64,000 bases of DNA from a virus. This document shows, in pieces, positions 1-64,000 of the stretch. The position numbers and the translations under genes are program-made. The DNA lies in the IMG/VR virus record IMGVR_UViG_3300021440_000014, positions 64,001 to 128,000 of that record, one strand, 5' to 3'. The notes beneath the pieces were generated by a model that ran no database searches, was not told the origin of the DNA, and saw only the letters and a program-made list of their open reading frames with translations. Within the stretch, counting starts at the first letter, position 1, and every line of letters begins with the position of its first letter.

Positions 1-542
1 GTATGATCAACAGTAGTAAGTCCATTAAAGTAAAATGTATTTGGTCTACCTGCTGTTCCAAATTTTCCAGAACCAGTTATATCTATATTTCCGGTTACTT
101 TAACGTTACCTACATTACCTAAATCCCCATAATTATAAGTATTACCAACAATTTTTAAATTACCTGAAACTTGGGTAATAGAATTAATATCTTTACCTAA
201 ATTAACATTGCCGCTTACTCCCAACCCTCCAGTTACTTGTATATTTCCAGAAATATTTAAATTTCCGCTTTGATTAAGGTTTCCAATTATAGTAACAGAA
301 TTACTAGAAGATTTACCAAATTTCGCATTTCCAGAACCTAAAATATCTCCAGTAACAAGTACTCTTCCAGATATTAATACGTCTCCACTATAATTAAATG
401 TTCTATTTAGGCCGGGATCATTAGAAAAAAGCTCTTTAACTTGTCTTAAGGTAGCTTTATAAGTATTAGAGCCTTGAACTAGAGCTATTGAGTCTCCAGA
501 TTGCAAAGCCGCTAACGATGGTAAATTTGAAATTGTCTTCAT
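1..542 (-). CDS. virion/tail fibre-like protein, N-terminal part (runs off window)
   Basis: Own translation MKTISNLPSLAALQSGDSIALVQG... followed by repeated G-N-x-x-I/V-S/T-G beta-helix-like units; not in the ORF track because it is truncated. Confidence 0.6.
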   Translation of the reverse strand, partial: MKTISNLPSLAALQSGDSIALVQGSNTYKATLRQVKELFSNDPGLNRTFNYSGDVLISGRVLVTGDILGSGNAKFGKSSSNSVTIIGNLNQSGNLNISGNIQVTGGLGVSGNVNLGKDINSITQVSGNLKIVGNTYNYGDLGNVGNVKVTGNIDITGSGKFGTAGRPNTFYFNGLTTVDH

Positions 543-567
543 ACCTTATGCCTATATATTTTACACG

Positions 568-2364
568 TTAAAATACTTGTGGGCCATAAAGAATAGGTTC
601 GGTAAGTAAAATATGTCCGTCTTCTGTAGTTAATTGCTCGGAATTGTCTCCACTTACTATCTCAGATTGGACGTATATTGTATCAACAACACTACCTCCA
701 ATTTGGCTCATTCCTTCTCCGTATACGGAAGCATTATTAGCTACAGCTTGTCCGCTGACTATATAATTATTTAAAATTCCACTAAGAAATAGTCCTTTTC
801 CAAAATTGTCTGGGTCTATTTCAGTATAGAAATTTAATTTTACAGTTTTCTTACTTCTTATATCTGATGAGAAATCTACAGAATTTAATTTAAGGTTCTT
901 AATATCAAAAGCTAACGCTGTTTCCTGTCCAGCATAGATTTCTGATAATGAATTTTTTATTTTAATATTCGCATCATAAGAATAGTCTAAGTATCTAAGT
1001 CTATTTAAAGAACCGTGTGCCCCAAAACCAGATACTTCTGCTTCTGGTGCGCCCGTATAGGTTTGATCTATTTGAATAATTATATATCCAAACTCTACGA
1101 CTAATCTTATATTATGGAATGTCCCGTCTGTAGCTTGAACGACTTTATAATCAGATCCGGTTTCTCCACTCGGGGTTTGTTCTACTTCAAAAAATATTCC
1201 ATCAGGCTGAGTAGTTAAATAAACCTTATATTTTTGCCCATCATCAGGACAGTTTATTATCCAATAATCTTCTGTGCCGTAAGCTGGCTCAGAACTCGTT
1301 TGATCTATGTCAAAAATATATTCCGCGCCATTAAAATAAAGTCTAAAAGCATAATATAGCCCATCTGTAGATTTAAGCCAACTGTTCGCGTAAGATATGG
1401 AAGTGAATTGATAGCTGCCAACAAGCAAGTCTCCAACTATAGCTTCTAGAGAAAGATTTACTGGTATTGGATAATTAGGTGGCCTGTCAACAGGATGTTT
1501 TTTGCCCAAGAATTGAAGCTTTTCTCTTGGAATACTTATATCTATTGAGTAATTTTGCAGCTTACAGTCTTTAAAATTAAAACCCATGTCAGGAAGAGTG
1601 GGATCATAGCCTATTCCAGTTAGAGAGAATGTTATGTCTCCGGGTTTCAGAGCCGAAGGTATTTTATCCTGATAATGTCTAGGTATTGAAACTCTGTAGT
1701 TAGAGTATTGACCTGATTTTAAATTTTGACTAAGAATTGGAACATGTAATCCACTTCCACTTATGAAATAAACTAAATCATCTGCAACAAATTTAGTTCT
1801 TACCATTGGGAAGTCACCTACCGTAGCATTATAAGATATATTTGTCAGGTAAGAATTGACGAAAGCAACTATTTCGTAGTTAAAAGAATAAGGATCTACA
1901 AAATCTTTAAGCCCATAGCCGCTAACCCCAGAAGCAAAAGTAGGAAGATAATAAGAATGGCCATCTTGCCCAGATTTATTTATGGCTATATAAAAATTCC
2001 TTCTATCCTTGTCCCTGTTTAAATCTAAATAACCAGAAAAGATACATTCTCCCGTAGGGTAAATAGCCTCACTTCCGCTTAGATTATAATTTGGGTTCAT
2101 CCCCATTTTAGCTTCATTCGAAACGCTAAACTGATAATAATCGAATTCGAAAGAGACATCTGGATGCCTATTTAAATTGCTATTTATAGATGATTTTGTT
2201 CCTAATTCGTAAATATTGCTTCTATTTAAGTCATAGCCGTAATTAAATGACTGTATTCTATATAATCGTTGCAGTAGGTGCGCTTCAGGAAGTAGAACTG
2301 CCTGAGAGTCGCTATGCGGTCCAACATAAACGTTTTGGACATTGTATAGAATTTGATTAGACAT
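568..2364 (-). CDS. putative virion structural (tail tube-like) protein
   Basis: 598 aa, beta-rich, directly downstream of the portal; has an internal three-repeat insertion. Confidence 0.45.
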   Translation of the reverse strand: MSNQILYNVQNVYVGPHSDSQAVLLPEAHLLQRLYRIQSFNYGYDLNRSNIYELGTKSSINSNLNRHPDVSFEFDYYQFSVSNEAKMGMNPNYNLSGSEAIYPTGECIFSGYLDLNRDKDRRNFYIAINKSGQDGHSYYLPTFASGVSGYGLKDFVDPYSFNYEIVAFVNSYLTNISYNATVGDFPMVRTKFVADDLVYFISGSGLHVPILSQNLKSGQYSNYRVSIPRHYQDKIPSALKPGDITFSLTGIGYDPTLPDMGFNFKDCKLQNYSIDISIPREKLQFLGKKHPVDRPPNYPIPVNLSLEAIVGDLLVGSYQFTSISYANSWLKSTDGLYYAFRLYFNGAEYIFDIDQTSSEPAYGTEDYWIINCPDDGQKYKVYLTTQPDGIFFEVEQTPSGETGSDYKVVQATDGTFHNIRLVVEFGYIIIQIDQTYTGAPEAEVSGFGAHGSLNRLRYLDYSYDANIKIKNSLSEIYAGQETALAFDIKNLKLNSVDFSSDIRSKKTVKLNFYTEIDPDNFGKGLFLSGILNNYIVSGQAVANNASVYGEGMSQIGGSVVDTIYVQSEIVSGDNSEQLTTEDGHILLTEPILYGPQVF

Positions 2365-4390
2365 TTTTACTATGATATAATAATGTAGCTAAAAATTCAT
2401 CTATATCATGCTCGCATCTTATGTCATCGATTTGCTTGCATGTCTCTTCGTTTTTATCAGGCAAATTTTTAATATAACTAGCTATAACTTTTTCATCATT
2501 CCATTTTTCAGGAGATTCATTAATCCTGACAATAGAGCATAACTCGTCAACTAATAACCTTTGATTTTCATTTATGTCTTTCACTCCATAAATGCTTTTG
2601 ACTTTTTCCTCCGTTAACTGCTCTAACTTAGAAGATACGGCCATTATATCTTTAATTTTACTTAAACTATAAGATGTAAACGCCGATTCGGATGCGCCAA
2701 CTTTACCCGGTTTCTTAGGGGAAGATGTTCCAGAAGGTCTTCCTTTTGGGGCGGCTGGATTGGCGGGTTGCTTATAAATATTTGGATTTTCAGCAATATG
2801 TTTAAGCTCCCTAGAGTGCTTCTTATCATCCAAAGCCATCTTATCTTTTTCAAGAGACTGCTGGCTTTTAAGAGAATCCTCCTGCATTTTCTTTTGAGAA
2901 AACGGACCACCAACAATAGGTTCATAGAACCCTTTATCTTTATGGGATCTAAATTCTTTCTGGTTTTCTAACGACTCTTCTTTTGAGGGTAATCTTCCTT
3001 CCTCAATACAATCCAGTGTCTCTGAGGGTGTTAGGATTCCTAATTCTGCAAGTCTTGTATAAATTTTCGCATACTCAAGGCTATCTTTAAGTTCGATATC
3101 TTCAAAATATGGAGTAGGATAATTCTTAAGCCCTAATTCTTTAGATATTCTGATAATTTCAGGCAATAAGAATTCCTCAATAAAGGATTGTCTCGCCTGT
3201 CTAAGCCTTTCCACGAAAACATCTATTTTAACACTTGCATTTGCAAATTTATCTTCTGAATTTATAAGTAGATTGTTTAGACCTTCTCTAATATCTCTAT
3301 CTACAACAGCATATTTTTTAGGATCTAGAAGACTAGCCACATCTGGAATTACCCATTCTGCTTTAGTAGTATAGTCTGCGACTAATACTCTTGCAACGGA
3401 TTCGTTCTGGAAAAATCTTTGGATGGCTTCGATATGTTTCTGGTTAACTCCTCCTTTTTCTGGTTCTGCGCCCATTGTTACAAGTAATATTACTTGATTC
3501 AATGTTCTCATTACTGCCATGTCCATTTTCTTCATTTCAGTTTTCCAGTTTATGTCCGAAAGGACTGGATATCCCATTGGAACCGAAAAAGGCTCATAGT
3601 CTTGCTTCTTATAAAAGATGGCGGAAATTTCATCCTTATCTAAAGGAAGTAATACTTCTAAAGTTGAAGAGTTTTTAATTTTACTTACAATTTCTTTTGG
3701 AAGCCTATTTAAAACAGCCTTATCTTCTTCAGTTTTTGGCTTTTTAAGTCTTTCAAGCTCATAGTCAGAAATTCTTTTGTAGTAAATCGCGCTAGCAAAA
3801 GATATATTTCCGCCTACTTTAATGTCAGCGGGATTAAGTATTATATATTTAACTGGAATAGTTACTGTTTCAGCTTTAGAAACGGAAAGTCCATAGACTT
3901 GATTCATTTTTTTAAGAGCTTCAATCTCTATCTCTCCTATCATCCTGTAAATGAATACGTTTCCAGATCTGTAATACTCCCTAAAGAACTTATCTTGCAA
4001 AGAATTTATATTTATCTTAGAAAACAAAGCTTCAAAGAAGTCTCTAGATTTTTTGCTACCATTTTTGAAGAATATTTTACTGGTAGAAAATTCTGTCATT
4101 AAATCTATGGTATTTCTAAAGATTGAAAAGTTATAATATGCTTTTTGACATAAAATAACTGCATCCCTAATATCCATATTTGAAGATCCATAGTCAGAAG
4201 AGCTATGAGACTTAAATGGAATGATGCCGTTTTCTATATTAGCAAATTCATTACTTCTAGGGAGGATGCCTGCCAAATTCTTTCTTTTTGGCGAATCAGT
4301 ATTAGCGATAATAACCTCCAGAGGTCCGCCAACCGCTTCCTCTGCATCAGTCAACAACGAAGATATATTACCTTTTGCCTTTCTTTTCAT
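2357..4390 (-). CDS. portal protein
   Basis: 677 aa next to the terminase; helical core (IFRNTIDLMTEF, FFREYYRSGNVF) and low-complexity C-terminus. Confidence 0.7.
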   Translation of the reverse strand: MKRKAKGNISSLLTDAEEAVGGPLEVIIANTDSPKRKNLAGILPRSNEFANIENGIIPFKSHSSSDYGSSNMDIRDAVILCQKAYYNFSIFRNTIDLMTEFSTSKIFFKNGSKKSRDFFEALFSKININSLQDKFFREYYRSGNVFIYRMIGEIEIEALKKMNQVYGLSVSKAETVTIPVKYIILNPADIKVGGNISFASAIYYKRISDYELERLKKPKTEEDKAVLNRLPKEIVSKIKNSSTLEVLLPLDKDEISAIFYKKQDYEPFSVPMGYPVLSDINWKTEMKKMDMAVMRTLNQVILLVTMGAEPEKGGVNQKHIEAIQRFFQNESVARVLVADYTTKAEWVIPDVASLLDPKKYAVVDRDIREGLNNLLINSEDKFANASVKIDVFVERLRQARQSFIEEFLLPEIIRISKELGLKNYPTPYFEDIELKDSLEYAKIYTRLAELGILTPSETLDCIEEGRLPSKEESLENQKEFRSHKDKGFYEPIVGGPFSQKKMQEDSLKSQQSLEKDKMALDDKKHSRELKHIAENPNIYKQPANPAAPKGRPSGTSSPKKPGKVGASESAFTSYSLSKIKDIMAVSSKLEQLTEEKVKSIYGVKDINENQRLLVDELCSIVRINESPEKWNDEKVIASYIKNLPDKNEETCKQIDDIRCEHDIDEFLATLLYHSKNV

Positions 4391-4419
4391 AAAATCTATT
4401 TAATTTACACTTTTTATGG

Positions 4420-6255
4420 TTACTTTATAAAAATTGGAGCAAAACTATAATTAATATCTTCCTGCACCACATTATTCATATTATTATATATCTTCATGCC
4501 CCAAACTCCCAACATTAATGTTGTATAGTTATCTTTTCTTGCCCTATTAGGATCTTTACTCTTTTTAAGATGGGATGGAAGCTCAAAAGTAAGGTGGCCT
4601 CTAGCTGAGGTTTTAACTTCTATAAGAGCGCACTGCTTTTTTACTGAATGTATTAGCTCATCTTGGTAGTCTATTAATTCCCCAACATCTTTAAAGTCCG
4701 TTAACTCCAAAGGAACTCTAGAACTGCTAACTTTTTCGAAAATAGAGCCGTCAGGATTTATTTTTGAGCCAAACCATATCTTTTTATAATCTATAGCTGC
4801 CTGTAGGTTCTCATTACCTCTTCTTACAAACTCTACAGAGAAATGCTGTTTAATACAAATTCTTCTAGCTTCCCTGTTATAAGATCTTTTTACCTTTTTC
4901 ACCATTTCCTCATACTCAACACCTTCCAAGTCAGAGTCCCATTCTTCTATAAATTTTAATTCTATTTTATTCTTAATGGCAACATCGCTATTATTAAAAC
5001 TTGGAATAAAATTTCCATCTGCTGAGTCTGTAACAATTAAAATAGGATCGAATGCCTCAAGTAAATAATAGAAATAGTCCAAATGGTCCTTTAAGTCGCC
5101 ACCGGCATTTGCATAGTTGTGAACAACTGTTCCTATTTCTGGATTTTCGTCTATTTCTATGACTGCCATAGCAAAATAATCAGCCGCTTGGCTGTTGCTC
5201 AAGTTAGGATCAATTGATAAAATATATTTTTTGTTCTTTTCTCCTATTAGCTTAAGGTGAGGATATTCGCCATCTGGAATCGTGCATTCTTGCATCTTTT
5301 TCGCACTGAAATAACCATCACTTCCGTCTGTAAATTGAGCGCAATACTCTCTAAGGAAAGAAGGGTTTTCTAAGCCACCAGACATAGCCTCTTCAATGAC
5401 TGATTTTTCCACCATGTATGAAGGAATAGCATTAAAAGCAATTTGAGAAACAAAATAGGTAGACTCTCTTTTTTGATCGTCATATATATTTGCCATCCAC
5501 TCCTTATAAGTTTTATAAAGGTTCTCAAAAGTAAAACTCGCAGAAGAAAGGGCTATCATTTGTGCCGTATTACCAAATACAGTCCTATCTGACTCCTTCA
5601 TTTCTCCTGACGCTATTAATTCACTTTCTATTTCTATTATCTCCTGTCTTTCTCCGATGTTCTGAGGAGCCACTAAGAAGGGAAGTAAAACGTTTTTAAT
5701 CATTTCTTCACTTAGTAGCAAAAATTCGTCAAGGATTAGAACATTACATCTAAAACCACGAATCTTTTCTCCGTTTAATGGAATGGCTACAATAGATCCA
5801 CCATTGACACTCCAAGAAAGCAAGTCATTTCTATGGGCGGGTTCATTACAGAAAGCCTGCGCGAGCAATTTAGCGTTTGGGCTATTAACTATCTTTTCTA
5901 GTTCTGTAAAAATATTTCTAGCCGTTCTAAAAGTAGGACCAGCTATGAGTATTTTAGTTCTTGGCTCAAATATACATTTTAAAAAGCAGTATATAGCCGC
6001 CATTGTGCTTTTACCGGCACCACGTCCCCATACATTTAAACAGTAGTTCCTATTAAACCAAGCTTTAAGAATTATCTCTTGATATTCTGCCGGTCTAAAT
6101 CCACTTAGTATTTCAGTGGCAAGTCCCAGATTGTTTCTTAGAAAATTAGCAAGAAAAATTTTAGCATCCTTATCAGAAAGCTCTCCTTTTATCTTCAGAA
6201 ACTCTTCGTTTTTATCAGGAAGGTTTCTTTTATATTTTTCTGGTTCATACCACAT
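4420..6255 (-). CDS. terL: terminase large subunit
   Basis: Walker A GRGAGKS, Walker B LILDE, FLREYCAQF, RNase H-like nuclease motifs (LSIDP ... KDNYT). Confidence 0.9.
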   Translation of the reverse strand: MWYEPEKYKRNLPDKNEEFLKIKGELSDKDAKIFLANFLRNNLGLATEILSGFRPAEYQEIILKAWFNRNYCLNVWGRGAGKSTMAAIYCFLKCIFEPRTKILIAGPTFRTARNIFTELEKIVNSPNAKLLAQAFCNEPAHRNDLLSWSVNGGSIVAIPLNGEKIRGFRCNVLILDEFLLLSEEMIKNVLLPFLVAPQNIGERQEIIEIESELIASGEMKESDRTVFGNTAQMIALSSASFTFENLYKTYKEWMANIYDDQKRESTYFVSQIAFNAIPSYMVEKSVIEEAMSGGLENPSFLREYCAQFTDGSDGYFSAKKMQECTIPDGEYPHLKLIGEKNKKYILSIDPNLSNSQAADYFAMAVIEIDENPEIGTVVHNYANAGGDLKDHLDYFYYLLEAFDPILIVTDSADGNFIPSFNNSDVAIKNKIELKFIEEWDSDLEGVEYEEMVKKVKRSYNREARRICIKQHFSVEFVRRGNENLQAAIDYKKIWFGSKINPDGSIFEKVSSSRVPLELTDFKDVGELIDYQDELIHSVKKQCALIEVKTSARGHLTFELPSHLKKSKDPNRARKDNYTTLMLGVWGMKIYNNMNNVVQEDINYSFAPIFIK

Positions 6256-6257
6256 AA

Positions 6258-7193
6258 TTATAACTCTTTCAAATCATATTCTAGTTGTAAATCATATTTT
6301 AAATGAAGATTTCCAAAGTATAGAATCTTTTCTACAAGCCTAGACGCCTCGCTTCTACTATCTACAAATAGAAATTGAATATTTTTATTTGACTGCATTA
6401 AGGATCTTACGTTATGAAAAACATATTCTTCAGTAACTAAAAGTCTTGGCGAAATTAAATTCCTTTTCTTAAAATTCAAGGCATCGTTAGAAGACTGCTC
6501 AACCAAAACGACTAAATAGCAGTTGGCATTTGTCGCTCTATCTAGTTCTCTTTTAAATCTATCAAATCCAGTTGAGAAAGTTGAAACAAAATCAGATAAG
6601 CTTTTTCTCTCAATTGCGAGTTTTTGAGGCAATGGATCTTTTTCTAATTTATAATCCCCATAAGGAAGGCTAGATATTTTTTTCTTTATCTCGTATCTGA
6701 AAAACAAAGGAGACTGCTCTCTAGTATCTATAAGTATTGGGTTTGAATCTTTATTAGTTTCTATCACTTCTGTTTTTAATGATAGTCTATTAATAAGTCC
6801 AAGATTTTCGAAAAATTGAATGTAATTAGGGATTATCTTTTTTATAGTGATTAACGAAGGACACATTAAACTCTTAAGTTCTACTTGTGAAGGAATAAAA
6901 ACTAAACCTTTCCTCTCTATTCTTTCGCGAACGAAAGATTCTATGAACTTAATCTGGTTTTCTAAGTCTGAAGAATTAAACCAGATTTTTAGATTGTCTT
7001 TACAAAGGAAATCCGTAGTTAAATACTGCTCTCTATTTTTAAATGGTATTGGTTCTCCGGTAAGTAGGTCTTTTTTAGAATAGTATTTTAAATAATATTC
7101 CTCTATTTTAATCTTATGGGATTTAAGATGCCCATGTAATTCTCTTTCCTTACTAAAAATAGACTGACACACTAAACATTTTATATCATCCAT
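6258..7193 (-). CDS. ERCC4/XPF-type nuclease with N-terminal C2H2 zinc finger
   Basis: CLVC...H..H; IDTREQ, GDY and ERKSLSD motifs. Confidence 0.8.
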   Translation of the reverse strand: MDDIKCLVCQSIFSKERELHGHLKSHKIKIEEYYLKYYSKKDLLTGEPIPFKNREQYLTTDFLCKDNLKIWFNSSDLENQIKFIESFVRERIERKGLVFIPSQVELKSLMCPSLITIKKIIPNYIQFFENLGLINRLSLKTEVIETNKDSNPILIDTREQSPLFFRYEIKKKISSLPYGDYKLEKDPLPQKLAIERKSLSDFVSTFSTGFDRFKRELDRATNANCYLVVLVEQSSNDALNFKKRNLISPRLLVTEEYVFHNVRSLMQSNKNIQFLFVDSRSEASRLVEKILYFGNLHLKYDLQLEYDLKEL

Positions 7194-8331
7194 TTAAAAT
7201 CTCGTTTTCAGTTATTCCTACTATTCTTGATTTTAGCTCATCCATCGTCATGAACTCACTAATAGTTTTTTTAACTCCTTCTTGTCTTTTCTGTGCAAGC
7301 TTAATTAATTTTACCCTACTCTCTTCCTGTTTTGCTAATTCTACCAAGTTTAATATGCTTGCTTGACCCTCTTTGCCTTTTCCTTCTTTTTCGCTTCTTT
7401 TCATTTTGAGCGAATCAAGAAGTTTCTGTTGCCTAGAAATACATGCGTTATATTCAGACTGAGTTTTGCCAATAGCCTCAACCCAACTCATAGATATAGA
7501 CTTATCTTCGTTATTAGTTGCGTCATCCAGTTTATTATTCAGTAACTCAAGTCTTCTCTGAATACTCGCCGCTATAACTACTTCAGTTGCAAGAACGGTA
7601 TATTGATCTACCTCTTCCTGAGCTAAATCGAATTTATCATAAGTGTATCTTAAAAAAGTGCTCTCAAATAAATCTCTATCTTTCTGGCTCGAATAACTAT
7701 TTATCTGTTGCAGGAACCTAAAGTTATTCATGTAGCCCAAAAGAGAATTTATATCTTTCTTCTGTTTTCCCGTTAGCGAGCTTTTATCTATTCCATGAAA
7801 AATGTATTTATTTATTCTAGTCAGCACCCCTTCTGGAGTTCTCGGGGCACTGTAATCCCCTTCTGGGGTATTTTCGTCTATGTTAAGGAAGGACTCTGGA
7901 AATGTTTGTCTAGCATAGCTGGCAACAGTCCTAGTCTCTGTATCTAAATTCGTTAGTGCTCTTTTATTGAAAAGAATCTTCGCAATCTCTAATGAGTTAA
8001 GTGCTTTTTCGTCTAACGGGTGAGCGGCTTTATGATTATTATCAATAAAGTCTTTTTGTTCCTGAGTTAACTCTATTAAACCTTTTGGTTTATATTTACT
8101 TTTAGGTAAATCTACTCCAGAGCTAGATAATTTCTTTTTTATTGCCCTGCCTTCTTTGCTTCTTCCATCCAAATCTTTTCTTCCAAAAGCTATCTCTATT
8201 AGCTCAGGTATGGATGGAGGATTTTCTTTTCTAGAATTCCATTCTCTAGCTACGGCTTGCCATTGCAAATCAGTAAGAACTATTTCCTCTTCTAAGGCAT
8301 TATTAAAACCTTGTTCATTTGGCTCAATCAT
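7186..8331 (-). CDS. hypothetical coiled-coil protein (possible terminase small subunit)
   Basis: 381 aa, helical, upstream of the nuclease and terL; function inferred from position only. Confidence 0.35.
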   Translation of the reverse strand: MIEPNEQGFNNALEEEIVLTDLQWQAVAREWNSRKENPPSIPELIEIAFGRKDLDGRSKEGRAIKKKLSSSGVDLPKSKYKPKGLIELTQEQKDFIDNNHKAAHPLDEKALNSLEIAKILFNKRALTNLDTETRTVASYARQTFPESFLNIDENTPEGDYSAPRTPEGVLTRINKYIFHGIDKSSLTGKQKKDINSLLGYMNNFRFLQQINSYSSQKDRDLFESTFLRYTYDKFDLAQEEVDQYTVLATEVVIAASIQRRLELLNNKLDDATNNEDKSISMSWVEAIGKTQSEYNACISRQQKLLDSLKMKRSEKEGKGKEGQASILNLVELAKQEESRVKLIKLAQKRQEGVKKTISEFMTMDELKSRIVGITENEILNG

Positions 8332-9038
8332 ACTATGTCAATCTCCCCATCTTTCAGACATTTTTTAACCTTGTCTATAATTTTCTTTTGTATGTTTTTA
8401 AGTTGCTTATAGCCGGGGCTTCTTCCTTTTTCCGTGGTCTTATACCCCATTAACTTAGCAGTCTCGTCTTCTGTCTTATGATGTATATAAAGATATTCGT
8501 AAACTTTATACTCAGAGGCTTTAAGAACTGTTTTCATTTTAGCATGAATGTTCTGAGCCGTTTTTTCTACATCTATAGCTTCTTGAGGCTTATCAAAAAC
8601 TTCCTGAGAGTGAAGTTCTAATGAAACTGGAAGTTTTGTTTCGTAAGCATTCTTTTTGGATTTTTCCCAATTGCTAAAAGCAGGACAATTGCTGCATTGC
8701 TTTTCATAAATTTTGCATCCATCCTCACCTTCAGCGGCTTCGCACTTCAAACATGGTCTACAATAGTTACCATAATTATTACGAATTATGTTTTTAATTT
8801 GGTTAGATATGGCTCTATTGACCCAAGGACCAAGGGGTCTTTGAGGGTCATATAAGTGCCACTTTTTACAAAGGTGAATTCTAAGAATTTGAGAAACATC
8901 ATCAAAATCAAACCAAGGAAGAATGGATAATGTCCATTTACTTTTCCTTTTACTGATTTCTTTGTTTATAAATTCTAAATTACCCTCAAACGTGTTACTT
9001 TTTTGGTCTAAGTGATCCGGCTTCTTGTCTATACTCAT
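8328..9038 (-). CDS. phage sigma70-like factor with Cys-rich insertion
   Basis: Region 2-like DFDDVSQILRIHL...W...WVNRAISNQIKN; C-terminal HTH (EDETAKLMGY); CRPCLKC..C..C..C insert. Confidence 0.65.
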   Translation of the reverse strand: MSIDKKPDHLDQKSNTFEGNLEFINKEISKRKSKWTLSILPWFDFDDVSQILRIHLCKKWHLYDPQRPLGPWVNRAISNQIKNIIRNNYGNYCRPCLKCEAAEGEDGCKIYEKQCSNCPAFSNWEKSKKNAYETKLPVSLELHSQEVFDKPQEAIDVEKTAQNIHAKMKTVLKASEYKVYEYLYIHHKTEDETAKLMGYKTTEKGRSPGYKQLKNIQKKIIDKVKKCLKDGEIDIV

Positions 9039-9441
9039 TTAAAATTTGTTTTTTATTGATTTTAATCTTTGTAGAAGGAGATACGGGAGACGGAGTTCCT
9101 CCACCTGAAGAAGCCAAAGCTCCTACAGTAAGTTTATTCTCTTTTGGCATGGTTATCTCTACGCTAAGTCCATTTATCTCTGGAACAGTTTCTATAATAT
9201 CATCTGTCCCAGATACTTCATCATCCTCATCATCTATATCGTCCGCAATTACTCTTTGCGGAGGTCTTTTCAGGGTAGGTTTAGGGATGTTCCTACTAAA
9301 GGAAGGTTTTGGCTGAGTTTGTTGAGGTTCCTCAGTTGTTTTAGCATTCGATGTCAGGTTAGAAAATGGTTTCCCACACCCCATGCAAAAATTAGCAAGT
9401 AACTCATTAGGTTTACCACATACACAATATTTCTTTGACAT
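8995..9441 (-). CDS. zinc-ribbon protein
   Basis: YCVCG...FCMGCG N-terminus, acidic linker. Confidence 0.6.
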   Translation of the reverse strand: MSKKYCVCGKPNELLANFCMGCGKPFSNLTSNAKTTEEPQQTQPKPSFSRNIPKPTLKRPPQRVIADDIDDEDDEVSGTDDIIETVPEINGLSVEITMPKENKLTVGALASSGGGTPSPVSPSTKIKINKKQILNEYRQEAGSLRPKK

Positions 9442-9506
9442 AGCTCTATATTTAATTATAGATTACACTTTTCAAAAATCTAATATATAATCGTGTAAAA
9501 CAGGTA

Positions 9507-9824
9507 ATGAAGCCATTTTTAGAATATAAAAATGCAGAAGGGGTAAAATACGCAATGTATTTTAAGAAACCTACTATCGTAAAATATAAAAATAAGAAAA
9601 GGATAGTTACTGAATTAGATGGTAGCTGCGAGTCTCCAGATTGCAAAAATCCAGAAATAAATATAAATAAAAAGCTAGGAGACAGAAGGGAAATGGCAGT
9701 AATAATTGAAGAGATAGTCCATTCTTTCTTTTTTGATAAACTCGAAAAAGAAGTAAGACCTTTGGCTAGTGTAATAACCAAGGTCTTATACAAAAAAGGA
9801 TGGAGAAAAAAGAAACTTAAGTAA
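9507..9824 (+). CDS. hypothetical protein (degenerate zincin-like EEIVH)
   Basis: ORF preceded by a GTGTAA motif. Confidence 0.45.
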   Translation: MKPFLEYKNAEGVKYAMYFKKPTIVKYKNKKRIVTELDGSCESPDCKNPEININKKLGDRREMAVIIEEIVHSFFFDKLEKEVRPLASVITKVLYKKGWRKKKLK

Positions 9825-10539
9825 GTGGAGTATTATTTAATTTACCTACTATAAATTTAACGATTTCACTTCTTACAATATCTTCCTGTTCTAACTTAAA
9901 GCAGAATATACCGTTTTTACGACTCTCTTCATCATTAAAAAGATTTATCATTTTAAAGAATCCAGATTTTCCATTGATATCAGATTGGAAACTGTCTCCG
10001 CAGACTATAAGTTTAGAGAACTTTCCTATTCTTGTTAAAAGAGTAACAAGTTCTTTATATTCGAAGTTTTGAGCCTCGTCCGCAAACAAATAATTCGCAT
10101 TAAAGCTGCACCCTCTAAGATAGTTAACAGGTATAGCTCTAACTCTTTCATCTTTAATTAAACCATCCACTTCTCCCTTTGATAAAAACTCGTCTAGCTT
10201 TTCCTGTAAAGGAGTAATAAAAGGTTTAAACTTATCACAGAATTCGCCGGGGAGATAACCCAATCCTTTTGCGGCACTTTCAATGACAGTTCTAAAGTAG
10301 ATGATTTCTGATATCTTTTTATCAGAAAGCATTTGTAGCCCACAATACGTAGATAAGAAAGTCTTGCTTGTGCCCGCGACTCCATCAATAAATACAACTT
10401 TAGTATCCTTATCTAAAATGCATTTTATTATTTCTTGCTGTTTTGAAGTCCAGTCGTAGAGTTTCCTTATGGTGAGTGATGTTTTAAGTTTGTCCCTTTG
10501 CGGGATTCTTACATTTCCAGAAGCGTCTTTTTTAGACAT
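9817..10539 (-). CDS. phoH: PhoH-family ATPase
   Basis: GVAGTSKT, LGYLPG, YLRG, DEAQN, LLTRIG, GDSFQSD; start moved to MSKKDASG (10539). Confidence 0.92.
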   Translation of the reverse strand: MSKKDASGNVRIPQRDKLKTSLTIRKLYDWTSKQQEIIKCILDKDTKVVFIDGVAGTSKTFLSTYCGLQMLSDKKISEIIYFRTVIESAAKGLGYLPGEFCDKFKPFITPLQEKLDEFLSKGEVDGLIKDERVRAIPVNYLRGCSFNANYLFADEAQNFEYKELVTLLTRIGKFSKLIVCGDSFQSDINGKSGFFKMINLFNDEESRKNGIFCFKLEQEDIVRSEIVKFIVGKLNNTPLT

Positions 10540-10552
10540 ATCTATTAATATA

Positions 10553-10978
10553 TTACACCCTATCCTCTTGGTTTTCAATTCTTTTTTGACTGTCGCCGGG
10601 AAGAACCCTATAGGAGTCCTCATCAAAATGTTGAGTGGAAAATTCAGCAATTATTCCATAATCTTTACTTCCAGTGTCTAAACATTCCAATTGATGCGGG
10701 CATCCAACAGGAATATCTACAACATCTCCATCATAAATTATTTTCTCTTTTTTCTCTGCCGTATCTGTATCTAAATAGTATAATCTAAACTTTCCATTGA
10801 TAACGTAGAATGTCTCAGATTTTAATACATGAAAATGTAAAGAGAATTTTGCTCCCTTTTTGAAATTCAATATTTTACCGCAATAGGATTCATTATTCTC
10901 TATCCAAATTTCGTTACCCCATTCTTTAGGAACAACTTTTCTCGGGAGTCTTACAGAGCATTTTTTATGTATTTCCAT
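10553..10978 (-). CDS. cupin (mannose-6-phosphate isomerase-like)
   Basis: VPKEWG, SLHFH..K.ETFYV, IPVGCPHQL, EFSTQHFDEDSYR. Confidence 0.75.
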   Translation of the reverse strand: MEIHKKCSVRLPRKVVPKEWGNEIWIENNESYCGKILNFKKGAKFSLHFHVLKSETFYVINGKFRLYYLDTDTAEKKEKIIYDGDVVDIPVGCPHQLECLDTGSKDYGIIAEFSTQHFDEDSYRVLPGDSQKRIENQEDRV

Positions 10979-11399
10979 ATTCTATTATTTTCTTTACTTT
11001 TTTAATTTCAATTTTATTTTCTGATATTAATTTCTCAACATACTGTCTTATTTCAGAGTGCGGTATAAAGATTTTCGGCTGATCAACCTCTACTTGAGTT
11101 TTTCTTTTATTATTTAAATTAAAAATACCCAATTCTATACTCCAAACAGTGTCATCTATAGCGTCTTCCTTATTTAAATGTAAAGTATTCTCGAAAAAAT
11201 GTTCTACAGTTTTCCCATTAAAAACAACTATATAATATTCACCCTCTTTATTCTTGGGGTTTTGGTTCGGGAACAACTTGTTCAGTTGGTTTGTTATTAG
11301 CTCCTGCGGCGAATTTCCGCTTGTAGGCAAGGACTTTTCTTCTGTTTCTTTGTTGCCATTTTTTAACTTTTGGGATAATGTCTTGTTTTTTTTCGTCAT
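10965..11399 (-). CDS. hypothetical protein (start uncertain; overlaps upstream ORF)
   Basis: The C-terminal ~95 codons fill an otherwise empty gap. Confidence 0.4.
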   Translation of the reverse strand: MTKKNKTLSQKLKNGNKETEEKSLPTSGNSPQELITNQLNKLFPNQNPKNKEGEYYIVVFNGKTVEHFFENTLHLNKEDAIDDTVWSIELGIFNLNNKRKTQVEVDQPKIFIPHSEIRQYVEKLISENKIEIKKVKKIIEYGNT

Positions 11400-11535
11400 A
11401 TCTTTTTTTGGCTCTTTTGTCGTCGCAGCTTTTGCACGTATATTTAAGACCATCTTTATTTTTACTTTGCTTTCTAAAGTGGTCGTGCGGCAAATCCTGA
11501 TTACAAGTAGTGCATCTTTTAAGTATGCTGCTCAT
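11248..11535 (-). CDS. zinc-finger protein (HNH/endonuclease VII-type N-terminal domain)
   Basis: KRCTTC...F...KDGL...CKSC. Confidence 0.6.
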   Translation of the reverse strand: MSSILKRCTTCNQDLPHDHFRKQSKNKDGLKYTCKSCDDKRAKKRYDEKKQDIIPKVKKWQQRNRRKVLAYKRKFAAGANNKPTEQVVPEPKPQE

Positions 11536-11598
11536 ATTTTATTATATTAAATAAAAGCATCTTTTTAAAAAATAACCTCTTGATTATCAATAGACCTT

Positions 11599-12744
11599 TT
11601 GTATAATAGAAAAATGGATAATCGAAAGAACGTATCAGATAGCATAAACTGGATAGATTATAGGCATTTAAGGCAGGATGTAGAATTCTATTTCCTTAAT
11701 GAATTTGGTCGGATACCTAAAATAGTTCGAGCACTCCACCTATACGATTCTAGAGTAGGAGAGATAGAAGATTTAATTAAAGAGATTAAAAATGAAGAAA
11801 TCATTTTTAGCCATGAAATAGAAGGCAAATTTATATTTAAAAAAAATGAGAAAACTCCAAAACTGGATCGTTCTTATATAATTTTTAATGTAGACGAACG
11901 CAAGATGGCTAAAATAGTATTAGGATCAAATGGTTCAATATCTATATATATGTGCGGCGACTCAGAAAATGTTATAGATGATTTCCTAAAGAAAATAGAG
12001 AAGATTGTCCTGAAGCAAAGCAAAAAGAATAAAGATAGTGAAGAGCAAAAGATTTTTATTGCATGTATGGAATATGGGGAAATGACTTTTAAGGAATTCC
12101 CGCTAAAACAAGTAAAAATAAATCTAGAAACAAATTACGGAAAAAACTTTAAAGAAGTCCATGAAGAAATAATAAACAAACTTTCAAATAATGAAAGCGG
12201 TTTATTTATATTTAGGGGAGATCCCGGCTCAGGAAAAAGCTCTTACATAAAATATCTAACTTCTATTCCGTCAATTTCCGACAGAAATTTTATATTTATA
12301 CCTTCCAGCATGGTGGCTAGTATGGCCGATCCTAGTTTTATAGCATTATTATCTCAGCAAAAGGGAAGAGTCCTAATTATAGAGGATGCGGAAAAGATAA
12401 TTACTTCTCGCGAGGCGAATGTTGGTAACTCGGACTTGGTTTCGACTATTATTAATTTAACTGATGGCATTTTAAGCTCGGCACTAGGTATAAGCGTTAT
12501 CCTTACCTTCAATACAGGAAAGGAAAACATAGATCCCGCCCTACTTAGGAAAGGAAGACTTTTAGTTGACCACGACTTTAGAAAACTCACCAAGGAAGAG
12601 GCGCAGCTAGTAATGGACGACTTAAAAATCGACGCCAAAGCAGAAGACGAAATGACGCTTGCGGAAATATACAATTTAGACAAGAAAGATTATAGAAAAA
12701 ATTTCGCCAAGGAACAGAAAGGGCCAATAGGATTTAAACCATGA
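11599..12744 (+). CDS. AAA+ ATPase
   Basis: GDPGSGKS, IIEDAE, NLTDG, IDPALLRKGRL; start may be a few codons downstream. Confidence 0.85.
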   Translation: MYNRKMDNRKNVSDSINWIDYRHLRQDVEFYFLNEFGRIPKIVRALHLYDSRVGEIEDLIKEIKNEEIIFSHEIEGKFIFKKNEKTPKLDRSYIIFNVDERKMAKIVLGSNGSISIYMCGDSENVIDDFLKKIEKIVLKQSKKNKDSEEQKIFIACMEYGEMTFKEFPLKQVKINLETNYGKNFKEVHEEIINKLSNNESGLFIFRGDPGSGKSSYIKYLTSIPSISDRNFIFIPSSMVASMADPSFIALLSQQKGRVLIIEDAEKIITSREANVGNSDLVSTIINLTDGILSSALGISVILTFNTGKENIDPALLRKGRLLVDHDFRKLTKEEAQLVMDDLKIDAKAEDEMTLAEIYNLDKKDYRKNFAKEQKGPIGFKP

Positions 12745-12986
12745 AAATAAAAACATTAATAAAGAAACTGCAAAAGATGAACCCAGAAATGGAGGTATTA
12801 TGCTCCTCTGATATGGAAGGAAACAATATAGGGCCATTACATGTATTAACTCTAGCCAAATATAGAAAAAACAAAAGAGATGAATTTGATTCTTTTGGAA
12901 GAAATATAGAGTTATTTGATGTAGAGGACAATGAAGAATACGCAAAAGGCGCAAAGGATTGTGTCGTTATGTGGCCCAACATGTAG
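12741..12986 (+). CDS. hypothetical protein
   Basis: ATGA-type overlap with the AAA ATPase gene; LIKKLQ...D.EGN pattern. Confidence 0.6.
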   Translation: MKIKTLIKKLQKMNPEMEVLCSSDMEGNNIGPLHVLTLAKYRKNKRDEFDSFGRNIELFDVEDNEEYAKGAKDCVVMWPNM

Positions 12987-13124
12987 TAAATAAATAATTA
13001 TAGAATATTATTGTTTATTATAAATTATATCTTAAAAAGACCCCCCCCATATAAGGAATATAGGTATTACAAGATAAGTAATATCTGTATTTCTTATTTT
13101 TATATATCTATATTTTTATGTATA

Positions 13125-13336
13125 GATTTTTGAAACTTTAAAGAGAAAAACAAGTAAGGATAGTATACAAAATACAAACAATATATTTATATTTTGTTTT
13201 AAAAATTGATTGGATTTTTGAAACTTTATTGTTTACAAAAAACAGTATGAAATAGGAATAAAGGTATAAAGACAGTAATAGAAAGGTATGTTATAGTGTC
13301 GTTTATAGTGTTGTAGTGTGGATAGATTTTTGAAAC
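13125..13336. repeat. three direct GATTTTTGAAACT repeats in an AT-rich intergenic region
   Basis: Copies at 13125, 13213 and 13325; a fourth 12-mer at 33896. Confidence 0.8.
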
Positions 13337-13459
13337 TATGTTGGTTTAAAATCTCGGGGACGTTTAGAACTACCCCCTCCCCCGAATTTTTCACCCCTTG
13401 TCAAGCAAAAAATTTCATAAAAAGGCGGGGGGACTCCCCCCCCGTTGGCATACTTTCTG

Positions 13460-13702
13460 CTAGGCGATGTCCGCCATGTCTAGGATAGCGTCTTCCCGCA
13501 TTTCCCGTGCCAACCGCTCGGCTTTTTTCTCAAGTTTCTTTTGGTTGTCGCGCACCCATTGGCACGCTTCTTGCTTGTCGCATCCTTCAAAGTCGGCAAC
13601 CGAAAATTGCCAACCGTTCACTTCACACGCGAAAGCCTCTATCTCAATTGCGACTTGCTTATCGTCCGCGCCGATGTTCGTTTCAATGAAGATGTTCAAC
13701 AT
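13460..13702 (-). CDS. hypothetical protein
   Basis: ATG 6 nt after a TTGACG-N16-TAGAGT promoter. Confidence 0.6.
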   Translation of the reverse strand: MLNIFIETNIGADDKQVAIEIEAFACEVNGWQFSVADFEGCDKQEACQWVRDNQKKLEKKAERLAREMREDAILDMADIA

Positions 13703-13905
13703 GGAATGACTCTATCACATAAAATCAATTCGTCAACAAATGAATTTACCTGATTATCAAGCACTTACGTATAATGTGCTAAATTTCGTTTCAAGCGTTC
13801 GGCAATGCCGATCCTTGTCTCATTAGGCAATGCGGGCAAACGTGCCTAGAAACTAAAGGGAGCGGGCAAGGCTAGGCAATGCCTAACCTGCCCACACTCC
13901 ACGAT

Positions 13906-14310
13906 CTACCCTCTGCAAAGGTGGGCGATGTCGCTATTTTCCCAATTAGGCGACGACGGGCGGATCTCCTTAGCTTTAGGAACAAGGGCAACAAGGGAGG
14001 GGATCGCATCCTCCCGCACTAAGGGCAGGATTTGTTTCCAGTAGCGTGGAGCTTTCCTCAAAACGATTTGATTCATCTTAGTAGAGAAGAATCCCTTGCG
14101 CTCAATACGTTGTGCAAATGACGTTAGGATCTCGGCATCGCATCCAGTGAAGCCGATTCCATTAGCGTCGGACGTGATCGCCGCACATTGCTCGCCTAGC
14201 GTTTGATTGCCATACACGATCAAGATCGCCATTTTAGCGAACGCCAGATCGGTGGACAATTTAAGTTTCAAACCCTGTTCGACTTGCTTTTTCGTATATG
14301 CTTTTGCCAT
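13906..14310 (-). CDS. hypothetical phage protein
   Basis: QT.GEQ...NGIGF...DAEILTSFA pattern. Confidence 0.6.
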   Translation of the reverse strand: MAKAYTKKQVEQGLKLKLSTDLAFAKMAILIVYGNQTLGEQCAAITSDANGIGFTGCDAEILTSFAQRIERKGFFSTKMNQIVLRKAPRYWKQILPLVREDAIPSLVALVPKAKEIRPSSPNWENSDIAHLCRG

Positions 14311-14399
14311 AGTCCAGACAATTTATATGCGGAAATAAAATTAGGCAAGAAATTTTTTACGTTTCATGCCTAACTTGTTGATTTACAGGATAATAAAAA

Positions 14400-14816
14400 T
14401 CATCCCCAGCTTAATCCTTCAGACACGAAAACGAGCAAACGCAGGGTTGCCGCGTCCTTTGGATCACGTTGATTGTTAAAATGTTGACGCAAGATTTCAA
14501 CGCATTTCTCAAAGTCATTGCATGATCCGCTCACAGGGTCAAACCCCATACGTTGCAACGTGTTGCAAACTGTCTTGCCCCACCCATTCAAAAGAAAGTT
14601 GTCCAGATTGCCAAGGTTGCCATCGATGTTGCCATAGATAGCGTTATACTCATCCTCACCATAAGGATCGTTAAATTGCGCTTTGATAGCGTTTAGCTTG
14701 TTAGTCGTGCCCATAGGGACGCCCGCAAGGGTTTCGAGGTTGTTGGTTTTGCTAGTAGCAGGATAGAGGCGCGTTCCCATAGTGTTTTGTTTGTTTGTTG
14801 TTTCTATTAACTGCAA
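14400..14816 (-). CDS. hypothetical protein
   Basis: ORF track; likely start at MGTRLYP. Confidence 0.55.
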   Translation of the reverse strand: MQLIETTNKQNTMGTRLYPATSKTNNLETLAGVPMGTTNKLNAIKAQFNDPYGEDEYNAIYGNIDGNLGNLDNFLLNGWGKTVCNTLQRMGFDPVSGSCNDFEKCVEILRQHFNNQRDPKDAATLRLLVFVSEGLSWG

Positions 14817-15102
14817 TCAATTTATCAGATCACAAAAGAAACGCAATCCTTTTCTCTCTTTTTCTCAAAATAAATTTTTATGCCATCTAAATAATTATTC
14901 TTACTTGGCACAATACTAGCGTAGCGTGTCCTCCCCTTTAGGGTGTCCCGTGGTCCCCCACCCTTCGCGTGTTACCGCTAGTCCGGCTATTCGTGTCGCC
15001 GCCACGTATGATTTAATTTTTACTGTCGATAGACTAGCAAGGGAAAAGAAAAAAGGCAAGAGAATTTTTCAATTCAATTGCCTTGAATACCAACGGGTTG
15101 CG

Positions 15103-15336
15103 TTAATTCGCGAATGGGTCGATAGTTATAATGTTTTTATTCGTATCTAATTGCCAAGCACCAAACAAACCCCAATTGATCAATTCTTGACAAAAGCAAG
15201 AAACAAGATCTTGAGCGCAACTGTCGTCTCGAAAAGTTACGATCACTGTCTTGCGGTGAATCAAGTCGATATCCAGACCAACTTTGTAAATTTCGGCCAA
15301 TCGTTTTGTTTGCCAAAGTGCTTCGATTAAGTTCAT
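15103..15336 (-). CDS. hypothetical protein
   Basis: Own TTGACT promoter with ATG immediately downstream. Confidence 0.55.
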   Translation of the reverse strand: MNLIEALWQTKRLAEIYKVGLDIDLIHRKTVIVTFRDDSCAQDLVSCFCQELINWGLFGAWQLDTNKNIITIDPFAN

Positions 15337-15445
15337 GGCAAGACAATACTAGAGGCGAAAAACAAAGTCAAAACTTTTCTCACTTTTTTCTAAAATAAAA
15401 ATTCATGCCAAGCACGAAATAAATCGCACTTGGCACGAAAATTGT

Positions 15446-15853
15446 TTAGCTGTGGAAATAGGAAAAGATCTCAATTTTTCCGCTTTCCATGACATACCAT
15501 GACCAAAAAAGAAAAACTCCAGATCCGCAGTTTATATTCTGCGAACCATTCTTTTGATTGCCCTCAAAAATTTGATCGTAGAATCCAGCCGAGCTAAGTC
15601 CGGCATCGTTCAAAACTTTTGAGATCTTTTCAATGAATTGTTCCGTTGAATCGAAGTAGATCGGGTCGGTAATTTCCGCCAAGCTTTTATTCAAGCGGCG
15701 AACAAGGATCGAAAGCGTGGACACCTGCTGACATTTGATACGCTGAAGAATGCCGTTGCACACTTCCGAAGTTTGAGGCTTTGAATAAATCATATCGGCC
15801 AATGCCGCGCTGATGGTTGAAATCTCTTTTGCGCTCAATTGAATGTTTAACAT
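15446..15853 (-). CDS. hypothetical protein
   Basis: 135-aa ORF with upstream promoter-like sequence. Confidence 0.55.
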   Translation of the reverse strand: MLNIQLSAKEISTISAALADMIYSKPQTSEVCNGILQRIKCQQVSTLSILVRRLNKSLAEITDPIYFDSTEQFIEKISKVLNDAGLSSAGFYDQIFEGNQKNGSQNINCGSGVFLFWSWYVMESGKIEIFSYFHS

Positions 15854-15987
15854 GTGCTCAATTTATCAAGGGCCAATTAAAAAAGCAACGATAGAATTTT
15901 GTAAAAAATCGCATTAAATTAAAAGTTGGCGCGAAAATTGTTTTAAAAAATTGTTGACTTGCGCTCCCTTTGTGTTAATCTTAGCGC

Positions 15988-16049
15988 GTGAACGGGACGC
16001 CGCAGCCACTAAATTCTAAGGGAACCTGATCAAAAACTTTAACGTTATC
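15988..16049 (+). ncRNA. repeated short RNA element, copy 1
   Basis: Starts 6 nt after TTGACT-N16-TAATCT; core CCGCAGCCACTAAATTCTAAGGGAACCTG. Confidence 0.5.
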
Positions 16050-16098
16050 GTAAAAAAGTAAAGGAAAACCCTCTTTCGAGGGAATTCCTGCTTGACTT

Positions 16099-16248
16099 TT
16101 AAGTTGTGACAAGATCCTGTTCGGTGAAAAACTTTTCAGCCTGTTGATCGAGCCACGCCTCGAATTCCGTTGTTTCTTCCGGCGTCATTTTTGCCAGCGT
16201 GGAGATTTCGTCTTGAGCGTCGATAGATTCAAATTGATTGATATTCAT
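16099..16248 (-). CDS. small acidic protein (49 aa)
   Basis: MNINQFESIDAQDEISTLAKMTPEETTEFEAWLDQQAEKFFTEQDLVTT. Confidence 0.5.
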   Translation of the reverse strand: MNINQFESIDAQDEISTLAKMTPEETTEFEAWLDQQAEKFFTEQDLVTT

Positions 16249-16465
16249 TACGGGTAAAATTTAACGTGCCCATAATAGAATAGCAATAAAAATCGTATTT
16301 TATCATAAAATAAATTTTCATGCCATTCTATAAATAAAAATGACTTGGCACAAAGATTGCTATCAAAAATAGTTTCAAAAATAATCAAAAAACTCTTGCG
16401 CTCCTTTTGTGATCTGCTAGGATGTTCTCCGTTAAGCGAAACAACAACAAAGCAAAACAAAAAAA

Positions 16466-16939
16466 ATGAACACTGAAACAAAGCAAATTCTCGCGGAAAT
16501 GGGATTCAACGTTGGTTCTGTCCTGAATGTTCGCCGATCTCCTTTTCTAGGGTTAGAATTGACAATTCGGCCAAATGGAACGGGCACCGTCGTTTTTTGC
16601 AACGGTGGATTGAGCGAGTATCTTTTTCTTGCTCAATATGGCGCGGTGAAACCGCCAGTGAACGACGACGATGAAAGCATTCTTGAGAACATCAAAACCG
16701 TTGCTAATGGCATTCCCTACTTGACGATATCAAAATACAAATTTTTGCAAGTTCTCGAAGCAATGGCATTCAATCGGCTTTGCTTGACTGGCGCGGACAA
16801 AGGCAAAAAAGGAGGTTCGGTAGCTAAGTCTAAACGTCTCGCCGCTCTTTGGTTCAAACGTATCCCAAAGGAGGAAAACGAATTTTACAACGCGAAAGTC
16901 ACGACGGACGCAATGGAATCTGAGCTTATCGCCAGCTAG
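16466..16939 (+). CDS. hypothetical protein
   Basis: 157 aa, followed by a terminator-like hairpin at about 16960-16990. Confidence 0.6.
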   Translation: MNTETKQILAEMGFNVGSVLNVRRSPFLGLELTIRPNGTGTVVFCNGGLSEYLFLAQYGAVKPPVNDDDESILENIKTVANGIPYLTISKYKFLQVLEAMAFNRLCLTGADKGKKGGSVAKSKRLAALWFKRIPKEENEFYNAKVTTDAMESELIAS

Positions 16940-17032
16940 AAACGTGCCAAACCAAAAGGAAAGCCCGAAATAAAAATCGGGCTTTCTTTCCTTTTCTATT
17001 GACTCCGCGCAAAGATTTGATATAGTCATGAC

Positions 17033-17098
17033 GTGAACGGTAAACACTCCGCAGCCACGAAATTCTAAGGGAACGTATCCAAAAGCTTTAACGATAAC
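17033..17098 (+). ncRNA. repeated short RNA element, copy 2
   Basis: Starts 6 nt after TTGACT-N16-TATAGT; same core. Confidence 0.5.
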
Positions 17099-17271
17099 TT
17101 GATAAAGTAGATTTTACAAAAAAAGTATTGACAAACGACTTTTTATTAGTTGTCAAGTCTTTTATGAAAAACAATTACTGTGCCAACCATAGAAAGAATC
17201 GCGCTTGGCATGAAATTTGTTTTTTAGATTTTTATTGCCTATCATCAAATGCCTGCTATTATAGGGACGTA

Positions 17272-18165
17272 ATGAAAAACAACGTCGCTGAAATCATCGC
17301 CGATAAATTTATCGAAGCGATCAAAGCAAGCGGAAAATTGCCTTGGCAAAAACCTTGGCGCGTAATTAGTCCGCGTAATGCCGTCTCTGGTAATGTTTAC
17401 AAAGGGATCAACGTTCTAGCGTTGTCCATGTTTGGAAACGATACCGACTTTGTGACATTCAACCAAGCAAGGGATAACGGCGGATTTGTTAAAAAGGGAA
17501 GCAAGGGAATTCAAATTTGCTATTTCAAATTCATGGACAAAAAAGACGAAAAGGGATCGCCTGTCATTGTTGGCGGTAAAGTTAGCAAATGGCCATTGTT
17601 GCGATATTCGACAGTATTTAATCTTTCGGACATTGAAGGATGCGAAAAGCTCAAGGCAAAAGCATTGGAGCGAAAGAAAGTTATCGAATTCAAACCTATC
17701 GAAGCTTGCGAAAAGCTTGCTGCATTTGCGCCTTGCGCCGTATCGCACAAAGGGAATTCAGCTTTCTATTCGCCTGCCGTTCATGCAATAACAATGCCCG
17801 AAAAAGAGACTTTTAAGAGTGTTTCTCATTATTATTGCACGTTGTTTCATGAAATCGGACATTCAATGGCGCGAGAAGTTGGAACGGATTTGAACGGCCA
17901 ATTTGGGAGCGATCCGTATGCAAAGGAGGAACTTGTGGCCGAATTATTTGCCAACCTTTGCTTGTCGTTTGCTGGTATCGACTCAAGCGATCTTTTCGAT
18001 AACTCCGCAGCATATTTGCAGAACTGGCAAAAGCGGATCACTGACGATGCCACGATCCTTATTTCGGCAGCAAGCAAGGCAAGCAAGCGATTTGAATTGC
18101 TTTTAGAGCGGGCAGGACTCGCCGAAAAACAGGAAAGCGAGGAAAGCGAAACGGCAGCAGCCTAA
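17272..18165 (+). CDS. ardC: ArdC-family antirestriction/ssDNA-binding protein
   Basis: LPWQKPW, YKGIN, TFNQA, VKKGSKG, zincin HEIGH, YAKEELVAE; start moved to 17272. Confidence 0.85.
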   Translation: MKNNVAEIIADKFIEAIKASGKLPWQKPWRVISPRNAVSGNVYKGINVLALSMFGNDTDFVTFNQARDNGGFVKKGSKGIQICYFKFMDKKDEKGSPVIVGGKVSKWPLLRYSTVFNLSDIEGCEKLKAKALERKKVIEFKPIEACEKLAAFAPCAVSHKGNSAFYSPAVHAITMPEKETFKSVSHYYCTLFHEIGHSMAREVGTDLNGQFGSDPYAKEELVAELFANLCLSFAGIDSSDLFDNSAAYLQNWQKRITDDATILISAASKASKRFELLLERAGLAEKQESEESETAAA

Positions 18166-18168
18166 CAA

Positions 18169-18198
18169 AAAGGGGAGGAGAAAACCTCCCCTTTCCCT
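18169..18198 (+). terminator. intrinsic terminator
   Basis: GGGGAGG-AGAAAA-CCTCCCC followed by T-rich tail. Confidence 0.7.
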
Positions 18199-18241
18199 TG
18201 TTTATATTTGACATTTAATAAAAACAACCTAGAATTTTCTC

Positions 18242-18799
18242 ATGCCTAAATACTACCACGGCACAAGCGCGGACAATCTGCAATCTATTCTCGAAAATGG
18301 GTTTGACGGAACGAAGGGGAATCAAATTTGGAACGTATCAGGTGGGGCGAATTACTTCTGGAACCCCTTGGATATTCAAGAAACGGAAGACGTAGACGCC
18401 GAAAGAGCGGAAGAGATGGCAAGGGAATTTGCCTTTGGGGCGGCGGAAACGTCTCTTGCCAAGTCTAAAGATTGTCGGCGTGTCGTCTTTGAAATCGAGG
18501 CACCGGACGATCTTTTCTCGCCTGATAACTCTTGCCCTAACATGCAAGGGGCGGTCGTAAGCGATGAAATCATCGATCCAAGCTATATTTCGCGCTACTG
18601 GATAGATGAGCAAGATCTTTCTTTCTTTCGCGCATATTTCGCCGCTTGTATTCATGACAGGAAATTGGCGAACCCTTTGAATCTTTCAAGCGCAGAATTA
18701 AGTATGATCAAAGCCTTGCAAAAATCCGATGCAATGTGCGAAATCATGGACTCGCTTTCTGATATTACTTGCGAAGCTCTGGAAATTAAATTGAAATAA
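18242..18799 (+). CDS. ADP-ribosyltransferase-fold protein
   Basis: N-terminal YHGTS...I.ENGF motif typical of ART/PARP-like domains. Confidence 0.5.
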   Translation: MPKYYHGTSADNLQSILENGFDGTKGNQIWNVSGGANYFWNPLDIQETEDVDAERAEEMAREFAFGAAETSLAKSKDCRRVVFEIEAPDDLFSPDNSCPNMQGAVVSDEIIDPSYISRYWIDEQDLSFFRAYFAACIHDRKLANPLNLSSAELSMIKALQKSDAMCEIMDSLSDITCEALEIKLK

Positions 18800-18837
18800 A
18801 ACTTGTTATTTAATAAAAATCAAATAGAATTAACTCA

Positions 18838-19200
18838 ATGAAAACATTCAACCTTCCCGCTCCTCAATTTCTTTTCAACTATATTGCGAATCACCTGTTG
18901 ACGCAAAACAAAGTTTCGGCGAATTCTGAGGGAAGATGCCGCTACCGTCAGGGCGATCTTAAATGTGCCGCTGGCGCGATTATTTCCGATGATGTCTACG
19001 ATCCTAAAATGGAGGGGAAAAGAGCAAGATCGCCTAGACTTCATGAGGCTTTTATTTCCAGCCTCGGAAGGGACATTAGCGGAGAGGAAATGAATATAAT
19101 TTCAGATCTGCAAATAATGCACGACACTCAAAAGCCTTGGAATTGGAAAAATGATCTTAAGTATTTGGCGAAAAAATACTCTCTTACCTTTAATCTCTAG
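18838..19200 (+). CDS. hypothetical phage protein
   Basis: HLLTQ...CRYR...CAAG...LQIMHD. Confidence 0.6.
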   Translation: MKTFNLPAPQFLFNYIANHLLTQNKVSANSEGRCRYRQGDLKCAAGAIISDDVYDPKMEGKRARSPRLHEAFISSLGRDISGEEMNIISDLQIMHDTQKPWNWKNDLKYLAKKYSLTFNL

Positions 19201-19459
19201 TTGACTTTTCGCAAAAATAGAGTATTCTATATTTGCGGTTAAACACGAAATGCTCGATTAACAATATATTCGCCATGAATAAAGACCCGCCCGCTTAACC
19301 CAAAAATGGCTCATTATAGATATATGATTAAAAATTAAAGCAAAAAAAATAAATAGTCAACAAGAAAGGATTTTTATGAAGAGTTAACATATTTGCCAGC
19401 CTAAAAAGCTGGCATTTTTTATTTGTTGACATTGAATAAAAATAGTATAGAATTTAACC

Positions 19460-19756
19460 ATGAACACTCAAGAAGCAATTAAGCACCTTGAAAGTCTAGG
19501 GTTCAAGATTTATCCTAAAGGCGACAAGTTCGCGATTTGGTGGCCGAATCAAAAGAATAATGACGAAGATTTTCGCTATACTGCGCGAAAACTTATTGGA
19601 CTGGCAAAGCTAAAATGGAATAATAAATCTAATGGCAATCGCTACCTCAAGAAAAGAATGATGGATTTTCCCTGTAGAAGGGGTCATGGCAGATTCATTA
19701 AAGATGCCACTAAGCGAAAATCTCGGCGCGATGCTAAAAGGATTGACTTGGAATAA
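19460..19756 (+). CDS. hypothetical basic protein
   Basis: Leaderless promoter TTGACA(19426)-N16-TAGAAT. Confidence 0.6.
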   Translation: MNTQEAIKHLESLGFKIYPKGDKFAIWWPNQKNNDEDFRYTARKLIGLAKLKWNNKSNGNRYLKKRMMDFPCRRGHGRFIKDATKRKSRRDAKRIDLE

Positions 19757-19776
19757 AAATAGAGTAGGATTTAGGC

Positions 19777-20175
19777 ATGAAACTAACCTTGTCACTTCTA
19801 ATGCTGGGGATCGTCTCTGTTAGTGCTAAATTGCCGGATAGGTTTACCAAAGCCATTCACAAGGTAGAGGCAAGCGGGAAAGTCGGCCCTATCTTGGGAG
19901 ACTATAACAAGAAAACGGGTGAGTATGAAGCTCTCGGCCCTTTGCAGATTCATCGTGAATACTGGCAGGATTCGGGCGTGGCGGGAAGTTATGAGCAATG
20001 CAAGGATCTGGAATACTCTAAGAAAGTCGTTGAAGCTTACTTGTTGCGCTTTGGTCGTAAGTTTGTGCAGGCTAATAACTTCGAGGCAATGGCGCGAATC
20101 CATAACGGTGGACCATTGGGATTCAAAAACCAAAAGACAATTCAATACTGGCAAAAAGTAAAAAAGCATCTGTAA
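19777..20175 (+). CDS. secreted lysozyme/transglycosylase-like protein
   Basis: Signal peptide; VEASG, GPLQI...YWQD, ARIHNGGP. Confidence 0.7.
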   Translation: MKLTLSLLMLGIVSVSAKLPDRFTKAIHKVEASGKVGPILGDYNKKTGEYEALGPLQIHREYWQDSGVAGSYEQCKDLEYSKKVVEAYLLRFGRKFVQANNFEAMARIHNGGPLGFKNQKTIQYWQKVKKHL

Positions 20176-20240
20176 CCTTGACAAAAAATAAAAATAAAGT
20201 AAGATAGAAAAGTAGTAAACGAAACAACAAACAAAAACAA

Positions 20241-20501
20241 ATGAAAAAAGTTGAATCCTATAAAGCTGAAGACGGTCGCCTCTTTGAAGATAAGGAAGAA
20301 TGCTTGAAGCATGATTTCCTTCTGTCGGTGCGCGGCTTCATTCAGACGAAGAACAGCAGCAAGTCGCCGACAATTCAGGTGAGCGATGTCGCGGCGTTGA
20401 TCGCGAATAACTTCCCCACATTCTACGACATGATGAAGCGGCAGAATCAGCTTCTCGTTGCTGCGCGGCCTAAGAAAGAAATGCCGATGCGCGTTGTCTA
20501 A
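20241..20501 (+). CDS. hypothetical protein
   Basis: YKAEDG..F.....C motif; terminator follows. Confidence 0.6.
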   Translation: MKKVESYKAEDGRLFEDKEECLKHDFLLSVRGFIQTKNSSKSPTIQVSDVAALIANNFPTFYDMMKRQNQLLVAARPKKEMPMRVV

Positions 20502-20592
20502 TTTCCTTTGTTGTTTGTTTTCACCCCACCTAGTTGAAAAATTAGGTGGGTCTTTTCTTGACATCCTATAAAAAAAATATAACATCTTAAAA

Positions 20593-20859
20593 ATGAGTGA
20601 ATTCAATGTTTTCCATTATCTTTTTTATGCTTTGGAATTTGATGAAACTTCTGACGTTTTAGAGCATAACGGAAATTTCTGTCAATTGGCCTGCATAGAA
20701 CATCCTTTTGATGGGATTATCTTTTATGTCCTTCTTATCAATGGAGCGGTATCGAACACAACGGAGCATAAGTCAAGAATGGGAAAGCTTTTAAAAGAAT
20801 GGAGAGCGGGCGAAAGAGAAATAGACAAAGGCATTTTAACGCTTTCTTATAAAAAATAG
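20593..20859 (+). CDS. hypothetical protein
   Basis: Own TTGACA promoter. Confidence 0.5.
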   Translation: MSEFNVFHYLFYALEFDETSDVLEHNGNFCQLACIEHPFDGIIFYVLLINGAVSNTTEHKSRMGKLLKEWRAGEREIDKGILTLSYKK

Positions 20860-21546
20860 TTCTTTACTTTTAAGAAAAACAAAGTAGTATTTATCTATGG
20901 CAATACAAGAAGCTCTCTATAAATACTTCTCACTCATTGGAATGAGTGCTGAATTTGAAGAGGCTGGAAAGATTGGATTGGCAAATCAATGTCGTTGCAT
21001 TGCTCAGTCAGTGGCCGAAGAATTTGAGTTGACAGAAAAGGAAATCTCAACTGGAATTTCAGAAGATTTTCATAAATTAAAATAACTCTTTACTTCTGAT
21101 AAAAATAGATTAGCATTTAACCATGAGAACGAAATCTTTAGGCGGAACTTTGTTAGTGATCAAAGGTCTTAACGACTGTGCCACAATCGAACGAGGCAAA
21201 AATTCCAAGCCGTGCATTGTCTCTATAGAAGGAACTTGGACAAAAGAAGAGTTAAGAGAGGCTCTCTCCTTATGGAATAGATCGGAAGCTCAAAGGAGAT
21301 AAAAAGGGTTTAGCCATGACAAAACAACAAGACATCTACAAATTTTTCCGAATCATTGCAGTAGGTAGTCGCAAAGGCTGGCGAATTTATGACAACGGAG
21401 AAAACTATCACCCTACTACGGGAAGATGGCAGGCATTCCGACATGGAGTTAGAATTGGGAATTCAACAAAATCTGGGCTACTCCAAATGATTGATAATAA
21501 ATAAAAACCTTTACTTCCCATAAAAATAGTCTATTCTACAAATATC

Positions 21547-21592
21547 GAACGGTAGCCAACCCGCAGCCGAAAAATTCTAAGTGAACCTGATC
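21547..21592 (+). ncRNA. repeated short RNA element, copy 3
   Basis: After TTTACT-N16-TATTCT; CCGCAGCCGAAAAATTCTAAGTGAACCTG. Confidence 0.5.
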
Positions 21593-21634
21593 TAATTTTT
21601 TAGATGAAATAAAAAGGGGCACTTGCCCCGTGTT

Positions 21635-21775
21635 TTACTCATCTCGATAATCATCGGCCTCGTTTGCGTTGAAATCGGCCAAGTCATCGGTGCCGCTACC
21701 ATCTCCCGGCCAACCTTTATCGTCGTCGGGCAATTCGGTTTGCAAGTCGTAATTATCTTCTAGTCCTTCATCCAT
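21635..21775 (-). CDS. very acidic 46-aa protein
   Basis: MDEGLEDNYDLQTELPDDDKGWPGDGSGTDDLADFNANEADDYRDE, with own TTGACA promoter. Confidence 0.55.
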   Translation of the reverse strand: MDEGLEDNYDLQTELPDDDKGWPGDGSGTDDLADFNANEADDYRDE

Positions 21776-21809
21776 AATTTAATCCTATACTATTTTTATG
21801 TTTTGTCAA

Positions 21810-21992
21810 TTACGGAAAATACAAAGTGGGGTTATCGTATTCGGGATCATACTTGGCAACTTGTGAATTCTCAAGGTGCCCCTGCTCTTTGAGTTTGGCA
21901 ATCCAGCGTTCCACCCTTTCCTGCTCTACAGAGTCAGCAAAGAAAAGCATCGCAACCAATTTTTTCGGATTGTGTTCTGTTTTAACTGGCAT
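21810..21992 (-). CDS. hypothetical protein
   Basis: Own TTGACT promoter. Confidence 0.55.
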   Translation of the reverse strand: MPVKTEHNPKKLVAMLFFADSVEQERVERWIAKLKEQGHLENSQVAKYDPEYDNPTLYFP

Positions 21993-22203
21993 GTCTAAAT
22001 ACTAAATCATTTTTCTAAAAAGTCAAATGCAAATTGATGTTTGACAAAAAGGAAAAATAGAATAAACTTTCTACAGTTGAACATCGGAACGGTTGGCGCA
22101 TTGCGTCGCCACAATAACGGAATCGGACTTCCTGCTTAGTAGATAGAAAGAAAGAGCTTGACATTCAAGCAAGGTAACTGTTAAAGGTTCAACTACTAAT
22201 TTT

Positions 22204-22467
22204 ATGGCTAAACTTAATCTTGACTCAATCGAAAATCGCGCTATAGTTACGGTTACAAATTTGCCTTGGGGCGACGATGATACTGGCAAAACTTCCCTTC
22301 AATTGACGGGTCAACTTGAGAAAGCGGAAGATGAAGGGGAAGATCATTACTTGCGTTGCCCTACGTTTTGCGGGGAACTTAATGGCGTTTCGTTCTCAGA
22401 TAAGGATATAACCGAAATTGAAACTCTACCTAGTGGCAGAATTCTTATCGTCTTGCGAAACTTTTAA
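22204..22467 (+). CDS. hypothetical protein
   Basis: TTGACA promoter upstream. Confidence 0.5.
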   Translation: MAKLNLDSIENRAIVTVTNLPWGDDDTGKTSLQLTGQLEKAEDEGEDHYLRCPTFCGELNGVSFSDKDITEIETLPSGRILIVLRNF

Positions 22468-22505
22468 TTGACTTTTAGAAAAAATACTCTAAACTCTTAA
22501 TCGTA

Positions 22506-23045
22506 ATGAATAAACAACTCATCGAAGCTCTCGAAAATCAGGGAACAAACTGCCGCTTGATCTCTTTCACCTATACGGCTAAGGGGACAGGCGAAACGGC
22601 TCGCTACGTGATTCGCACGAATGTAGACTATACCAAGGTATGCAAAGACGACATCACGGAACTTGAAATCCGCGCACAAACGGCAATCGGTATCGAAAAA
22701 ATTTGCATTGACGCGCAGATCGCTACGCTTAAAGAGTCGATCAAGGCTCAGGAAACGGGCGTGGCTCACTCGAAATACACTAAAGCGGGACTCTATCGCT
22801 CTGTTTGTCCCGGTATCAAATTGAGCTTGAACGATCAAAGCCTTGAATTGCACGGCTTTGTGCATTCTAAGGTGGTTCTAAAGCCGGGATTCTATGCGAA
22901 AGTAAATCATCGCTCAGAAGAGACGGCAAAGAAAGAAGAGATTCGCAAGTCTCTCAAGGTTGGCAAGTTCCGCTCTTTCTCGCTCGATAGCGGGCTTGTT
23001 CACGGCGCAAAGGTAAACGGGGAAGAGATTACTTTTGAACAGTAA
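22506..23045 (+). CDS. hypothetical protein
   Basis: 179 aa with promoter and terminator (23053-23078). Confidence 0.65.
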   Translation: MNKQLIEALENQGTNCRLISFTYTAKGTGETARYVIRTNVDYTKVCKDDITELEIRAQTAIGIEKICIDAQIATLKESIKAQETGVAHSKYTKAGLYRSVCPGIKLSLNDQSLELHGFVHSKVVLKPGFYAKVNHRSEETAKKEEIRKSLKVGKFRSFSLDSGLVHGAKVNGEEITFEQ

Positions 23046-23392
23046 ATAAACAACCCGGAGTAAAATCCGGGTTTTTTCTTGCTTTTAGATAAAAACAAAG
23101 TAGAATCTTCTCAATGGCAACACCAATTCATTGCGGGAAAGCTACTAAAATATATCGCAAGGTATATCAGCAGGCTTTCTACTATCGAGATAAAAATGGC
23201 AATCGTAAGTTTTCGCCTTGTAGCTACGAAGTCGGCTTTCAATGCGTAGTCTGTAAACAGATTCGCATTCCTGATATTTAAAAGCCTTTCGATAGATCAG
23301 ACATGGAAAAGATGGATGCTATTAGAGAAGAAGGAATTAAATTTGACGAAAGTTTGGCTTGCAATTAAATAAAAAAAGAATAAGATTTAACT

Positions 23393-23668
23393 ATGAAACT
23401 TACACTCTCCTATCTTAAAGCTTCCGAAATCATTGCGGACCGTCACAATCTCAGCGGCTATCAAGTAGAGATTGAGCCTAAGCCTATAATCGAAGGTAGT
23501 CAAACTAAACCTATCTTTCCACTTCACCAATTGATTCTTTTAGTGCGCGGCTATCGCTATCGTGGCGATGAAAAGATTGCAGCTATCAAAGCAGTGCGAG
23601 AATATGGGAATCGGTATGGAGTGTCAATTGGTTTGGCCGACGCAAAGAATTTTGTCGAATCGCTCTAA
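23393..23668 (+). CDS. protein with ribosomal bL12 (L7/L12) C-terminal-like motif
   Basis: KIAAIKAVRE.....IGLADAKNFVESL. Confidence 0.55.
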   Translation: MKLTLSYLKASEIIADRHNLSGYQVEIEPKPIIEGSQTKPIFPLHQLILLVRGYRYRGDEKIAAIKAVREYGNRYGVSIGLADAKNFVESL

Positions 23669-23712
23669 TTATTTGCCTTGCAATCGACTAAAAATAGTCT
23701 ATCATAATCAAT

Positions 23713-23994
23713 ATGAAAATCAAGGTTGCTCTTACTAAGTCGGATGGGAAGTATTCGCCTAATAGAGATCCTCTTACCGATTGCCTTGTTGCCCGCGCAT
23801 TAAAAAGAGCTTTGAAGCGAGACAAGATTAAGTATTCACGCATTACGGTAGGACTGGTATCTGTAAGGATTGATGATAAGGTAGTTTATCTTAATGATAC
23901 TATCGTAACTCTGATACATAAATGGGGTGAATTTGACGCAATAAGGAAAGATTTTATCCCTCCGCGCATTAGCTTCACTTTGGAATTCAACTAA
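23713..23994 (+). CDS. hypothetical protein
   Basis: C.VARAL motif; weakly similar to 33005-33304. Confidence 0.5.
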   Translation: MKIKVALTKSDGKYSPNRDPLTDCLVARALKRALKRDKIKYSRITVGLVSVRIDDKVVYLNDTIVTLIHKWGEFDAIRKDFIPPRISFTLEFN

Positions 23995-24551
23995 ATGAAA
24001 AAATGGTTTGCAATCTATCGTGAAACTTACGGCATTACCGTTAAGTATCTAGGCGAATTTGAGACGTGCCCGAATCATTTGGATGAAGGCTATTTGGATA
24101 TCGTCGATGCTTTTGAATTACGGGCTTTCAAAGAGTCTATAATCAATTGTCTTGTGGTTTATGCAGATTAGTTTGACTTTTCCTAAAAATACCTCATAAT
24201 AACAACGATGAAAACAAAAATGACAATTCGCGCCCGCCGCATTATGTTTGGTTTCTCCCGAATGGTTATCTCTGTCAAACGCTAAATGAATAAAATCCCG
24301 CTAAAATATATGGAATCAAAACCTGTTCACATTAAAGTCGAGGAAAAGCTGACAAAGAAAGAGTTTCTCGTAATATGGATTTTGCTGGTTATAGCGCGTT
24401 TTCTGTGCGAAGATGAGCAAACCAAGAAAGAGATCGGCGACATTAAGACTCATATTTATTTGCACACTAGATAATATGGGATTCTTTGTTCTCTGTTTAT
24501 TACTTTTGGTAATAGCGTTTTCCTTTTACTTATTTTCTTAAGTATTTATAT

Positions 24552-24628
24552 TGGCCTGTAGCTCAATTGGTTAGAGCAGAGCACTCATAATGCTTTGGTT
24601 CTCGGTTCAAGTCCGAGCAGGCCAACCA
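24552..24628 (+). tRNA. tRNA with CAT anticodon, probably Ile2
   Basis: Cloverleaf TGGCCTG/CAGGCCA, loop CTCATAA, CCA end; body resembles Ile2-type tRNAs. Confidence 0.85.
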
Positions 24629-24676
24629 ATTTAAGTTTGACTTCTTAGAAAAAAAATGCTAACATCATAAACACTT

Positions 24677-24753
24677 GCTTCCGTAATTCAATTGGATAGA
24701 AATTTTGCCTTCTAAGCAAAAAGTTATAGGTTCAAATCCTATCGGAAGCACCA
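24677..24753 (+). tRNA. tRNA-Arg(TCT)
   Basis: GCTTCCG/CGGAAGC, TTTGC-CTTCTAA-GCAAA, CCA. Confidence 0.9.
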
Positions 24754-25136
24754 ATTTTTCTTTACTTAATCTAAAAAACATATATCATAAAAATATGAAA
24801 GTAACCTCTGAACCAATTACTGAAAAAGAAGAATTTCCTTTTATTGGCTTCTACACACTTAGCAAAGGGGACGGCTTGTTCTTGTTACAGGATATGGAGC
24901 AAATAAATCTTTCTATAAAGGAATAATGATTACTCCAAGTGATGTTTATAAAGCTTTTGCATATGATAGTGATCATTGGGACAAAAACACAATAAAACGA
25001 TTTAGAGGCAAAATTACAATCGAGTGCCCTTAATTTATATTATTGACTTCACGCAAAAATCTGTTAGATTAGTAACGTTCTTTGATGATTTCTAATTATT
25101 AGGTGTAATAGTAGATATAAGTTAATATCTGCTATT

Positions 25137-25694
25137 ATGCCAATATGTAAAAAATGCAACAACAAGTTTCCGTGTAAAATTACCTTAAATGGTAAAGAAA
25201 AGTTTTTACATACTAGATCTTACTGTTTAGATTGCTCTCCATTAGGTAAAAATCTAGGCTATGATTTAAGAAAAGAATCGAACGATAAGAAATATATTGA
25301 TTTATTCCAAAAAGAAGGAGTAATAAAATGTAGAATATGCGAAAGATCTTATCTAAGGAAAAAGAAAAACAATTTAATATGTTCTACTTGTAGGAATTCT
25401 TATTTTAGATTTAATCAAAGAAATAAAGCGATAGATTCATTAGGCGGGAAATGCTCTAAATGCGACTGCAAAGATAAAGAAGTATTACAGTTCCACCATA
25501 CAGATCCAAATCAAAAAGATTTTAATTTATCTGGCAACTGGTCACAAAAAGAATGGTTGACTTTAGAAAAAGAAATAGTAAAATGTATTTTATTATGTGC
25601 TAACTGCCATTCTAAAGAACATCGAAAAGACTTAACAAAAATCATTGAATTTTATGGGCAAGTGGCGAAGTTGGATGAAACGCAGCAGACTTAA
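25137..25694 (+). CDS. HNH endonuclease with zinc fingers
   Basis: LGGKCSKC...LQFHH.DP.QK...KCILLCANCH; 3' end overlaps tRNA-Leu. Confidence 0.85.
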   Translation: MPICKKCNNKFPCKITLNGKEKFLHTRSYCLDCSPLGKNLGYDLRKESNDKKYIDLFQKEGVIKCRICERSYLRKKKNNLICSTCRNSYFRFNQRNKAIDSLGGKCSKCDCKDKEVLQFHHTDPNQKDFNLSGNWSQKEWLTLEKEIVKCILLCANCHSKEHRKDLTKIIEFYGQVAKLDETQQT

Positions 25695-25744
25695 AATCTG
25701 CTACATAAGAAACACCGTGGGTTCGATCCCCACCTTGCCTACCA
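25656..25744 (+). tRNA. tRNA-Leu(TAA)
   Basis: GGGCAAG/CTTGCCT, GCAGA-CTTAAAA-TCTGC, long variable region, CCA. Confidence 0.9.
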
Positions 25745-25753
25745 TTTTAATAT

Positions 25754-25872
25754 TTACCCGTGCTTATGCTAACCGAGAAGACTTTAGGGTCAACAAGTGT
25801 GAGAGAGCACAACTGAACACAAGTAGGTTCCTATCGAAAGGAAACGAGTAGAAGGACTCTCGCAGCGGGTAA
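25754..25872 (+). ncRNA. structured RNA, CCCGTGC family, copy 1
   Basis: Terminal stem TTACCCG/CGGGTAA; GTGAGAG/CTCTCGC; homologous to 49940-50063. Confidence 0.6.
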
Positions 25873-25882
25873 CTCAATTTAG

Positions 25883-26004
25883 TGGATACGTGGCGGAAAA
25901 TAGACGCAGCATAGTGTATAACTTGCACGGATAAGTAACCTATACTATGACAGAGGGAGAACGTGTATGAACCCTCATGCAAGTGTCAAACCTTGCCGTA
26001 TCCA
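25883..26004 (+). ncRNA. tRNA-like RNA with expanded anticodon/variable region (GGATACG family)
   Basis: GGATACG/CGTATCC acceptor, GCG..CGC D arm, GCAAG-TGTCAAAC-CTTGC T-like arm; no standard anticodon loop. Confidence 0.65.
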
Positions 26005-26046
26005 TATTCTATTTGACATTTAGTAAAAATATCATATTCTTTAGAT

Positions 26047-26286
26047 ATGAAATACATAGCTTTTGAATGCAATGGGCAGGTGATGCCAATTCTGTTTGCA
26101 GATCATACGGATCATTCAATGATTGCCCGCTGTGTCAAATCAGAATATCCCGGCTATAAGGTTAAATCCGCTGGTTTTGCGGGGCGCAATGGATCTGTAT
26201 GGGGCGAATCAGTTTCGCTTAGAGTCAAGTCCGATGTCGAAGATGAATTTTACATAAAAAGAATTTTGGGCATTGACATTGATTAA
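26047..26286 (+). CDS. hypothetical phage protein
   Basis: MKYI...H..IA....SAGF...GES.SL; leaderless promoter. Confidence 0.6.
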   Translation: MKYIAFECNGQVMPILFADHTDHSMIARCVKSEYPGYKVKSAGFAGRNGSVWGESVSLRVKSDVEDEFYIKRILGIDID

Positions 26287-26311
26287 AAATAAGTTAAACT
26301 CTTTATCTAAC

Positions 26312-26387
26312 GCGCTTATAGCTCAATTGGTAGAGCACGACACTTTTAATGTTGTGGTTTCGGGTTCGAGTCCCGATGGGCGCACCA
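26312..26387 (+). tRNA. tRNA-Lys(TTT)
   Basis: GCGCTTA/TGGGCGC, CGACA-CTTTTAA-TGTTG, CCA. Confidence 0.92.
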
Positions 26388-26429
26388 ATTTAACATTGAC
26401 TAAAAATAAAAATAAGCTAGGATAGAACT

Positions 26430-26615
26430 ATGGAATTCACTGAAGCTCAAATCAGCAACTTCAAAGCTTACGAAAAAGTCCGTGCGAGCGGCAAATATAA
26501 TATGTTTGATCCTAGAGCTATACGAGCGTCTGGATTGCCTCAGAGCGAATACATTTTCGTTATGGATAATTATACTGCATTGGAAGCGGCGGCAGCAGAA
26601 CAAATAGCTAACTAA
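26430..26615 (+). CDS. hypothetical protein
   Basis: VRASGKYNMFD motif; own promoter. Confidence 0.6.
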   Translation: MEFTEAQISNFKAYEKVRASGKYNMFDPRAIRASGLPQSEYIFVMDNYTALEAAAAEQIAN

Positions 26616-26617
26616 TT

Positions 26618-26794
26618 TACTCATAGGTATAATAACAAGCAGTCCCATGCGGGATGAATGACAACCGCCAATCGTCATGGCGACAAATCAGCGGCTCCAT
26701 TATGACGAAAGAATGGAGTAAAGCGGCTTATTGGTCGCGAAAAACACCTAGAGTATGCCGTGAGAGTAAGCCTGATAAGGGAAGAAATCACGGC
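26618..26794 (+). ncRNA. candidate multi-branched structured RNA
   Basis: TACTC-A-TAGGT/ACCTAGAGTA closing stem, several internal hairpins, then GCCGTGA/TCACGGC. Confidence 0.45.
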
Positions 26795-26837
26795 TAAATT
26801 TTCTTTACTTCTAATAAAAATAACTTAACCTTAAATC

Positions 26838-27104
26838 ATGGCTGAATTATTCAAAGTCTTGTTTGGTCGCTCTAAAAAGAGAATGAAAACCATCATGGTT
26901 GATAAATATCAAAAATGCGAGAATTACGTTCTTGCCCGCAGTAATGTTTTGGGTTTTCATGAAATTGTTAAAGCAGAAAAAGGCGAAGAGACTTGGAGGC
27001 AAAAATCCGCCACTGTAGGCGGCAATCGTTGTGAATCTGTCGGGCGGGTAGGCAAAGGCGCAAGTGGTTATATCTCAAAAAACGGCTTTAATCCTCATAC
27101 TTAA
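26838..27104 (+). CDS. hypothetical protein
   Basis: Own promoter. Confidence 0.5.
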   Translation: MAELFKVLFGRSKKRMKTIMVDKYQKCENYVLARSNVLGFHEIVKAEKGEETWRQKSATVGGNRCESVGRVGKGASGYISKNGFNPHT

Positions 27105-27296
27105 AATGAAATTCGCTCTTTACTTTTTACTTGGAGCAGCTTTAGCTTTAATGGGTTTTCCAATCTTTCCAAAAGAGGGATTCAATATCGTAAATTTTCT
27201 AATACTAATTCTTTGTATGCTTATCCTTAAAATTATTCTCGGCGAGAAAAACGAAGAATAATTTGACTAATCAAAAATAAATGGTATTGTATATCC

Positions 27297-27362
27297 AACG
27301 AGCGGTAAACAACCCGTAGACGTAAAATTCTAAGGGAACCTGCCCAAATAGCTTTAACGTCA
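27297..27362 (+). ncRNA. repeated short RNA element, copy 4
   Basis: After TTGACT-N16-TATTGT; CCGTAGACGTAAAATTCTAAGGGAACCTG. Confidence 0.5.
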
Positions 27363-27430
27363 TAGTAAAGTAAATAATAAAGTTAAAAAAAGAATTGATT
27401 TTAGTAAAAAATAGATTACTCTTTCCTTAC

Positions 27431-27649
27431 ATGAAAATCAAAAAGATTACCACTGGTTTTGTTATTCAAACTTTCGACACTGATACTGGTAAGTATGTCA
27501 ATCAGGAATTTGTGGCGGGAGATCAAGTTGATTATGAAAATCAAAAGGGCGTAACCCTTGATCCTCTTATGATGGAAAATTTGAATTTCGGCCCCTATGC
27601 CGCAAACGAGCCTTATCTTTCCTTTGATATGGTTCAACCTAAAAACTAA
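27431..27649 (+). CDS. hypothetical protein
   Basis: Start moved to MKIKKITTGFVIQ. Confidence 0.55.
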   Translation: MKIKKITTGFVIQTFDTDTGKYVNQEFVAGDQVDYENQKGVTLDPLMMENLNFGPYAANEPYLSFDMVQPKN

Positions 27650-27684
27650 TTGACTTTTAATAAAAATAATCCATAATAACTTAC

Positions 27685-27909
27685 ATGAACATAATCGTTA
27701 CTAAAATTCACAATAACTCACTTGGCAAAGTTGTTTCCGCAAGCTCTTTTGATGAAGCTAAAGACATTCTGCGCGGCTGGGCAGAGAAACAGTTCCAACG
27801 TCCGCTCACCGATGAGGAGATCGACGACTTGGAAGATGAAATGGAAATTTACGACGATACCGATTCAGATAATATCTATTCTTTTTCGGTAGGCATAGTG
27901 GAAGAATGA
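27685..27909 (+). CDS. acidic hypothetical protein
   Basis: D/E-rich C-terminus; own promoter. Confidence 0.55.
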   Translation: MNIIVTKIHNNSLGKVVSASSFDEAKDILRGWAEKQFQRPLTDEEIDDLEDEMEIYDDTDSDNIYSFSVGIVEE

Positions 27910-27975
27910 ATTGACAATTTCAAAAAATAGATTAGTATTTACCTGTAGCGAAAAACTAACTAAATAAAAAAAAAT

Positions 27976-28968
27976 ATGGCTCATAAAATCAACAAACGCG
28001 ACATTCAAACCGGACTCACTCAAGCGTGGCATGGCAAGACTAACCTTGTGGAAAAGATTACCCGCGAGAATAGCGGCATCGTTTATCCCATGAGCAAGCA
28101 ACCTCTCTTGCTTCCCAACAAGACAGAAACGGAACATTTTGCAATCGTTAGCGACGACGACGGTTTGCCAATTGGTAATCCTGTTAAAAAGGGTTACAAG
28201 CTCATTACTAATGAGCAGATGCTTGACATTATCGACAAAACCATTGCCGGAACAAGTCACCAAATTGTTTCCATCGGTTCCGTTAGTAATCGCGAGAAAG
28301 TTTTCGCCTCGATTAAGGTATCAGATGATTTCATCGCGGCGGGACGCAAGACAGAGAATACCCTAAACATTCTTTGGGGTCATGGCGGTGTGTTCAGCGT
28401 CATGGGTCGTTCTAGCTTTACTGTCGTCGTTTGCGCGAATACCTTTCAAATGGCTTTGGTTACGGGCGGAAAAGATTTTGCCTTTCGCATGAAGCATACC
28501 GGCAACGCTGTATTGAAACTGGATAACTTCTCAGAAGCTCTCGATTCACATTACGGCGTAGTTGCTGAATTCCGCGCAGCAATGGAAGAGTTTTCTAATA
28601 CTTCCATTTCTAAAGTTGATGCAAAACGCGCAATTGCAGGCTTTCTTGTCGAAGACGAAAAGCTTAATCAAATGCAGAAATTGCCTACTCGAACAACTAA
28701 CGTCATTGAGCGCGTCAATCAGTTGTTTACTGGTGGTCCCGGTAACAAGGGCGAAAATCTTGCTGACTTGTTCAATGGTTTTACTGATTACTATACCCAT
28801 GAAAGCTCTGGAATTGGTAGTGGCGGGAAAGATAACTGGAAACAGTTTGAATCATCGGAATTCGGAAGCGCGAATCGTAAGAAAATGGAAGTCTTCGATC
28901 TTCTCTCTGATTCCGATGCTTTTAATAAGACACTTGTGCGCGGCGACAAGGTTTTGCAGCTAATGTAA
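27976..28968 (+). CDS. DUF932/DUF945-family protein
   Basis: AWHG, Y.LI.N, VVCANT, MKHT, FNGFTDYYTH. Confidence 0.75.
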   Translation: MAHKINKRDIQTGLTQAWHGKTNLVEKITRENSGIVYPMSKQPLLLPNKTETEHFAIVSDDDGLPIGNPVKKGYKLITNEQMLDIIDKTIAGTSHQIVSIGSVSNREKVFASIKVSDDFIAAGRKTENTLNILWGHGGVFSVMGRSSFTVVVCANTFQMALVTGGKDFAFRMKHTGNAVLKLDNFSEALDSHYGVVAEFRAAMEEFSNTSISKVDAKRAIAGFLVEDEKLNQMQKLPTRTTNVIERVNQLFTGGPGNKGENLADLFNGFTDYYTHESSGIGSGGKDNWKQFESSEFGSANRKKMEVFDLLSDSDAFNKTLVRGDKVLQLM

Positions 28969-29037
28969 AAACAAAATGGGGAAGTAACTAACCCATTTGA
29001 TTCTTTACTTTCTATAAAAATGAAATAGAATTTAGGT

Positions 29038-29352
29038 ATGCAAACGGAACCAGATATTCTTACAGAACATTACGGAGTATCTCAAGGGTATGATATACCT
29101 AGATTTAGATCGACATTAAATTCCTCATGCGTCAATTTTATTAAATGGCAGGAAAAGCGTTTAGACGCGAATTGCAGCAAAGTATGGTGGCAAAAAAATA
29201 GATTAGGCGAAACTTTTTTATTCGGCAAATTCAATTGCAAAGATAAAAGCTGGATACCTGTTACGCTTGCTTATTATTACCCGAATGTAGGTTTCGTCAC
29301 TCAAAGACGGGAAGTTATAGAATTTAGATTAGCCCATAACCCTTTTGATTAA
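29038..29352 (+). CDS. hypothetical protein
   Basis: Leaderless promoter. Confidence 0.5.
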   Translation: MQTEPDILTEHYGVSQGYDIPRFRSTLNSSCVNFIKWQEKRLDANCSKVWWQKNRLGETFLFGKFNCKDKSWIPVTLAYYYPNVGFVTQRREVIEFRLAHNPFD

Positions 29353-29556
29353 AAATATGTATTTCGGCCTAACACATTGGAAAGGTGACTTGTTCGATAT
29401 GTTCTTTTGCAGTGATATTTCCTTCCATACTTGGAATAAAGAAATCATTTCTGAACCCTTCATTGAGATTCCTTATTGGGAAATTGGACAATTGCTAGGA
29501 GGTAATTGACAAAACAGAAAAACCTGCTAAAGTATAAGGGTAGCAGATAGTTAAAT

Positions 29557-29635
29557 GCGCCATTAGCTCATCGTAGGTTAGAGCAGTCTCTTTATAAGGG
29601 TCAGGTGGATCGTTCAAGCCGATCATGGCGTACCA
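29557..29635 (+). tRNA. tRNA-Ile(TAT)
   Basis: GCGCCAT/ATGGCGT, loop TTTATAA, one mismatch in the anticodon stem, CCA. Confidence 0.8.
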
Positions 29636-29961
29636 ATTTTGCCGGTAGATTATAGAAAAAAGGGGGTAGGTGTTTCATTCATTACCTATAGTTTACCGGC
29701 TTTCTTTTTTTTATTATGCAAATTAAAAAAGTTCTAATTTTAAATAGATGGGATTTCGATTTTGAGAAAAAGGAATTTAAAAATCTTTCCGTTGGCTTAC
29801 TTAATGCTGTGGATAGAGTCGAATATGATAACGGCGATACGCATATTCTACTTGACTATAAAATAAACGTATTTTCTACTCAGGAAAAATTTAATGCAAA
29901 AATGAAAGAATTGCGTTTAATGAATTGACTTTTAATAAAAATAGAATAGGATTGTCTCGTA

Positions 29962-30624
29962 ATGAAATTCTCCTTCACTCTGGTTTCTCAAAACTCAAAA
30001 ACTGGTCCTATCCCTGTGACCGGAACAAGTAAGGACTCTTGCCCCGATGCTTGTCCGCTTAAGAATAACGGATGCTATGCCGCGAGCGGACGCTTGAACA
30101 TTCATTGGACTCGTTTAGAGAGCAAAGGATTAAACCTTGCCCAGCTTACGGAAAAGATTAAATCTATTCCTAGCGGTCGTTTGTGGCGACACAATCAGAT
30201 GGGCGACTTACCGGGAAAGAATGACAAGATCGACGGCAAAGCGGTAAACTCGATTGTTGAGGCTAACAAGGGGCGCAAGGGATTTACTTATACCCATTAC
30301 GATCCTTCTATCGGCAAGAATGCTTCAATCGTCAAATCCGCTAATCAAAATGGTTTTACGATTAACCTTTCCGCCGACAATCTAAGCGAGGCTGATACGT
30401 TCTCCGATATGGGAGTCGCGCCGGTCGTAACTATCTTGCCAAGCGATCAAAAGGGTAACACTGTTACACCTAAAGGGCGCAAGGTGGTAGTCTGTCCTAA
30501 CTATACTCATGGAGTGCAATGCATGGATTGTCAGCTTTGCCAGCGGGCAGATCGTAGCGTAATCGTCGGCTTCCCCGCTCATGGAATTTCGTTCAAAAGA
30601 GTAAATCAAATTGCAAAACAGTAA
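29962..30624 (+). CDS. conserved Cys-rich phage protein (possible Fe-S/Zn binding)
   Basis: NSKTG, CPDACP...CYA, RHNQMGD, YTH, C..C.LC, FPAHG. Confidence 0.6.
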   Translation: MKFSFTLVSQNSKTGPIPVTGTSKDSCPDACPLKNNGCYAASGRLNIHWTRLESKGLNLAQLTEKIKSIPSGRLWRHNQMGDLPGKNDKIDGKAVNSIVEANKGRKGFTYTHYDPSIGKNASIVKSANQNGFTINLSADNLSEADTFSDMGVAPVVTILPSDQKGNTVTPKGRKVVVCPNYTHGVQCMDCQLCQRADRSVIVGFPAHGISFKRVNQIAKQ

Positions 30625-30709
30625 AATATGCCTATAATAGTAATCGCGCTAACAATCCTAATTGTCGTTATGATCGTAAGAATGATTAACCATAATCCAC
30701 ATAGCTAGA

Positions 30710-30955
30710 ATGAAACTGTTAAAACTAATTGAAGCGGCGACGCTTATCACCGCTAACGGAAAGGTCTGTAAGGCTACCGTTAGTCCCGAAATTGGAGATC
30801 CACAAAACCCTGTTCTAACTTTGAATTGGGGCAAAGGGAATGCTATTTTCCTAGAGGAGAATATCTCTAAGGCTTTGGACTATAAGGGCAGGCATCAAAT
30901 GCAATGTATGAAAGGTGACTGGTTTGAAATTGAAATTCACGCAAGATATATTTAA
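30710..30955 (+). CDS. hypothetical protein
   Basis: ORF track. Confidence 0.45.
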   Translation: MKLLKLIEAATLITANGKVCKATVSPEIGDPQNPVLTLNWGKGNAIFLEENISKALDYKGRHQMQCMKGDWFEIEIHARYI

Positions 30956-30956
30956 A

Positions 30957-31262
30957 ATGAAAACAAAATACACTAAACAATACTTCTATGAATTCTTTTC
31001 TAAGCTTAAAAAGCAAGGTAAGCTTGGAACAGGTCAACTAATGAAAAACGATGGCAAAACACCTTGTTGTGCTTTAGGACACCTTGGAGTGAGATTTGAT
31101 AGATTCGCCGACTATAGATTTACTAATAAAGTTGTTAAAGAAAAAGTAATCGCACTAGGCCGGTTACTTGGAGTACCTAAAGATCAAAACGATATTGATG
31201 TTCATATTAATTGTATCATTGATGCGAATGACCATAATAAACTACTCAATAATCTTGAATAG
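30957..31262 (+). CDS. hypothetical protein
   Basis: Start moved to MKTKYTK; CCALGHL...AND. Confidence 0.5.
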   Translation: MKTKYTKQYFYEFFSKLKKQGKLGTGQLMKNDGKTPCCALGHLGVRFDRFADYRFTNKVVKEKVIALGRLLGVPKDQNDIDVHINCIIDANDHNKLLNNLE

Positions 31263-31284
31263 CTTTATTTAGATACTATCAGTT

Positions 31285-31352
31285 AACCCGCCTTTATTTG
31301 GCGGGTTTTTTATTTGCATAGAAAAGAAAAAATGCCGCTTTTGGCGGCATTA
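31285..31352. terminator. convergent terminators
   Basis: AACCCGCC..GGCGGGTT+T tract and AATGCCGC..GCGGCATT at the strand switch. Confidence 0.7.
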
Positions 31353-31382
31353 CTAAAACTAAGTAGGAATTACTATGGTAAA

Positions 31383-31664
31383 CTAATTCAAATCTCCTTT
31401 ATTAAAAAGGAATTTAGAATTATTTGGCCAAAGAACAGCCGTTCTAAGGCGACCAAGCATTTCATAATCCTTATTACAAAGCTTAACAACTTTTGAATAG
31501 TAGTGATGAGGGGCTTGCAAGATTTCAAGAACTTGGAAAATTCTGCCATCAAAATTCCCACTTTGTTCAACGATATCTCCCACTTTATAGTTGTGAGTAA
31601 TAGGTTTGGGCACTTTACTTGCAAATCTGCCATGACTATCTCTTAGGTAAGTTTTCTTTTCCAT
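31383..31664 (-). CDS. hypothetical protein with RDxxGRF motif
   Basis: RDSHGRF, also seen at the rIIB C-terminus (RDAKGRF). Confidence 0.5.
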   Translation of the reverse strand: MEKKTYLRDSHGRFASKVPKPITHNYKVGDIVEQSGNFDGRIFQVLEILQAPHHYYSKVVKLCNKDYEMLGRLRTAVLWPNNSKFLFNKGDLN

Positions 31665-31709
31665 ATTTATTTATTTATTTATTTTAATCTATATTTATTA
31701 TTTGTCAAT

Positions 31710-31988
31710 TTAAACGTTCGCAGCCTTACAAACTTCACGAATGTCTTCTATGGTAGTACTTTCAGCATCATTAAATCCTGCAACACTACAAAAGATATAT
31801 GGCACGTTTACTCTTTTTGATATTACCTTCCTTAATCGGTCAAATCCGCTTGCTCTTTCTCGTCCATTTACAATATAAATATCATGCATCGCGCCAACCA
31901 AGCATCTCTTTTCTCCTTTTCTCATTTGGCACTTCACCCATCTCTTCTTATTTGCGAAAAACTCTTGAAGACTTTTATATTTTCTCAT
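31710..31988 (-). CDS. small phage protein family, paralog 1
   Basis: W.K...CLVGA...FND...TIEDI; paralogs at 36028 and 51663. Confidence 0.6.
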   Translation of the reverse strand: MRKYKSLQEFFANKKRWVKCQMRKGEKRCLVGAMHDIYIVNGRERASGFDRLRKVISKRVNVPYIFCSVAGFNDAESTTIEDIREVCKAANV

Positions 31989-32302
31989 AAATAGAATATT
32001 ATAGTTTATTTATTTAATGTCAAACTATTATTCCGTGGCATAATGGATAATAGTAACTTCTTGGCAGCGATCATTATCTCGCGGAATCATTGCCGCCAAA
32101 CGTCCAGTTCCCAACTCCATTGCGTTTTGGCTATATCCCAATTGAGCGCAATAAACTGGAGTTATTTTGACAAAAAGTTGCTCTACTCCATTATAATGAA
32201 AAACAGTTCCAATTTTCAGTCTTTCAAAATCAAATTTCTTTTTGGTTTCAATTCTTTTAAATTCAATCATAGGAATATTGTATACTTTTTTTATAAAATG
32301 TC

Positions 32303-32439
32303 AAGCGGGCAACCAACTTCCGATGCTCCATCCGAAAACCCCGGCATGGGTCAAAGGACTTCGGCGCATTTCACAGTTAGCTTATAAGGGATTGCCTTCC
32401 TACCTATAGCTCTTTCTTAGCTCCATCAGCCGCCCGCTT
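32303..32439 (-). ncRNA. candidate structured RNA
   Basis: 14-bp terminal stem and internal hairpins; GC-rich intergenic island. Confidence 0.45.
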
Positions 32440-33004
32440 TAAAATAGATTAAAAACATTTATTTCCGGCCAAAAACGTTTATTTTACATTAAAATTAGTT
32501 AAATTCTTATATTTATCCTCTAAAATCATGCTGTTTATTTGACGCTGATATTGCCCGCATAAAACCAAAGTTTCTAACCAGCTTTCTTTACAGTCATCAT
32601 AAAGAGATATGTAATGTTCATAAAGCTTTTTATTACGCAAATTCTCATTCGTTATTAGCTTTATTTGATTTTCTAATTTATTTTTATTAAAACGGTGGGT
32701 AATTGAGGTAGCAATAAGTGTGCAACAAAGCACTATAATAGAAAGCTGATACCATATTGACGAACGATTTTCGCTATTCATTTATTTTTCCCTTTAAAAG
32801 TGAAAATTGCAATATCTTTATATAGAGAGTATGTGATTATAAGCAAACTAGGGCCAAACGCAATATAAATTAAAAATTTCTCTATAGTGAATTTAGTTGG
32901 CTCACACCTTTGCTTGGATTCAAGATACTCAGCCAAAAGACCTATAATTAGACCTACAAACATCCAGATAAAAACAGTTAAAAATATAATCATATTATTT
33001 TTTT

Positions 33005-33304
33005 TTAATAGTAACTCTTTTTAGTAAAAGTAAATTCAATGTTTAGGCTATTTTGCCATTCTAAATGATGCATAGAAGTAATTTTATATCCATTATTGTC
33101 AAGAATATACTGTTCCCCAATTGAAGTATTGACCTGTCTTGGAAATATACACATTGGTTTCAGCCCCATTCTTTCGGCTACTTGATAAACAACACACCCA
33201 CAAACATACGAGAAATTAGGAGTGCCTATTTCAGCCATCGCTTTATCAATATCTTCCTGAGTAACTTTAGCGCAAATCACTTCTTTTTGAGTGTCGTTTT
33301 CCAT
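33005..33304 (-). CDS. hypothetical protein
   Basis: VTQEDID...C.V. Confidence 0.5.
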   Translation of the reverse strand: MENDTQKEVICAKVTQEDIDKAMAEIGTPNFSYVCGCVVYQVAERMGLKPMCIFPRQVNTSIGEQYILDNNGYKITSMHHLEWQNSLNIEFTFTKKSYY

Positions 33305-34238
33305 ATACTTTTAATACTCTATCTTATTTTTCCATTTTTTCAAGCGAAAAACACAAAACATCAAAATCATTGGGTTTTTTGAAGATTTTTTTGTGTCCAG
33401 CTTATGTCAAAAAGCTCATAAACCTAATCAAAAAATCATCTATTTTCAGCTAAAAATTTTAACAAATTCAAGTAACAAATCTTACCGTGAGCGGGCCTAG
33501 ATTTCTTATTTGTGAGATTTTTGATTCAAAATTTGTGAAGTGCGCAATTTTTGCACAGCGAAATACCCTCATTTCATTGGGGTTTTTGCATATTTTGTAG
33601 TAAGTGTGCAAATTTTTCACTAATTTTATTTTTATTTTTATTTCAGGAGATAATTGCCGCTCAGATTAATAAAACAACAACTCAAACCTCTACCTCCAAT
33701 ACTATATCAGTTCTTTCTCTACTGTCTATACTATTATATCTCTCTTATCTATTTGTTCTTTCTATTTTTGAAAATGATTATAAACACAACTACTTGAGCC
33801 ACAAAGGTTAACATTGAAAAAATGATGTCAATTGCGAGCTTCTTTTCCATTGTGTTTTTGTTCTATTTTTGGGTGAAAAAAGTGTTATTTATTTAGATTT
33901 TTGAAACAGGTAAATCCTACCATGTTTTTGGGGCTTTACAAGTGAAAATCGTTTATTTCCATTAAGCGGGCCTCAGTGTCATACTTAAAGATAAAAAATA
34001 ATAGAATATATAGTCAATAGATATTGACATTCCTTTAAAGATATATCTGTAATCCTTTTAAATTATACCTTATTTTAGTAAAATATAATTTAATATCATT
34101 TATTATTATAAATTATAATAGAATATAATAATCTATATTAGATCCAACATACCCATTTCTTTTCAGGATTATATCTCTCTAGCTCTACTCCGTATGAATC
34201 TAATTGAGTCCATTCCTTATTTTTATGCGCCGTCAATA

Positions 34239-34655
34239 CTATTTCTCCGCATAATCTTCCATACCTTGTCCCTCTTCGTATTCTATGGAAACAGGAATTT
34301 GGGCAACGACACCGTTCTGTGAGCAGAATCTTTTATTAGCTTTTTCGTAAATAAAATAACCTGCGCCTGAATTTTTCACTATAATAAATCCTTGTAAAAC
34401 TTTCTTCTCTGGAACGTTTTGAATGTATTTTCCTTTTAGCTCTTCATAAAAATAAGAGATGTCAAAACCAAATGCTTTAACTATCTTTCCTTCCCTTGTA
34501 GTTTCAACAATGCCATGATAGAAAGAGTTAATTCTTAATTCAAACAAAAACGGAGCATCGGCCACTACAGAGCAATTGCTGCTCAATAATTTAATTTCAG
34601 TTTTATGTTTAAAATCACGAATTTGAAATGGTTGAGTGACAATAAGTTCTTTCAT
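34239..34655 (-). CDS. hypothetical protein
   Basis: C-terminal IEYEEGQGM shared with 48554-48889. Confidence 0.5.
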   Translation of the reverse strand: MKELIVTQPFQIRDFKHKTEIKLLSSNCSVVADAPFLFELRINSFYHGIVETTREGKIVKAFGFDISYFYEELKGKYIQNVPEKKVLQGFIIVKNSGAGYFIYEKANKRFCSQNGVVAQIPVSIEYEEGQGMEDYAEK

Positions 34656-35320
34656 GCTTCTTTTATACCTTATTTTTATAGATTGTCAAGAGTTGCTATA
34701 CTTTCTTTCGGGCAAAATTCTAAACAAAGATCCCAACGCGAAAGTAAATTCTGAATTTTTGCCTTTCTTTTTAATGGAAAGGCCGACAATCGTAAACCGA
34801 TAATGACCTGAGACGTAATCGAAATCCCTGACGGCATAAACCTTACCTTTCTCTGGCAATTGACCTTCTATGATCAAGCCAGCGGTATTCATGCTTTTAA
34901 AGTCAAATGTGCAGACTACCTTTTCAAATGGTCTATTATTATTCATTGTCTTTAATTAGTTTCTTAGCAATTTTAATAGCGTTTTGACTAAATTTTCCAC
35001 CAAGTTCATATAAACTTGGAGCATATTGTTGACAGATATGCAATAAATCTTTCAAAGATTTGGTTAAATCAGTATTTTCTTGTATCAATTCTGCCATTGA
35101 TTTTCCATTATCTTCTTCTAATTGAACCTCTTTTTCGTCAAAAAGATATCCTTTAAGCCCATGAAGGACATATTGGAAGGTATTTTTATCACTATTCCAG
35201 TAAACAAATTTAACGGTTGTCCAGTAGCTTTTTGAGTCAATCTCTACGTAGACTTTTGTATTTGGCGGAAATTTAGGCTTCATATAAGTATGATATACTA
35301 TTTTTTACGTCTGTCAAACA

Positions 35321-35587
35321 TTAGTCCTTATCTAAAGCATAAAAATTATGAGGATTACCACAACAAAAACAACCAAGCTGATAAGCATCCTGCCCCGTAA
35401 TTTGCTCGAATTCACTAATTGCCTGATCGATATCCATAAAATCCTTGGTGGCAGAAGTTGCCATCGCTCCAAGCCATCTTTTCTTTTCCCACTTAACCTT
35501 CCAACCTGAATATTCAAGCTTTCTCCAATCCTCATCAGAAAGCCACCATGAACCACCAGAGTTATTGCTTCTATATTGAATTTTCAT
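35321..35587 (-). CDS. hypothetical phage protein
   Basis: SNNSGGSWWL...GC.CCG.PH. Confidence 0.6.
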   Translation of the reverse strand: MKIQYRSNNSGGSWWLSDEDWRKLEYSGWKVKWEKKRWLGAMATSATKDFMDIDQAISEFEQITGQDAYQLGCFCCGNPHNFYALDKD

Positions 35588-36027
35588 TTACTTATGATTA
35601 ATTACAAATTCCATCGCCGTCCTATTTATCTCATGCTCCGCTAAACGCAAGGAATCGACGCCACCACAATTTTTGTATGTTTCCGCTAAAACTCTTACTT
35701 TGCTTTTTGGCGAAAGAATGCCAATTTTTCTCCATTCAAGAATGTCTTCGCATAATTCACAAAGATTTTCCTCAATGTAAGTATTATTCATAGATTTTTA
35801 ATATGCTGACACCAAAACAGGATTATACCTAATCATAACAGAAGGCATTCCATCCGGCACAAAATAAGTCTTTTTATCCTTCTTTACGAGAACGCCAGTA
35901 TGCCCGAAACCAATTCCATCATACTCTTTTGAGATAAAAACCGCATAAGTAATCTTGTTTTTCATGTTTTTATGATAGCTCTATTTTTTAGGAAATCAAT
36001 CACTAATAACCTGTATTTGGTAGGTAG

Positions 36028-36330
36028 TTAAACTTTAGCTAATCTAACTACTTTCCTGATATCTTCAATTGTTGTAGTAGGACAATCGTTAAACTTAATT
36101 ATGCTGCCCTGTCCATCTATTTTTAGAATTTCTTTTCGAAGTTTTCCTCTTACCTCTTCAACTTTTTTGAGTTTTTCCGGTCCATGTCCATAGATAAGAT
36201 ATGCCGCATGGGATAAACAACAAGCTGTCTCTTCTTCATTTGAAAAAACTCTCTTACACCATCTGCTTTTGTCTCTATAAAGAGATTTTATAGATTTATA
36301 TCTCGATTGCTTAATAGTTTTCATACACAA
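36028..36330 (-). CDS. small phage protein family, paralog 2
   Basis: RWCK...CCL..A...FND...TIEDIRKV. Confidence 0.6.
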   Translation of the reverse strand: MCMKTIKQSRYKSIKSLYRDKSRWCKRVFSNEEETACCLSHAAYLIYGHGPEKLKKVEEVRGKLRKEILKIDGQGSIIKFNDCPTTTIEDIRKVVRLAKV

Positions 36331-36346
36331 ACATTAGTCTATTTTT

Positions 36347-36766
36347 TTAAGAAATCAACTCTTTTAATGCGGGAAGGTATTTTTTAATTTGCTTATCGGT
36401 GGGTGAATCAGTAAGATTAGCCAGAATATCGGCAATTTTGACCATTTTTGCATAATGGTTATTTTTTACCTTCTGGATATAATCCAAGTAATCCTGCCCC
36501 TTTTGTTTGGTCAAAAGAAAAACAGCATTAGCAATACCGGCTTCTACTCCAAGAGCTACAAGCTCTTCAACTGAATACTCTTTATTGTCTTCGATAACAT
36601 CATGAAGCAACGCCACGGCTTTATAATCGTCTCCAAAGCCTAGAATCTCTTCTACAATCTTTGCAACCTTAATAGGATGCTCAATATAAGGTGTCACTCC
36701 GTCTCGCCTAGTTTGGCCTAAGTGAGCTTTAATGGCGATTTTTTCTGCTAATTTTAAAGTATCCAT
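36347..36766 (-). CDS. HD-domain hydrolase (SpoT/MESH1-like)
   Basis: AH.GQ.R.DG..PYI.HP..VA, ALLHDVIED, VKIAD...N. Confidence 0.85.
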   Translation of the reverse strand: MDTLKLAEKIAIKAHLGQTRRDGVTPYIEHPIKVAKIVEEILGFGDDYKAVALLHDVIEDNKEYSVEELVALGVEAGIANAVFLLTKQKGQDYLDYIQKVKNNHYAKMVKIADILANLTDSPTDKQIKKYLPALKELIS

Positions 36767-36986
36767 AATAAAATTTATTTAAATTTAGTATAAAGTTCAC
36801 AAATAGACCCCGGAGAAGTAATATAAACAAATCTATTTTTAGCTGGAGTTACCCCATTAGGGGGAGGCTCTGTAGTTATTGGCGCAAGACATACCGTATT
36901 AATCTCTTTACCTCTTATTCCTTTTAGCTGCCCAAAATGAATACAGGTTCGGCACTCTTGCGTTCTATCGTTCTCTTGCATCGGTT

Positions 36987-37292
36987 TTAGCTTCCCATGC
37001 CGTAATCTTCCGTGGCAAGCTTAAATGCCCGCCCAAGCGCAATACGTGTGCCAAGGCGACGATTAAAACAATCATTGACATGACAAGACGCTTCACCAAA
37101 GAAGTTCTTATTCTCTGGAGTCGTGACTTCAACTCGCGTAAGCCCGCCATTCTGAACCAGATTCAGTTTCTTTTCCTTAATGACGGAAGTATGAAACAAT
37201 TCATTCTCGCCTACCACAGGGCGGAAGTGCATAACACGAACCTTGAAACCATTCTTACGAGCATTTTCAACAGTGAACATATTGTTTTTCAT
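36987..37292 (-). CDS. hypothetical phage protein
   Basis: GG.T...GEA.C...D.FNRRLG..IALGRA. Confidence 0.6.
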   Translation of the reverse strand: MKNNMFTVENARKNGFKVRVMHFRPVVGENELFHTSVIKEKKLNLVQNGGLTRVEVTTPENKNFFGEASCHVNDCFNRRLGTRIALGRAFKLATEDYGMGS

Positions 37293-37375
37293 AGTGTTAG
37301 TATTCTATCTATTTTTTAAAAAATGTCAATCGTAAAGCAAATCGGCGACTATCTTTCGATAATCGCCGATCACAC

Positions 37376-38200
37376 TTAGCAGAAACGCCCCTTAGCGTCC
37401 CGCTTTGGCCCCTTTTTAGGCTTACTCTCACGAATCTCCTTGTAAGTCTTATTTTCTGGAGCATAATGAGAAGTAAAAGAGACATCCTCCCTATTCACTT
37501 CACGAATAACCTTATAGCGACAAAGGCGAATCTTTCCAAAGCCACCTTCGTCAGGAACCACTACAACGTCTCTAGGGTTAACCTTGACCATAATGTATCT
37601 ATAGTCATTTTTTCCGTAGTCTCTCGCATAACCAACAATATATTTATCAGATCCAACATGCAATCCTGATCCGGCACATTCAAATTTACTCTTGTTTACC
37701 TTGTTCCTATCCATGTAAACAGTCTCTCCAACTCTATTAGAGACTTTACCAGAATAAATATCCATCCAATCACCACGAATAGCCTTACAAGCTACGAAAT
37801 CGCCGTCTTCTGTAATTGGCAGGTAATGTGCTCCAATATAATTGTAAAGCGTATCCCGCGCCTCAATATCTGGATTCTGCATCAGCTTGTCAAGGAATTT
37901 AACAAGAGGCTTGTGAGGAATCCCCTCTGAAATGAAACTAAGAATCTGTTTAGTGACGCCGCTATTGAGAGCAACACCCTTATAGCGAACCTCCTTACCT
38001 TCAACAATTTCCACATTGAAACACTTTTCAATCGTTTGCTTTACCTCAAACAGTCGCTCAATCCCATTCAGACTGTTAGCTTTAATCTTTTCGATAATCT
38101 TCTTGAAATTAGGATGAGTATCGTGCGCAAGGAATCGCTTGCCGTTCTTATAAACCACTACTGACGTATTGGTGATATTGTATAGATAATTTGTATTCAT
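37376..38200 (-). CDS. rIIB: rIIB-like protein
   Basis: L.QNP, LPITEDGDFVA.K, C..SGLHV, VKVNPRDVV.VP, K.R.CRY. Confidence 0.85.
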   Translation of the reverse strand: MNTNYLYNITNTSVVVYKNGKRFLAHDTHPNFKKIIEKIKANSLNGIERLFEVKQTIEKCFNVEIVEGKEVRYKGVALNSGVTKQILSFISEGIPHKPLVKFLDKLMQNPDIEARDTLYNYIGAHYLPITEDGDFVACKAIRGDWMDIYSGKVSNRVGETVYMDRNKVNKSKFECAGSGLHVGSDKYIVGYARDYGKNDYRYIMVKVNPRDVVVVPDEGGFGKIRLCRYKVIREVNREDVSFTSHYAPENKTYKEIRESKPKKGPKRDAKGRFC

Positions 38201-38230
38201 ATTGATATATTATGGCTATTTTTTAGAAAG

Positions 38231-40297
38231 TCAATTAAAAATGACAGAGTAGAGAATCTTCCTCGCCTCCGTTGAATTAAGTTCTTCAGCTTTAACGATT
38301 GACAGAACTGGATATTTTTTCAAAAGCTCAGAAGGATTCTTGACAGGATAAGATGCTTTTATTGCCTCCTTCATTTTGAGTAAATCAACGGAAGTCATAG
38401 ATTCGATAAAACTATTATATTTTTTATAGGCGTCATTCGCATTCTTCCACTCAGAAATAATATCGTAAAAGTATTTAGCATTATTATTATTCTCAATTTC
38501 TTTTAGAATTGATTCATTTGAAAATATACCGAAAATACTCCTAAAGAATGAGTTTTTATAATAAGAGGCATGATCATTGCTATCATAATGGAACACGCTT
38601 TTAGCGACGATTGCCATTTGAATATCTTTTTCGTTTTGTTTAATAAAATCCTGCAAAGACTCAGAGTAAAAATCCTCAAAAGAATCAAGTTCGATACCTT
38701 CTTTTTCGAGTCTTTCCCATTCAGTGGTTGTAAGCCCTACAATAGAGTAATCGTCAACGCCAACGCCATGCAAAGTTTGAATTTGCTTTTTAAGCGTTCC
38801 TTTATCGGAATTCAATGCCGTTCCGGTGCGCAACACATAATAAACATTATAATAATCTGAATAGTCTAGGACTTCCCAAATATCCTGATTGCGCCTAAAG
38901 TTAACAGCTTTTTTAACGGTGTAAAGCTGATTCTTCTGTCTTTTATTGCGCTTTGTAGTAGACTTGTCGTAATCAAGCTCAGACATCTTTTTGCACTTGG
39001 AAAAGTCAACTCCAAATGTCTCTTCAGTCTCTTTAAATGCATTCGGGGCAACCTCTTCGATCAGAATAGTCGTGCCGCATTTTGTGTGGTTTCCGTCTAT
39101 GTATTTGTCAAGTCTTTTCGAGGCATGAGTCTTTTTATCAAAAATGATAAATTCATAATTATTTTTCAAGTCAACGTAGCCGTAAGGCCCATATATCTTA
39201 GGGGAGCCATAACGTTGAGTAATAATGTAAAAAGAAATGCCTTTTGGCTCAAATCTGTCAGGGACAGAAACAGTTTTAAGGAATGAGTTGACTAGGTTTG
39301 AAATTCTCGCGAATCGTCCTTCATAAGAGAAAATAGAGGTTCTAATTTTAATCTTCTCAAAAAGGCTCTTGTTGTCAAATTGCTTTTGAATCTCAAGGCC
39401 AATGTCAATGTAAATGTTAGAAAGAGCCTCCTTAATGTTAGCGATGGTGGTTTCGTCGTAGTCCAAAGCTTCACGGTTGGCGGCAGTATTGATTTTGCCA
39501 ATGGGGAATTGAATTACCAAGCCGCAGGACAAAAGATCATGATACTTCTGTTCCAAGTTAGGAATAGAACTGGCGTTAATAGGATACTCATAGACTGAAC
39601 ACCTAGCCGCAGAAGGACGACCCGCACCGAAAAGACTCCAATCTCTTCCACTGAATACTGCTGTTTCAGAAAGGTGAGCATAACTAGAATTGCCAAAAAC
39701 AAGAGGCTTAACAATATAAGGCTTAAACACTTGTTGCGCCGTTACCATGAAATGATAAACGTAACTTGCATTAACTGGAATTTCCACGCAAAAACCATTC
39801 TTTTCGCTTGTCTTTTCTGAGCCAAGGTAAGCAATAGTAGGAATCCCCTTTGGATTATAGAAGATAGAATAGCTGCTCTTTTCTCCGTTCTGAACGGAAT
39901 AGCAAAAATAAGAGTCGCACAGCGCAAGAGCACTCAGGCGACCAAGACCTTTTTCGCCGTTGAAATCATTGCTAGTATCTTTGGATGAATGGAAAGCAAC
40001 GGTATAGTAATTCATCATGAAATCATAAGAAATGCCCGTGCCAAAATCCCTCACACGAAAGAGAGGATCGAGAACAGAAGGAAGGGTAACTTCAAAAGGA
40101 GAATCGGTATTTTTTGCCGCAACATGAGCATCATACGCATTAGCGCAAATTTCAGTAACCACAGCCCTAACCTTGTCGGTATAAAGGTTAGAAATGAGAG
40201 TTTTAAAGGCTTTCCCACCAGCCTTAATAGTAAACGTTCCGCTTTGCTCCGCAGGAATGTTACCTTCCGCAATTCTGTCTTTAATTTCTGTAATCAT
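38231..40297 (-). CDS. rIIA: rIIA-like protein (GHKL ATPase N-terminus)
   Basis: LYTDKVRAVV.E...NAYDAH, VRDFGTG, SSK...GLG; adjacent to rIIB. Confidence 0.85.
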   Translation of the reverse strand: MITEIKDRIAEGNIPAEQSGTFTIKAGGKAFKTLISNLYTDKVRAVVTEICANAYDAHVAAKNTDSPFEVTLPSVLDPLFRVRDFGTGISYDFMMNYYTVAFHSSKDTSNDFNGEKGLGRLSALALCDSYFCYSVQNGEKSSYSIFYNPKGIPTIAYLGSEKTSEKNGFCVEIPVNASYVYHFMVTAQQVFKPYIVKPLVFGNSSYAHLSETAVFSGRDWSLFGAGRPSAARCSVYEYPINASSIPNLEQKYHDLLSCGLVIQFPIGKINTAANREALDYDETTIANIKEALSNIYIDIGLEIQKQFDNKSLFEKIKIRTSIFSYEGRFARISNLVNSFLKTVSVPDRFEPKGISFYIITQRYGSPKIYGPYGYVDLKNNYEFIIFDKKTHASKRLDKYIDGNHTKCGTTILIEEVAPNAFKETEETFGVDFSKCKKMSELDYDKSTTKRNKRQKNQLYTVKKAVNFRRNQDIWEVLDYSDYYNVYYVLRTGTALNSDKGTLKKQIQTLHGVGVDDYSIVGLTTTEWERLEKEGIELDSFEDFYSESLQDFIKQNEKDIQMAIVAKSVFHYDSNDHASYYKNSFFRSIFGIFSNESILKEIENNNNAKYFYDIISEWKNANDAYKKYNSFIESMTSVDLLKMKEAIKASYPVKNPSELLKKYPVLSIVKAEELNSTEARKILYSVIFN

Positions 40298-40424
40298 AGT
40301 GTTAATAGACTATCTTATTTTTATGGAATGTCAAATTTTAAACTTAATTACTGCATTTTCATATCTAACGAAACTAAAAATGCCCTAACCATTTAATAGC
40401 TAGGGCACTGTGTCCAAGAAAGAA

Positions 40425-40637
40425 TTAAATCTTGGAATAAACTGCACTTGGACGACCACGCCCCGCAGCCTTCTCATTGCGAACAAACTTAATCTTCTGA
40501 GAGGCAATCGCGCTCTTCACTTGAGCATGAATGAAAGGTTGCTTCTTATTAAAAAGAAGTTGAAGATCCTTGATCTTAAATTCCCCATCAGGGAACGTGA
40601 ACGTTTCAGTATTTACATTATTTGTATTTGTATTCAT
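40425..40637 (-). CDS. small DNA-binding protein
   Basis: GRGRP..VY C-terminus. Confidence 0.5.
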   Translation of the reverse strand: MNTNTNNVNTETFTFPDGEFKIKDLQLLFNKKQPFIHAQVKSAIASQKIKFVRNEKAAGRGRPSAVYSKI

Positions 40638-40669
40638 ATCTTATTATATTATCAGGTTTTTTTAAAATG

Positions 40670-40885
40670 TCAATCTTCAACTGTCATTTGAATTTCGTCT
40701 TCCTCCTCTTTTCCTTTCGTCTCTGTTCCGATATTAGGTTGAGTCGGAGTAATCACTTGACCAAACAAGGAAGCGTAATCGCTAGAAATTCTGATACTTG
40801 CGGCTGGATTGAAATTCTTAATGATTTCGTCAACCGAAACAATGATAAATTTAGGCTTATTTTTAGATCCAGTTTTTCTTGGCAT
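40670..40885 (-). CDS. small basic protein
   Basis: MPRKTGSKNK AT-hook-like start. Confidence 0.5.
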   Translation of the reverse strand: MPRKTGSKNKPKFIIVSVDEIIKNFNPAASIRISSDYASLFGQVITPTQPNIGTETKGKEEEDEIQMTVED

Positions 40886-40893
40886 AAGATACC

Positions 40894-41826
40894 TTAGTCT
40901 ATATTTTTAATAACGTCAAGACCTTTTGAGGTAATATGTCTCTTTGCGTTAATTTTAATCAATCCAGCTTCCGTCAAAAATGGCTCCACATTACCCATCA
41001 CAGTAGCTTTAGGTAAACTAAGGGAATTAGCAATCGCAGTCAAAGACATTTCACCATTTTGCTTGAGAAGCTTCAATACATTAACCTCTGAATTACTCAT
41101 TCCCAAAGGCTTGATATTCAAATAATTAACGAATTTATTCCACTTTCTGCGGTCGATAGTATCGCACTTTTCAATTGAACAAAATTGCCTAATATCGTCA
41201 ACCAGACTAATTGCCGTTCTAGGAGTGTTTCGGGCTACACTTGCAACATCATTCTGAATGTCTTCTTCAATTGAGATATTGAATTTAGCGCAGCTATTGA
41301 CGATTATTTCAGCAATTTCCTCGCACTTGTAAGGCTCAAGATCTACTTGCTTGCATCGCGTTTTGAAAGCTGGAGATAGAGCTTGAGGATCTGTCGTGGC
41401 GAAAAGGAATGTCTGCTTACAATGATCGAAATGTAATTCAATCTCATTGTGAATAAAAGAAGTTTTCCTTTCATTTTTAATGTCCAGAACTGAAAGCAGA
41501 AAATTCTTAACAGTTTTATCCATTCCATGACACTCGTCAATAAAATAGGTAACTTGCTCATCCTTATAGGGGATAATAGCCCTGTCAACAAATGCATCGG
41601 CATTTTTCAGGGAGCTACCATTGATTTCAATAAACTTTTTTGGTTTATTAGTTTCCTTATTGATAAGGTTACTTTTAATTCTGCGGGCTATCTCTGTTTT
41701 GCCCGCTCCCCGCTTAGAAGTCAAAAGGACTGGCGGGAAAAAACCGGATGAATTAAAGCCATTAAGCTGGAAACTCAAATAGTTTTTAACATTAGTTTGA
41801 CCAACGATACCTTTGAAGTATTGCAT
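40894..41826 (-). CDS. ruvB: RuvB-like AAA ATPase
   Basis: IVGQ, RGAGKT, FIDECH, ATT, TPR.A, VEPFL. Confidence 0.75.
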   Translation of the reverse strand: MQYFKGIVGQTNVKNYLSFQLNGFNSSGFFPPVLLTSKRGAGKTEIARRIKSNLINKETNKPKKFIEINGSSLKNADAFVDRAIIPYKDEQVTYFIDECHGMDKTVKNFLLSVLDIKNERKTSFIHNEIELHFDHCKQTFLFATTDPQALSPAFKTRCKQVDLEPYKCEEIAEIIVNSCAKFNISIEEDIQNDVASVARNTPRTAISLVDDIRQFCSIEKCDTIDRRKWNKFVNYLNIKPLGMSNSEVNVLKLLKQNGEMSLTAIANSLSLPKATVMGNVEPFLTEAGLIKINAKRHITSKGLDVIKNID

Positions 41827-42170
41827 AGCTCAAATCTATCTATTTTTTATAGAAAAGCAAGAACTAATAAACGCTATTACGTGACAAGTTGCTCTCTGGA
41901 GTTGCATGAAAAATAGCTTTTTTACTTTCTTCTACGTCTCCAAGCGAATAGACTATAGCTCTACCACCAAGAAAGCACCAGTCCATATCTATACCTGAAT
42001 CTTTACATGCACTGAAAACGATGGCTTCTATACATATAGACGGACCAGAGAGCATTGCTACATATTTAGCTTTATTAAATCGTGGCGGCATTTTAGACTT
42101 CTGCAATCTAAAATTAATGGCGGAAAATAACTTTTTACTTGTTACTTCCGCCAATTGCTTTTTGGTAAGC

Positions 42171-42437
42171 TTATTCATTGGCTTGCGCAGTTTCAGGAGT
42201 AGCGGAAGTCATTTGCGACTCTTTAGCCAAGCGAGCGTTTGCGTGACGAATACGTTGAGCTTTGGCGATGCTTTCGCGCCCAGCCTTGCTCATTTTACGA
42301 ACCTTCTTTGGTTTAGTAGCCATACTAACCCGATTAACATCCTCACCAGAGAGGATATCATTCATTTGGTTCTGCAAATCCTCGATTTGCTTTTGAATTT
42401 CCATTGCTTTTTGAAGTTTTTCAATTGTCATTTTCAT
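42171..42437 (-). CDS. histone-like/nucleoid-associated protein
   Basis: Coiled-coil N-terminus plus RKMSKAGRESIAKAQR.R motif. Confidence 0.55.
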   Translation of the reverse strand: MKMTIEKLQKAMEIQKQIEDLQNQMNDILSGEDVNRVSMATKPKKVRKMSKAGRESIAKAQRIRHANARLAKESQMTSATPETAQANE

Positions 42438-42463
42438 AGTGAGAAGACTTTATCACATTTTTA

Positions 42464-42865
42464 TTAAACGTCAATAGGTTTTTCTTCGATATCAATAACT
42501 GAGGACATAGAATATACAAAAATATCGCTCTTAACATTAGAAGAGAACACTTCCTCCTCTATAGACATATACTCTTTCTCGGCTAAAATCTTTGCCTCCT
42601 CAATAGCACCTTTCTTATTTCCCTTATATTTGTCTGGAAACTCGTTAAGAATTTTAAATAGATTAGAATTAACTAGGGATTTTTTAAGCTTTTCTTCTGT
42701 AGTGCAAAAGTATCCAAATTTGCCGTCTTTCATCCAATAGAATTCTCCGTCCGTGGCCCCATGATTCCAGAAGGAATAAAACTTCTCATTAATTTCTGTT
42801 TCATTATCTCCCTCTATGCCAATGTTTATTGAATTGGCTTTAGTTTCCCTAATTAATTTTAGCAT
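42464..42865 (-). CDS. hypothetical protein
   Basis: ORF track. Confidence 0.5.
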   Translation of the reverse strand: MLKLIRETKANSINIGIEGDNETEINEKFYSFWNHGATDGEFYWMKDGKFGYFCTTEEKLKKSLVNSNLFKILNEFPDKYKGNKKGAIEEAKILAEKEYMSIEEEVFSSNVKSDIFVYSMSSVIDIEEKPIDV

Positions 42866-42869
42866 ATAT

Positions 42870-43574
42870 TTAAAGATTTTTGTATTCGTAATAGGATGCT
42901 ACATTGTTCTGCACTTTTGCGTAGTGCATTAAATGGGTGTCAATACATAAACTATTACCTTTTAAGGTGGGTATTCTTTGTGGAGTGTGGCCGAAAATCT
43001 GCTTCGCATTATCATTTGGAATGAATTCTCTCAAAAAATCACACCAAATAATGCCCCCAAACGGAATCTGCCCGCCGCGAGAGTAGCCTGCCCTGAAAAA
43101 ATAATGAGATTTGTTTTTCTTGAGCAACCTAAAAGCATAATCGCTTTCTTTATTCAGAAAAACATCAATATCTTCGTTATTCTCAGGAAAATAGCTAGAA
43201 TGAAGTCCAGCATGAGTAAAAAGAAAACCTTGCTCAAAATGAAAGAACTTCAATTTGCTCCACTCTTTTTCTGTTAGCTCTTCCTGAACGGCTTTGTTTT
43301 TACTTTCCGTGAAACCCGTGCATCTTGTATATGGGTTATTTGGAAATGCATAGCAAACATCATGGTTTCCCCACAAATGGATTCTATTCTCCTTATTTAA
43401 GCTTTCTTTAAGCCATTTTGCGGTCTTCCTTGCGTCAATATGAGAGTCGCCGAAATCATCGAAGTAATCTCCAAGGAAAATAACCTTGTCCGCACCAGCA
43501 TTCTTGATAATCGTTTCGGCTCTATCTATCTTATTATGAATGTCTGGTATAATCAGTAAAACTTCAGTTCTCAT
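42870..43574 (-). CDS. calcineurin-like metallophosphoesterase
   Basis: DIH, GDYFD, GNHD, THAG, GHT. Confidence 0.9.
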   Translation of the reverse strand: MRTEVLLIIPDIHNKIDRAETIIKNAGADKVIFLGDYFDDFGDSHIDARKTAKWLKESLNKENRIHLWGNHDVCYAFPNNPYTRCTGFTESKNKAVQEELTEKEWSKLKFFHFEQGFLFTHAGLHSSYFPENNEDIDVFLNKESDYAFRLLKKNKSHYFFRAGYSRGGQIPFGGIIWCDFLREFIPNDNAKQIFGHTPQRIPTLKGNSLCIDTHLMHYAKVQNNVASYYEYKNL

Positions 43575-43838
43575 AGGCTCATAATAGCTTTATTTTCAAA
43601 TACCTCAAGCTAAAACTAGCCCTTTTTAATACAATATTTGACTTTGCTTGTTTTATTCAACTTTTTGATATATTTCTCTGCGTCAATTTTCCCCTCTTTA
43701 GTCATAGGGAATGCGCCGAAATTGCGCTCTCCAGCTTTAATTACGTAAAATTTCTTTCTGTTTTTTGTTTTTGGCATAAAAAATGATTCCTTATTAACAA
43801 TAACTTAGATAAAAATAAAAGTCAAACCAATAATAGTT

Positions 43839-44483
43839 ATGAAAATAATAGCTTGCCTGCCGGGAAAAAGTTACTCAGGCGAATTCATTAAGGCTTGGAC
43901 TCTATTCTTGAGTAAATGTCTGGAAAATGGCATAGAAATAGCTTTATCACAAAATTATTCACCTAACATTTACTATGTCAGAAACTTATGCTTAGGAGGC
44001 GACATAAGAAAAGGAATAGAGCAAAAACCATTCCAAGGTAAAATAGAATATGATTATTTATTATGGGTAGACTCAGATAATATCCCTACTTATTCTGCAT
44101 TAATTTCTCTCCTTAATAGAAATGTTGATATTTGCGCCGGAATCTATAAAATGCAAGATGGAAGGTTCGCCACTGTGAAGGAATGGGATACGTCAAGCCT
44201 TATTGAGAACGGAGAAATGAAATTTTGTCAAGACATAGATCTCAAAGATAAAACAGATTTAATAGAAGTAGCTTATACTGGCATGGGTTTCATGCTTGTC
44301 AAGTTTGGAGTATTTGAAAAAATGCGCTATCCTTGGTTTCAGCCGCTAAACCTTGACGTAGGCCGGATTAAGGATTTTGCTACAGAAGATATTTATTTCT
44401 GCCAGAAAATACAGTCTCTTGGTTTTAAGGTTTTTGTAGATCCCACCGTTAAAATAGGGCATGAAAAATGTTTTGTTATTTAG
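43839..44483 (+). CDS. GT-A fold glycosyltransferase-like protein
   Basis: VRN, LWVDSD, GMGFMLVK, EDIYFC, VDP...GHEK. Confidence 0.75.
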   Translation: MKIIACLPGKSYSGEFIKAWTLFLSKCLENGIEIALSQNYSPNIYYVRNLCLGGDIRKGIEQKPFQGKIEYDYLLWVDSDNIPTYSALISLLNRNVDICAGIYKMQDGRFATVKEWDTSSLIENGEMKFCQDIDLKDKTDLIEVAYTGMGFMLVKFGVFEKMRYPWFQPLNLDVGRIKDFATEDIYFCQKIQSLGFKVFVDPTVKIGHEKCFVI

Positions 44484-44734
44484 AATACTCTGAATAATTT
44501 AAGAAGTATAATACAAATAGTAATAACGAAAACTATCTCAGCTATCGCACCAGCTATGTTGTTGGCATTTTTATTATTCATAATTTTTTTTTGTTTCAAT
44601 GTATTAAATCTTCTTTAAAAGAGGGAATAGTTTTAAACAGTTTATTATTTAAATGAAGTCATTATTTTCAAAAATTAAGAATAATTGAATTATAAAATTC
44701 CCATATAATACAATTATCTGTAAATATAAATGCT

Positions 44735-45442
44735 ATGAGCAGACCTTGGACAAATGAGGATTCAGAAAGTCTAAAAAAACTTTACGGAACAATGCCCCTT
44801 AAAGAATTAGCTTCTATTTTAAATAGACATGGAACATATTTATGTATCAAAGCTAAAAAACTTGGCATCCAATCTAGTAAATCAAAACTAACAATGGAAC
44901 AGCTATTTCTTAAGAAAAGCAATCAAAGAAGATGTTATAAATGTAAACAAATAATGCCTTTCATAAATGAATTTTTTTACGCTTCTAAAAGATGCTGTCG
45001 TAAATGTGAAAGAAAAATAGCAATTATTAATTTTTACAACTTAAAAAATAATCCAACTCTTCCTAAAGTAATGATGTCAAGGTTATATGCAAGTAAGTCT
45101 CGGGCAAGATCTAAAAAAATAGATTTTAATCTTGACATAAGCTATCTTCTTGTTTTATGGACAAAGCAAGAAGGAAAATGTTTTTATTCAAAACTTCCAA
45201 TGAAAATAAAAATAGAATCTCGCTATGAAAACACTGAAGTTCTTTCTATTGATAGAATCGATCCTGACAAAGGATACATTAAAGGCAACATTGTTCTTTG
45301 CTGTGATGCAGTTAATACAATGAAGAATAATATGTCTTTGGATAAATTCAAGACTTTTATAAAAATAATTAACGAAAATTTTCAAGAAATGGCAAATAAG
45401 CCTTTAAGCACAACTCATTTGCAAAATTCAGATCAAATCTAG
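44735..45442 (+). CDS. HNH-like homing endonuclease
   Basis: QEGKCFYS, SIDRIDPDKGY..GN...N.MK; lies antisense within a minus-strand block. Confidence 0.8.
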   Translation: MSRPWTNEDSESLKKLYGTMPLKELASILNRHGTYLCIKAKKLGIQSSKSKLTMEQLFLKKSNQRRCYKCKQIMPFINEFFYASKRCCRKCERKIAIINFYNLKNNPTLPKVMMSRLYASKSRARSKKIDFNLDISYLLVLWTKQEGKCFYSKLPMKIKIESRYENTEVLSIDRIDPDKGYIKGNIVLCCDAVNTMKNNMSLDKFKTFIKIINENFQEMANKPLSTTHLQNSDQI

Positions 45443-46094
45443 TAATAAATGCTTTTTTCTCGTAAGCTTTCTTAAGTTTTATTTCGAATTCGTTTATCAT
45501 TTTTATTAAATCTTCAATCTTAAAATCTTCAGGGGCAAACTTTATTGATCGAAGTAATGAATAAATGCTTCTATCTTTATTTTTAATATTTGTTGGGAAA
45601 ATTCCATATTCAAAATAGAACTGCCCCGCCCAAGAAAGCCTTATTAATTGGGTCACGTTTTTGGGAGAAAATTGATATTTGAGTATTTGTTCATGCCTTT
45701 TACATCCTGTTTTACTTTTTCTTTCTCCAAAGGCCAGTCTTTTTTCTCCCTGCATATAACCAAGAAGACATTTAAATAATCTTTCTGAATCTATAAGTTT
45801 GTGTCTATTTAATTGAGTCTCTTTCCAGATTTCACTTATTTCAATCCAATCCTCATTAAAAAGCAATTCAAAACTTTGAGTATTGCCCTGCCTAAGAAGA
45901 CTTAGGGTATGCCTGAATTCAGTATAGAGTTGATCGTCGTCTTTATCTTGCTTTAAGGCATGTTCGTTCTTTCCTAAGCCGATGATATCGTTGATATTAT
46001 CATTTAGGAATACTCCACGGTAGTCTACGTCGCTTTCTGGGCCATCTAGTCCATACATTTTAGATCCTCCAAGACACTTACAGATAATTTTCAT
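45369..46094 (-). CDS. DNA polymerase beta-family nucleotidyltransferase
   Basis: GS.MYGL..PESDVDYRGVF. Confidence 0.8.
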   Translation of the reverse strand: MKIICKCLGGSKMYGLDGPESDVDYRGVFLNDNINDIIGLGKNEHALKQDKDDDQLYTEFRHTLSLLRQGNTQSFELLFNEDWIEISEIWKETQLNRHKLIDSERLFKCLLGYMQGEKRLAFGERKSKTGCKRHEQILKYQFSPKNVTQLIRLSWAGQFYFEYGIFPTNIKNKDRSIYSLLRSIKFAPEDFKIEDLIKMINEFEIKLKKAYEKKAFITRFDLNFANELCLKAYLPFLENFR

Positions 46095-46545
46095 ATTCTA
46101 AGCGATTAAGCTCTTTAATATCTTCTTCAGTAACTTTCATACTTGTATAGTAACAGTTTTTTATTACTTGTCTACTCTTTGTTTTCTAACATTCCGCATG
46201 GGGAGCCGTCGATTTGCGTATATAAATCTAAAAATCTTTGACGACTAATCTCTTTAATGAAAGGGCCATCTGCAATAACAAAACTCGTATAGCCTGCGCT
46301 AATCACTTGATACAGAGTGGAGCCATTTTTATCTTTTACATATTTCCCAATTGCCTCTTCCGGTAGCCAAGGGCGCAAACTCGGAGGAAGTTTCAAACGG
46401 TAAACTTGATTAATATAAAAATTCGTTGTTATTTTTTTATACCAAGATTTCCCATTATCATCTGAAGCTTGAATATTTTCGATGCCATTTTCCATTGCAT
46501 AACGATATACCTCAATATTATCTAATTTTTGTTGTTCAGTCAATT

Positions 46546-46863
46546 TCATATTTTAATATTCTTTATTTTTGCCAAAGCAATTACCCGCTGTTGCCATGTG
46601 GCGTGAGAAGTAAGCCAGTCGTCATCTGTTCTGTTGTCAAGATAGTTTAAGTAATCGAGACGTTGGCCCATTGTTAACGTCTCCTCAATCAACCAACAAA
46701 CGTGAAGAAGCTCTGTGTCACATACTCTTTTCGGTTGTATGGGATATCCACTTGGCATCCAGTATAAATGATATCCATTAGGAATTACTTTTTCCCTATA
46801 GATAAATTTCGGCAACATTTTCGCCAATGCCCGTTTTAATTGAGTGTCGGTGGGATTAGTCAT
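46546..46863 (-). CDS. hypothetical protein, tandem paralog A
   Basis: QLKRALAKMLP...WQQRVIALAKIKNI. Confidence 0.6.
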   Translation of the reverse strand: MTNPTDTQLKRALAKMLPKFIYREKVIPNGYHLYWMPSGYPIQPKRVCDTELLHVCWLIEETLTMGQRLDYLNYLDNRTDDDWLTSHATWQQRVIALAKIKNIKI

Positions 46864-46906
46864 AATAGATGCTTAATGCATGTTAGAATTGTCCAGATAA
46901 TGTTTA

Positions 46907-47392
46907 CTAAAAGAGTTCCTGCGATAAAACCTTTGTTCCGTTCGTTAATATAATATCTATATTTTTAATTTTTGCAAGTGCAATCGTGCGTTGTTGCCAA
47001 GAGGCGTTAGTTAGCGCGAAATGGGTCATATACTTGCCCCCAAACTGACGAATTACATCCTCGTCAAGGGTTCGCACGTAATCTAATCTCTCTTCATCCC
47101 CTAAAATGCCCTCAATTAACCAACAAATGTAGGGAAGCTCACTATTCGTAACTTCTTTAGTATATGGAAATTTTTCTATTTTCCAAGACAAAAAATCAGA
47201 AACATCTTTATTCCCTCCCCAATAAAGCTTGTCGGGTAACATCTTAGCTAGAGCTTGCTTAAGCTGCCCTTCCATATATGTAATATTTTGGAAATCACAA
47301 TCTCCAGTTTGACAACAGCAATTAGAAAATCCTAGTTTTAGCAAACATCCTCCGATGCGTTGGCAAAATTGAGTTTCGGTTGGGGTGGTCAT
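46907..47392 (-). CDS. hypothetical protein, tandem paralog B
   Basis: QLKQALAKMLP...WQQRTIALAKIKNI. Confidence 0.6.
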   Translation of the reverse strand: MTTPTETQFCQRIGGCLLKLGFSNCCCQTGDCDFQNITYMEGQLKQALAKMLPDKLYWGGNKDVSDFLSWKIEKFPYTKEVTNSELPYICWLIEGILGDEERLDYVRTLDEDVIRQFGGKYMTHFALTNASWQQRTIALAKIKNIDIILTNGTKVLSQELF

Positions 47393-48553
47393 AAATTATT
47401 CTTGATCTTGCCACGTTCCGAATGAATAAAGGCTCTGGCAAATCTGATTATGGTTAAAAATTTGTTTCTTGTTTTCGCCGGTTTTAGCAATTATCTTCCC
47501 GCGCTCTTTCGTTTCTTCATTCCATTCCCAAACTATCGTCTCATTGTAAATGACCGGCGGAATAATTGCGGCGGATGATTCTCTTTCTATCGTAGAAACA
47601 AGGAACCATTTATCCTTGTATCGAACATAACTTTTGATTTGAGTTTCGTTATTCATATCTCCACCCCATGTGTGGTCATAGTTCTATCTTGTTTGTTGCG
47701 CGGAGTTTTTCTAGTGCTTTATCTAATTCAGTTTTCTCTTGCTCACTTGGTCTTACCCAAGTTGCCGCCCTCGCAACTTCTATTAATTCAACGAGAGGGA
47801 TTGCTTCCAGAATATAGTGGTTAATTGAAGTTGTCGCACCTTCATCGTGACTCCACTCTATTGCAGCTTTTTCTGCAAGCTCTTCTGCAATTTGTTGGGA
47901 GGATTTCATAGTTTTTTTATTTCGATTTCAGCTTCACTATTAGAAGTTTTATATCCATCTAGCTTATGATTTGATATACTATTTTTCTTGGCTCTATAGT
48001 CGTCAATGCACCATTTATCACTATCCGTTAGCCAATGGTTATCTCGAATTAGAAGAACACCGCATCGACAACACTCAGCTATATCAAAGTGTCCGAGTTT
48101 TTCAATATTAATAGGCTTATGAAGCCCAAGCCAGCATAAAATTTTCATATTTCTTTAAAATTGTCTCGGGCGGTGAGGATTTTCTTACACATTAACTTGG
48201 CTCCATGTGGATGCTGTAAAGAAAAATCGCTATGGATAGACTGCACATCCACCATTTCCCCCGCTCTTGTCATTCCCGCTTTGAAGGCGTCAAGTTGGAT
48301 TGCTTTGATGTCACTAATAATTCCTTGTTTTGGAAATCCATCAAAGTGTTGATTTGCCCATTCTTCTGCTGTTTTCATGGCTTGATAAAGATAAAATTTT
48401 TTTCACCGTTTGTTGGATTGACTGTCCACTTGGCTACGCCTGCGGAGACACACTCTGCGCGATGGATTTTGATACCGCCCGTGCAGCCTCCAATTATTCC
48501 TATAACTAATCCAATAATAAAAAATTCTACACTATTACTTATAGACAAAAGAT

Positions 48554-48889
48554 TCACAACCCCTCTCCCTCTATAAATTCAATTTCTATTTCTTTGCGGG
48601 CTAGAATGTCATTTTCCCCCTGAATTTGAGGCGTCATGGTTCCAATTACTGTATTCTCATAGATATTCACCCAATACTTAATTTTTCGCTTAACAGGAAT
48701 ATTTACAAGATCAAACGGATCTTCGCCATGTTTATTTCTAAGTCCAGTTTCGGGCCATACACTAGCTAAACTCCAACCGCCCCAACTATTCTTAAAGGCG
48801 TAGGTAAGAATCCCATTATCTACTCCAAGTATTTTGACATTTTCATTTCCGCTACGGGTTTTAACTGGTTTAGTATAGTCAAATTTCAT
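48554..48889 (-). CDS. hypothetical phage protein
   Basis: KPVKTRSG...DLVN...WVNIY. Confidence 0.55.
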   Translation of the reverse strand: MKFDYTKPVKTRSGNENVKILGVDNGILTYAFKNSWGGWSLASVWPETGLRNKHGEDPFDLVNIPVKRKIKYWVNIYENTVIGTMTPQIQGENDILARKEIEIEFIEGEGL

Positions 48890-48937
48890 ATTAAAATCAT
48901 TTTATGTTATTTTTTCAGAAAATCAAGTCTTAAAGTG

Positions 48938-49399
48938 CTAATTTCTTTTAGCGGGAGGAATTGAGTTATAGAGATCAATAGCTTTACAAGTCCCACAAAG
49001 AGGATCTTTTCCCGGCCCATGACAGCATTCTCCGTGTTTCGCGAGTGTGGCGCAAGCTTTTCTTAGTTTATCATTTTCAATCTCTAGGTCAATTAGTTTA
49101 TTAATATAAATTGTATTGTCGAATTCCGAATCCGGTTTACATACATAAACCAAATAAGGATCTGGTTTGTCTGAGGTTTTCATTGTCCCTACAGTTAAAC
49201 CTTTAGACTCAAGAAATGTTAATTGTTTTTGAGCTTTTTGCAATTTATCTCGATAATGGTCGCGCTCTGCCTGCATTTGAACAACAATCTCTTTTTGATT
49301 GTTTCTCTCTTGCTCTATTTTGTGGGCGAAGTCTCTAGCTTCCTCAAGTGTTTCCCATTGCGCACAGGCTGCGTCTGATTCTGACGTATTTGAGTTCAT
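48938..49399 (-). CDS. hypothetical coiled-coil protein
   Basis: ORF directly downstream of the ncRNA array. Confidence 0.55.
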   Translation of the reverse strand: MNSNTSESDAACAQWETLEEARDFAHKIEQERNNQKEIVVQMQAERDHYRDKLQKAQKQLTFLESKGLTVGTMKTSDKPDPYLVYVCKPDSEFDNTIYINKLIDLEIENDKLRKACATLAKHGECCHGPGKDPLCGTCKAIDLYNSIPPAKRN

Positions 49400-49411
49400 A
49401 AATTAAAAAGT

Positions 49412-49529
49412 TGAGCACGGCAGGATTTTAACCTGCAAATCCCTTGTACAAGGAATATTTATTGGGTTTCTCAGTTGTATCTAATAGGGCAAATCCCTCC
49501 CTTGCTTTTTACATTCCGCCACGCGCTCA
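49412..49529 (-). ncRNA. tRNA-like RNA with expanded anticodon region
   Basis: GAGCGCG/CGTGCTC acceptor, TGGCGGAA D-arm start, GCAGG-TTAAAAT-CCTGC T arm. Confidence 0.6.
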
Positions 49530-49534
49530 TAAAT

Positions 49535-49683
49535 TGGTGCCCCGCTAGGAATCGAACCTAGTTTCTTCGCAATACTACTTTACCGCATAGGACGTTACTA
49601 AAGCCACGTTCGCTTGTTCTCGTTCCCTGTAGCGTTTCGCCTTGGCTACAGCAAGAATCTCACTTGCAGACCAATCTCGGGGC
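49535..49683 (-). ncRNA. 149-nt tRNA-like RNA ending in CCA
   Basis: GCCCCG/CGGGGC-ACCA, CTAGG-TTCGATT-CCTAG T arm, large insert, no canonical D or anticodon arm. Confidence 0.65.
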
Positions 49684-49696
49684 TAAATTAAAGTTT

Positions 49697-49839
49697 TGGA
49701 TACGGCAAGATTTGATACTTGTAATTTATCTTGATAGGACTCGAACCTACAGTCCTTTTTCAATAGGAAGTCCTGTTTATACAGGTAGAGCGTCCCTACC
49801 ACTCACAGCAAGATTGCGTCTACTTCCGCCACGTATCCA
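49697..49839 (-). ncRNA. GGATACG-family tRNA-like RNA containing a nested tRNA-like fold
   Basis: Same termini as 25883-26004; inner unit 49728-49814 has its own GTAGG-TTCGAGT-CCTAT T arm. Confidence 0.65.
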
Positions 49840-49850
49840 TTAAAAGTGAA

Positions 49851-49933
49851 TTGACTGTAGTTGTCATTGAGTTCTTACATCCAGCATTATACTGGGCCAC
49901 GCTCATATGTTTACATATTGCAACTACAGTCAA
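49851..49933 (-). ncRNA. stem-closed multi-branch RNA
   Basis: 13-bp stem TTGACTGTAGTTG/CAACTACAGTCAA with two internal hairpins. Confidence 0.5.
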
Positions 49934-49939
49934 ATTGAA

Positions 49940-50063
49940 TTCCCCGCCGTGAGAGTCTGTCTTTCTTCGGTTTTAATGTGACAGTAACCGCTTCTATTGC
50001 TCTCTCACACTTCTCTATCTTTAGACTCGTCTAAGTAGATTCTGCCAGCACAGGCACGGGGAA
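49940..50063 (-). ncRNA. structured RNA, CCCGTGC family, copy 2
   Basis: TTCCCCG/CGGGGAA, AAGTGTGAGAGAGCA...GACTCTCAC. Confidence 0.6.
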
Positions 50064-50073
50064 ATATCAAAAA

Positions 50074-50472
50074 TCAATCAAATTCATCGTAAGCATTATC
50101 ACGGCTATAAACCGAAAAAGTCACCGTAGGACCAATTCCGAAAGACTCTTCAAGACTACTAAAAACAATCGTATCGTCGGCAACTTGAGTAGCCTGAATT
50201 TGAGAGCGAGCCTGATCGGGATTGACTACGCTGAAGATAATAATACCTCCTTTCGGAATACGCAAGTCTTTAACTTTGCTAACGCCATTAAAAATTAAAA
50301 CCCTACCAACAAGTTTTGGCGCGAAATCAGAAGTAGCCGCCTGAGCCTGCCTGTTTTGGAAATGTGCGATACGTCTATCCGCGCCATTCAATTGATTTAC
50401 TAGGAAAAAGGAGCCAACAATGGCAATAGCCGAAGAAATAAGAGCCAAGTTAAGAGTATTTTTATTGTTCAT
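50074..50472 (-). CDS. secreted/membrane-anchored hypothetical protein
   Basis: N-terminal hydrophobic helix. Confidence 0.55.
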   Translation of the reverse strand: MNNKNTLNLALISSAIAIVGSFFLVNQLNGADRRIAHFQNRQAQAATSDFAPKLVGRVLIFNGVSKVKDLRIPKGGIIIFSVVNPDQARSQIQATQVADDTIVFSSLEESFGIGPTVTFSVYSRDNAYDEFD

Positions 50473-51190
50473 TTTTAATTATATTTTCGTTAATTTTTAT
50501 TGATTGAGGCATTTCTTCTGGATTAGTAGGAGTTTTTCCCGTATCCAAGAACTGCTTCAATATCTCATTTATAACAGCTATTTGCTTTTTGTCAAGACAC
50601 ATTCTGAAAGCGGGCTTCCCCTGCATATCAATATTCACGCCAAGCCAGAGAACTTCCGTCTCTTGAACTTTATCGGCCTGAAAAGAGCACTCGGCATTAT
50701 TAATGTCCCAGAAAACTCCTATTTTGGCACCATTATGATCTATAAATTGGATTTTCATTTTATTTTAGTTAATGATACTTTAACATTATCTATGGAAGCT
50801 TTTGCTGCGAACCACGGTGGACATCTATTAGAGTTAATAAAATCAAATACAATTGACTGAATAAAATGATTTTTGTATTTATGCAGTTTTAGCTCTGAAA
50901 ATGTAATACATAAATCATAATTCTCTACAGCTTCTACGCTCCATTTTTCTTCGTAAGAAAATTTAGAATCACTTACTTTGAATAAGAACTTCTCTTTCAT
51001 ATTAGCAGTCTATCCATCTTTTTTTATCGGAATCCTTCATCTGAACTTTAGCTTTTAAAAAATCTGCCTCAAGCGAAAATTCATCAAAATCGTCAGACAT
51101 TGAATTATATGCTTCCTGCGCTTCCTTTACGGTTTCCGCTTGAATTTCCATTACGGAAGTAAATACTATTCTAAATTTTCTTATACTAAC

Positions 51191-51658
51191 TTAATAAATT
51201 AAATATGACGGATTTTCCTTCCTGCATTTTAAAATTTCTAAAGGAGTTACTTCTCTTTCCGCGTAAAAATAGTTAGCTAAAAAGGTTCCTAAAACCACTT
51301 TCCTACTTTTATGAAAAGTAAAAACGAATCCGCGCTTACGTTTCCAAAAATTATTAACAAATCCAGTTAAATTTTCCAAACCCATTTGACAAACCGCATC
51401 TTGATCCCAAAGCATTAATACCTCTTTTACTGGAGTAAGGCTTCTGCATTTTCCTTTCAAAATTACTTTTTTGGGGTTCTCGTCATAAAATGAAATAGCG
51501 TCTTTTAATTCTCTAAAGACAAATACTTTTGAATTTTCAAATTTGGGATAATTCTTTTTAAACAAAAAATAATTTTGCTTACATTCCTTTGGAATGTCTC
51601 CAGCACTAATAAAATTATTATTATTTTTGGCCACCACTTTATAAACAGTATATCTCAT
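51191..51658 (-). CDS. hypothetical protein
   Basis: ORF track. Confidence 0.5.
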   Translation of the reverse strand: MRYTVYKVVAKNNNNFISAGDIPKECKQNYFLFKKNYPKFENSKVFVFRELKDAISFYDENPKKVILKGKCRSLTPVKEVLMLWDQDAVCQMGLENLTGFVNNFWKRKRGFVFTFHKSRKVVLGTFLANYFYAEREVTPLEILKCRKENPSYLIY

Positions 51659-51662
51659 ATAT

Positions 51663-51938
51663 TTAAATATCTAATTTTTCGCAAAGAGCTTTTACTTCTT
51701 CAAAAGTTCTGTTTTCATCATCGTTCCACGATGCTATTTTGTCTCCAATGTAACTCTTAACTTTAATAATAACCCTCCTCCTACTGTCCTCATCGCTATA
51801 ACATTTATTTATGGCTCCAAAAAGGCACCAGCAAGAAGCATTATTGTCGTTTATAGATACCCATTTACCGTTCTTATCTCTTGCTGAAGTTTTTTGCGTC
51901 CACTTTTCTTTTGTTGAGAAAAACTCTTTGATTTTCAT
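51663..51938 (-). CDS. small phage protein family, paralog 3
   Basis: WTQ...ARD..G...CWCLFGA...WND...RTFEEV. Confidence 0.65.
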   Translation of the reverse strand: MKIKEFFSTKEKWTQKTSARDKNGKWVSINDNNASCWCLFGAINKCYSDEDSRRRVIIKVKSYIGDKIASWNDDENRTFEEVKALCEKLDI

Positions 51939-52207
51939 ATTTAGAAGATAAAGTATTTTTACTAAATGTCAAGGGTTTAAAAACCACAAAGCTTTTTTAA
52001 GCGGCTCCGTAACGCATTTAATTCCTTCTTTTCTTCCCTGTCCATAAACGTCTACAACGATTCTCGTTAGAATACTACATAGCCAAGGATAATGCTTCTC
52101 TGGGTAATCTTTTACAGTAAAAGAATGTCTTACTCCATCCACTTCCAGAACAATTCTTGGAAAATTTTCATCACTTTTGTCTATTTCTGCACATTTTATA
52201 TTCATAA

Positions 52208-52523
52208 AAAAGATGACCCTAGCCGCTAACACGCGAATCTAGGGTCTTGTTTAATACAGGCTTTTAGCTTTATCGAACTAAGCCCAATCGTCTCTTAATC
52301 TAATCCCAACGTTTTACCGCTAAACTAGCGGGGCTAAAAATTGATATGGTGCCCCGCGCCGGATTTGAACCAGCGTATTTGGTTTAATTAACGACTCTCT
52401 TATTTCGACTTCTGTATTGGGTTTTTCAGCTTAGGGTAATAACTTGACATTCAATTTTAACTTGACTGCCTTAGAAACAGTTTTTAACCTTAACCTGAGT
52501 GGCGGTTTCCCGCCTACCCTAAA
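52208..52523 (-). ncRNA. about 300-nt RNA with circularly permuted tRNA-like domain (YrlA-like topology)
   Basis: T arm and 3' acceptor strand with ACCA precede the 5' acceptor strand and D arm; anticodon stem extended into a long helix; terminator at 52208-52246. Confidence 0.75.
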
Positions 52524-53282
52524 TTACTTGCCAAAAACGTAACCAATAAGAGATTCTCCAATCTTGCGATCCTTATCAGTTTCCACTTCATTGGCGCGAC
52601 TACGAGCCTTACGAACTGCTCGGCCCAAAATTTCAATCCGGTTAAGAATATCAGACTTTTGCGCTGGAGTCAACAATCCGCTCCATTCCTGTTCTTCAAT
52701 TTCGCCAATTTCAACGTCCTTATCGACTAATTGAGTTTGCGCAGGATGCTCTACCGTAGGAGGATGAAGAACAATAACGACCTTCTCCTTCTTCGTGCGC
52801 TTCTTCTTAACTGAACGCGCAACGAAATACCCCTTGCCGCGAGCTTCATCAGGTCGGAATCCCTTTGCCGGATCAAGGGTAGGTGCCGCAGCAACGAGCG
52901 TTGCAAGTTCCGTAACGCGCTTTTCAAGTTCGAGAAGAGTTGTAGCGGGAACACCTGTTACCAACGTAACTCCATCTTCCGTAACAATATCGGCCCGCGC
53001 AATTGTATTGGCTTCGGCGATTTGATAGGAGGAGTCAATTGCCTTGATAAGGAAGGGTTTGATTGCCTGAAGTTCCTTCTCTACCGTAGTCTGAATATCT
53101 GATTGACTTTCAGTGACAGAAGATCCTTCTCCTGAAGGAGTAAATGTAACTCGCTTTTCCTCAAAAAGATGTCGCTTGCTCTCGAATGATTTCGTCAGAT
53201 CAGCGCGAACTTTTGAAGCCTGCGTCTCAAGCCCGCCATTAACCGCGAGCAATTCATGTAGTTTTGTCTTGTTATTTGCCAT
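52524..53282 (-). CDS. uncharacterised 252-aa helical protein linked to the permuted RNA
   Basis: KLHELLAV N-terminus, VPATTLLELEK, PTLDP, HPAQ, AR.RAN; the RNA starts at its stop codon. Confidence 0.75.
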   Translation of the reverse strand: MANNKTKLHELLAVNGGLETQASKVRADLTKSFESKRHLFEEKRVTFTPSGEGSSVTESQSDIQTTVEKELQAIKPFLIKAIDSSYQIAEANTIARADIVTEDGVTLVTGVPATTLLELEKRVTELATLVAAAPTLDPAKGFRPDEARGKGYFVARSVKKKRTKKEKVVIVLHPPTVEHPAQTQLVDKDVEIGEIEEQEWSGLLTPAQKSDILNRIEILGRAVRKARSRANEVETDKDRKIGESLIGYVFGK

Positions 53283-53370
53283 ATTATTTATATATTACTT
53301 GTTTTTTAAAAATGGTCAATACAAAATAAAAACCCCGGTTTTAAGCCGGGGTATGATAAACTATTATTCT

Positions 53371-54297
53371 TTACTTAGCTGGAGTCTCGTTAAGCTCCAA
53401 GTATGGCCACCTGCCCTTTTCCTCTTCGCTAACTTCGCTCCACTTTTTATGATTACCGGGAGTTTCCTTAATCTCGTCAAGCTTTGAGAAAAATTGCTTT
53501 CGGAAAGAGGATAGCTGATCTACAATTTTCTTAGTCTTATAAGTCTTACTAACGAGTAGACATTGCGCGGAAACCGTGCTTACAGAGTTTGGACTCATTT
53601 TATTGTAAGTAATCGAAGTGGGTTTGTAAACCTGCTTCAAACGATCTACTACTCCGCTAGGGAAACTAAGCAGCTTATAGTCGCGACCAAGCTCTTCAAG
53701 ATTAGGCAGTGGCGCGGCACCGACAAATACGGCAGCATCAATAACCCCGCTATTAAGCGCATTCATTACATCTGCACCCTTCTCAAATTGTGTCACGTCA
53801 TAGCCAATTTGAGATTGAAGCCTAATAACCTGTGCTGTTACATAGCTTCCTCCTGCTGCACCGACCTTCATTCCTTGAAGAGAAGAAACGTCATTGATAA
53901 CAATAGGCTTCGCGCCGAAACCACCAAATCCACCAACAGCCCTCTTTGAAGTGCTCAAAGCTAGAAAATGAACATCTTCGCTAAAAAGAGCCAAGAGAGT
54001 CTTAAATCGGCTAAGATCCTCTGTCTGACCTCGAAAGTAGATCACATCAGAATGCATGAAAGCTGCATAAACTCGATTATTTACCAAAAGATCCAAATTT
54101 TCAATAGCTCCGTGACTTGGAACTTCCTTGAATACAATTCCAGAATCCGTAGTGACTGCTGAAATCTGCTTCAAGAACTGCTGATAAGTTCCAGAGGAAG
54201 ACCCTGCCGCTACAAGAAACTCAGTCTGAGCGTGTGTATTTGCGCCGATAAACAGCAATGTGATAAGTGCGATTATGTTTTTCATTTTGTTTTTCAT
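53371..54297 (-). CDS. TAXI-type TRAP solute-binding protein
   Basis: Signal peptide, GSSSGTY, GAIENL, SDV, L.ALFSEDVH. Confidence 0.75.
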   Translation of the reverse strand: MKNKMKNIIALITLLFIGANTHAQTEFLVAAGSSSGTYQQFLKQISAVTTDSGIVFKEVPSHGAIENLDLLVNNRVYAAFMHSDVIYFRGQTEDLSRFKTLLALFSEDVHFLALSTSKRAVGGFGGFGAKPIVINDVSSLQGMKVGAAGGSYVTAQVIRLQSQIGYDVTQFEKGADVMNALNSGVIDAAVFVGAAPLPNLEELGRDYKLLSFPSGVVDRLKQVYKPTSITYNKMSPNSVSTVSAQCLLVSKTYKTKKIVDQLSSFRKQFFSKLDEIKETPGNHKKWSEVSEEEKGRWPYLELNETPAK

Positions 54298-54513
54298 AGA
54301 TTATTGAATTTTAATGTTAAATTGGCTATTGTCTTGATATTGTTGAGTAGGCTGCTCTTGATCTCTGTTCATTATCAAAAACAAGATACCAAGAATTAGA
54401 ATCAAAATTAATGTAGCGATTACTCTAAATTTCATAGTCTCAGTATCGTGTATTTTTTAAAAAAGTCAAGAGGGCAAAATAAATTACTTGCCCCCTTTTG
54501 TTTTTTTTCAATT

Positions 54514-55059
54514 TTAGAACGAAAGACCAATACCGACGTTATAGGTTAGCGGGCGATGACCTCTATCTCCAGTATAAATACTATAATTCAATCCAGCATA
54601 AATAAATGCATTGTCAGAAGTATAAAACTGCAAGGAAGCCTCTGGTCCCGTTCGGAATAGCGGCGAAGAATGCAAGTCATACGAAATTCCGGCACTCCAA
54701 CCAGTATTCAAATACAACTCCTTAAACAAATGAGTATTCCAGTCAGCGAACAAGTCTGTGGCACCCGAGAAACTCGGCTCCCAATAGACTCCTTGAGAGA
54801 GTCCAACCCAAACTTCCGGCCTAGACTCAAATGGATTACTAGACAAGGAAACATCCAGCCCTACGTTGTTTTTCCCGTTAATGTAACTTCCGCCGCCACC
54901 GAGAGTCAATTCGTATCCCCCAAATTCCTTGGCACCAGAAGAATTCGTAGAAACGCATGTCGCACTAACAGTAGCATTAGTGTTCGTTGACGCAGACGCA
55001 TTCAAATTAGCGAATGCAATCGCAACAGTGATGATTAATGTATTAATTGTATTTTTCAT
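54514..55059 (-). CDS. outer-membrane beta-barrel protein
   Basis: Signal peptide, alternating beta strands, terminal YNVGIGLSF. Confidence 0.7.
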   Translation of the reverse strand: MKNTINTLIITVAIAFANLNASASTNTNATVSATCVSTNSSGAKEFGGYELTLGGGGSYINGKNNVGLDVSLSSNPFESRPEVWVGLSQGVYWEPSFSGATDLFADWNTHLFKELYLNTGWSAGISYDLHSSPLFRTGPEASLQFYTSDNAFIYAGLNYSIYTGDRGHRPLTYNVGIGLSF

Positions 55060-55158
55060 AAGATCTCAATCCTATCATGTTTTTTAGAACAGTCAAACGA
55101 AAATAAAAAAACCGTTTCCCTTTTGGAGGAAACGGCTAGTCTACTATATTTTATATAT

Positions 55159-56220
55159 TTAATCGCTATTCATCGGCACCACACAGCTAAACATAATAAG
55201 CTTAACAATCGCCATTACGTTAGGTTTAGGCAGACTATTACCTACTAGATCCACCTTCACTTTCGACGCAAGAGTCACGCCATTTCTAATAACGTCTTGA
55301 TATACCATCGTTCCGGTAAGTGAAGCTACGCTATTATCAACCTCAAAAAACGATGACTCGTCCGCCCGCTTTCCTCCTTGAAAAACTTCGTTGCCATTCG
55401 CCAATGGTTCGTTATAGCGCAAATCAAACTCGTATCTTCCTTGACCATCAGTAGCTCTCTTTGGGGACTCTATCCAACGAATAACACCTGATACGCGATC
55501 ACTCTTAACTGTTCCTGAAACATCCGTAAACTGAACAGTGACATTATTCCAATACCAAGCACTCTTATCGTAGTCGTAGAACAGATCCCCGTTAACTGTA
55601 ACTGGTTGATAAATTTGAGCAGGACCAGCAGCGATGATATGCTGGCGAAACTCCATCTTATCGTATTTATTAAGAACAGTTATATCAGCTTTTCCGTTAA
55701 TCATTCTCACAATGGGGATAGCCTCCTTCTTTAGTTTGTCAAGCCAGTCAGAGGGACGATTCAATGGCTTGCCATTTGCGTTACCAGAGAACTTGCTTGT
55801 AAAGCCACCACTTCTACCAATAGGTAGGACATCAACGCTAAGGTTATTGAAGTTATAAACCCCCTCTTGAGAGATAGGAACAGTTCCCAGCATCTTGCCA
55901 ACCATTCTTACATCTTGTGCGTTTCTTGGATTCACTACGCCAAGAGCCATATCATATTTGAGCTTACGGTTCTGAGTAACGCTCTTAGAGAATGTTCCCT
56001 CAACGATTTGAGGATAGTCGTAAATGTTACCAATAAATACAACGCTGTTATCAACATTAATGTTAAAATGATAAACGTCATTGGTTCCCTTTTTGTCTGG
56101 AAACTGTTTTGTAAGATAGGAGATATTGATATCTCCATTTACTTTAACCGGCGCATTTGATTGAGAGAATCCAATTTGAATGAACAAATTAAGGATAATA
56201 ATTGCAATTATGTTTTTCAT
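55159..56220 (-). CDS. secreted hypothetical protein
   Basis: Signal peptide, beta-rich 353 aa. Confidence 0.6.
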   Translation of the reverse strand: MKNIIAIIILNLFIQIGFSQSNAPVKVNGDINISYLTKQFPDKKGTNDVYHFNINVDNSVVFIGNIYDYPQIVEGTFSKSVTQNRKLKYDMALGVVNPRNAQDVRMVGKMLGTVPISQEGVYNFNNLSVDVLPIGRSGGFTSKFSGNANGKPLNRPSDWLDKLKKEAIPIVRMINGKADITVLNKYDKMEFRQHIIAAGPAQIYQPVTVNGDLFYDYDKSAWYWNNVTVQFTDVSGTVKSDRVSGVIRWIESPKRATDGQGRYEFDLRYNEPLANGNEVFQGGKRADESSFFEVDNSVASLTGTMVYQDVIRNGVTLASKVKVDLVGNSLPKPNVMAIVKLIMFSCVVPMNSD

Positions 56221-56344
56221 ATTTTATTGATTTTCTTCGATTTGATCTACGGAAACTTCTTCGCTTTTATTGCTAGTAAGGATAAACAATCCAAAAAGAA
56301 TCACAACAATAATCACTAAAGATATTACTTTGTATTTCATTTGA

Positions 56345-57082
56345 TTACAGGGACAAGGGTTTAAGAGAGCCGTCTTCGCTTGATTCCTTTTTCGAGATTT
56401 TAACCTCTTCCTTTTCGTCCGCTGGGGCGTTAAGGAGCGATGTTTCAAGCTCAGAGAATGCGCGATTCATCCCGTCCTGAATAGAGAGCAACGCGACATC
56501 GTTCATGATCTTCGTCTGGAATTCCTGACCAAGATCAAATAGCTCCTGAGCCTTGGCGAAAGACTTTGCAATCTCCCATTCCTGTCTTTTTTCTTCAATA
56601 GTCTGCTCAAAAATTTCCAACTCCTTTTTGGCACGTTTATAGGCGGCACTTCGGACATCAATCAATTGCTGAAGCTTGACAAGCTTTGGCTCGAAATGGC
56701 TAGGCTTTCCGGGGAACTTCTCCTTAAAGGTAGTAACCTGACCATGAACGTTCTGCAACACAACATACGTATCGCGAATATTAGTCTCTCTCGCAGCTAA
56801 TTCCTCCTTACGACGCTTCCATTCCGTTTCAAGTGTCTCAATAGGGTTTGCGGCAGCTTCGGCTTTCAGTGCTTTAATTCTCCAATTGCCGATCTTTACG
56901 GCGACCAATGGAGCAAATTGAATTGCTGCAAAAGCAATCACAAATGCTACAATAAGCCCAACCAAGCCTTTAATAGCAATGAAGACGAATGGGGCGACAA
57001 CGAAGCCAATTACTGAAAAAATCAGCAGCTTCACCAATGTTTCTGTTCTTTGTTTCTTTTGTTCAATAGATATAGTTTTCAT
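56345..57082 (-). CDS. membrane-anchored coiled-coil protein (PspA-like)
   Basis: Two transmembrane helices, then NPIETL and a long coiled coil. Confidence 0.55.
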   Translation of the reverse strand: MKTISIEQKKQRTETLVKLLIFSVIGFVVAPFVFIAIKGLVGLIVAFVIAFAAIQFAPLVAVKIGNWRIKALKAEAAANPIETLETEWKRRKEELAARETNIRDTYVVLQNVHGQVTTFKEKFPGKPSHFEPKLVKLQQLIDVRSAAYKRAKKELEIFEQTIEEKRQEWEIAKSFAKAQELFDLGQEFQTKIMNDVALLSIQDGMNRAFSELETSLLNAPADEKEEVKISKKESSEDGSLKPLSL

Positions 57083-57130
57083 ATTTTTATCAGTTGCTAT
57101 GTTATTTTATTTTTTTGTTTTAGTCAATGT

Positions 57131-58126
57131 TTAATTTTCAATAGCAAAAGGCTCAGACAATATTTTAAAGCTCATTCTGCCACCTAAAACCTCGCTTTGT
57201 TGTTCTTTACAAGGTCTGCATACTATACCCTCTGCGCTGACGCCCTTTAAATATTCTTGCTCGTTAGCCATATTAATAAGCTGCTCTAAGCTGAAATTAA
57301 ATTTTCCTGCCCAAACTACAGGGACAAATGGTAAATTATTTTCAACACAAAATTCCATGAAAACATCAAAATCCGCATATTTACGATGCTTTATGCTAAA
57401 AAAGTTAAACAATGCAAGACTTATTTTTTCGGCTTTCATTGGGTTCTTTTGGATTCCCGGTCCATAGACTTCACCTTGCACAGCATAGTCTCCGGGGAAT
57501 TTAGCTCTAAAAGCTCTCAAAGCTTCTTCTATTTTATATTCTCTAGCAACTTTCCAAAAACCATTCCCCTCTTCTTCTTTTAATTCTAAATTTCTGGAGC
57601 AAACTCCGAATTTTTCGTCTTTAAGATAGAAGGTTCCGCTACTTCCATCCATTTTTAATGTAATACAAGATTCCTTGCCTTGGAGTTCTTTTATTACATC
57701 TGGATAGGTTCTACCATTCAATTCGTCTGTCCTCTTTAAAAAAGATGGGAAACTACCTTCTACTTTTCCGGCTAATTGTGCGGGAACCGGCTTTTCATAT
57801 TTCTGAATACCAGTTTGCTCCGTAACGTCCATTCCTTCGACAATACTATCTTTGTCCAAGAGAATATTGATAGGTAACGCAAGTCCTTCGGAATACTGCC
57901 CCTTAAGGCGAATGGTTTTTAATCTAAAATTCTTATTTCTAAGAAATTCATATTCTGGTTTTTGTGGCAAAATAGTATCGGAATAGTGATAAACACATAA
58001 ATCGTTTTCCTGAAACTCATTTTTCTTGACGACTACCTTATAACCAAGGATATCCGCAACCAAAATGTTATCTGCCCCTTCAATAGGGGAAAGCTTTTTT
58101 ATTCTTTCTATACTAGCTAATTTCAT
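57131..58126 (-). CDS. RNA ligase (Rnl2-like, DRB0094 type)
   Basis: N-terminal OB-like domain (PIEGAD, RLKGQYSEGL), KMDGSS, QGEVYGPGIQKN, EGIV, SFK. Confidence 0.88.
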   Translation of the reverse strand: MKLASIERIKKLSPIEGADNILVADILGYKVVVKKNEFQENDLCVYHYSDTILPQKPEYEFLRNKNFRLKTIRLKGQYSEGLALPINILLDKDSIVEGMDVTEQTGIQKYEKPVPAQLAGKVEGSFPSFLKRTDELNGRTYPDVIKELQGKESCITLKMDGSSGTFYLKDEKFGVCSRNLELKEEEGNGFWKVAREYKIEEALRAFRAKFPGDYAVQGEVYGPGIQKNPMKAEKISLALFNFFSIKHRKYADFDVFMEFCVENNLPFVPVVWAGKFNFSLEQLINMANEQEYLKGVSAEGIVCRPCKEQQSEVLGGRMSFKILSEPFAIEN

Positions 58127-58170
58127 ATATTATAATTATCGTTTTGATTAGTGAAATGTCAATTTAAAAT

Positions 58171-58890
58171 CTATTTTAATTGAAAATATGCATACCCTAC
58201 ATTTTCATATTCTTCAAATTTTAATAGCCTATGACTTGTGAACTTATCCCTAATCCAACTTAGATTTACAATAGGTTTATGATATTCTATAACTATATAC
58301 TTACATTTACTTAAAAAATATGCTTCTAGAGGATCTGATAAAAGATCATACTCTGCCCCTTCTATATCTATTTTCAAAAGATCGCATGGTGTTGACATGA
58401 AAGTTGCCCATGCATCGGAGATTCTAATTTTTTCTTCTCCTAATTCCGAGCCGTAAACTATTTTAGACTCTGGAGAATGACTGTTTTCTATAAATTTACC
58501 TCCGCTATATCCAACTAAACCTTTTAAAACATATACATTATCGGTGGCAGAATTAAGCTTTAAATTTGATAGACACTTTTTTATAGCCGTATCGCTTGCG
58601 TCTACAGCCATTCCTGAAATTTTATTCTTAATGTTATTACAAAGCCATAATAAAAATAAACCTTTATTACATCCTACGTCATATACATAATTAAAATCCC
58701 ATTTAAGAATTATATCTGAATAGCCTAATCCATTCTTAATTCCATCTTTATTTGATTTCCAATCTTCTAAATCATAATTAAGATATTTTATTTTACCATA
58801 ACTATTCAATTTAGGATATGTAAAACAATATTTGTTTATTTTCTTTACAATTTTTTTGTACAAGGAAGTTTTTTTGAATTTATTAATCAT
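58171..58890 (-). CDS. FkbM-family methyltransferase
   Basis: YDVGCNKG, LLKIDIEGAEY, IEYH. Confidence 0.8.
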   Translation of the reverse strand: MINKFKKTSLYKKIVKKINKYCFTYPKLNSYGKIKYLNYDLEDWKSNKDGIKNGLGYSDIILKWDFNYVYDVGCNKGLFLLWLCNNIKNKISGMAVDASDTAIKKCLSNLKLNSATDNVYVLKGLVGYSGGKFIENSHSPESKIVYGSELGEEKIRISDAWATFMSTPCDLLKIDIEGAEYDLLSDPLEAYFLSKCKYIVIEYHKPIVNLSWIRDKFTSHRLLKFEEYENVGYAYFQLK

Positions 58891-59699
58891 TTTGCTCCTG
58901 TGCAGTTTTTACATATCGAATAAGGTGTGCCGCCATTCCTAAGCTCTTTTCTAGCCTTTTTCCATTTTTTATTCCCTCTCCAAATATCTAATATAGGCTC
59001 ATGGATAACATTTCCTTCTATGTTTTCATGTTTGTAATCGCAGCAGCAAATAGATATATCTCCGTTAATTCGTATCGGTAAAACTCTTTTTGGGCTATTA
59101 CAGTATCCAAGCTTAGGATTATTAACTGCTACTACTCCAGCAATGTTCATTAATTCCTTCTTATCTATCTTTGAATAAGTGAAAATATATGGATATTTAT
59201 CACAAATAAGCTTTATTCTTTCTTCCCATCCCGGTTTAAGCGGTGGATGCTGAGTAATAGCAACCCTTTCAACTCCAGATTTTACCAATCTGTCAGCCAG
59301 TTCCATCGTCAAAAGATCTCCATTCGTAAAAATAATAGGCATTGACTTCGGAAGTTCTCTTTTTGTTTTTTCAATAAAAAAACATATCTCTGGATTAAGA
59401 AGAGGCTCGTTTAAATAGTGATATCCAACTGGACCAGCCCAATTGATTTGTTTTAGTCTACTGATTATTATATTAAAAATACCAATACTTATAAATTCTG
59501 GTTTTATCGGCGCAACGCTATTTGGGCAGTAATAGCAAGCCCTATTACATTGCGTGGAAGTCTCTATCCAGATAGCTTGAGGAAAGCGAAAATCTCGATA
59601 TTTTATAAAATTATATACTGAAATATATAGTAATTTTAATTTAAAAATTAGACTAAAGTGATTGAATCTCCTTAAGAAAGAGAGAGCTATATTTCTCAT
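58887..59699 (-). CDS. radical SAM/SPASM protein
   Basis: CNRACYYC, NEPL, TNG, C-terminal CC...GN...C..C. Confidence 0.85.
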   Translation of the reverse strand: MRNIALSFLRRFNHFSLIFKLKLLYISVYNFIKYRDFRFPQAIWIETSTQCNRACYYCPNSVAPIKPEFISIGIFNIIISRLKQINWAGPVGYHYLNEPLLNPEICFFIEKTKRELPKSMPIIFTNGDLLTMELADRLVKSGVERVAITQHPPLKPGWEERIKLICDKYPYIFTYSKIDKKELMNIAGVVAVNNPKLGYCNSPKRVLPIRINGDISICCCDYKHENIEGNVIHEPILDIWRGNKKWKKARKELRNGGTPYSICKNCTGAK

Positions 59700-59976
59700 T
59701 TTATTAAACAGATGATTTGTCCTCTAAATCTGCCTTCAAAAACGCAACAGCGTAAATTAAAGGTATAAATATATAAAATTTATCTGTTTTGGCCATTAAA
59801 TAAAAAGAAAATGAACAAAATAAAATATCATATAAATTAATAGTTTTTCTGGCTAAAAAATTGTTTACTTTTGTCAAAACTGTTTTCATATATTCATATT
59901 ATATCCTTTTTATAAAAAGACAATAAAAAAACCCAGAAATCTTTCGACTTCTGGGCTTGGCTATAGACTCCGCAAA

Positions 59977-60201
59977 TTACTTAGGTTGTTCTTCTTTTTC
60001 GCCGAACCTCTGGACAGTTTTACCGGCAACAGCCACGCCAAACATGGTTATAACACTTTCTGGCACGGGCTGCAAAGCTAGAGACTTAACTGATAGATAA
60101 ATCCAAGGAACAAGAATACCAAAAGCCCAAGCTATTAAAATTAACCTAGAACTACTTAGTCCACCGCTATTATCTTGAAAGAATTCTAATAATTTATTCA
60201 T
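59977..60201 (-). CDS. two-TM holin-like membrane protein
   Basis: SSSRL motif, two hydrophobic helices, GTGTAA upstream; start moved to MNKLL. Confidence 0.45.
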   Translation of the reverse strand: MNKLLEFFQDNSGGLSSSRLILIAWAFGILVPWIYLSVKSLALQPVPESVITMFGVAVAGKTVQRFGEKEEQPK

Positions 60202-60268
60202 ATTATGATTTACACATAATATGGGCATTTTTTACCACTTTCTATCTTTTGAAGATAGATGTCAGCCA

Positions 60269-61108
60269 TTAGCCTAGTTTATTAATGATATCCATATAAT
60301 CGCAGTCAAATAGTATTAAAAACCCGCTTTGATGAATGAATTTTACTCCGTCTAAATTTTTACATACATTAAAATCAATTAATGGGTTTTTTCTGGTAAG
60401 TCTATATTTACCATCTATTCTAGTATTTAAAGCTAAAGTAATATCAACTCCGTTTTTCTTTTCAAACTCAGAAGCGGGAATTGAATGTGTAGCCTCTACT
60501 TTTAAAGAAGTATAATCTGCAATAGTTAATCCATTCGTCAATTTAATAATTTTAGCCTTTTCATCTACTTCTTCTTTGTAAATTAAATATTCTTGATAGG
60601 AGTCTACTATAAAATCACCAATTGATGTCATTATACTCCCCAAATTGCTGGTTCTTTCTACTTCTGTGTATCCAGAGAATATATCTATCATTGCTTTTTC
60701 CACGGGAGAAAATACAAAAGGAATAGATTCGTTTGGGCATTTTAAAAAATTAGCTAATTTTTCAGGACCGCAATGATCGTAAATTTCAGTAGCCTTAATC
60801 CAAGGAGTAGCATTATAATTTCTCATTCCTAGATAATCCAATAAAAGAGTAAAGGCACATTGTTCCCCTCCTTTAATTTGATGGTGATCAAAATTAAGAA
60901 GATCCTCAGAATGTATTTTGCCAAAATCGCAAATTATACAATTTGGATCATTAAGCTCTTCGTCTGTCGGCCAAGTCTTTCTTTGAATCTTATCAACATT
61001 TGACAATGATAAAATCAAACAAGCACAAAGGAAATCATCTAAATGAGCATACCCGTCATGAACTATAGCCTTGGTTACTCGATCTAAATTTGGAATTAAT
61101 TTTTTCAT
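60269..61108 (-). CDS. MYG1-like (DHH) exonuclease
   Basis: HDG.AHLDD, D.G, FDHHQ, FIHQSGF. Confidence 0.75.
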   Translation of the reverse strand: MKKLIPNLDRVTKAIVHDGYAHLDDFLCACLILSLSNVDKIQRKTWPTDEELNDPNCIICDFGKIHSEDLLNFDHHQIKGGEQCAFTLLLDYLGMRNYNATPWIKATEIYDHCGPEKLANFLKCPNESIPFVFSPVEKAMIDIFSGYTEVERTSNLGSIMTSIGDFIVDSYQEYLIYKEEVDEKAKIIKLTNGLTIADYTSLKVEATHSIPASEFEKKNGVDITLALNTRIDGKYRLTRKNPLIDFNVCKNLDGVKFIHQSGFLILFDCDYMDIINKLG

Positions 61109-61260
61109 ATTTTTAATTGCAATTTATATTATTACAAATACCCCTACCCCTAGAAGTATAATTAAGGCGACCGTTGCATTTATAACAAAATCCAAAGAAA
61201 GCCCAAATTTTTCTCTTGTAGTAAATTCTTTTATATTCTAATTTTTGCCAGTTCACAAGC

Positions 61261-61899
61261 TTAATCTATATATTTGTTAGAGTTTTCGGACACTTTTTCT
61301 GGATCTATTCCTAGCAAAAATTGAGTTAAACAACCATTGCAAGCGTAGTAACCTTGATTCGCGTATTTAAACATTCTTCTAAGGCTTGCGACCGGATAAG
61401 TAATTTTATTGACAACTATTCTTTTGTTAGCAATATCCCATAGCGCGAAATCTGAACAGTAAAATTCCTCGCCATCTGTTGCTAGTTGACAAAGTGTAAA
61501 ATCGAAAGAATCCAGCAGCGATTCAACTTTATCGTAATATTGAATACTTATTAATTGATAAATAATACCTTCATAAAGGATACTTCCATCTTCCGCTAAA
61601 ATATCAACAACGAGTTTAAGATTGAACTCATTTTTAGTTTCTGACTTTATCTTAATATTCTTATCAGATTTAATTCCTACATAAAATTCATCGAACTTCT
61701 CTTTAGATCTGAAGAAAAAATCAAAATCTGAATCCATTTTAGCACCAGTAATCATACGTCTGAGTGCTCCTCCCGCTAACCAACCATATTCTTTAATTTC
61801 TGGAGTATAAGCCGTCATTACATCATTAAACAGATTAAATCCTTTTGTAGCTGTATTTACCCTTGTTTGTATAAAATTGCCTAATTTAAATGTTTGCAT
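61261..61899 (-). CDS. nucleotidyltransferase (CCA/poly(A) polymerase head-like)
   Basis: WLAGGALRR, DFDFFF, SFDFT.CQ, R..KY...GY. Confidence 0.7.
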   Translation of the reverse strand: MQTFKLGNFIQTRVNTATKGFNLFNDVMTAYTPEIKEYGWLAGGALRRMITGAKMDSDFDFFFRSKEKFDEFYVGIKSDKNIKIKSETKNEFNLKLVVDILAEDGSILYEGIIYQLISIQYYDKVESLLDSFDFTLCQLATDGEEFYCSDFALWDIANKRIVVNKITYPVASLRRMFKYANQGYYACNGCLTQFLLGIDPEKVSENSNKYID

Positions 61900-62076
61900 A
61901 ATTTTATCTTTTGATTTCGAAATCTTTGTTACAAATAGAGCATTTTATCACGTATTTTCCTCCGTATTCAACCTGAATGGGAGTATGGTGTCTGCAATGC
62001 CTCGACTTACAGTAAGCCTCGCTTACACCTGTAACATCGCATAAAAATTTTAAAAAATTCCAAATAATATTCATGA

Positions 62077-62568
62077 TTAGCTTAAGTCCTGTTCTCTGGC
62101 GCAGATTAAAACTCGAATTCCTGAATTTTCAAAAACCTCTTGAATCATCGTATTAACGATATTCCAGTTTCCTCCCGCCAAACCACATTGAAATTTATAA
62201 GGAATACCTAGCGTTTTACATCCATTAAATTTTACGCCAAAACTATTCCGAACGGCCTCAAGGACTCTGTATGTCGCTTCATAATTACAGGCGCGAATGT
62301 CAGTTCGCGGCTCAAACTGACAGTAACCATTTACCACATATTTGATTTTACATGGAGAATAGTTTGGCTTGGTTATTCTGGCAAAAGAATAAGTTCCTAA
62401 TTTCTTTCTGTCGCCTGATTTAGTCGCTTCATCGGCAATAATCGCTTCTGGCAAAAGCTTCCTTATCTGCCCCGCAATGCCAGAATACATTGCATTGCAG
62501 CAATTAGCTCCATGAAGCAAGACATCTATATTCTGCTCAAAAATATCACCCGTAATAAGTTTTATCAT
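62077..62568 (-). CDS. macro domain protein (ADP-ribose binding/hydrolase)
   Basis: GDIF, HGANC.N.M.SGIA, CGLAGG.W. Confidence 0.85.
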   Translation of the reverse strand: MIKLITGDIFEQNIDVLLHGANCCNAMYSGIAGQIRKLLPEAIIADEATKSGDRKKLGTYSFARITKPNYSPCKIKYVVNGYCQFEPRTDIRACNYEATYRVLEAVRNSFGVKFNGCKTLGIPYKFQCGLAGGNWNIVNTMIQEVFENSGIRVLICAREQDLS

Positions 62569-62625
62569 AAAAAAATCGTAGTATTTTTATCTACTACGAT
62601 TATGTTACTCTTTCTTTTTCCAAAA

Positions 62626-63252
62626 TCAAGCCTTTTTAGTATAAATAAACGGAGTCCAATCTTTGTGCCTTATTTCTTCTGGAATAAAGCACAAAACAGG
62701 AGACGGCTCTTTTGGTTGCTTAATCAAATTAAGGCCGACTTCATGATTAAACTTGTCGCCTTTTTTTGAATTAATGTTTTTGTCAGCGAGAACAACGTTA
62801 GTCCAAGTATCTTTTCCCCCCTTCGATTTAGGGACCACATGATCCAAGTTGCCCGTTGACTTTGTTAGTTTTTTACCAGTATATTGGCAGACTCCTCCGT
62901 CTCTCTCCCAAATTGCCTGAGCGGTAAATCTCTTCACCTTCTTAGGCACTTTGCTAAAGTTAACGGCAATTAAAACCGTAGGAACTCTAATAGTTCTTTT
63001 TGAGGTATTAATAGACAAGTCCCCTTCGCGCACTGGAAGGTCTATCCACTTATCAAAAGTCAAAGGCTCGGCAAAAACAAGCTCATTTGGATCTTCTTTA
63101 GAAAACTCAATATTCAATGCGAGCATTGGCGGTGAGCCTTCCTCTCCGCTACCACCACACATTGCTATCAATGCGTCTTTGACAGACTTTTGGCCGATTG
63201 CCTCCCAATGAGAGTTAAGCACCAAAACTATTTTGGCGTCAATTATGTTCAT
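62626..63252 (-). CDS. HNH endonuclease
   Basis: VLVLN, RDGGVCQY, DHVVPKSKGG..TWTNVV...N.KKG. Confidence 0.85.
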   Translation of the reverse strand: MNIIDAKIVLVLNSHWEAIGQKSVKDALIAMCGGSGEEGSPPMLALNIEFSKEDPNELVFAEPLTFDKWIDLPVREGDLSINTSKRTIRVPTVLIAVNFSKVPKKVKRFTAQAIWERDGGVCQYTGKKLTKSTGNLDHVVPKSKGGKDTWTNVVLADKNINSKKGDKFNHEVGLNLIKQPKEPSPVLCFIPEEIRHKDWTPFIYTKKA

Positions 63253-63259
63253 TCTTCTT

Positions 63260-63637
63260 TTATACTACATTTTTAAAAGAAGTCAATAATTTCTCAATAT
63301 TATACTTGCCTATTACGTTCATGCTATGAACATGGCATTCTGGAAGTTTAAATTTATTTTCCTTGCAAAATTCAATTAAAAATTCTGCGCAATGATATCC
63401 GGTTTCTTTATCTATCTTAGAGTAGTCAAAACCTTTAAAGGAACTATTAGCATATATCTCATAGTGAGACGGAGTTAAATCATGATCAAATGAAACTATG
63501 CTCGGCAGTCCCGCCTTCTTTATTGTTTTTTTGAAGTCTTCATAATTTCTAACAATTACCCAATCAACTGGAGGAAGATCTAGCCATTTAACGTCGCTCG
63601 GTTTTCTTACGTCGTCTAAAAATAGATTGTATTTCAT
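63260..63637 (-). CDS. cyclic-phosphate-processing receiver-like domain protein
   Basis: LFLDD.R, SFDHDL, TGY, HSMN..G. Confidence 0.7.
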   Translation of the reverse strand: MKYNLFLDDVRKPSDVKWLDLPPVDWVIVRNYEDFKKTIKKAGLPSIVSFDHDLTPSHYEIYANSSFKGFDYSKIDKETGYHCAEFLIEFCKENKFKLPECHVHSMNVIGKYNIEKLLTSFKNVV

Positions 63638-63807
63638 TTTTTCTTTAGCGTCTTTTTGCCCTTACAGGCTGGGCATTCAGTTTTTTCGGCTACGATGAAT
63701 CCGGTTCCGTTGCAATAAGAACATTTTTCGCTCCAATTTATTTCAGAGTAGTTATCTCTAAAATTCTTTGAGAAATTATTTCTGGGCCTAGAACCTTTTC
63801 CATTCAT
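63634..63807 (-). CDS. small zinc-finger protein
   Basis: MNGKGSRPR...CSYCNGTG...CPACKG (own translation). Confidence 0.55.
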   Translation of the reverse strand: MNGKGSRPRNNFSKNFRDNYSEINWSEKCSYCNGTGFIVAEKTECPACKGKKTLKKK

Positions 63808-63809
63808 AA

Positions 63810-64000
63810 TTAAACAACAGATCTACCGGATTCTTTCCAAGAAGAGTCTGAATCTACCTCATTGTTTCTATCTATTGCAGATTTTATTATGTATGATTTC
63901 ATGGAAACTTGCTCCATTTGATTCAACATAGAACTCATATCCTTTGGGAAGCATGTTCCGCCAAAACCAAATTTTCCTTTATTACCCGGAACTTTCGTAT
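63810..64000 (-). CDS. UDP-glucose/GDP-mannose dehydrogenase-like protein, C-terminal part
   Basis: VPG..GKFGFGGTCFPKD motif; truncated by the window edge. Confidence 0.8.
   Translation of the reverse strand, partial: TKVPGNKGKFGFGGTCFPKDMSSMLNQMEQVSMKSYIIKSAIDRNNEVDSDSSWKESGRSVV

Follow-up and report, generated by a model that had tools for sequence, protein, structure and literature searches.

What an ORF-poor stretch of about 650 bases contributes to a minus-strand operon of an uncultured phage genome of 172 kb is the question raised by this locus, which lies at 49412-50066 on the minus strand of the window (the whole stretch of DNA that was analysed, 64,000 nucleotides long). No ORF of at least 60 aa was found in the interval, the longest overlapping ORFs being 59, 39, 37, 34 and 33 aa, and co-oriented ORFs lie on both sides, in agreement with the original prediction of an ORF-free region of about 650 bp inside a minus-strand operon. 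The predicted division into five units, each closed by a terminal stem of 6–13 bp and set apart by short AT-rich linkers, was likewise borne out, with stems of 7, 13, 7, 6 and 7 bp read on the minus strand and four linkers of 5–13 nt, all of which are A/U-rich and have zero G. The features, in minus-strand order, are the following.

50074..50472, minus strand: upstream ORF of 132 aa, no family, with its stop codon a few nt upstream of unit 1
49934..50066, minus strand: unit 1, U1 family, 7-bp closing helix P1 UUCCCCG/CGGGGAA
49934-49939, minus strand: linker UUCAAU
49851..49933, minus strand: unit 2, 83 nt, hairpin-closed, 13-bp terminal stem UUGACUGUAGUUG/CAACUACAGUCAA
49840-49850, minus strand: linker UUCACUUUUAA
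49697..49839, minus strand: unit 3, tRNA-Leu shell RNA, 7-bp acceptor GGAUACG/CGUAUCC
49684-49696, minus strand: linker AAACUUUAAUUUA
49535..49683, minus strand: unit 4, orphan tRNA-like RNA of 149 nt, 6-bp acceptor GCCCCG/CGGGGC followed by A-CCA
49530-49534, minus strand: linker AUUUA, between units 4 and 5
49412..49529, minus strand: unit 5, GAGCGCG-type tRNA-Leu shell RNA, 7-bp acceptor GAGCGCG/CGUGCUC
48938..49399, minus strand: downstream ORF of 153 aa, no family, starting 12 nt past unit 5

The array is probably a single transcript from which tRNA-maturation enzymes release stable small RNAs. Its units are not all of one kind, comprising at least three unrelated families plus one orphan. 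This mixed kinship is a point absent from the original prediction. The neighbours of the array include two genes of the RNA-repair type, for an RlaP nucleotidyltransferase and an RNA ligase, and, 2.5 kb upstream, a DUF7873 gene; the genome carries 15 true tRNAs, and the nearest tRNA cluster is 20 kb from the five units.

Unit 1 is built of P1, one bulged G, an 8-bp P2 (UGUGAGAG/CUCUCACG) and two variable regions. The signature of the U1 family, namely P1, the bulged G, P2 (CGCGAGAG/CUCUCGCG) and the conserved joints UGCCUGUGCUGG and GAAG/GAAGC, was found in unit 1 and in a second RNA of the same genome, unit A, which is followed by a paralogue of unit 3.

25751..25878, plus strand: unit A, U1-family RNA directly 3' of tRNA-Leu(UAA) in the plus-strand tRNA cluster
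25882..26006, plus strand: unit B, unit 3 paralogue a few nt past unit A, folding z-score −3.63

The P1 of unit A (UUACCCG/CGGGUAA) differs from that of unit 1 by a compensatory change. A covariance model, R1, was built from 49 sequences, mostly of other genomes, and scored unit 1 at 89.1 bits (E 1.5e-20) and unit A at 69.3 bits (E 1.5e-15), both copies being among the 49 model inputs. Metagenomes and IMG/VR yielded at least 47 distinct members of the family, about 130–180 nt in size and with an almost invariant core; it had no match in Rfam 15, and a literature search for the core sequences returned no relevant paper printing them. Across the 49 sequences, changes on both sides were seen at six of nine P1 pairs and 95.9% of cells pair; the covariation score was reached by none of 500 shuffles, and slid controls collapsed. 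Random decay without compensatory changes, named with the original prediction as the finding that would speak against it, was not the pattern seen, since the closing helix of unit 1 covaries strongly; judged by this covariation, unit 1 is a real, selected RNA. A candidate pseudoknot of the family (GUGCU/AGCAC) is 95% paired and is neither supported nor refuted, because its pairing strands are almost invariant. The 'two variable hairpins' that had been considered for the family were not supported by folding, the two regions having median z-scores of −0.13 and −0.49, with no thermodynamic signal. Clustering of the ORFs around the 49 loci yielded only artefact frames read through the RNA and no conserved neighbour protein, and RNA ligase, RlaP and DUF7873 were absent from five U1-bearing phage records.

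The prediction that three of the units are tRNA-like and that none has a normal anticodon arm held as well, with an acceptor and a T arm in units 3, 4 and 5, inserts of about 45–115 nt at the anticodon position and no default ARAGORN call. In these three units the T-arm hairpin stands immediately 5' of the 3' acceptor strand, a feature missing in units 1 and 2. A shell RNA was defined by a covarying 7-bp acceptor, a D-arm start UGGCGGAA, a T arm adjoining the 3' acceptor strand, a discriminator A and, where the anticodon would lie, a variable insert, and this combination was found in units 3 and 5, in unit B and in genome copy 4. Unit 3 has the D-arm start, an 8-nt non-canonical T loop (UAUCAAAU) and the discriminator A, and its insert holds a T-arm-like hairpin (UAGG-UUCGAGU-CCUA) beside a closing stem; unit B is identical to it in the acceptor and T arm, with an unrelated insert. 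Unit 5 combines a long variable arm and a non-canonical T loop (UUAAAAU) with a branched insert where the anticodon would sit, and its 5' frame (GAGCGCGUGGCGGAAUGUAAA) is identical to that of the shells after U1 RNAs in four other loci (L126, L203, L158 and L195). When searched with the shell pattern, 52 of 87 unique matches had an acceptor with an adjoining T arm and were not tRNAs by ARAGORN; these 52 members are 80–232 nt long, mostly with discriminator A, and such an anticodon-less tRNA-Leu shell family is absent from Rfam.

Unit 4 falls outside the shell family because the D-arm motif is missing. Its T arm is canonical (CUAGG-UUCGAUU-CCUAG, T loop GGUUCGAUUCC), about 115 nt of structured RNA replace the D and anticodon arms, and it ends in A-CCA-AUUU, as in 14 of the 15 phage tRNAs; an encoded CCA is missing in units 1, 2, 3 and 5. 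A search with its acceptor and T-arm pattern found no homologues and returned only interrupted tRNA-Gln genes. Unit 2 has a minimum free energy of −27.2 kcal/mol, which was equalled by none of 200 shuffles, and occupies a variable position that follows the U1-family RNA and precedes the first shell RNA, the same slot being filled by non-homologous stem-closed units in L185, L195, L171 and L145. As neither unit has detectable homologues, the structures of units 2 and 4 rest on single-sequence folding. The folding z-scores against dinucleotide shuffles were −2.3, −4.35, −2.5, −1.9 and −1.8 for units 1 to 5, respectively, so that only for unit 2 is thermodynamics decisive by itself.

The strong evidence that the array is real comes from comparison of sequences between phages and not from thermodynamics. 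No GenBank phage relatives were found by blastn, the RIIA of this phage has at most 36% identity to that of any cultured phage, and scans of IMG/VR with the flanking proteins recovered no relatives. A search of 5.8 billion proteins with the flanking proteins gave three homologues, and the array was present only in one of these loci, the syntenic L185. There, units 1–3 occur in the same order with all frame sequences identical and the interiors diverged, two of the three linkers within the alignment are conserved base for base, and a homologue of the 153-aa ORF, with 35% identity, is located downstream of the array. The shell of the L185 unit 3 orthologue is unchanged, and its inner T-arm hairpin (GCCGG-UUCAAAU-CCGGU) is another one. 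The order of the cassette is also conserved in unrelated GC-rich phages, and U1-opened cassettes of other phages end in a GAGCGCG-type shell, the type of unit 5 here. Of 45 U1 loci, 11 have a GAGCGCG-type shell that starts at most 400 nt away on the downstream side, and none has one upstream; R1 matched none of 100 loci fetched by the generic shell pattern, and matched five loci of the GAGCGCG pattern plus L126.

The proposal that the units form a polycistronic cassette is backed by the short linkers, by a shared AAUUU punctuation and by these homologous cassettes, whose order and linkers are the same. The AAUUU motif was found at or just past the 3' end of four of the five units (counting, for unit 4, the A of CCA) and follows 8 of the 15 true tRNAs, with about 5% expected by chance. 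Promoter- and terminator-like sites in the array showed no excess over shuffles, and the linkers, being only 5–13 nt, leave no room for promoters. That RNase P, RNase Z or RNase E may release the units is suggested by their shape and by the punctuation. Five small structured RNA genes would be co-transcribed within the minus-strand operon, and the host tRNA-maturation machinery would cut the precursor into discrete stable RNAs of about 83–149 nt, RNase P cleaving at the 5' end of every acceptor-like closing stem and RNase E-type cleavage with exonuclease trimming taking place in the conserved A/U-rich AAUUU linkers. CCA is encoded for unit 4, and the other units would need its addition or go without.

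Units 1, 3 and 5 each follow a design of constant frame and variable interior; for units 2 and 4 such a comparison lacks homologues. The shell of units 3 and 5 consists of leucine-tRNA acceptor, D and T arms and surrounds unrelated inserts; unit 4 retains the acceptor stem, T arm and CCA, and unit 1 a conserved two-helix core with variable regions. The frames would ensure that the RNAs are processed correctly and resist nucleases, much as the engineered tRNA scaffold does, and the activity would be carried by the interiors and by the unit 1 core. This activity is probably the binding or decoying of a tRNA-handling factor of the host or possibly of the phage, the target being speculative. Several points were weighed against this explanation, namely the missing CCA of units 1, 2, 3 and 5, the odd T loops of units 3 and 5, the 6-bp acceptor of unit 4, the lack of homologues of units 2 and 4, the U1 variable regions without a folding signal, and the fact that no partner protein was found.

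That phages encode stable tRNA-like RNAs was established in early studies of T4 and T5. In T4, rnaD (species 2, 119 nt; NC_000866 71053-71171) and rnaC (species 1, 139 nt; 70908-71046) directly follow tRNA-Arg and resemble the present array as small non-coding RNAs arranged head to tail; rnaC has, in addition, a canonical T arm (CCGGG-UUCGAAU-CCCGG) and an acceptor-like strand at its end, and no anticodon arm. The T4 RNAs are two units within a tRNA cluster, whereas the present array has five units, drawn from at least three families, 20 kb from the nearest one. In T5, RNA1, RNAI and RNAIII lie in tandem at NC_005859 30284-30644 and are annotated as stable RNAs together with RNA2, RNAIV, RNA2H and RNA3; RNA1 and RNA2 carry the annotation tRNA-like and have no function assigned. 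RNA1 is built like units 3 and 5, a large insert being combined with a T arm and with a D arm (GCCGGAAUUGGUAGACGG) that resembles the one of tRNA-Leu, but its acceptor and insert sequences are different, no U1 member occurs in the T5 tRNA region and, unlike the array, the T5 stable RNAs are interleaved with real tRNAs. When all units were compared by nhmmer with the T4 and T5 tRNA regions, no match was obtained at E up to 10, nor with R1 at E up to 1, and by this sequence comparison the resemblance is in type and does not reflect common ancestry. The T4 RNAs accumulate in infection, as validated by Northern blot, and their function is still unassigned (PMC9697503); the same applies to phage-encoded stable tRNA-like RNAs in general, none of which has an assigned function (PMC9697503).

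The closest mechanistic analogue of units 3–5 is the engineered tRNA scaffold of Ponchon and Dardel, in which inserted RNAs were recognised by cellular factors, precisely processed and protected from degradation in E. coli (PMC3753655). As in these units, the acceptor, T and D arms are retained in the scaffold and the anticodon arm is swapped for an arbitrary structured RNA; the scaffold is man-made, whereas the array is natural, multi-copy and joined to a non-tRNA family (unit 1). Should the frames recruit RNase P, the CCA enzyme or LeuRS, the array would be a natural version of this scaffold, and the cassette may give phages a route to disturb host tRNA biology or tRNA-targeting defences. 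As the array shows, such RNAs are modular cassettes of a few conserved frames with variable interiors rather than phage-specific oddities, and both AT-rich phages of the jumbo type and temperate soil phages that are GC-rich have them. The U1 family together with its recurrent tRNA-Leu-like partner provides a testable object.

In a narrower and tentative proposal, rather unlikely as it stands, the U1 RNA and the GAGCGCG-type shell are an obligate two-RNA module exchanged among phages, the U1 core acting as catalyst or adaptor on, or with, a probably leucine-chargeable, anticodon-less partner. A complete phage of 63.6 kb was found to have the U1 RNA and GAGCGCG-type shell pair alone, with no tRNA match and with no RNA ligase, RlaP or DUF7873. 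If true, the module would represent a new RNA-RNA system hijacking the host tRNA-handling machinery.

In place of release as the purpose of processing, the units could act in cis as punctuation for the processing and stability of the operon mRNA, comparable to mitochondrial tRNA punctuation and t-elements, with tRNA-like folds recruiting RNase P or RNase Z to part the upstream from the downstream message and the excised RNAs left as by-products. The location of the array between co-oriented ORFs only a few nt and 12 nt distant, without its own promoter or terminator, would suit such a role, as would the start codon seen 10–90 nt after the U1 RNA in many metagenome loci; however, the cassettes of L150, L203 and L254 finish at a terminator rather than a gene, units A and B lie inside a tRNA cluster and not between messages, five successive units far exceed the need, and the U1 core is conserved in sequence more than a cleavage signal requires, all of which make the cis reading unlikely.

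A further possibility, considered quite improbable, is that the units are partner RNAs of a phage ribonucleoprotein, as Y RNAs are of Ro60, the candidate proteins being a Ro60-like DUF2828 or the DUF7873 protein. Bacterial YrlA RNAs typically carry tRNA-like modules, which was counted in its favour together with the DUF7873 gene 2.5 kb upstream, and YrlA (RF02553), which partners Ro60/Rsr, shares with the array the linkage to RNA repair or surveillance genes. In YrlA, however, the Ro60-binding stem is made by the ends of the RNA and the acceptor is sealed, whereas here the acceptor is the free end; the CAGCA handle of Ro60-like partner RNAs is missing on the transcribed strand of all five units, and the Rfam YrlA model was unmatched at E up to 10. 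DUF7873 was also absent in the five U1-bearing records (two of them at least 91% complete), which is weak evidence because the search matched none of 14 control genomes.

The reading as discrete stable RNAs was also set against the possibility that the tRNA-like units are interrupted tRNA genes, whose inserts would be excised to leave decoding tRNAs. ARAGORN and Rfam scans, suggested earlier as a check, were run: ARAGORN at default settings, with or without introns, made no tRNA call anywhere in the array, and the Rfam tRNA model (RF00005) was reached only by unit 5, at 29.4 bits against a gathering threshold of 29, in E-value mode only and unlisted in the whole-window gathering mode, with 44 nt at the site of the 9-position anticodon-loop region of the model. 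In the window and in 13 loci with GC-rich U1 members, the only matches to Rfam 15 were to tRNA, whether gathering or permissive thresholds were applied. At an ARAGORN threshold of 80%, unit 4 was forced as a 'tRNA-Ser with 72-nt intron' and unit 5 as a 'tRNA-Leu with 23-nt intron'; these calls, the RNA ligase encoded by the phage and the interrupted tRNA-Gln genes of other phage contigs would fit excision, but no simple excision leaves a 5-bp stem and 7-nt loop with U33 and purine 37, the inserts lack the length of group I introns, and phage records without an RNA ligase match also carry U1-plus-shell cassettes, so that this origin appears very unlikely. A tmRNA identity was rejected as well: none was called at ARAGORN defaults, the 'tmRNA' obtained at a relaxed threshold is not credible because it spans units 3–5, and unit 4 has C3-G70 in place of the G3-U70 alanine identity pair. 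The tRNA-like domain of tmRNA resembles unit 4 in having an acceptor stem, a T arm and CCA without an anticodon arm, but the 149 nt of unit 4 leave no space for pseudoknots and a tag reading frame. Functionless decay into pseudo-tRNAs and chance hairpins, which would explain the degenerate T loops and missing CCA of units 3 and 5, the lack of homologues of units 2 and 4 and the modest folding z-scores of units 4 and 5, is highly improbable and largely refuted by the covarying P1 of unit 1, by frames and two of three linkers kept identical to L185 at 35% protein identity, and by a cassette order that persists in unrelated GC-rich phages.

The original prediction that the minus-strand array at 49412-50063 lies in a gene-free stretch and consists of five stem-closed RNA units, three of them tRNA-like and none with a normal anticodon arm, was confirmed. 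The ORFs that overlap the array all fall short of 60 aa. Its units, numbered 1 to 5 in the 5' to 3' direction of the transcript, are closed on the minus strand by terminal stems of 7, 13, 7, 6 and 7 bp, as first read, and are separated by the short linkers UUCAAU, UUCACUUUUAA, AAACUUUAAUUUA and AUUUA, all of them free of G. Units 3, 4 and 5 each carry a T-arm hairpin abutting the 5' side of the 3' acceptor strand. ARAGORN with default settings made no call in the array, with introns allowed or not; at an 80% threshold it gave forced readings of units 4 and 5 as tRNAs with introns. The Rfam tRNA model, with a cut-off of 29 bits, reached unit 5 alone, at 29.4 bits, and this unit has 44 nt in place of the 9 positions of the model's anticodon-loop region. 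The folding z-scores of units 1 to 5 were −2.3, −4.35, −2.5, −1.9 and −1.8, respectively, and on energy alone unit 2 is the sole convincing fold.

The source record (172,010 bp, rated complete by CheckV; the window is its bases 64001-128000) encodes RIIA, the large terminase, a clamp loader and an RNA ligase. Identity of its RIIA with that of any GenBank phage is at most 36%, and the phage is very far from cultured phages. Of the 15 tRNAs that ARAGORN found in the genome, five lie on the window plus strand at 24552-29635 and none lies within the array. The genes considered around the array were the following:

50074-50472, minus strand, ORF upstream of the array
48938-49399, minus strand, ORF downstream of the array
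45369-46094, minus strand, RlaP-type nucleotidyltransferase of 241 aa (Pfam RlaP, 32.6 bits)
57131-58126, RNA ligase gene
52524-53282, DUF7873 gene

The RlaP-type gene lies 3.3 kb downstream of the array, and Pfam describes RlaP as 'RNA repair pathway DNA polymerase beta family'; this gene, the RNA ligase and DUF7873 together give the array region an RNA-repair flavour.

When the array was searched against the whole genome, short matches appeared at window 25878-25908 and 25980-26004, and three paralogous RNAs were distinguished:

25751-25878, plus strand, unit A, resembling unit 1, directly after tRNA-Leu(UAA)
25882-26006, plus strand, unit B, resembling unit 3
genome 133049-133272, copy 4, a fourth RNA with the shared D-arm start

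The words GTGAGAGAGCA and GACTCTC are common to units 1 and A, and a first pattern made from such words matched two IMG/VR contigs. A stricter pattern for the family of unit 1 (U1) matched 77 metagenome contigs, mostly from soil, of which 46, together with locus L126, supplied distinct full-length relatives sharing the 5' motif. Among 185,579 species genomes searched there were seven matches, two of which were true U1 members. In the MAFFT alignment A4 of 49 U1 sequences, which was not fitted to structure, the closing helix P1 is followed by the nearly invariant joint UGCCUGUGCUGGCCGAG, a variable region, GGCGAAGC, the helix P2 (CGCGAGAG paired with CUCUCGCG), AGCAC, a second variable region, one bulged G and the 3' strand of P1. 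Pairing cells amounted to 95.9%. Covariation in relatives, proposed at the outset as a check, was found in P1, which changes on both sides at six of its nine pairs; one P1 pair occurs as CG in 22 sequences, GC in 15, UA in 10 and AU in 2, and is never unpaired. The covariation score was reached by none of 500 shuffles, and shifting the partner by one to three columns lowered pairing to 33-61%. The low variation of P2 arises partly because the search pattern fixed it, and a candidate pseudoknot (GUGCU/AGCAC) is almost invariant. The covariance model of the family, R1, found exactly two copies in the source phage (89.1 and 69.3 bits), both among its own 49 input sequences. No Rfam family matched the window copies or GC-rich U1 members, permissive thresholds included, and the U1 core sequences were not found printed in the literature searched. 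In one IMG/VR contig (L234:304-717, minus strand) the word GAGCGCGTGGCGGAA also forms a tandem repeat of 18-nt units within coding sequence, and many GC-rich phages have dispersed matches to it in coding sequence; of the matches to its pattern, some three quarters are not RNAs.

Units 3, 5 and B and copy 4 all have the D-arm start UGGCGGAA and a T arm adjoining an acceptor stem that is 7 bp long in each but varies in sequence, with unrelated inserts in the position of the anticodon arm; the discriminator is A in the three units and U in copy 4. Such anticodon-less tRNA-Leu-like RNAs (shells) were sought with the pattern GTGGCGGAA-N2-4-AGACGC, which matches at least 120 IMG/VR contigs. In 87 unique matches the acceptor is perfectly complementary and a T arm adjoins it; ARAGORN recognized 35 of these as ordinary tRNAs (71-93 nt) and the other 52 (80-232 nt) as not tRNAs; most of the latter have discriminator A and do not encode CCA. 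T5 RNA1, annotated "tRNA-like stable RNA", equals units 3 and 5 in build. Recognition by E. coli LeuRS bypasses the anticodon and depends on A73 and the tertiary core of the tRNA, so that the shells might even be charged.

What is new here is the U1 family together with a conserved cassette linking a U1 RNA to a particular tRNA-Leu-like shell. A shell beginning GAGCGCG-UGGCGGAA, the frame of unit 5, starts within 400 nt downstream in 11 of the 45 U1 loci with sufficient downstream sequence, and upstream in none. It follows the U1 RNA directly, across a 4-6 nt AUUU linker, or past one or two stem-closed or tRNA-like units; in L177 and L163 the terminal shell is preceded by a tRNA-like RNA whose 3' end reads CCA-(A)UUU, like that of unit 4. 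In L284, the U1 RNA and the GAGCGCG shell lie 2.8 kb apart on opposite strands. R1 matched none of 100 loci (0.87 Mb) retrieved with the generic shell pattern, and matched five loci retrieved with the GAGCGCG pattern, plus L126; the association of U1 is specific to the GAGCGCG-type shell. The complete, terminally repeated phage of L254 (63.6 kb) has a single U1 RNA with a single GAGCGCG shell next to it and a terminator, and neither the tRNA model nor RNA ligase nor RlaP has a match in it; the lack of a DUF7873 match is a weak negative, as that search matched none of the control genomes either. The pair is therefore a module in its own right rather than an adjunct to tRNA clusters, and is independent of the RNA-repair-type genes near the array in the window.

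Random decay, the alternative raised with the original prediction, was confronted with the metagenome contig L185, which holds equivalents of units 1, 2 and 3 in unchanged order, followed by a homologue of ORF 48938-49399 (35% identity). The alignment is a mosaic of unalignable interiors and of identical runs of about 25 nt, which cover the frames and two of the three linkers; one such run joins the unit-1 3' end to the linker behind it, and another spans the linker preceding unit 3 and the shell start. Either very strong selection on frames and linkers or recombination of cassettes at these places caused the mosaic, and both speak against decay and for a function of the linkers themselves. 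The insert of unit 3 contains a second T-arm-like hairpin (UAGG-UUCGAGU-CCUA) abutting a closing stem, and its L185 orthologue has GCCGG-UUCAAAU-CCGGU at the aligned position, the loop motif being retained and both stem sides changed. The array is real and under selection, and its anatomy is explained.

CCA is encoded by 14 of the 15 tRNAs of the source phage, and AAUUU overlaps or follows it in eight of the 15. The same AAUUU stands at or after the 3' ends of units 1, 3, 4 (counting the A of CCA) and 5, against a chance expectation of about 5% per site, and such linkers are retained in GC-rich cassettes too. In E. coli, tRNA maturation involves RNase P cleavage at the 5' end and RNase E cleavage in A/U-rich sequence immediately beyond the CCA, and because of this the linkers are taken as putative processing sites. 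No promoter or terminator signal above chance was found in the array, and the linkers are too short for promoters. The array would probably be transcribed as one read-through transcript and cut by the tRNA-maturation machinery into five stable RNAs; the frames would supply processing and protection, as an engineered tRNA scaffold does for an inserted RNA (PMC3753655), and activity would reside in the interiors and the U1 core. The closest natural precedents, T4 rnaD/rnaC and the T5 stable RNAs, are analogues of the array and not homologues; a 2022 account still listed the T4 RNAs as having no known function (PMC9697503).

No homologue of unit 2 was found, and its slot is filled by other stem-closed units in L185, L195, L171 and L145. 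Unit 4, which ends CUAGG-UUCGAUU-CCUAG-CGGGGC-A-CCA-AUUU, is an orphan by nhmmer. A pattern of its acceptor, T loop and 3' end retrieved tRNA-Gln genes alone, in which an insertion of about 55 nt separates the acceptor strand from the D arm. These tRNA-Gln(UUG)-like genes (L337:7862-7995, L339:537-666, L340:6461-6594 and L341:9062-9191, in tRNA clusters of IMG/VR phage contigs) have the 5' acceptor strand GCCCCG, a structured insertion and otherwise normal D, anticodon and T arms, and are interrupted tRNAs of an unusual kind. The transcribed strand has one UGCUG per unit in units 1-4 (CAGCA on the plus strand at 49649, 49806, 49882 and 50046), a total of four in 676 nt where equal base frequencies predict about 0.7; it is part of the conserved GUGCUGG of the U1 family in unit 1, has the context UCUUGCUGU in units 3 and 4, and is not kept in the L185 units.

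HNH homing-endonuclease genes adjoin RNA cassettes at window 25137-25694 (plus strand), where the ORF extends over the first 39 nt of the tRNA-Leu, at L254:2874-3491, after the cassette terminator, and downstream of the cassette in L203. Their position resembles that of segB and of the heg genes in the tRNA clusters of T4 and T5, respectively, and they are a possible vehicle for the spread of cassettes. Outside the window, the tRNA-Met at genome 137196-137268 (minus strand) is the sole tRNA of the 15 without an encoded CCA, and several tRNAs of its cluster have unusual T loops (GUGCGAGUC, GUGCAAUUC).
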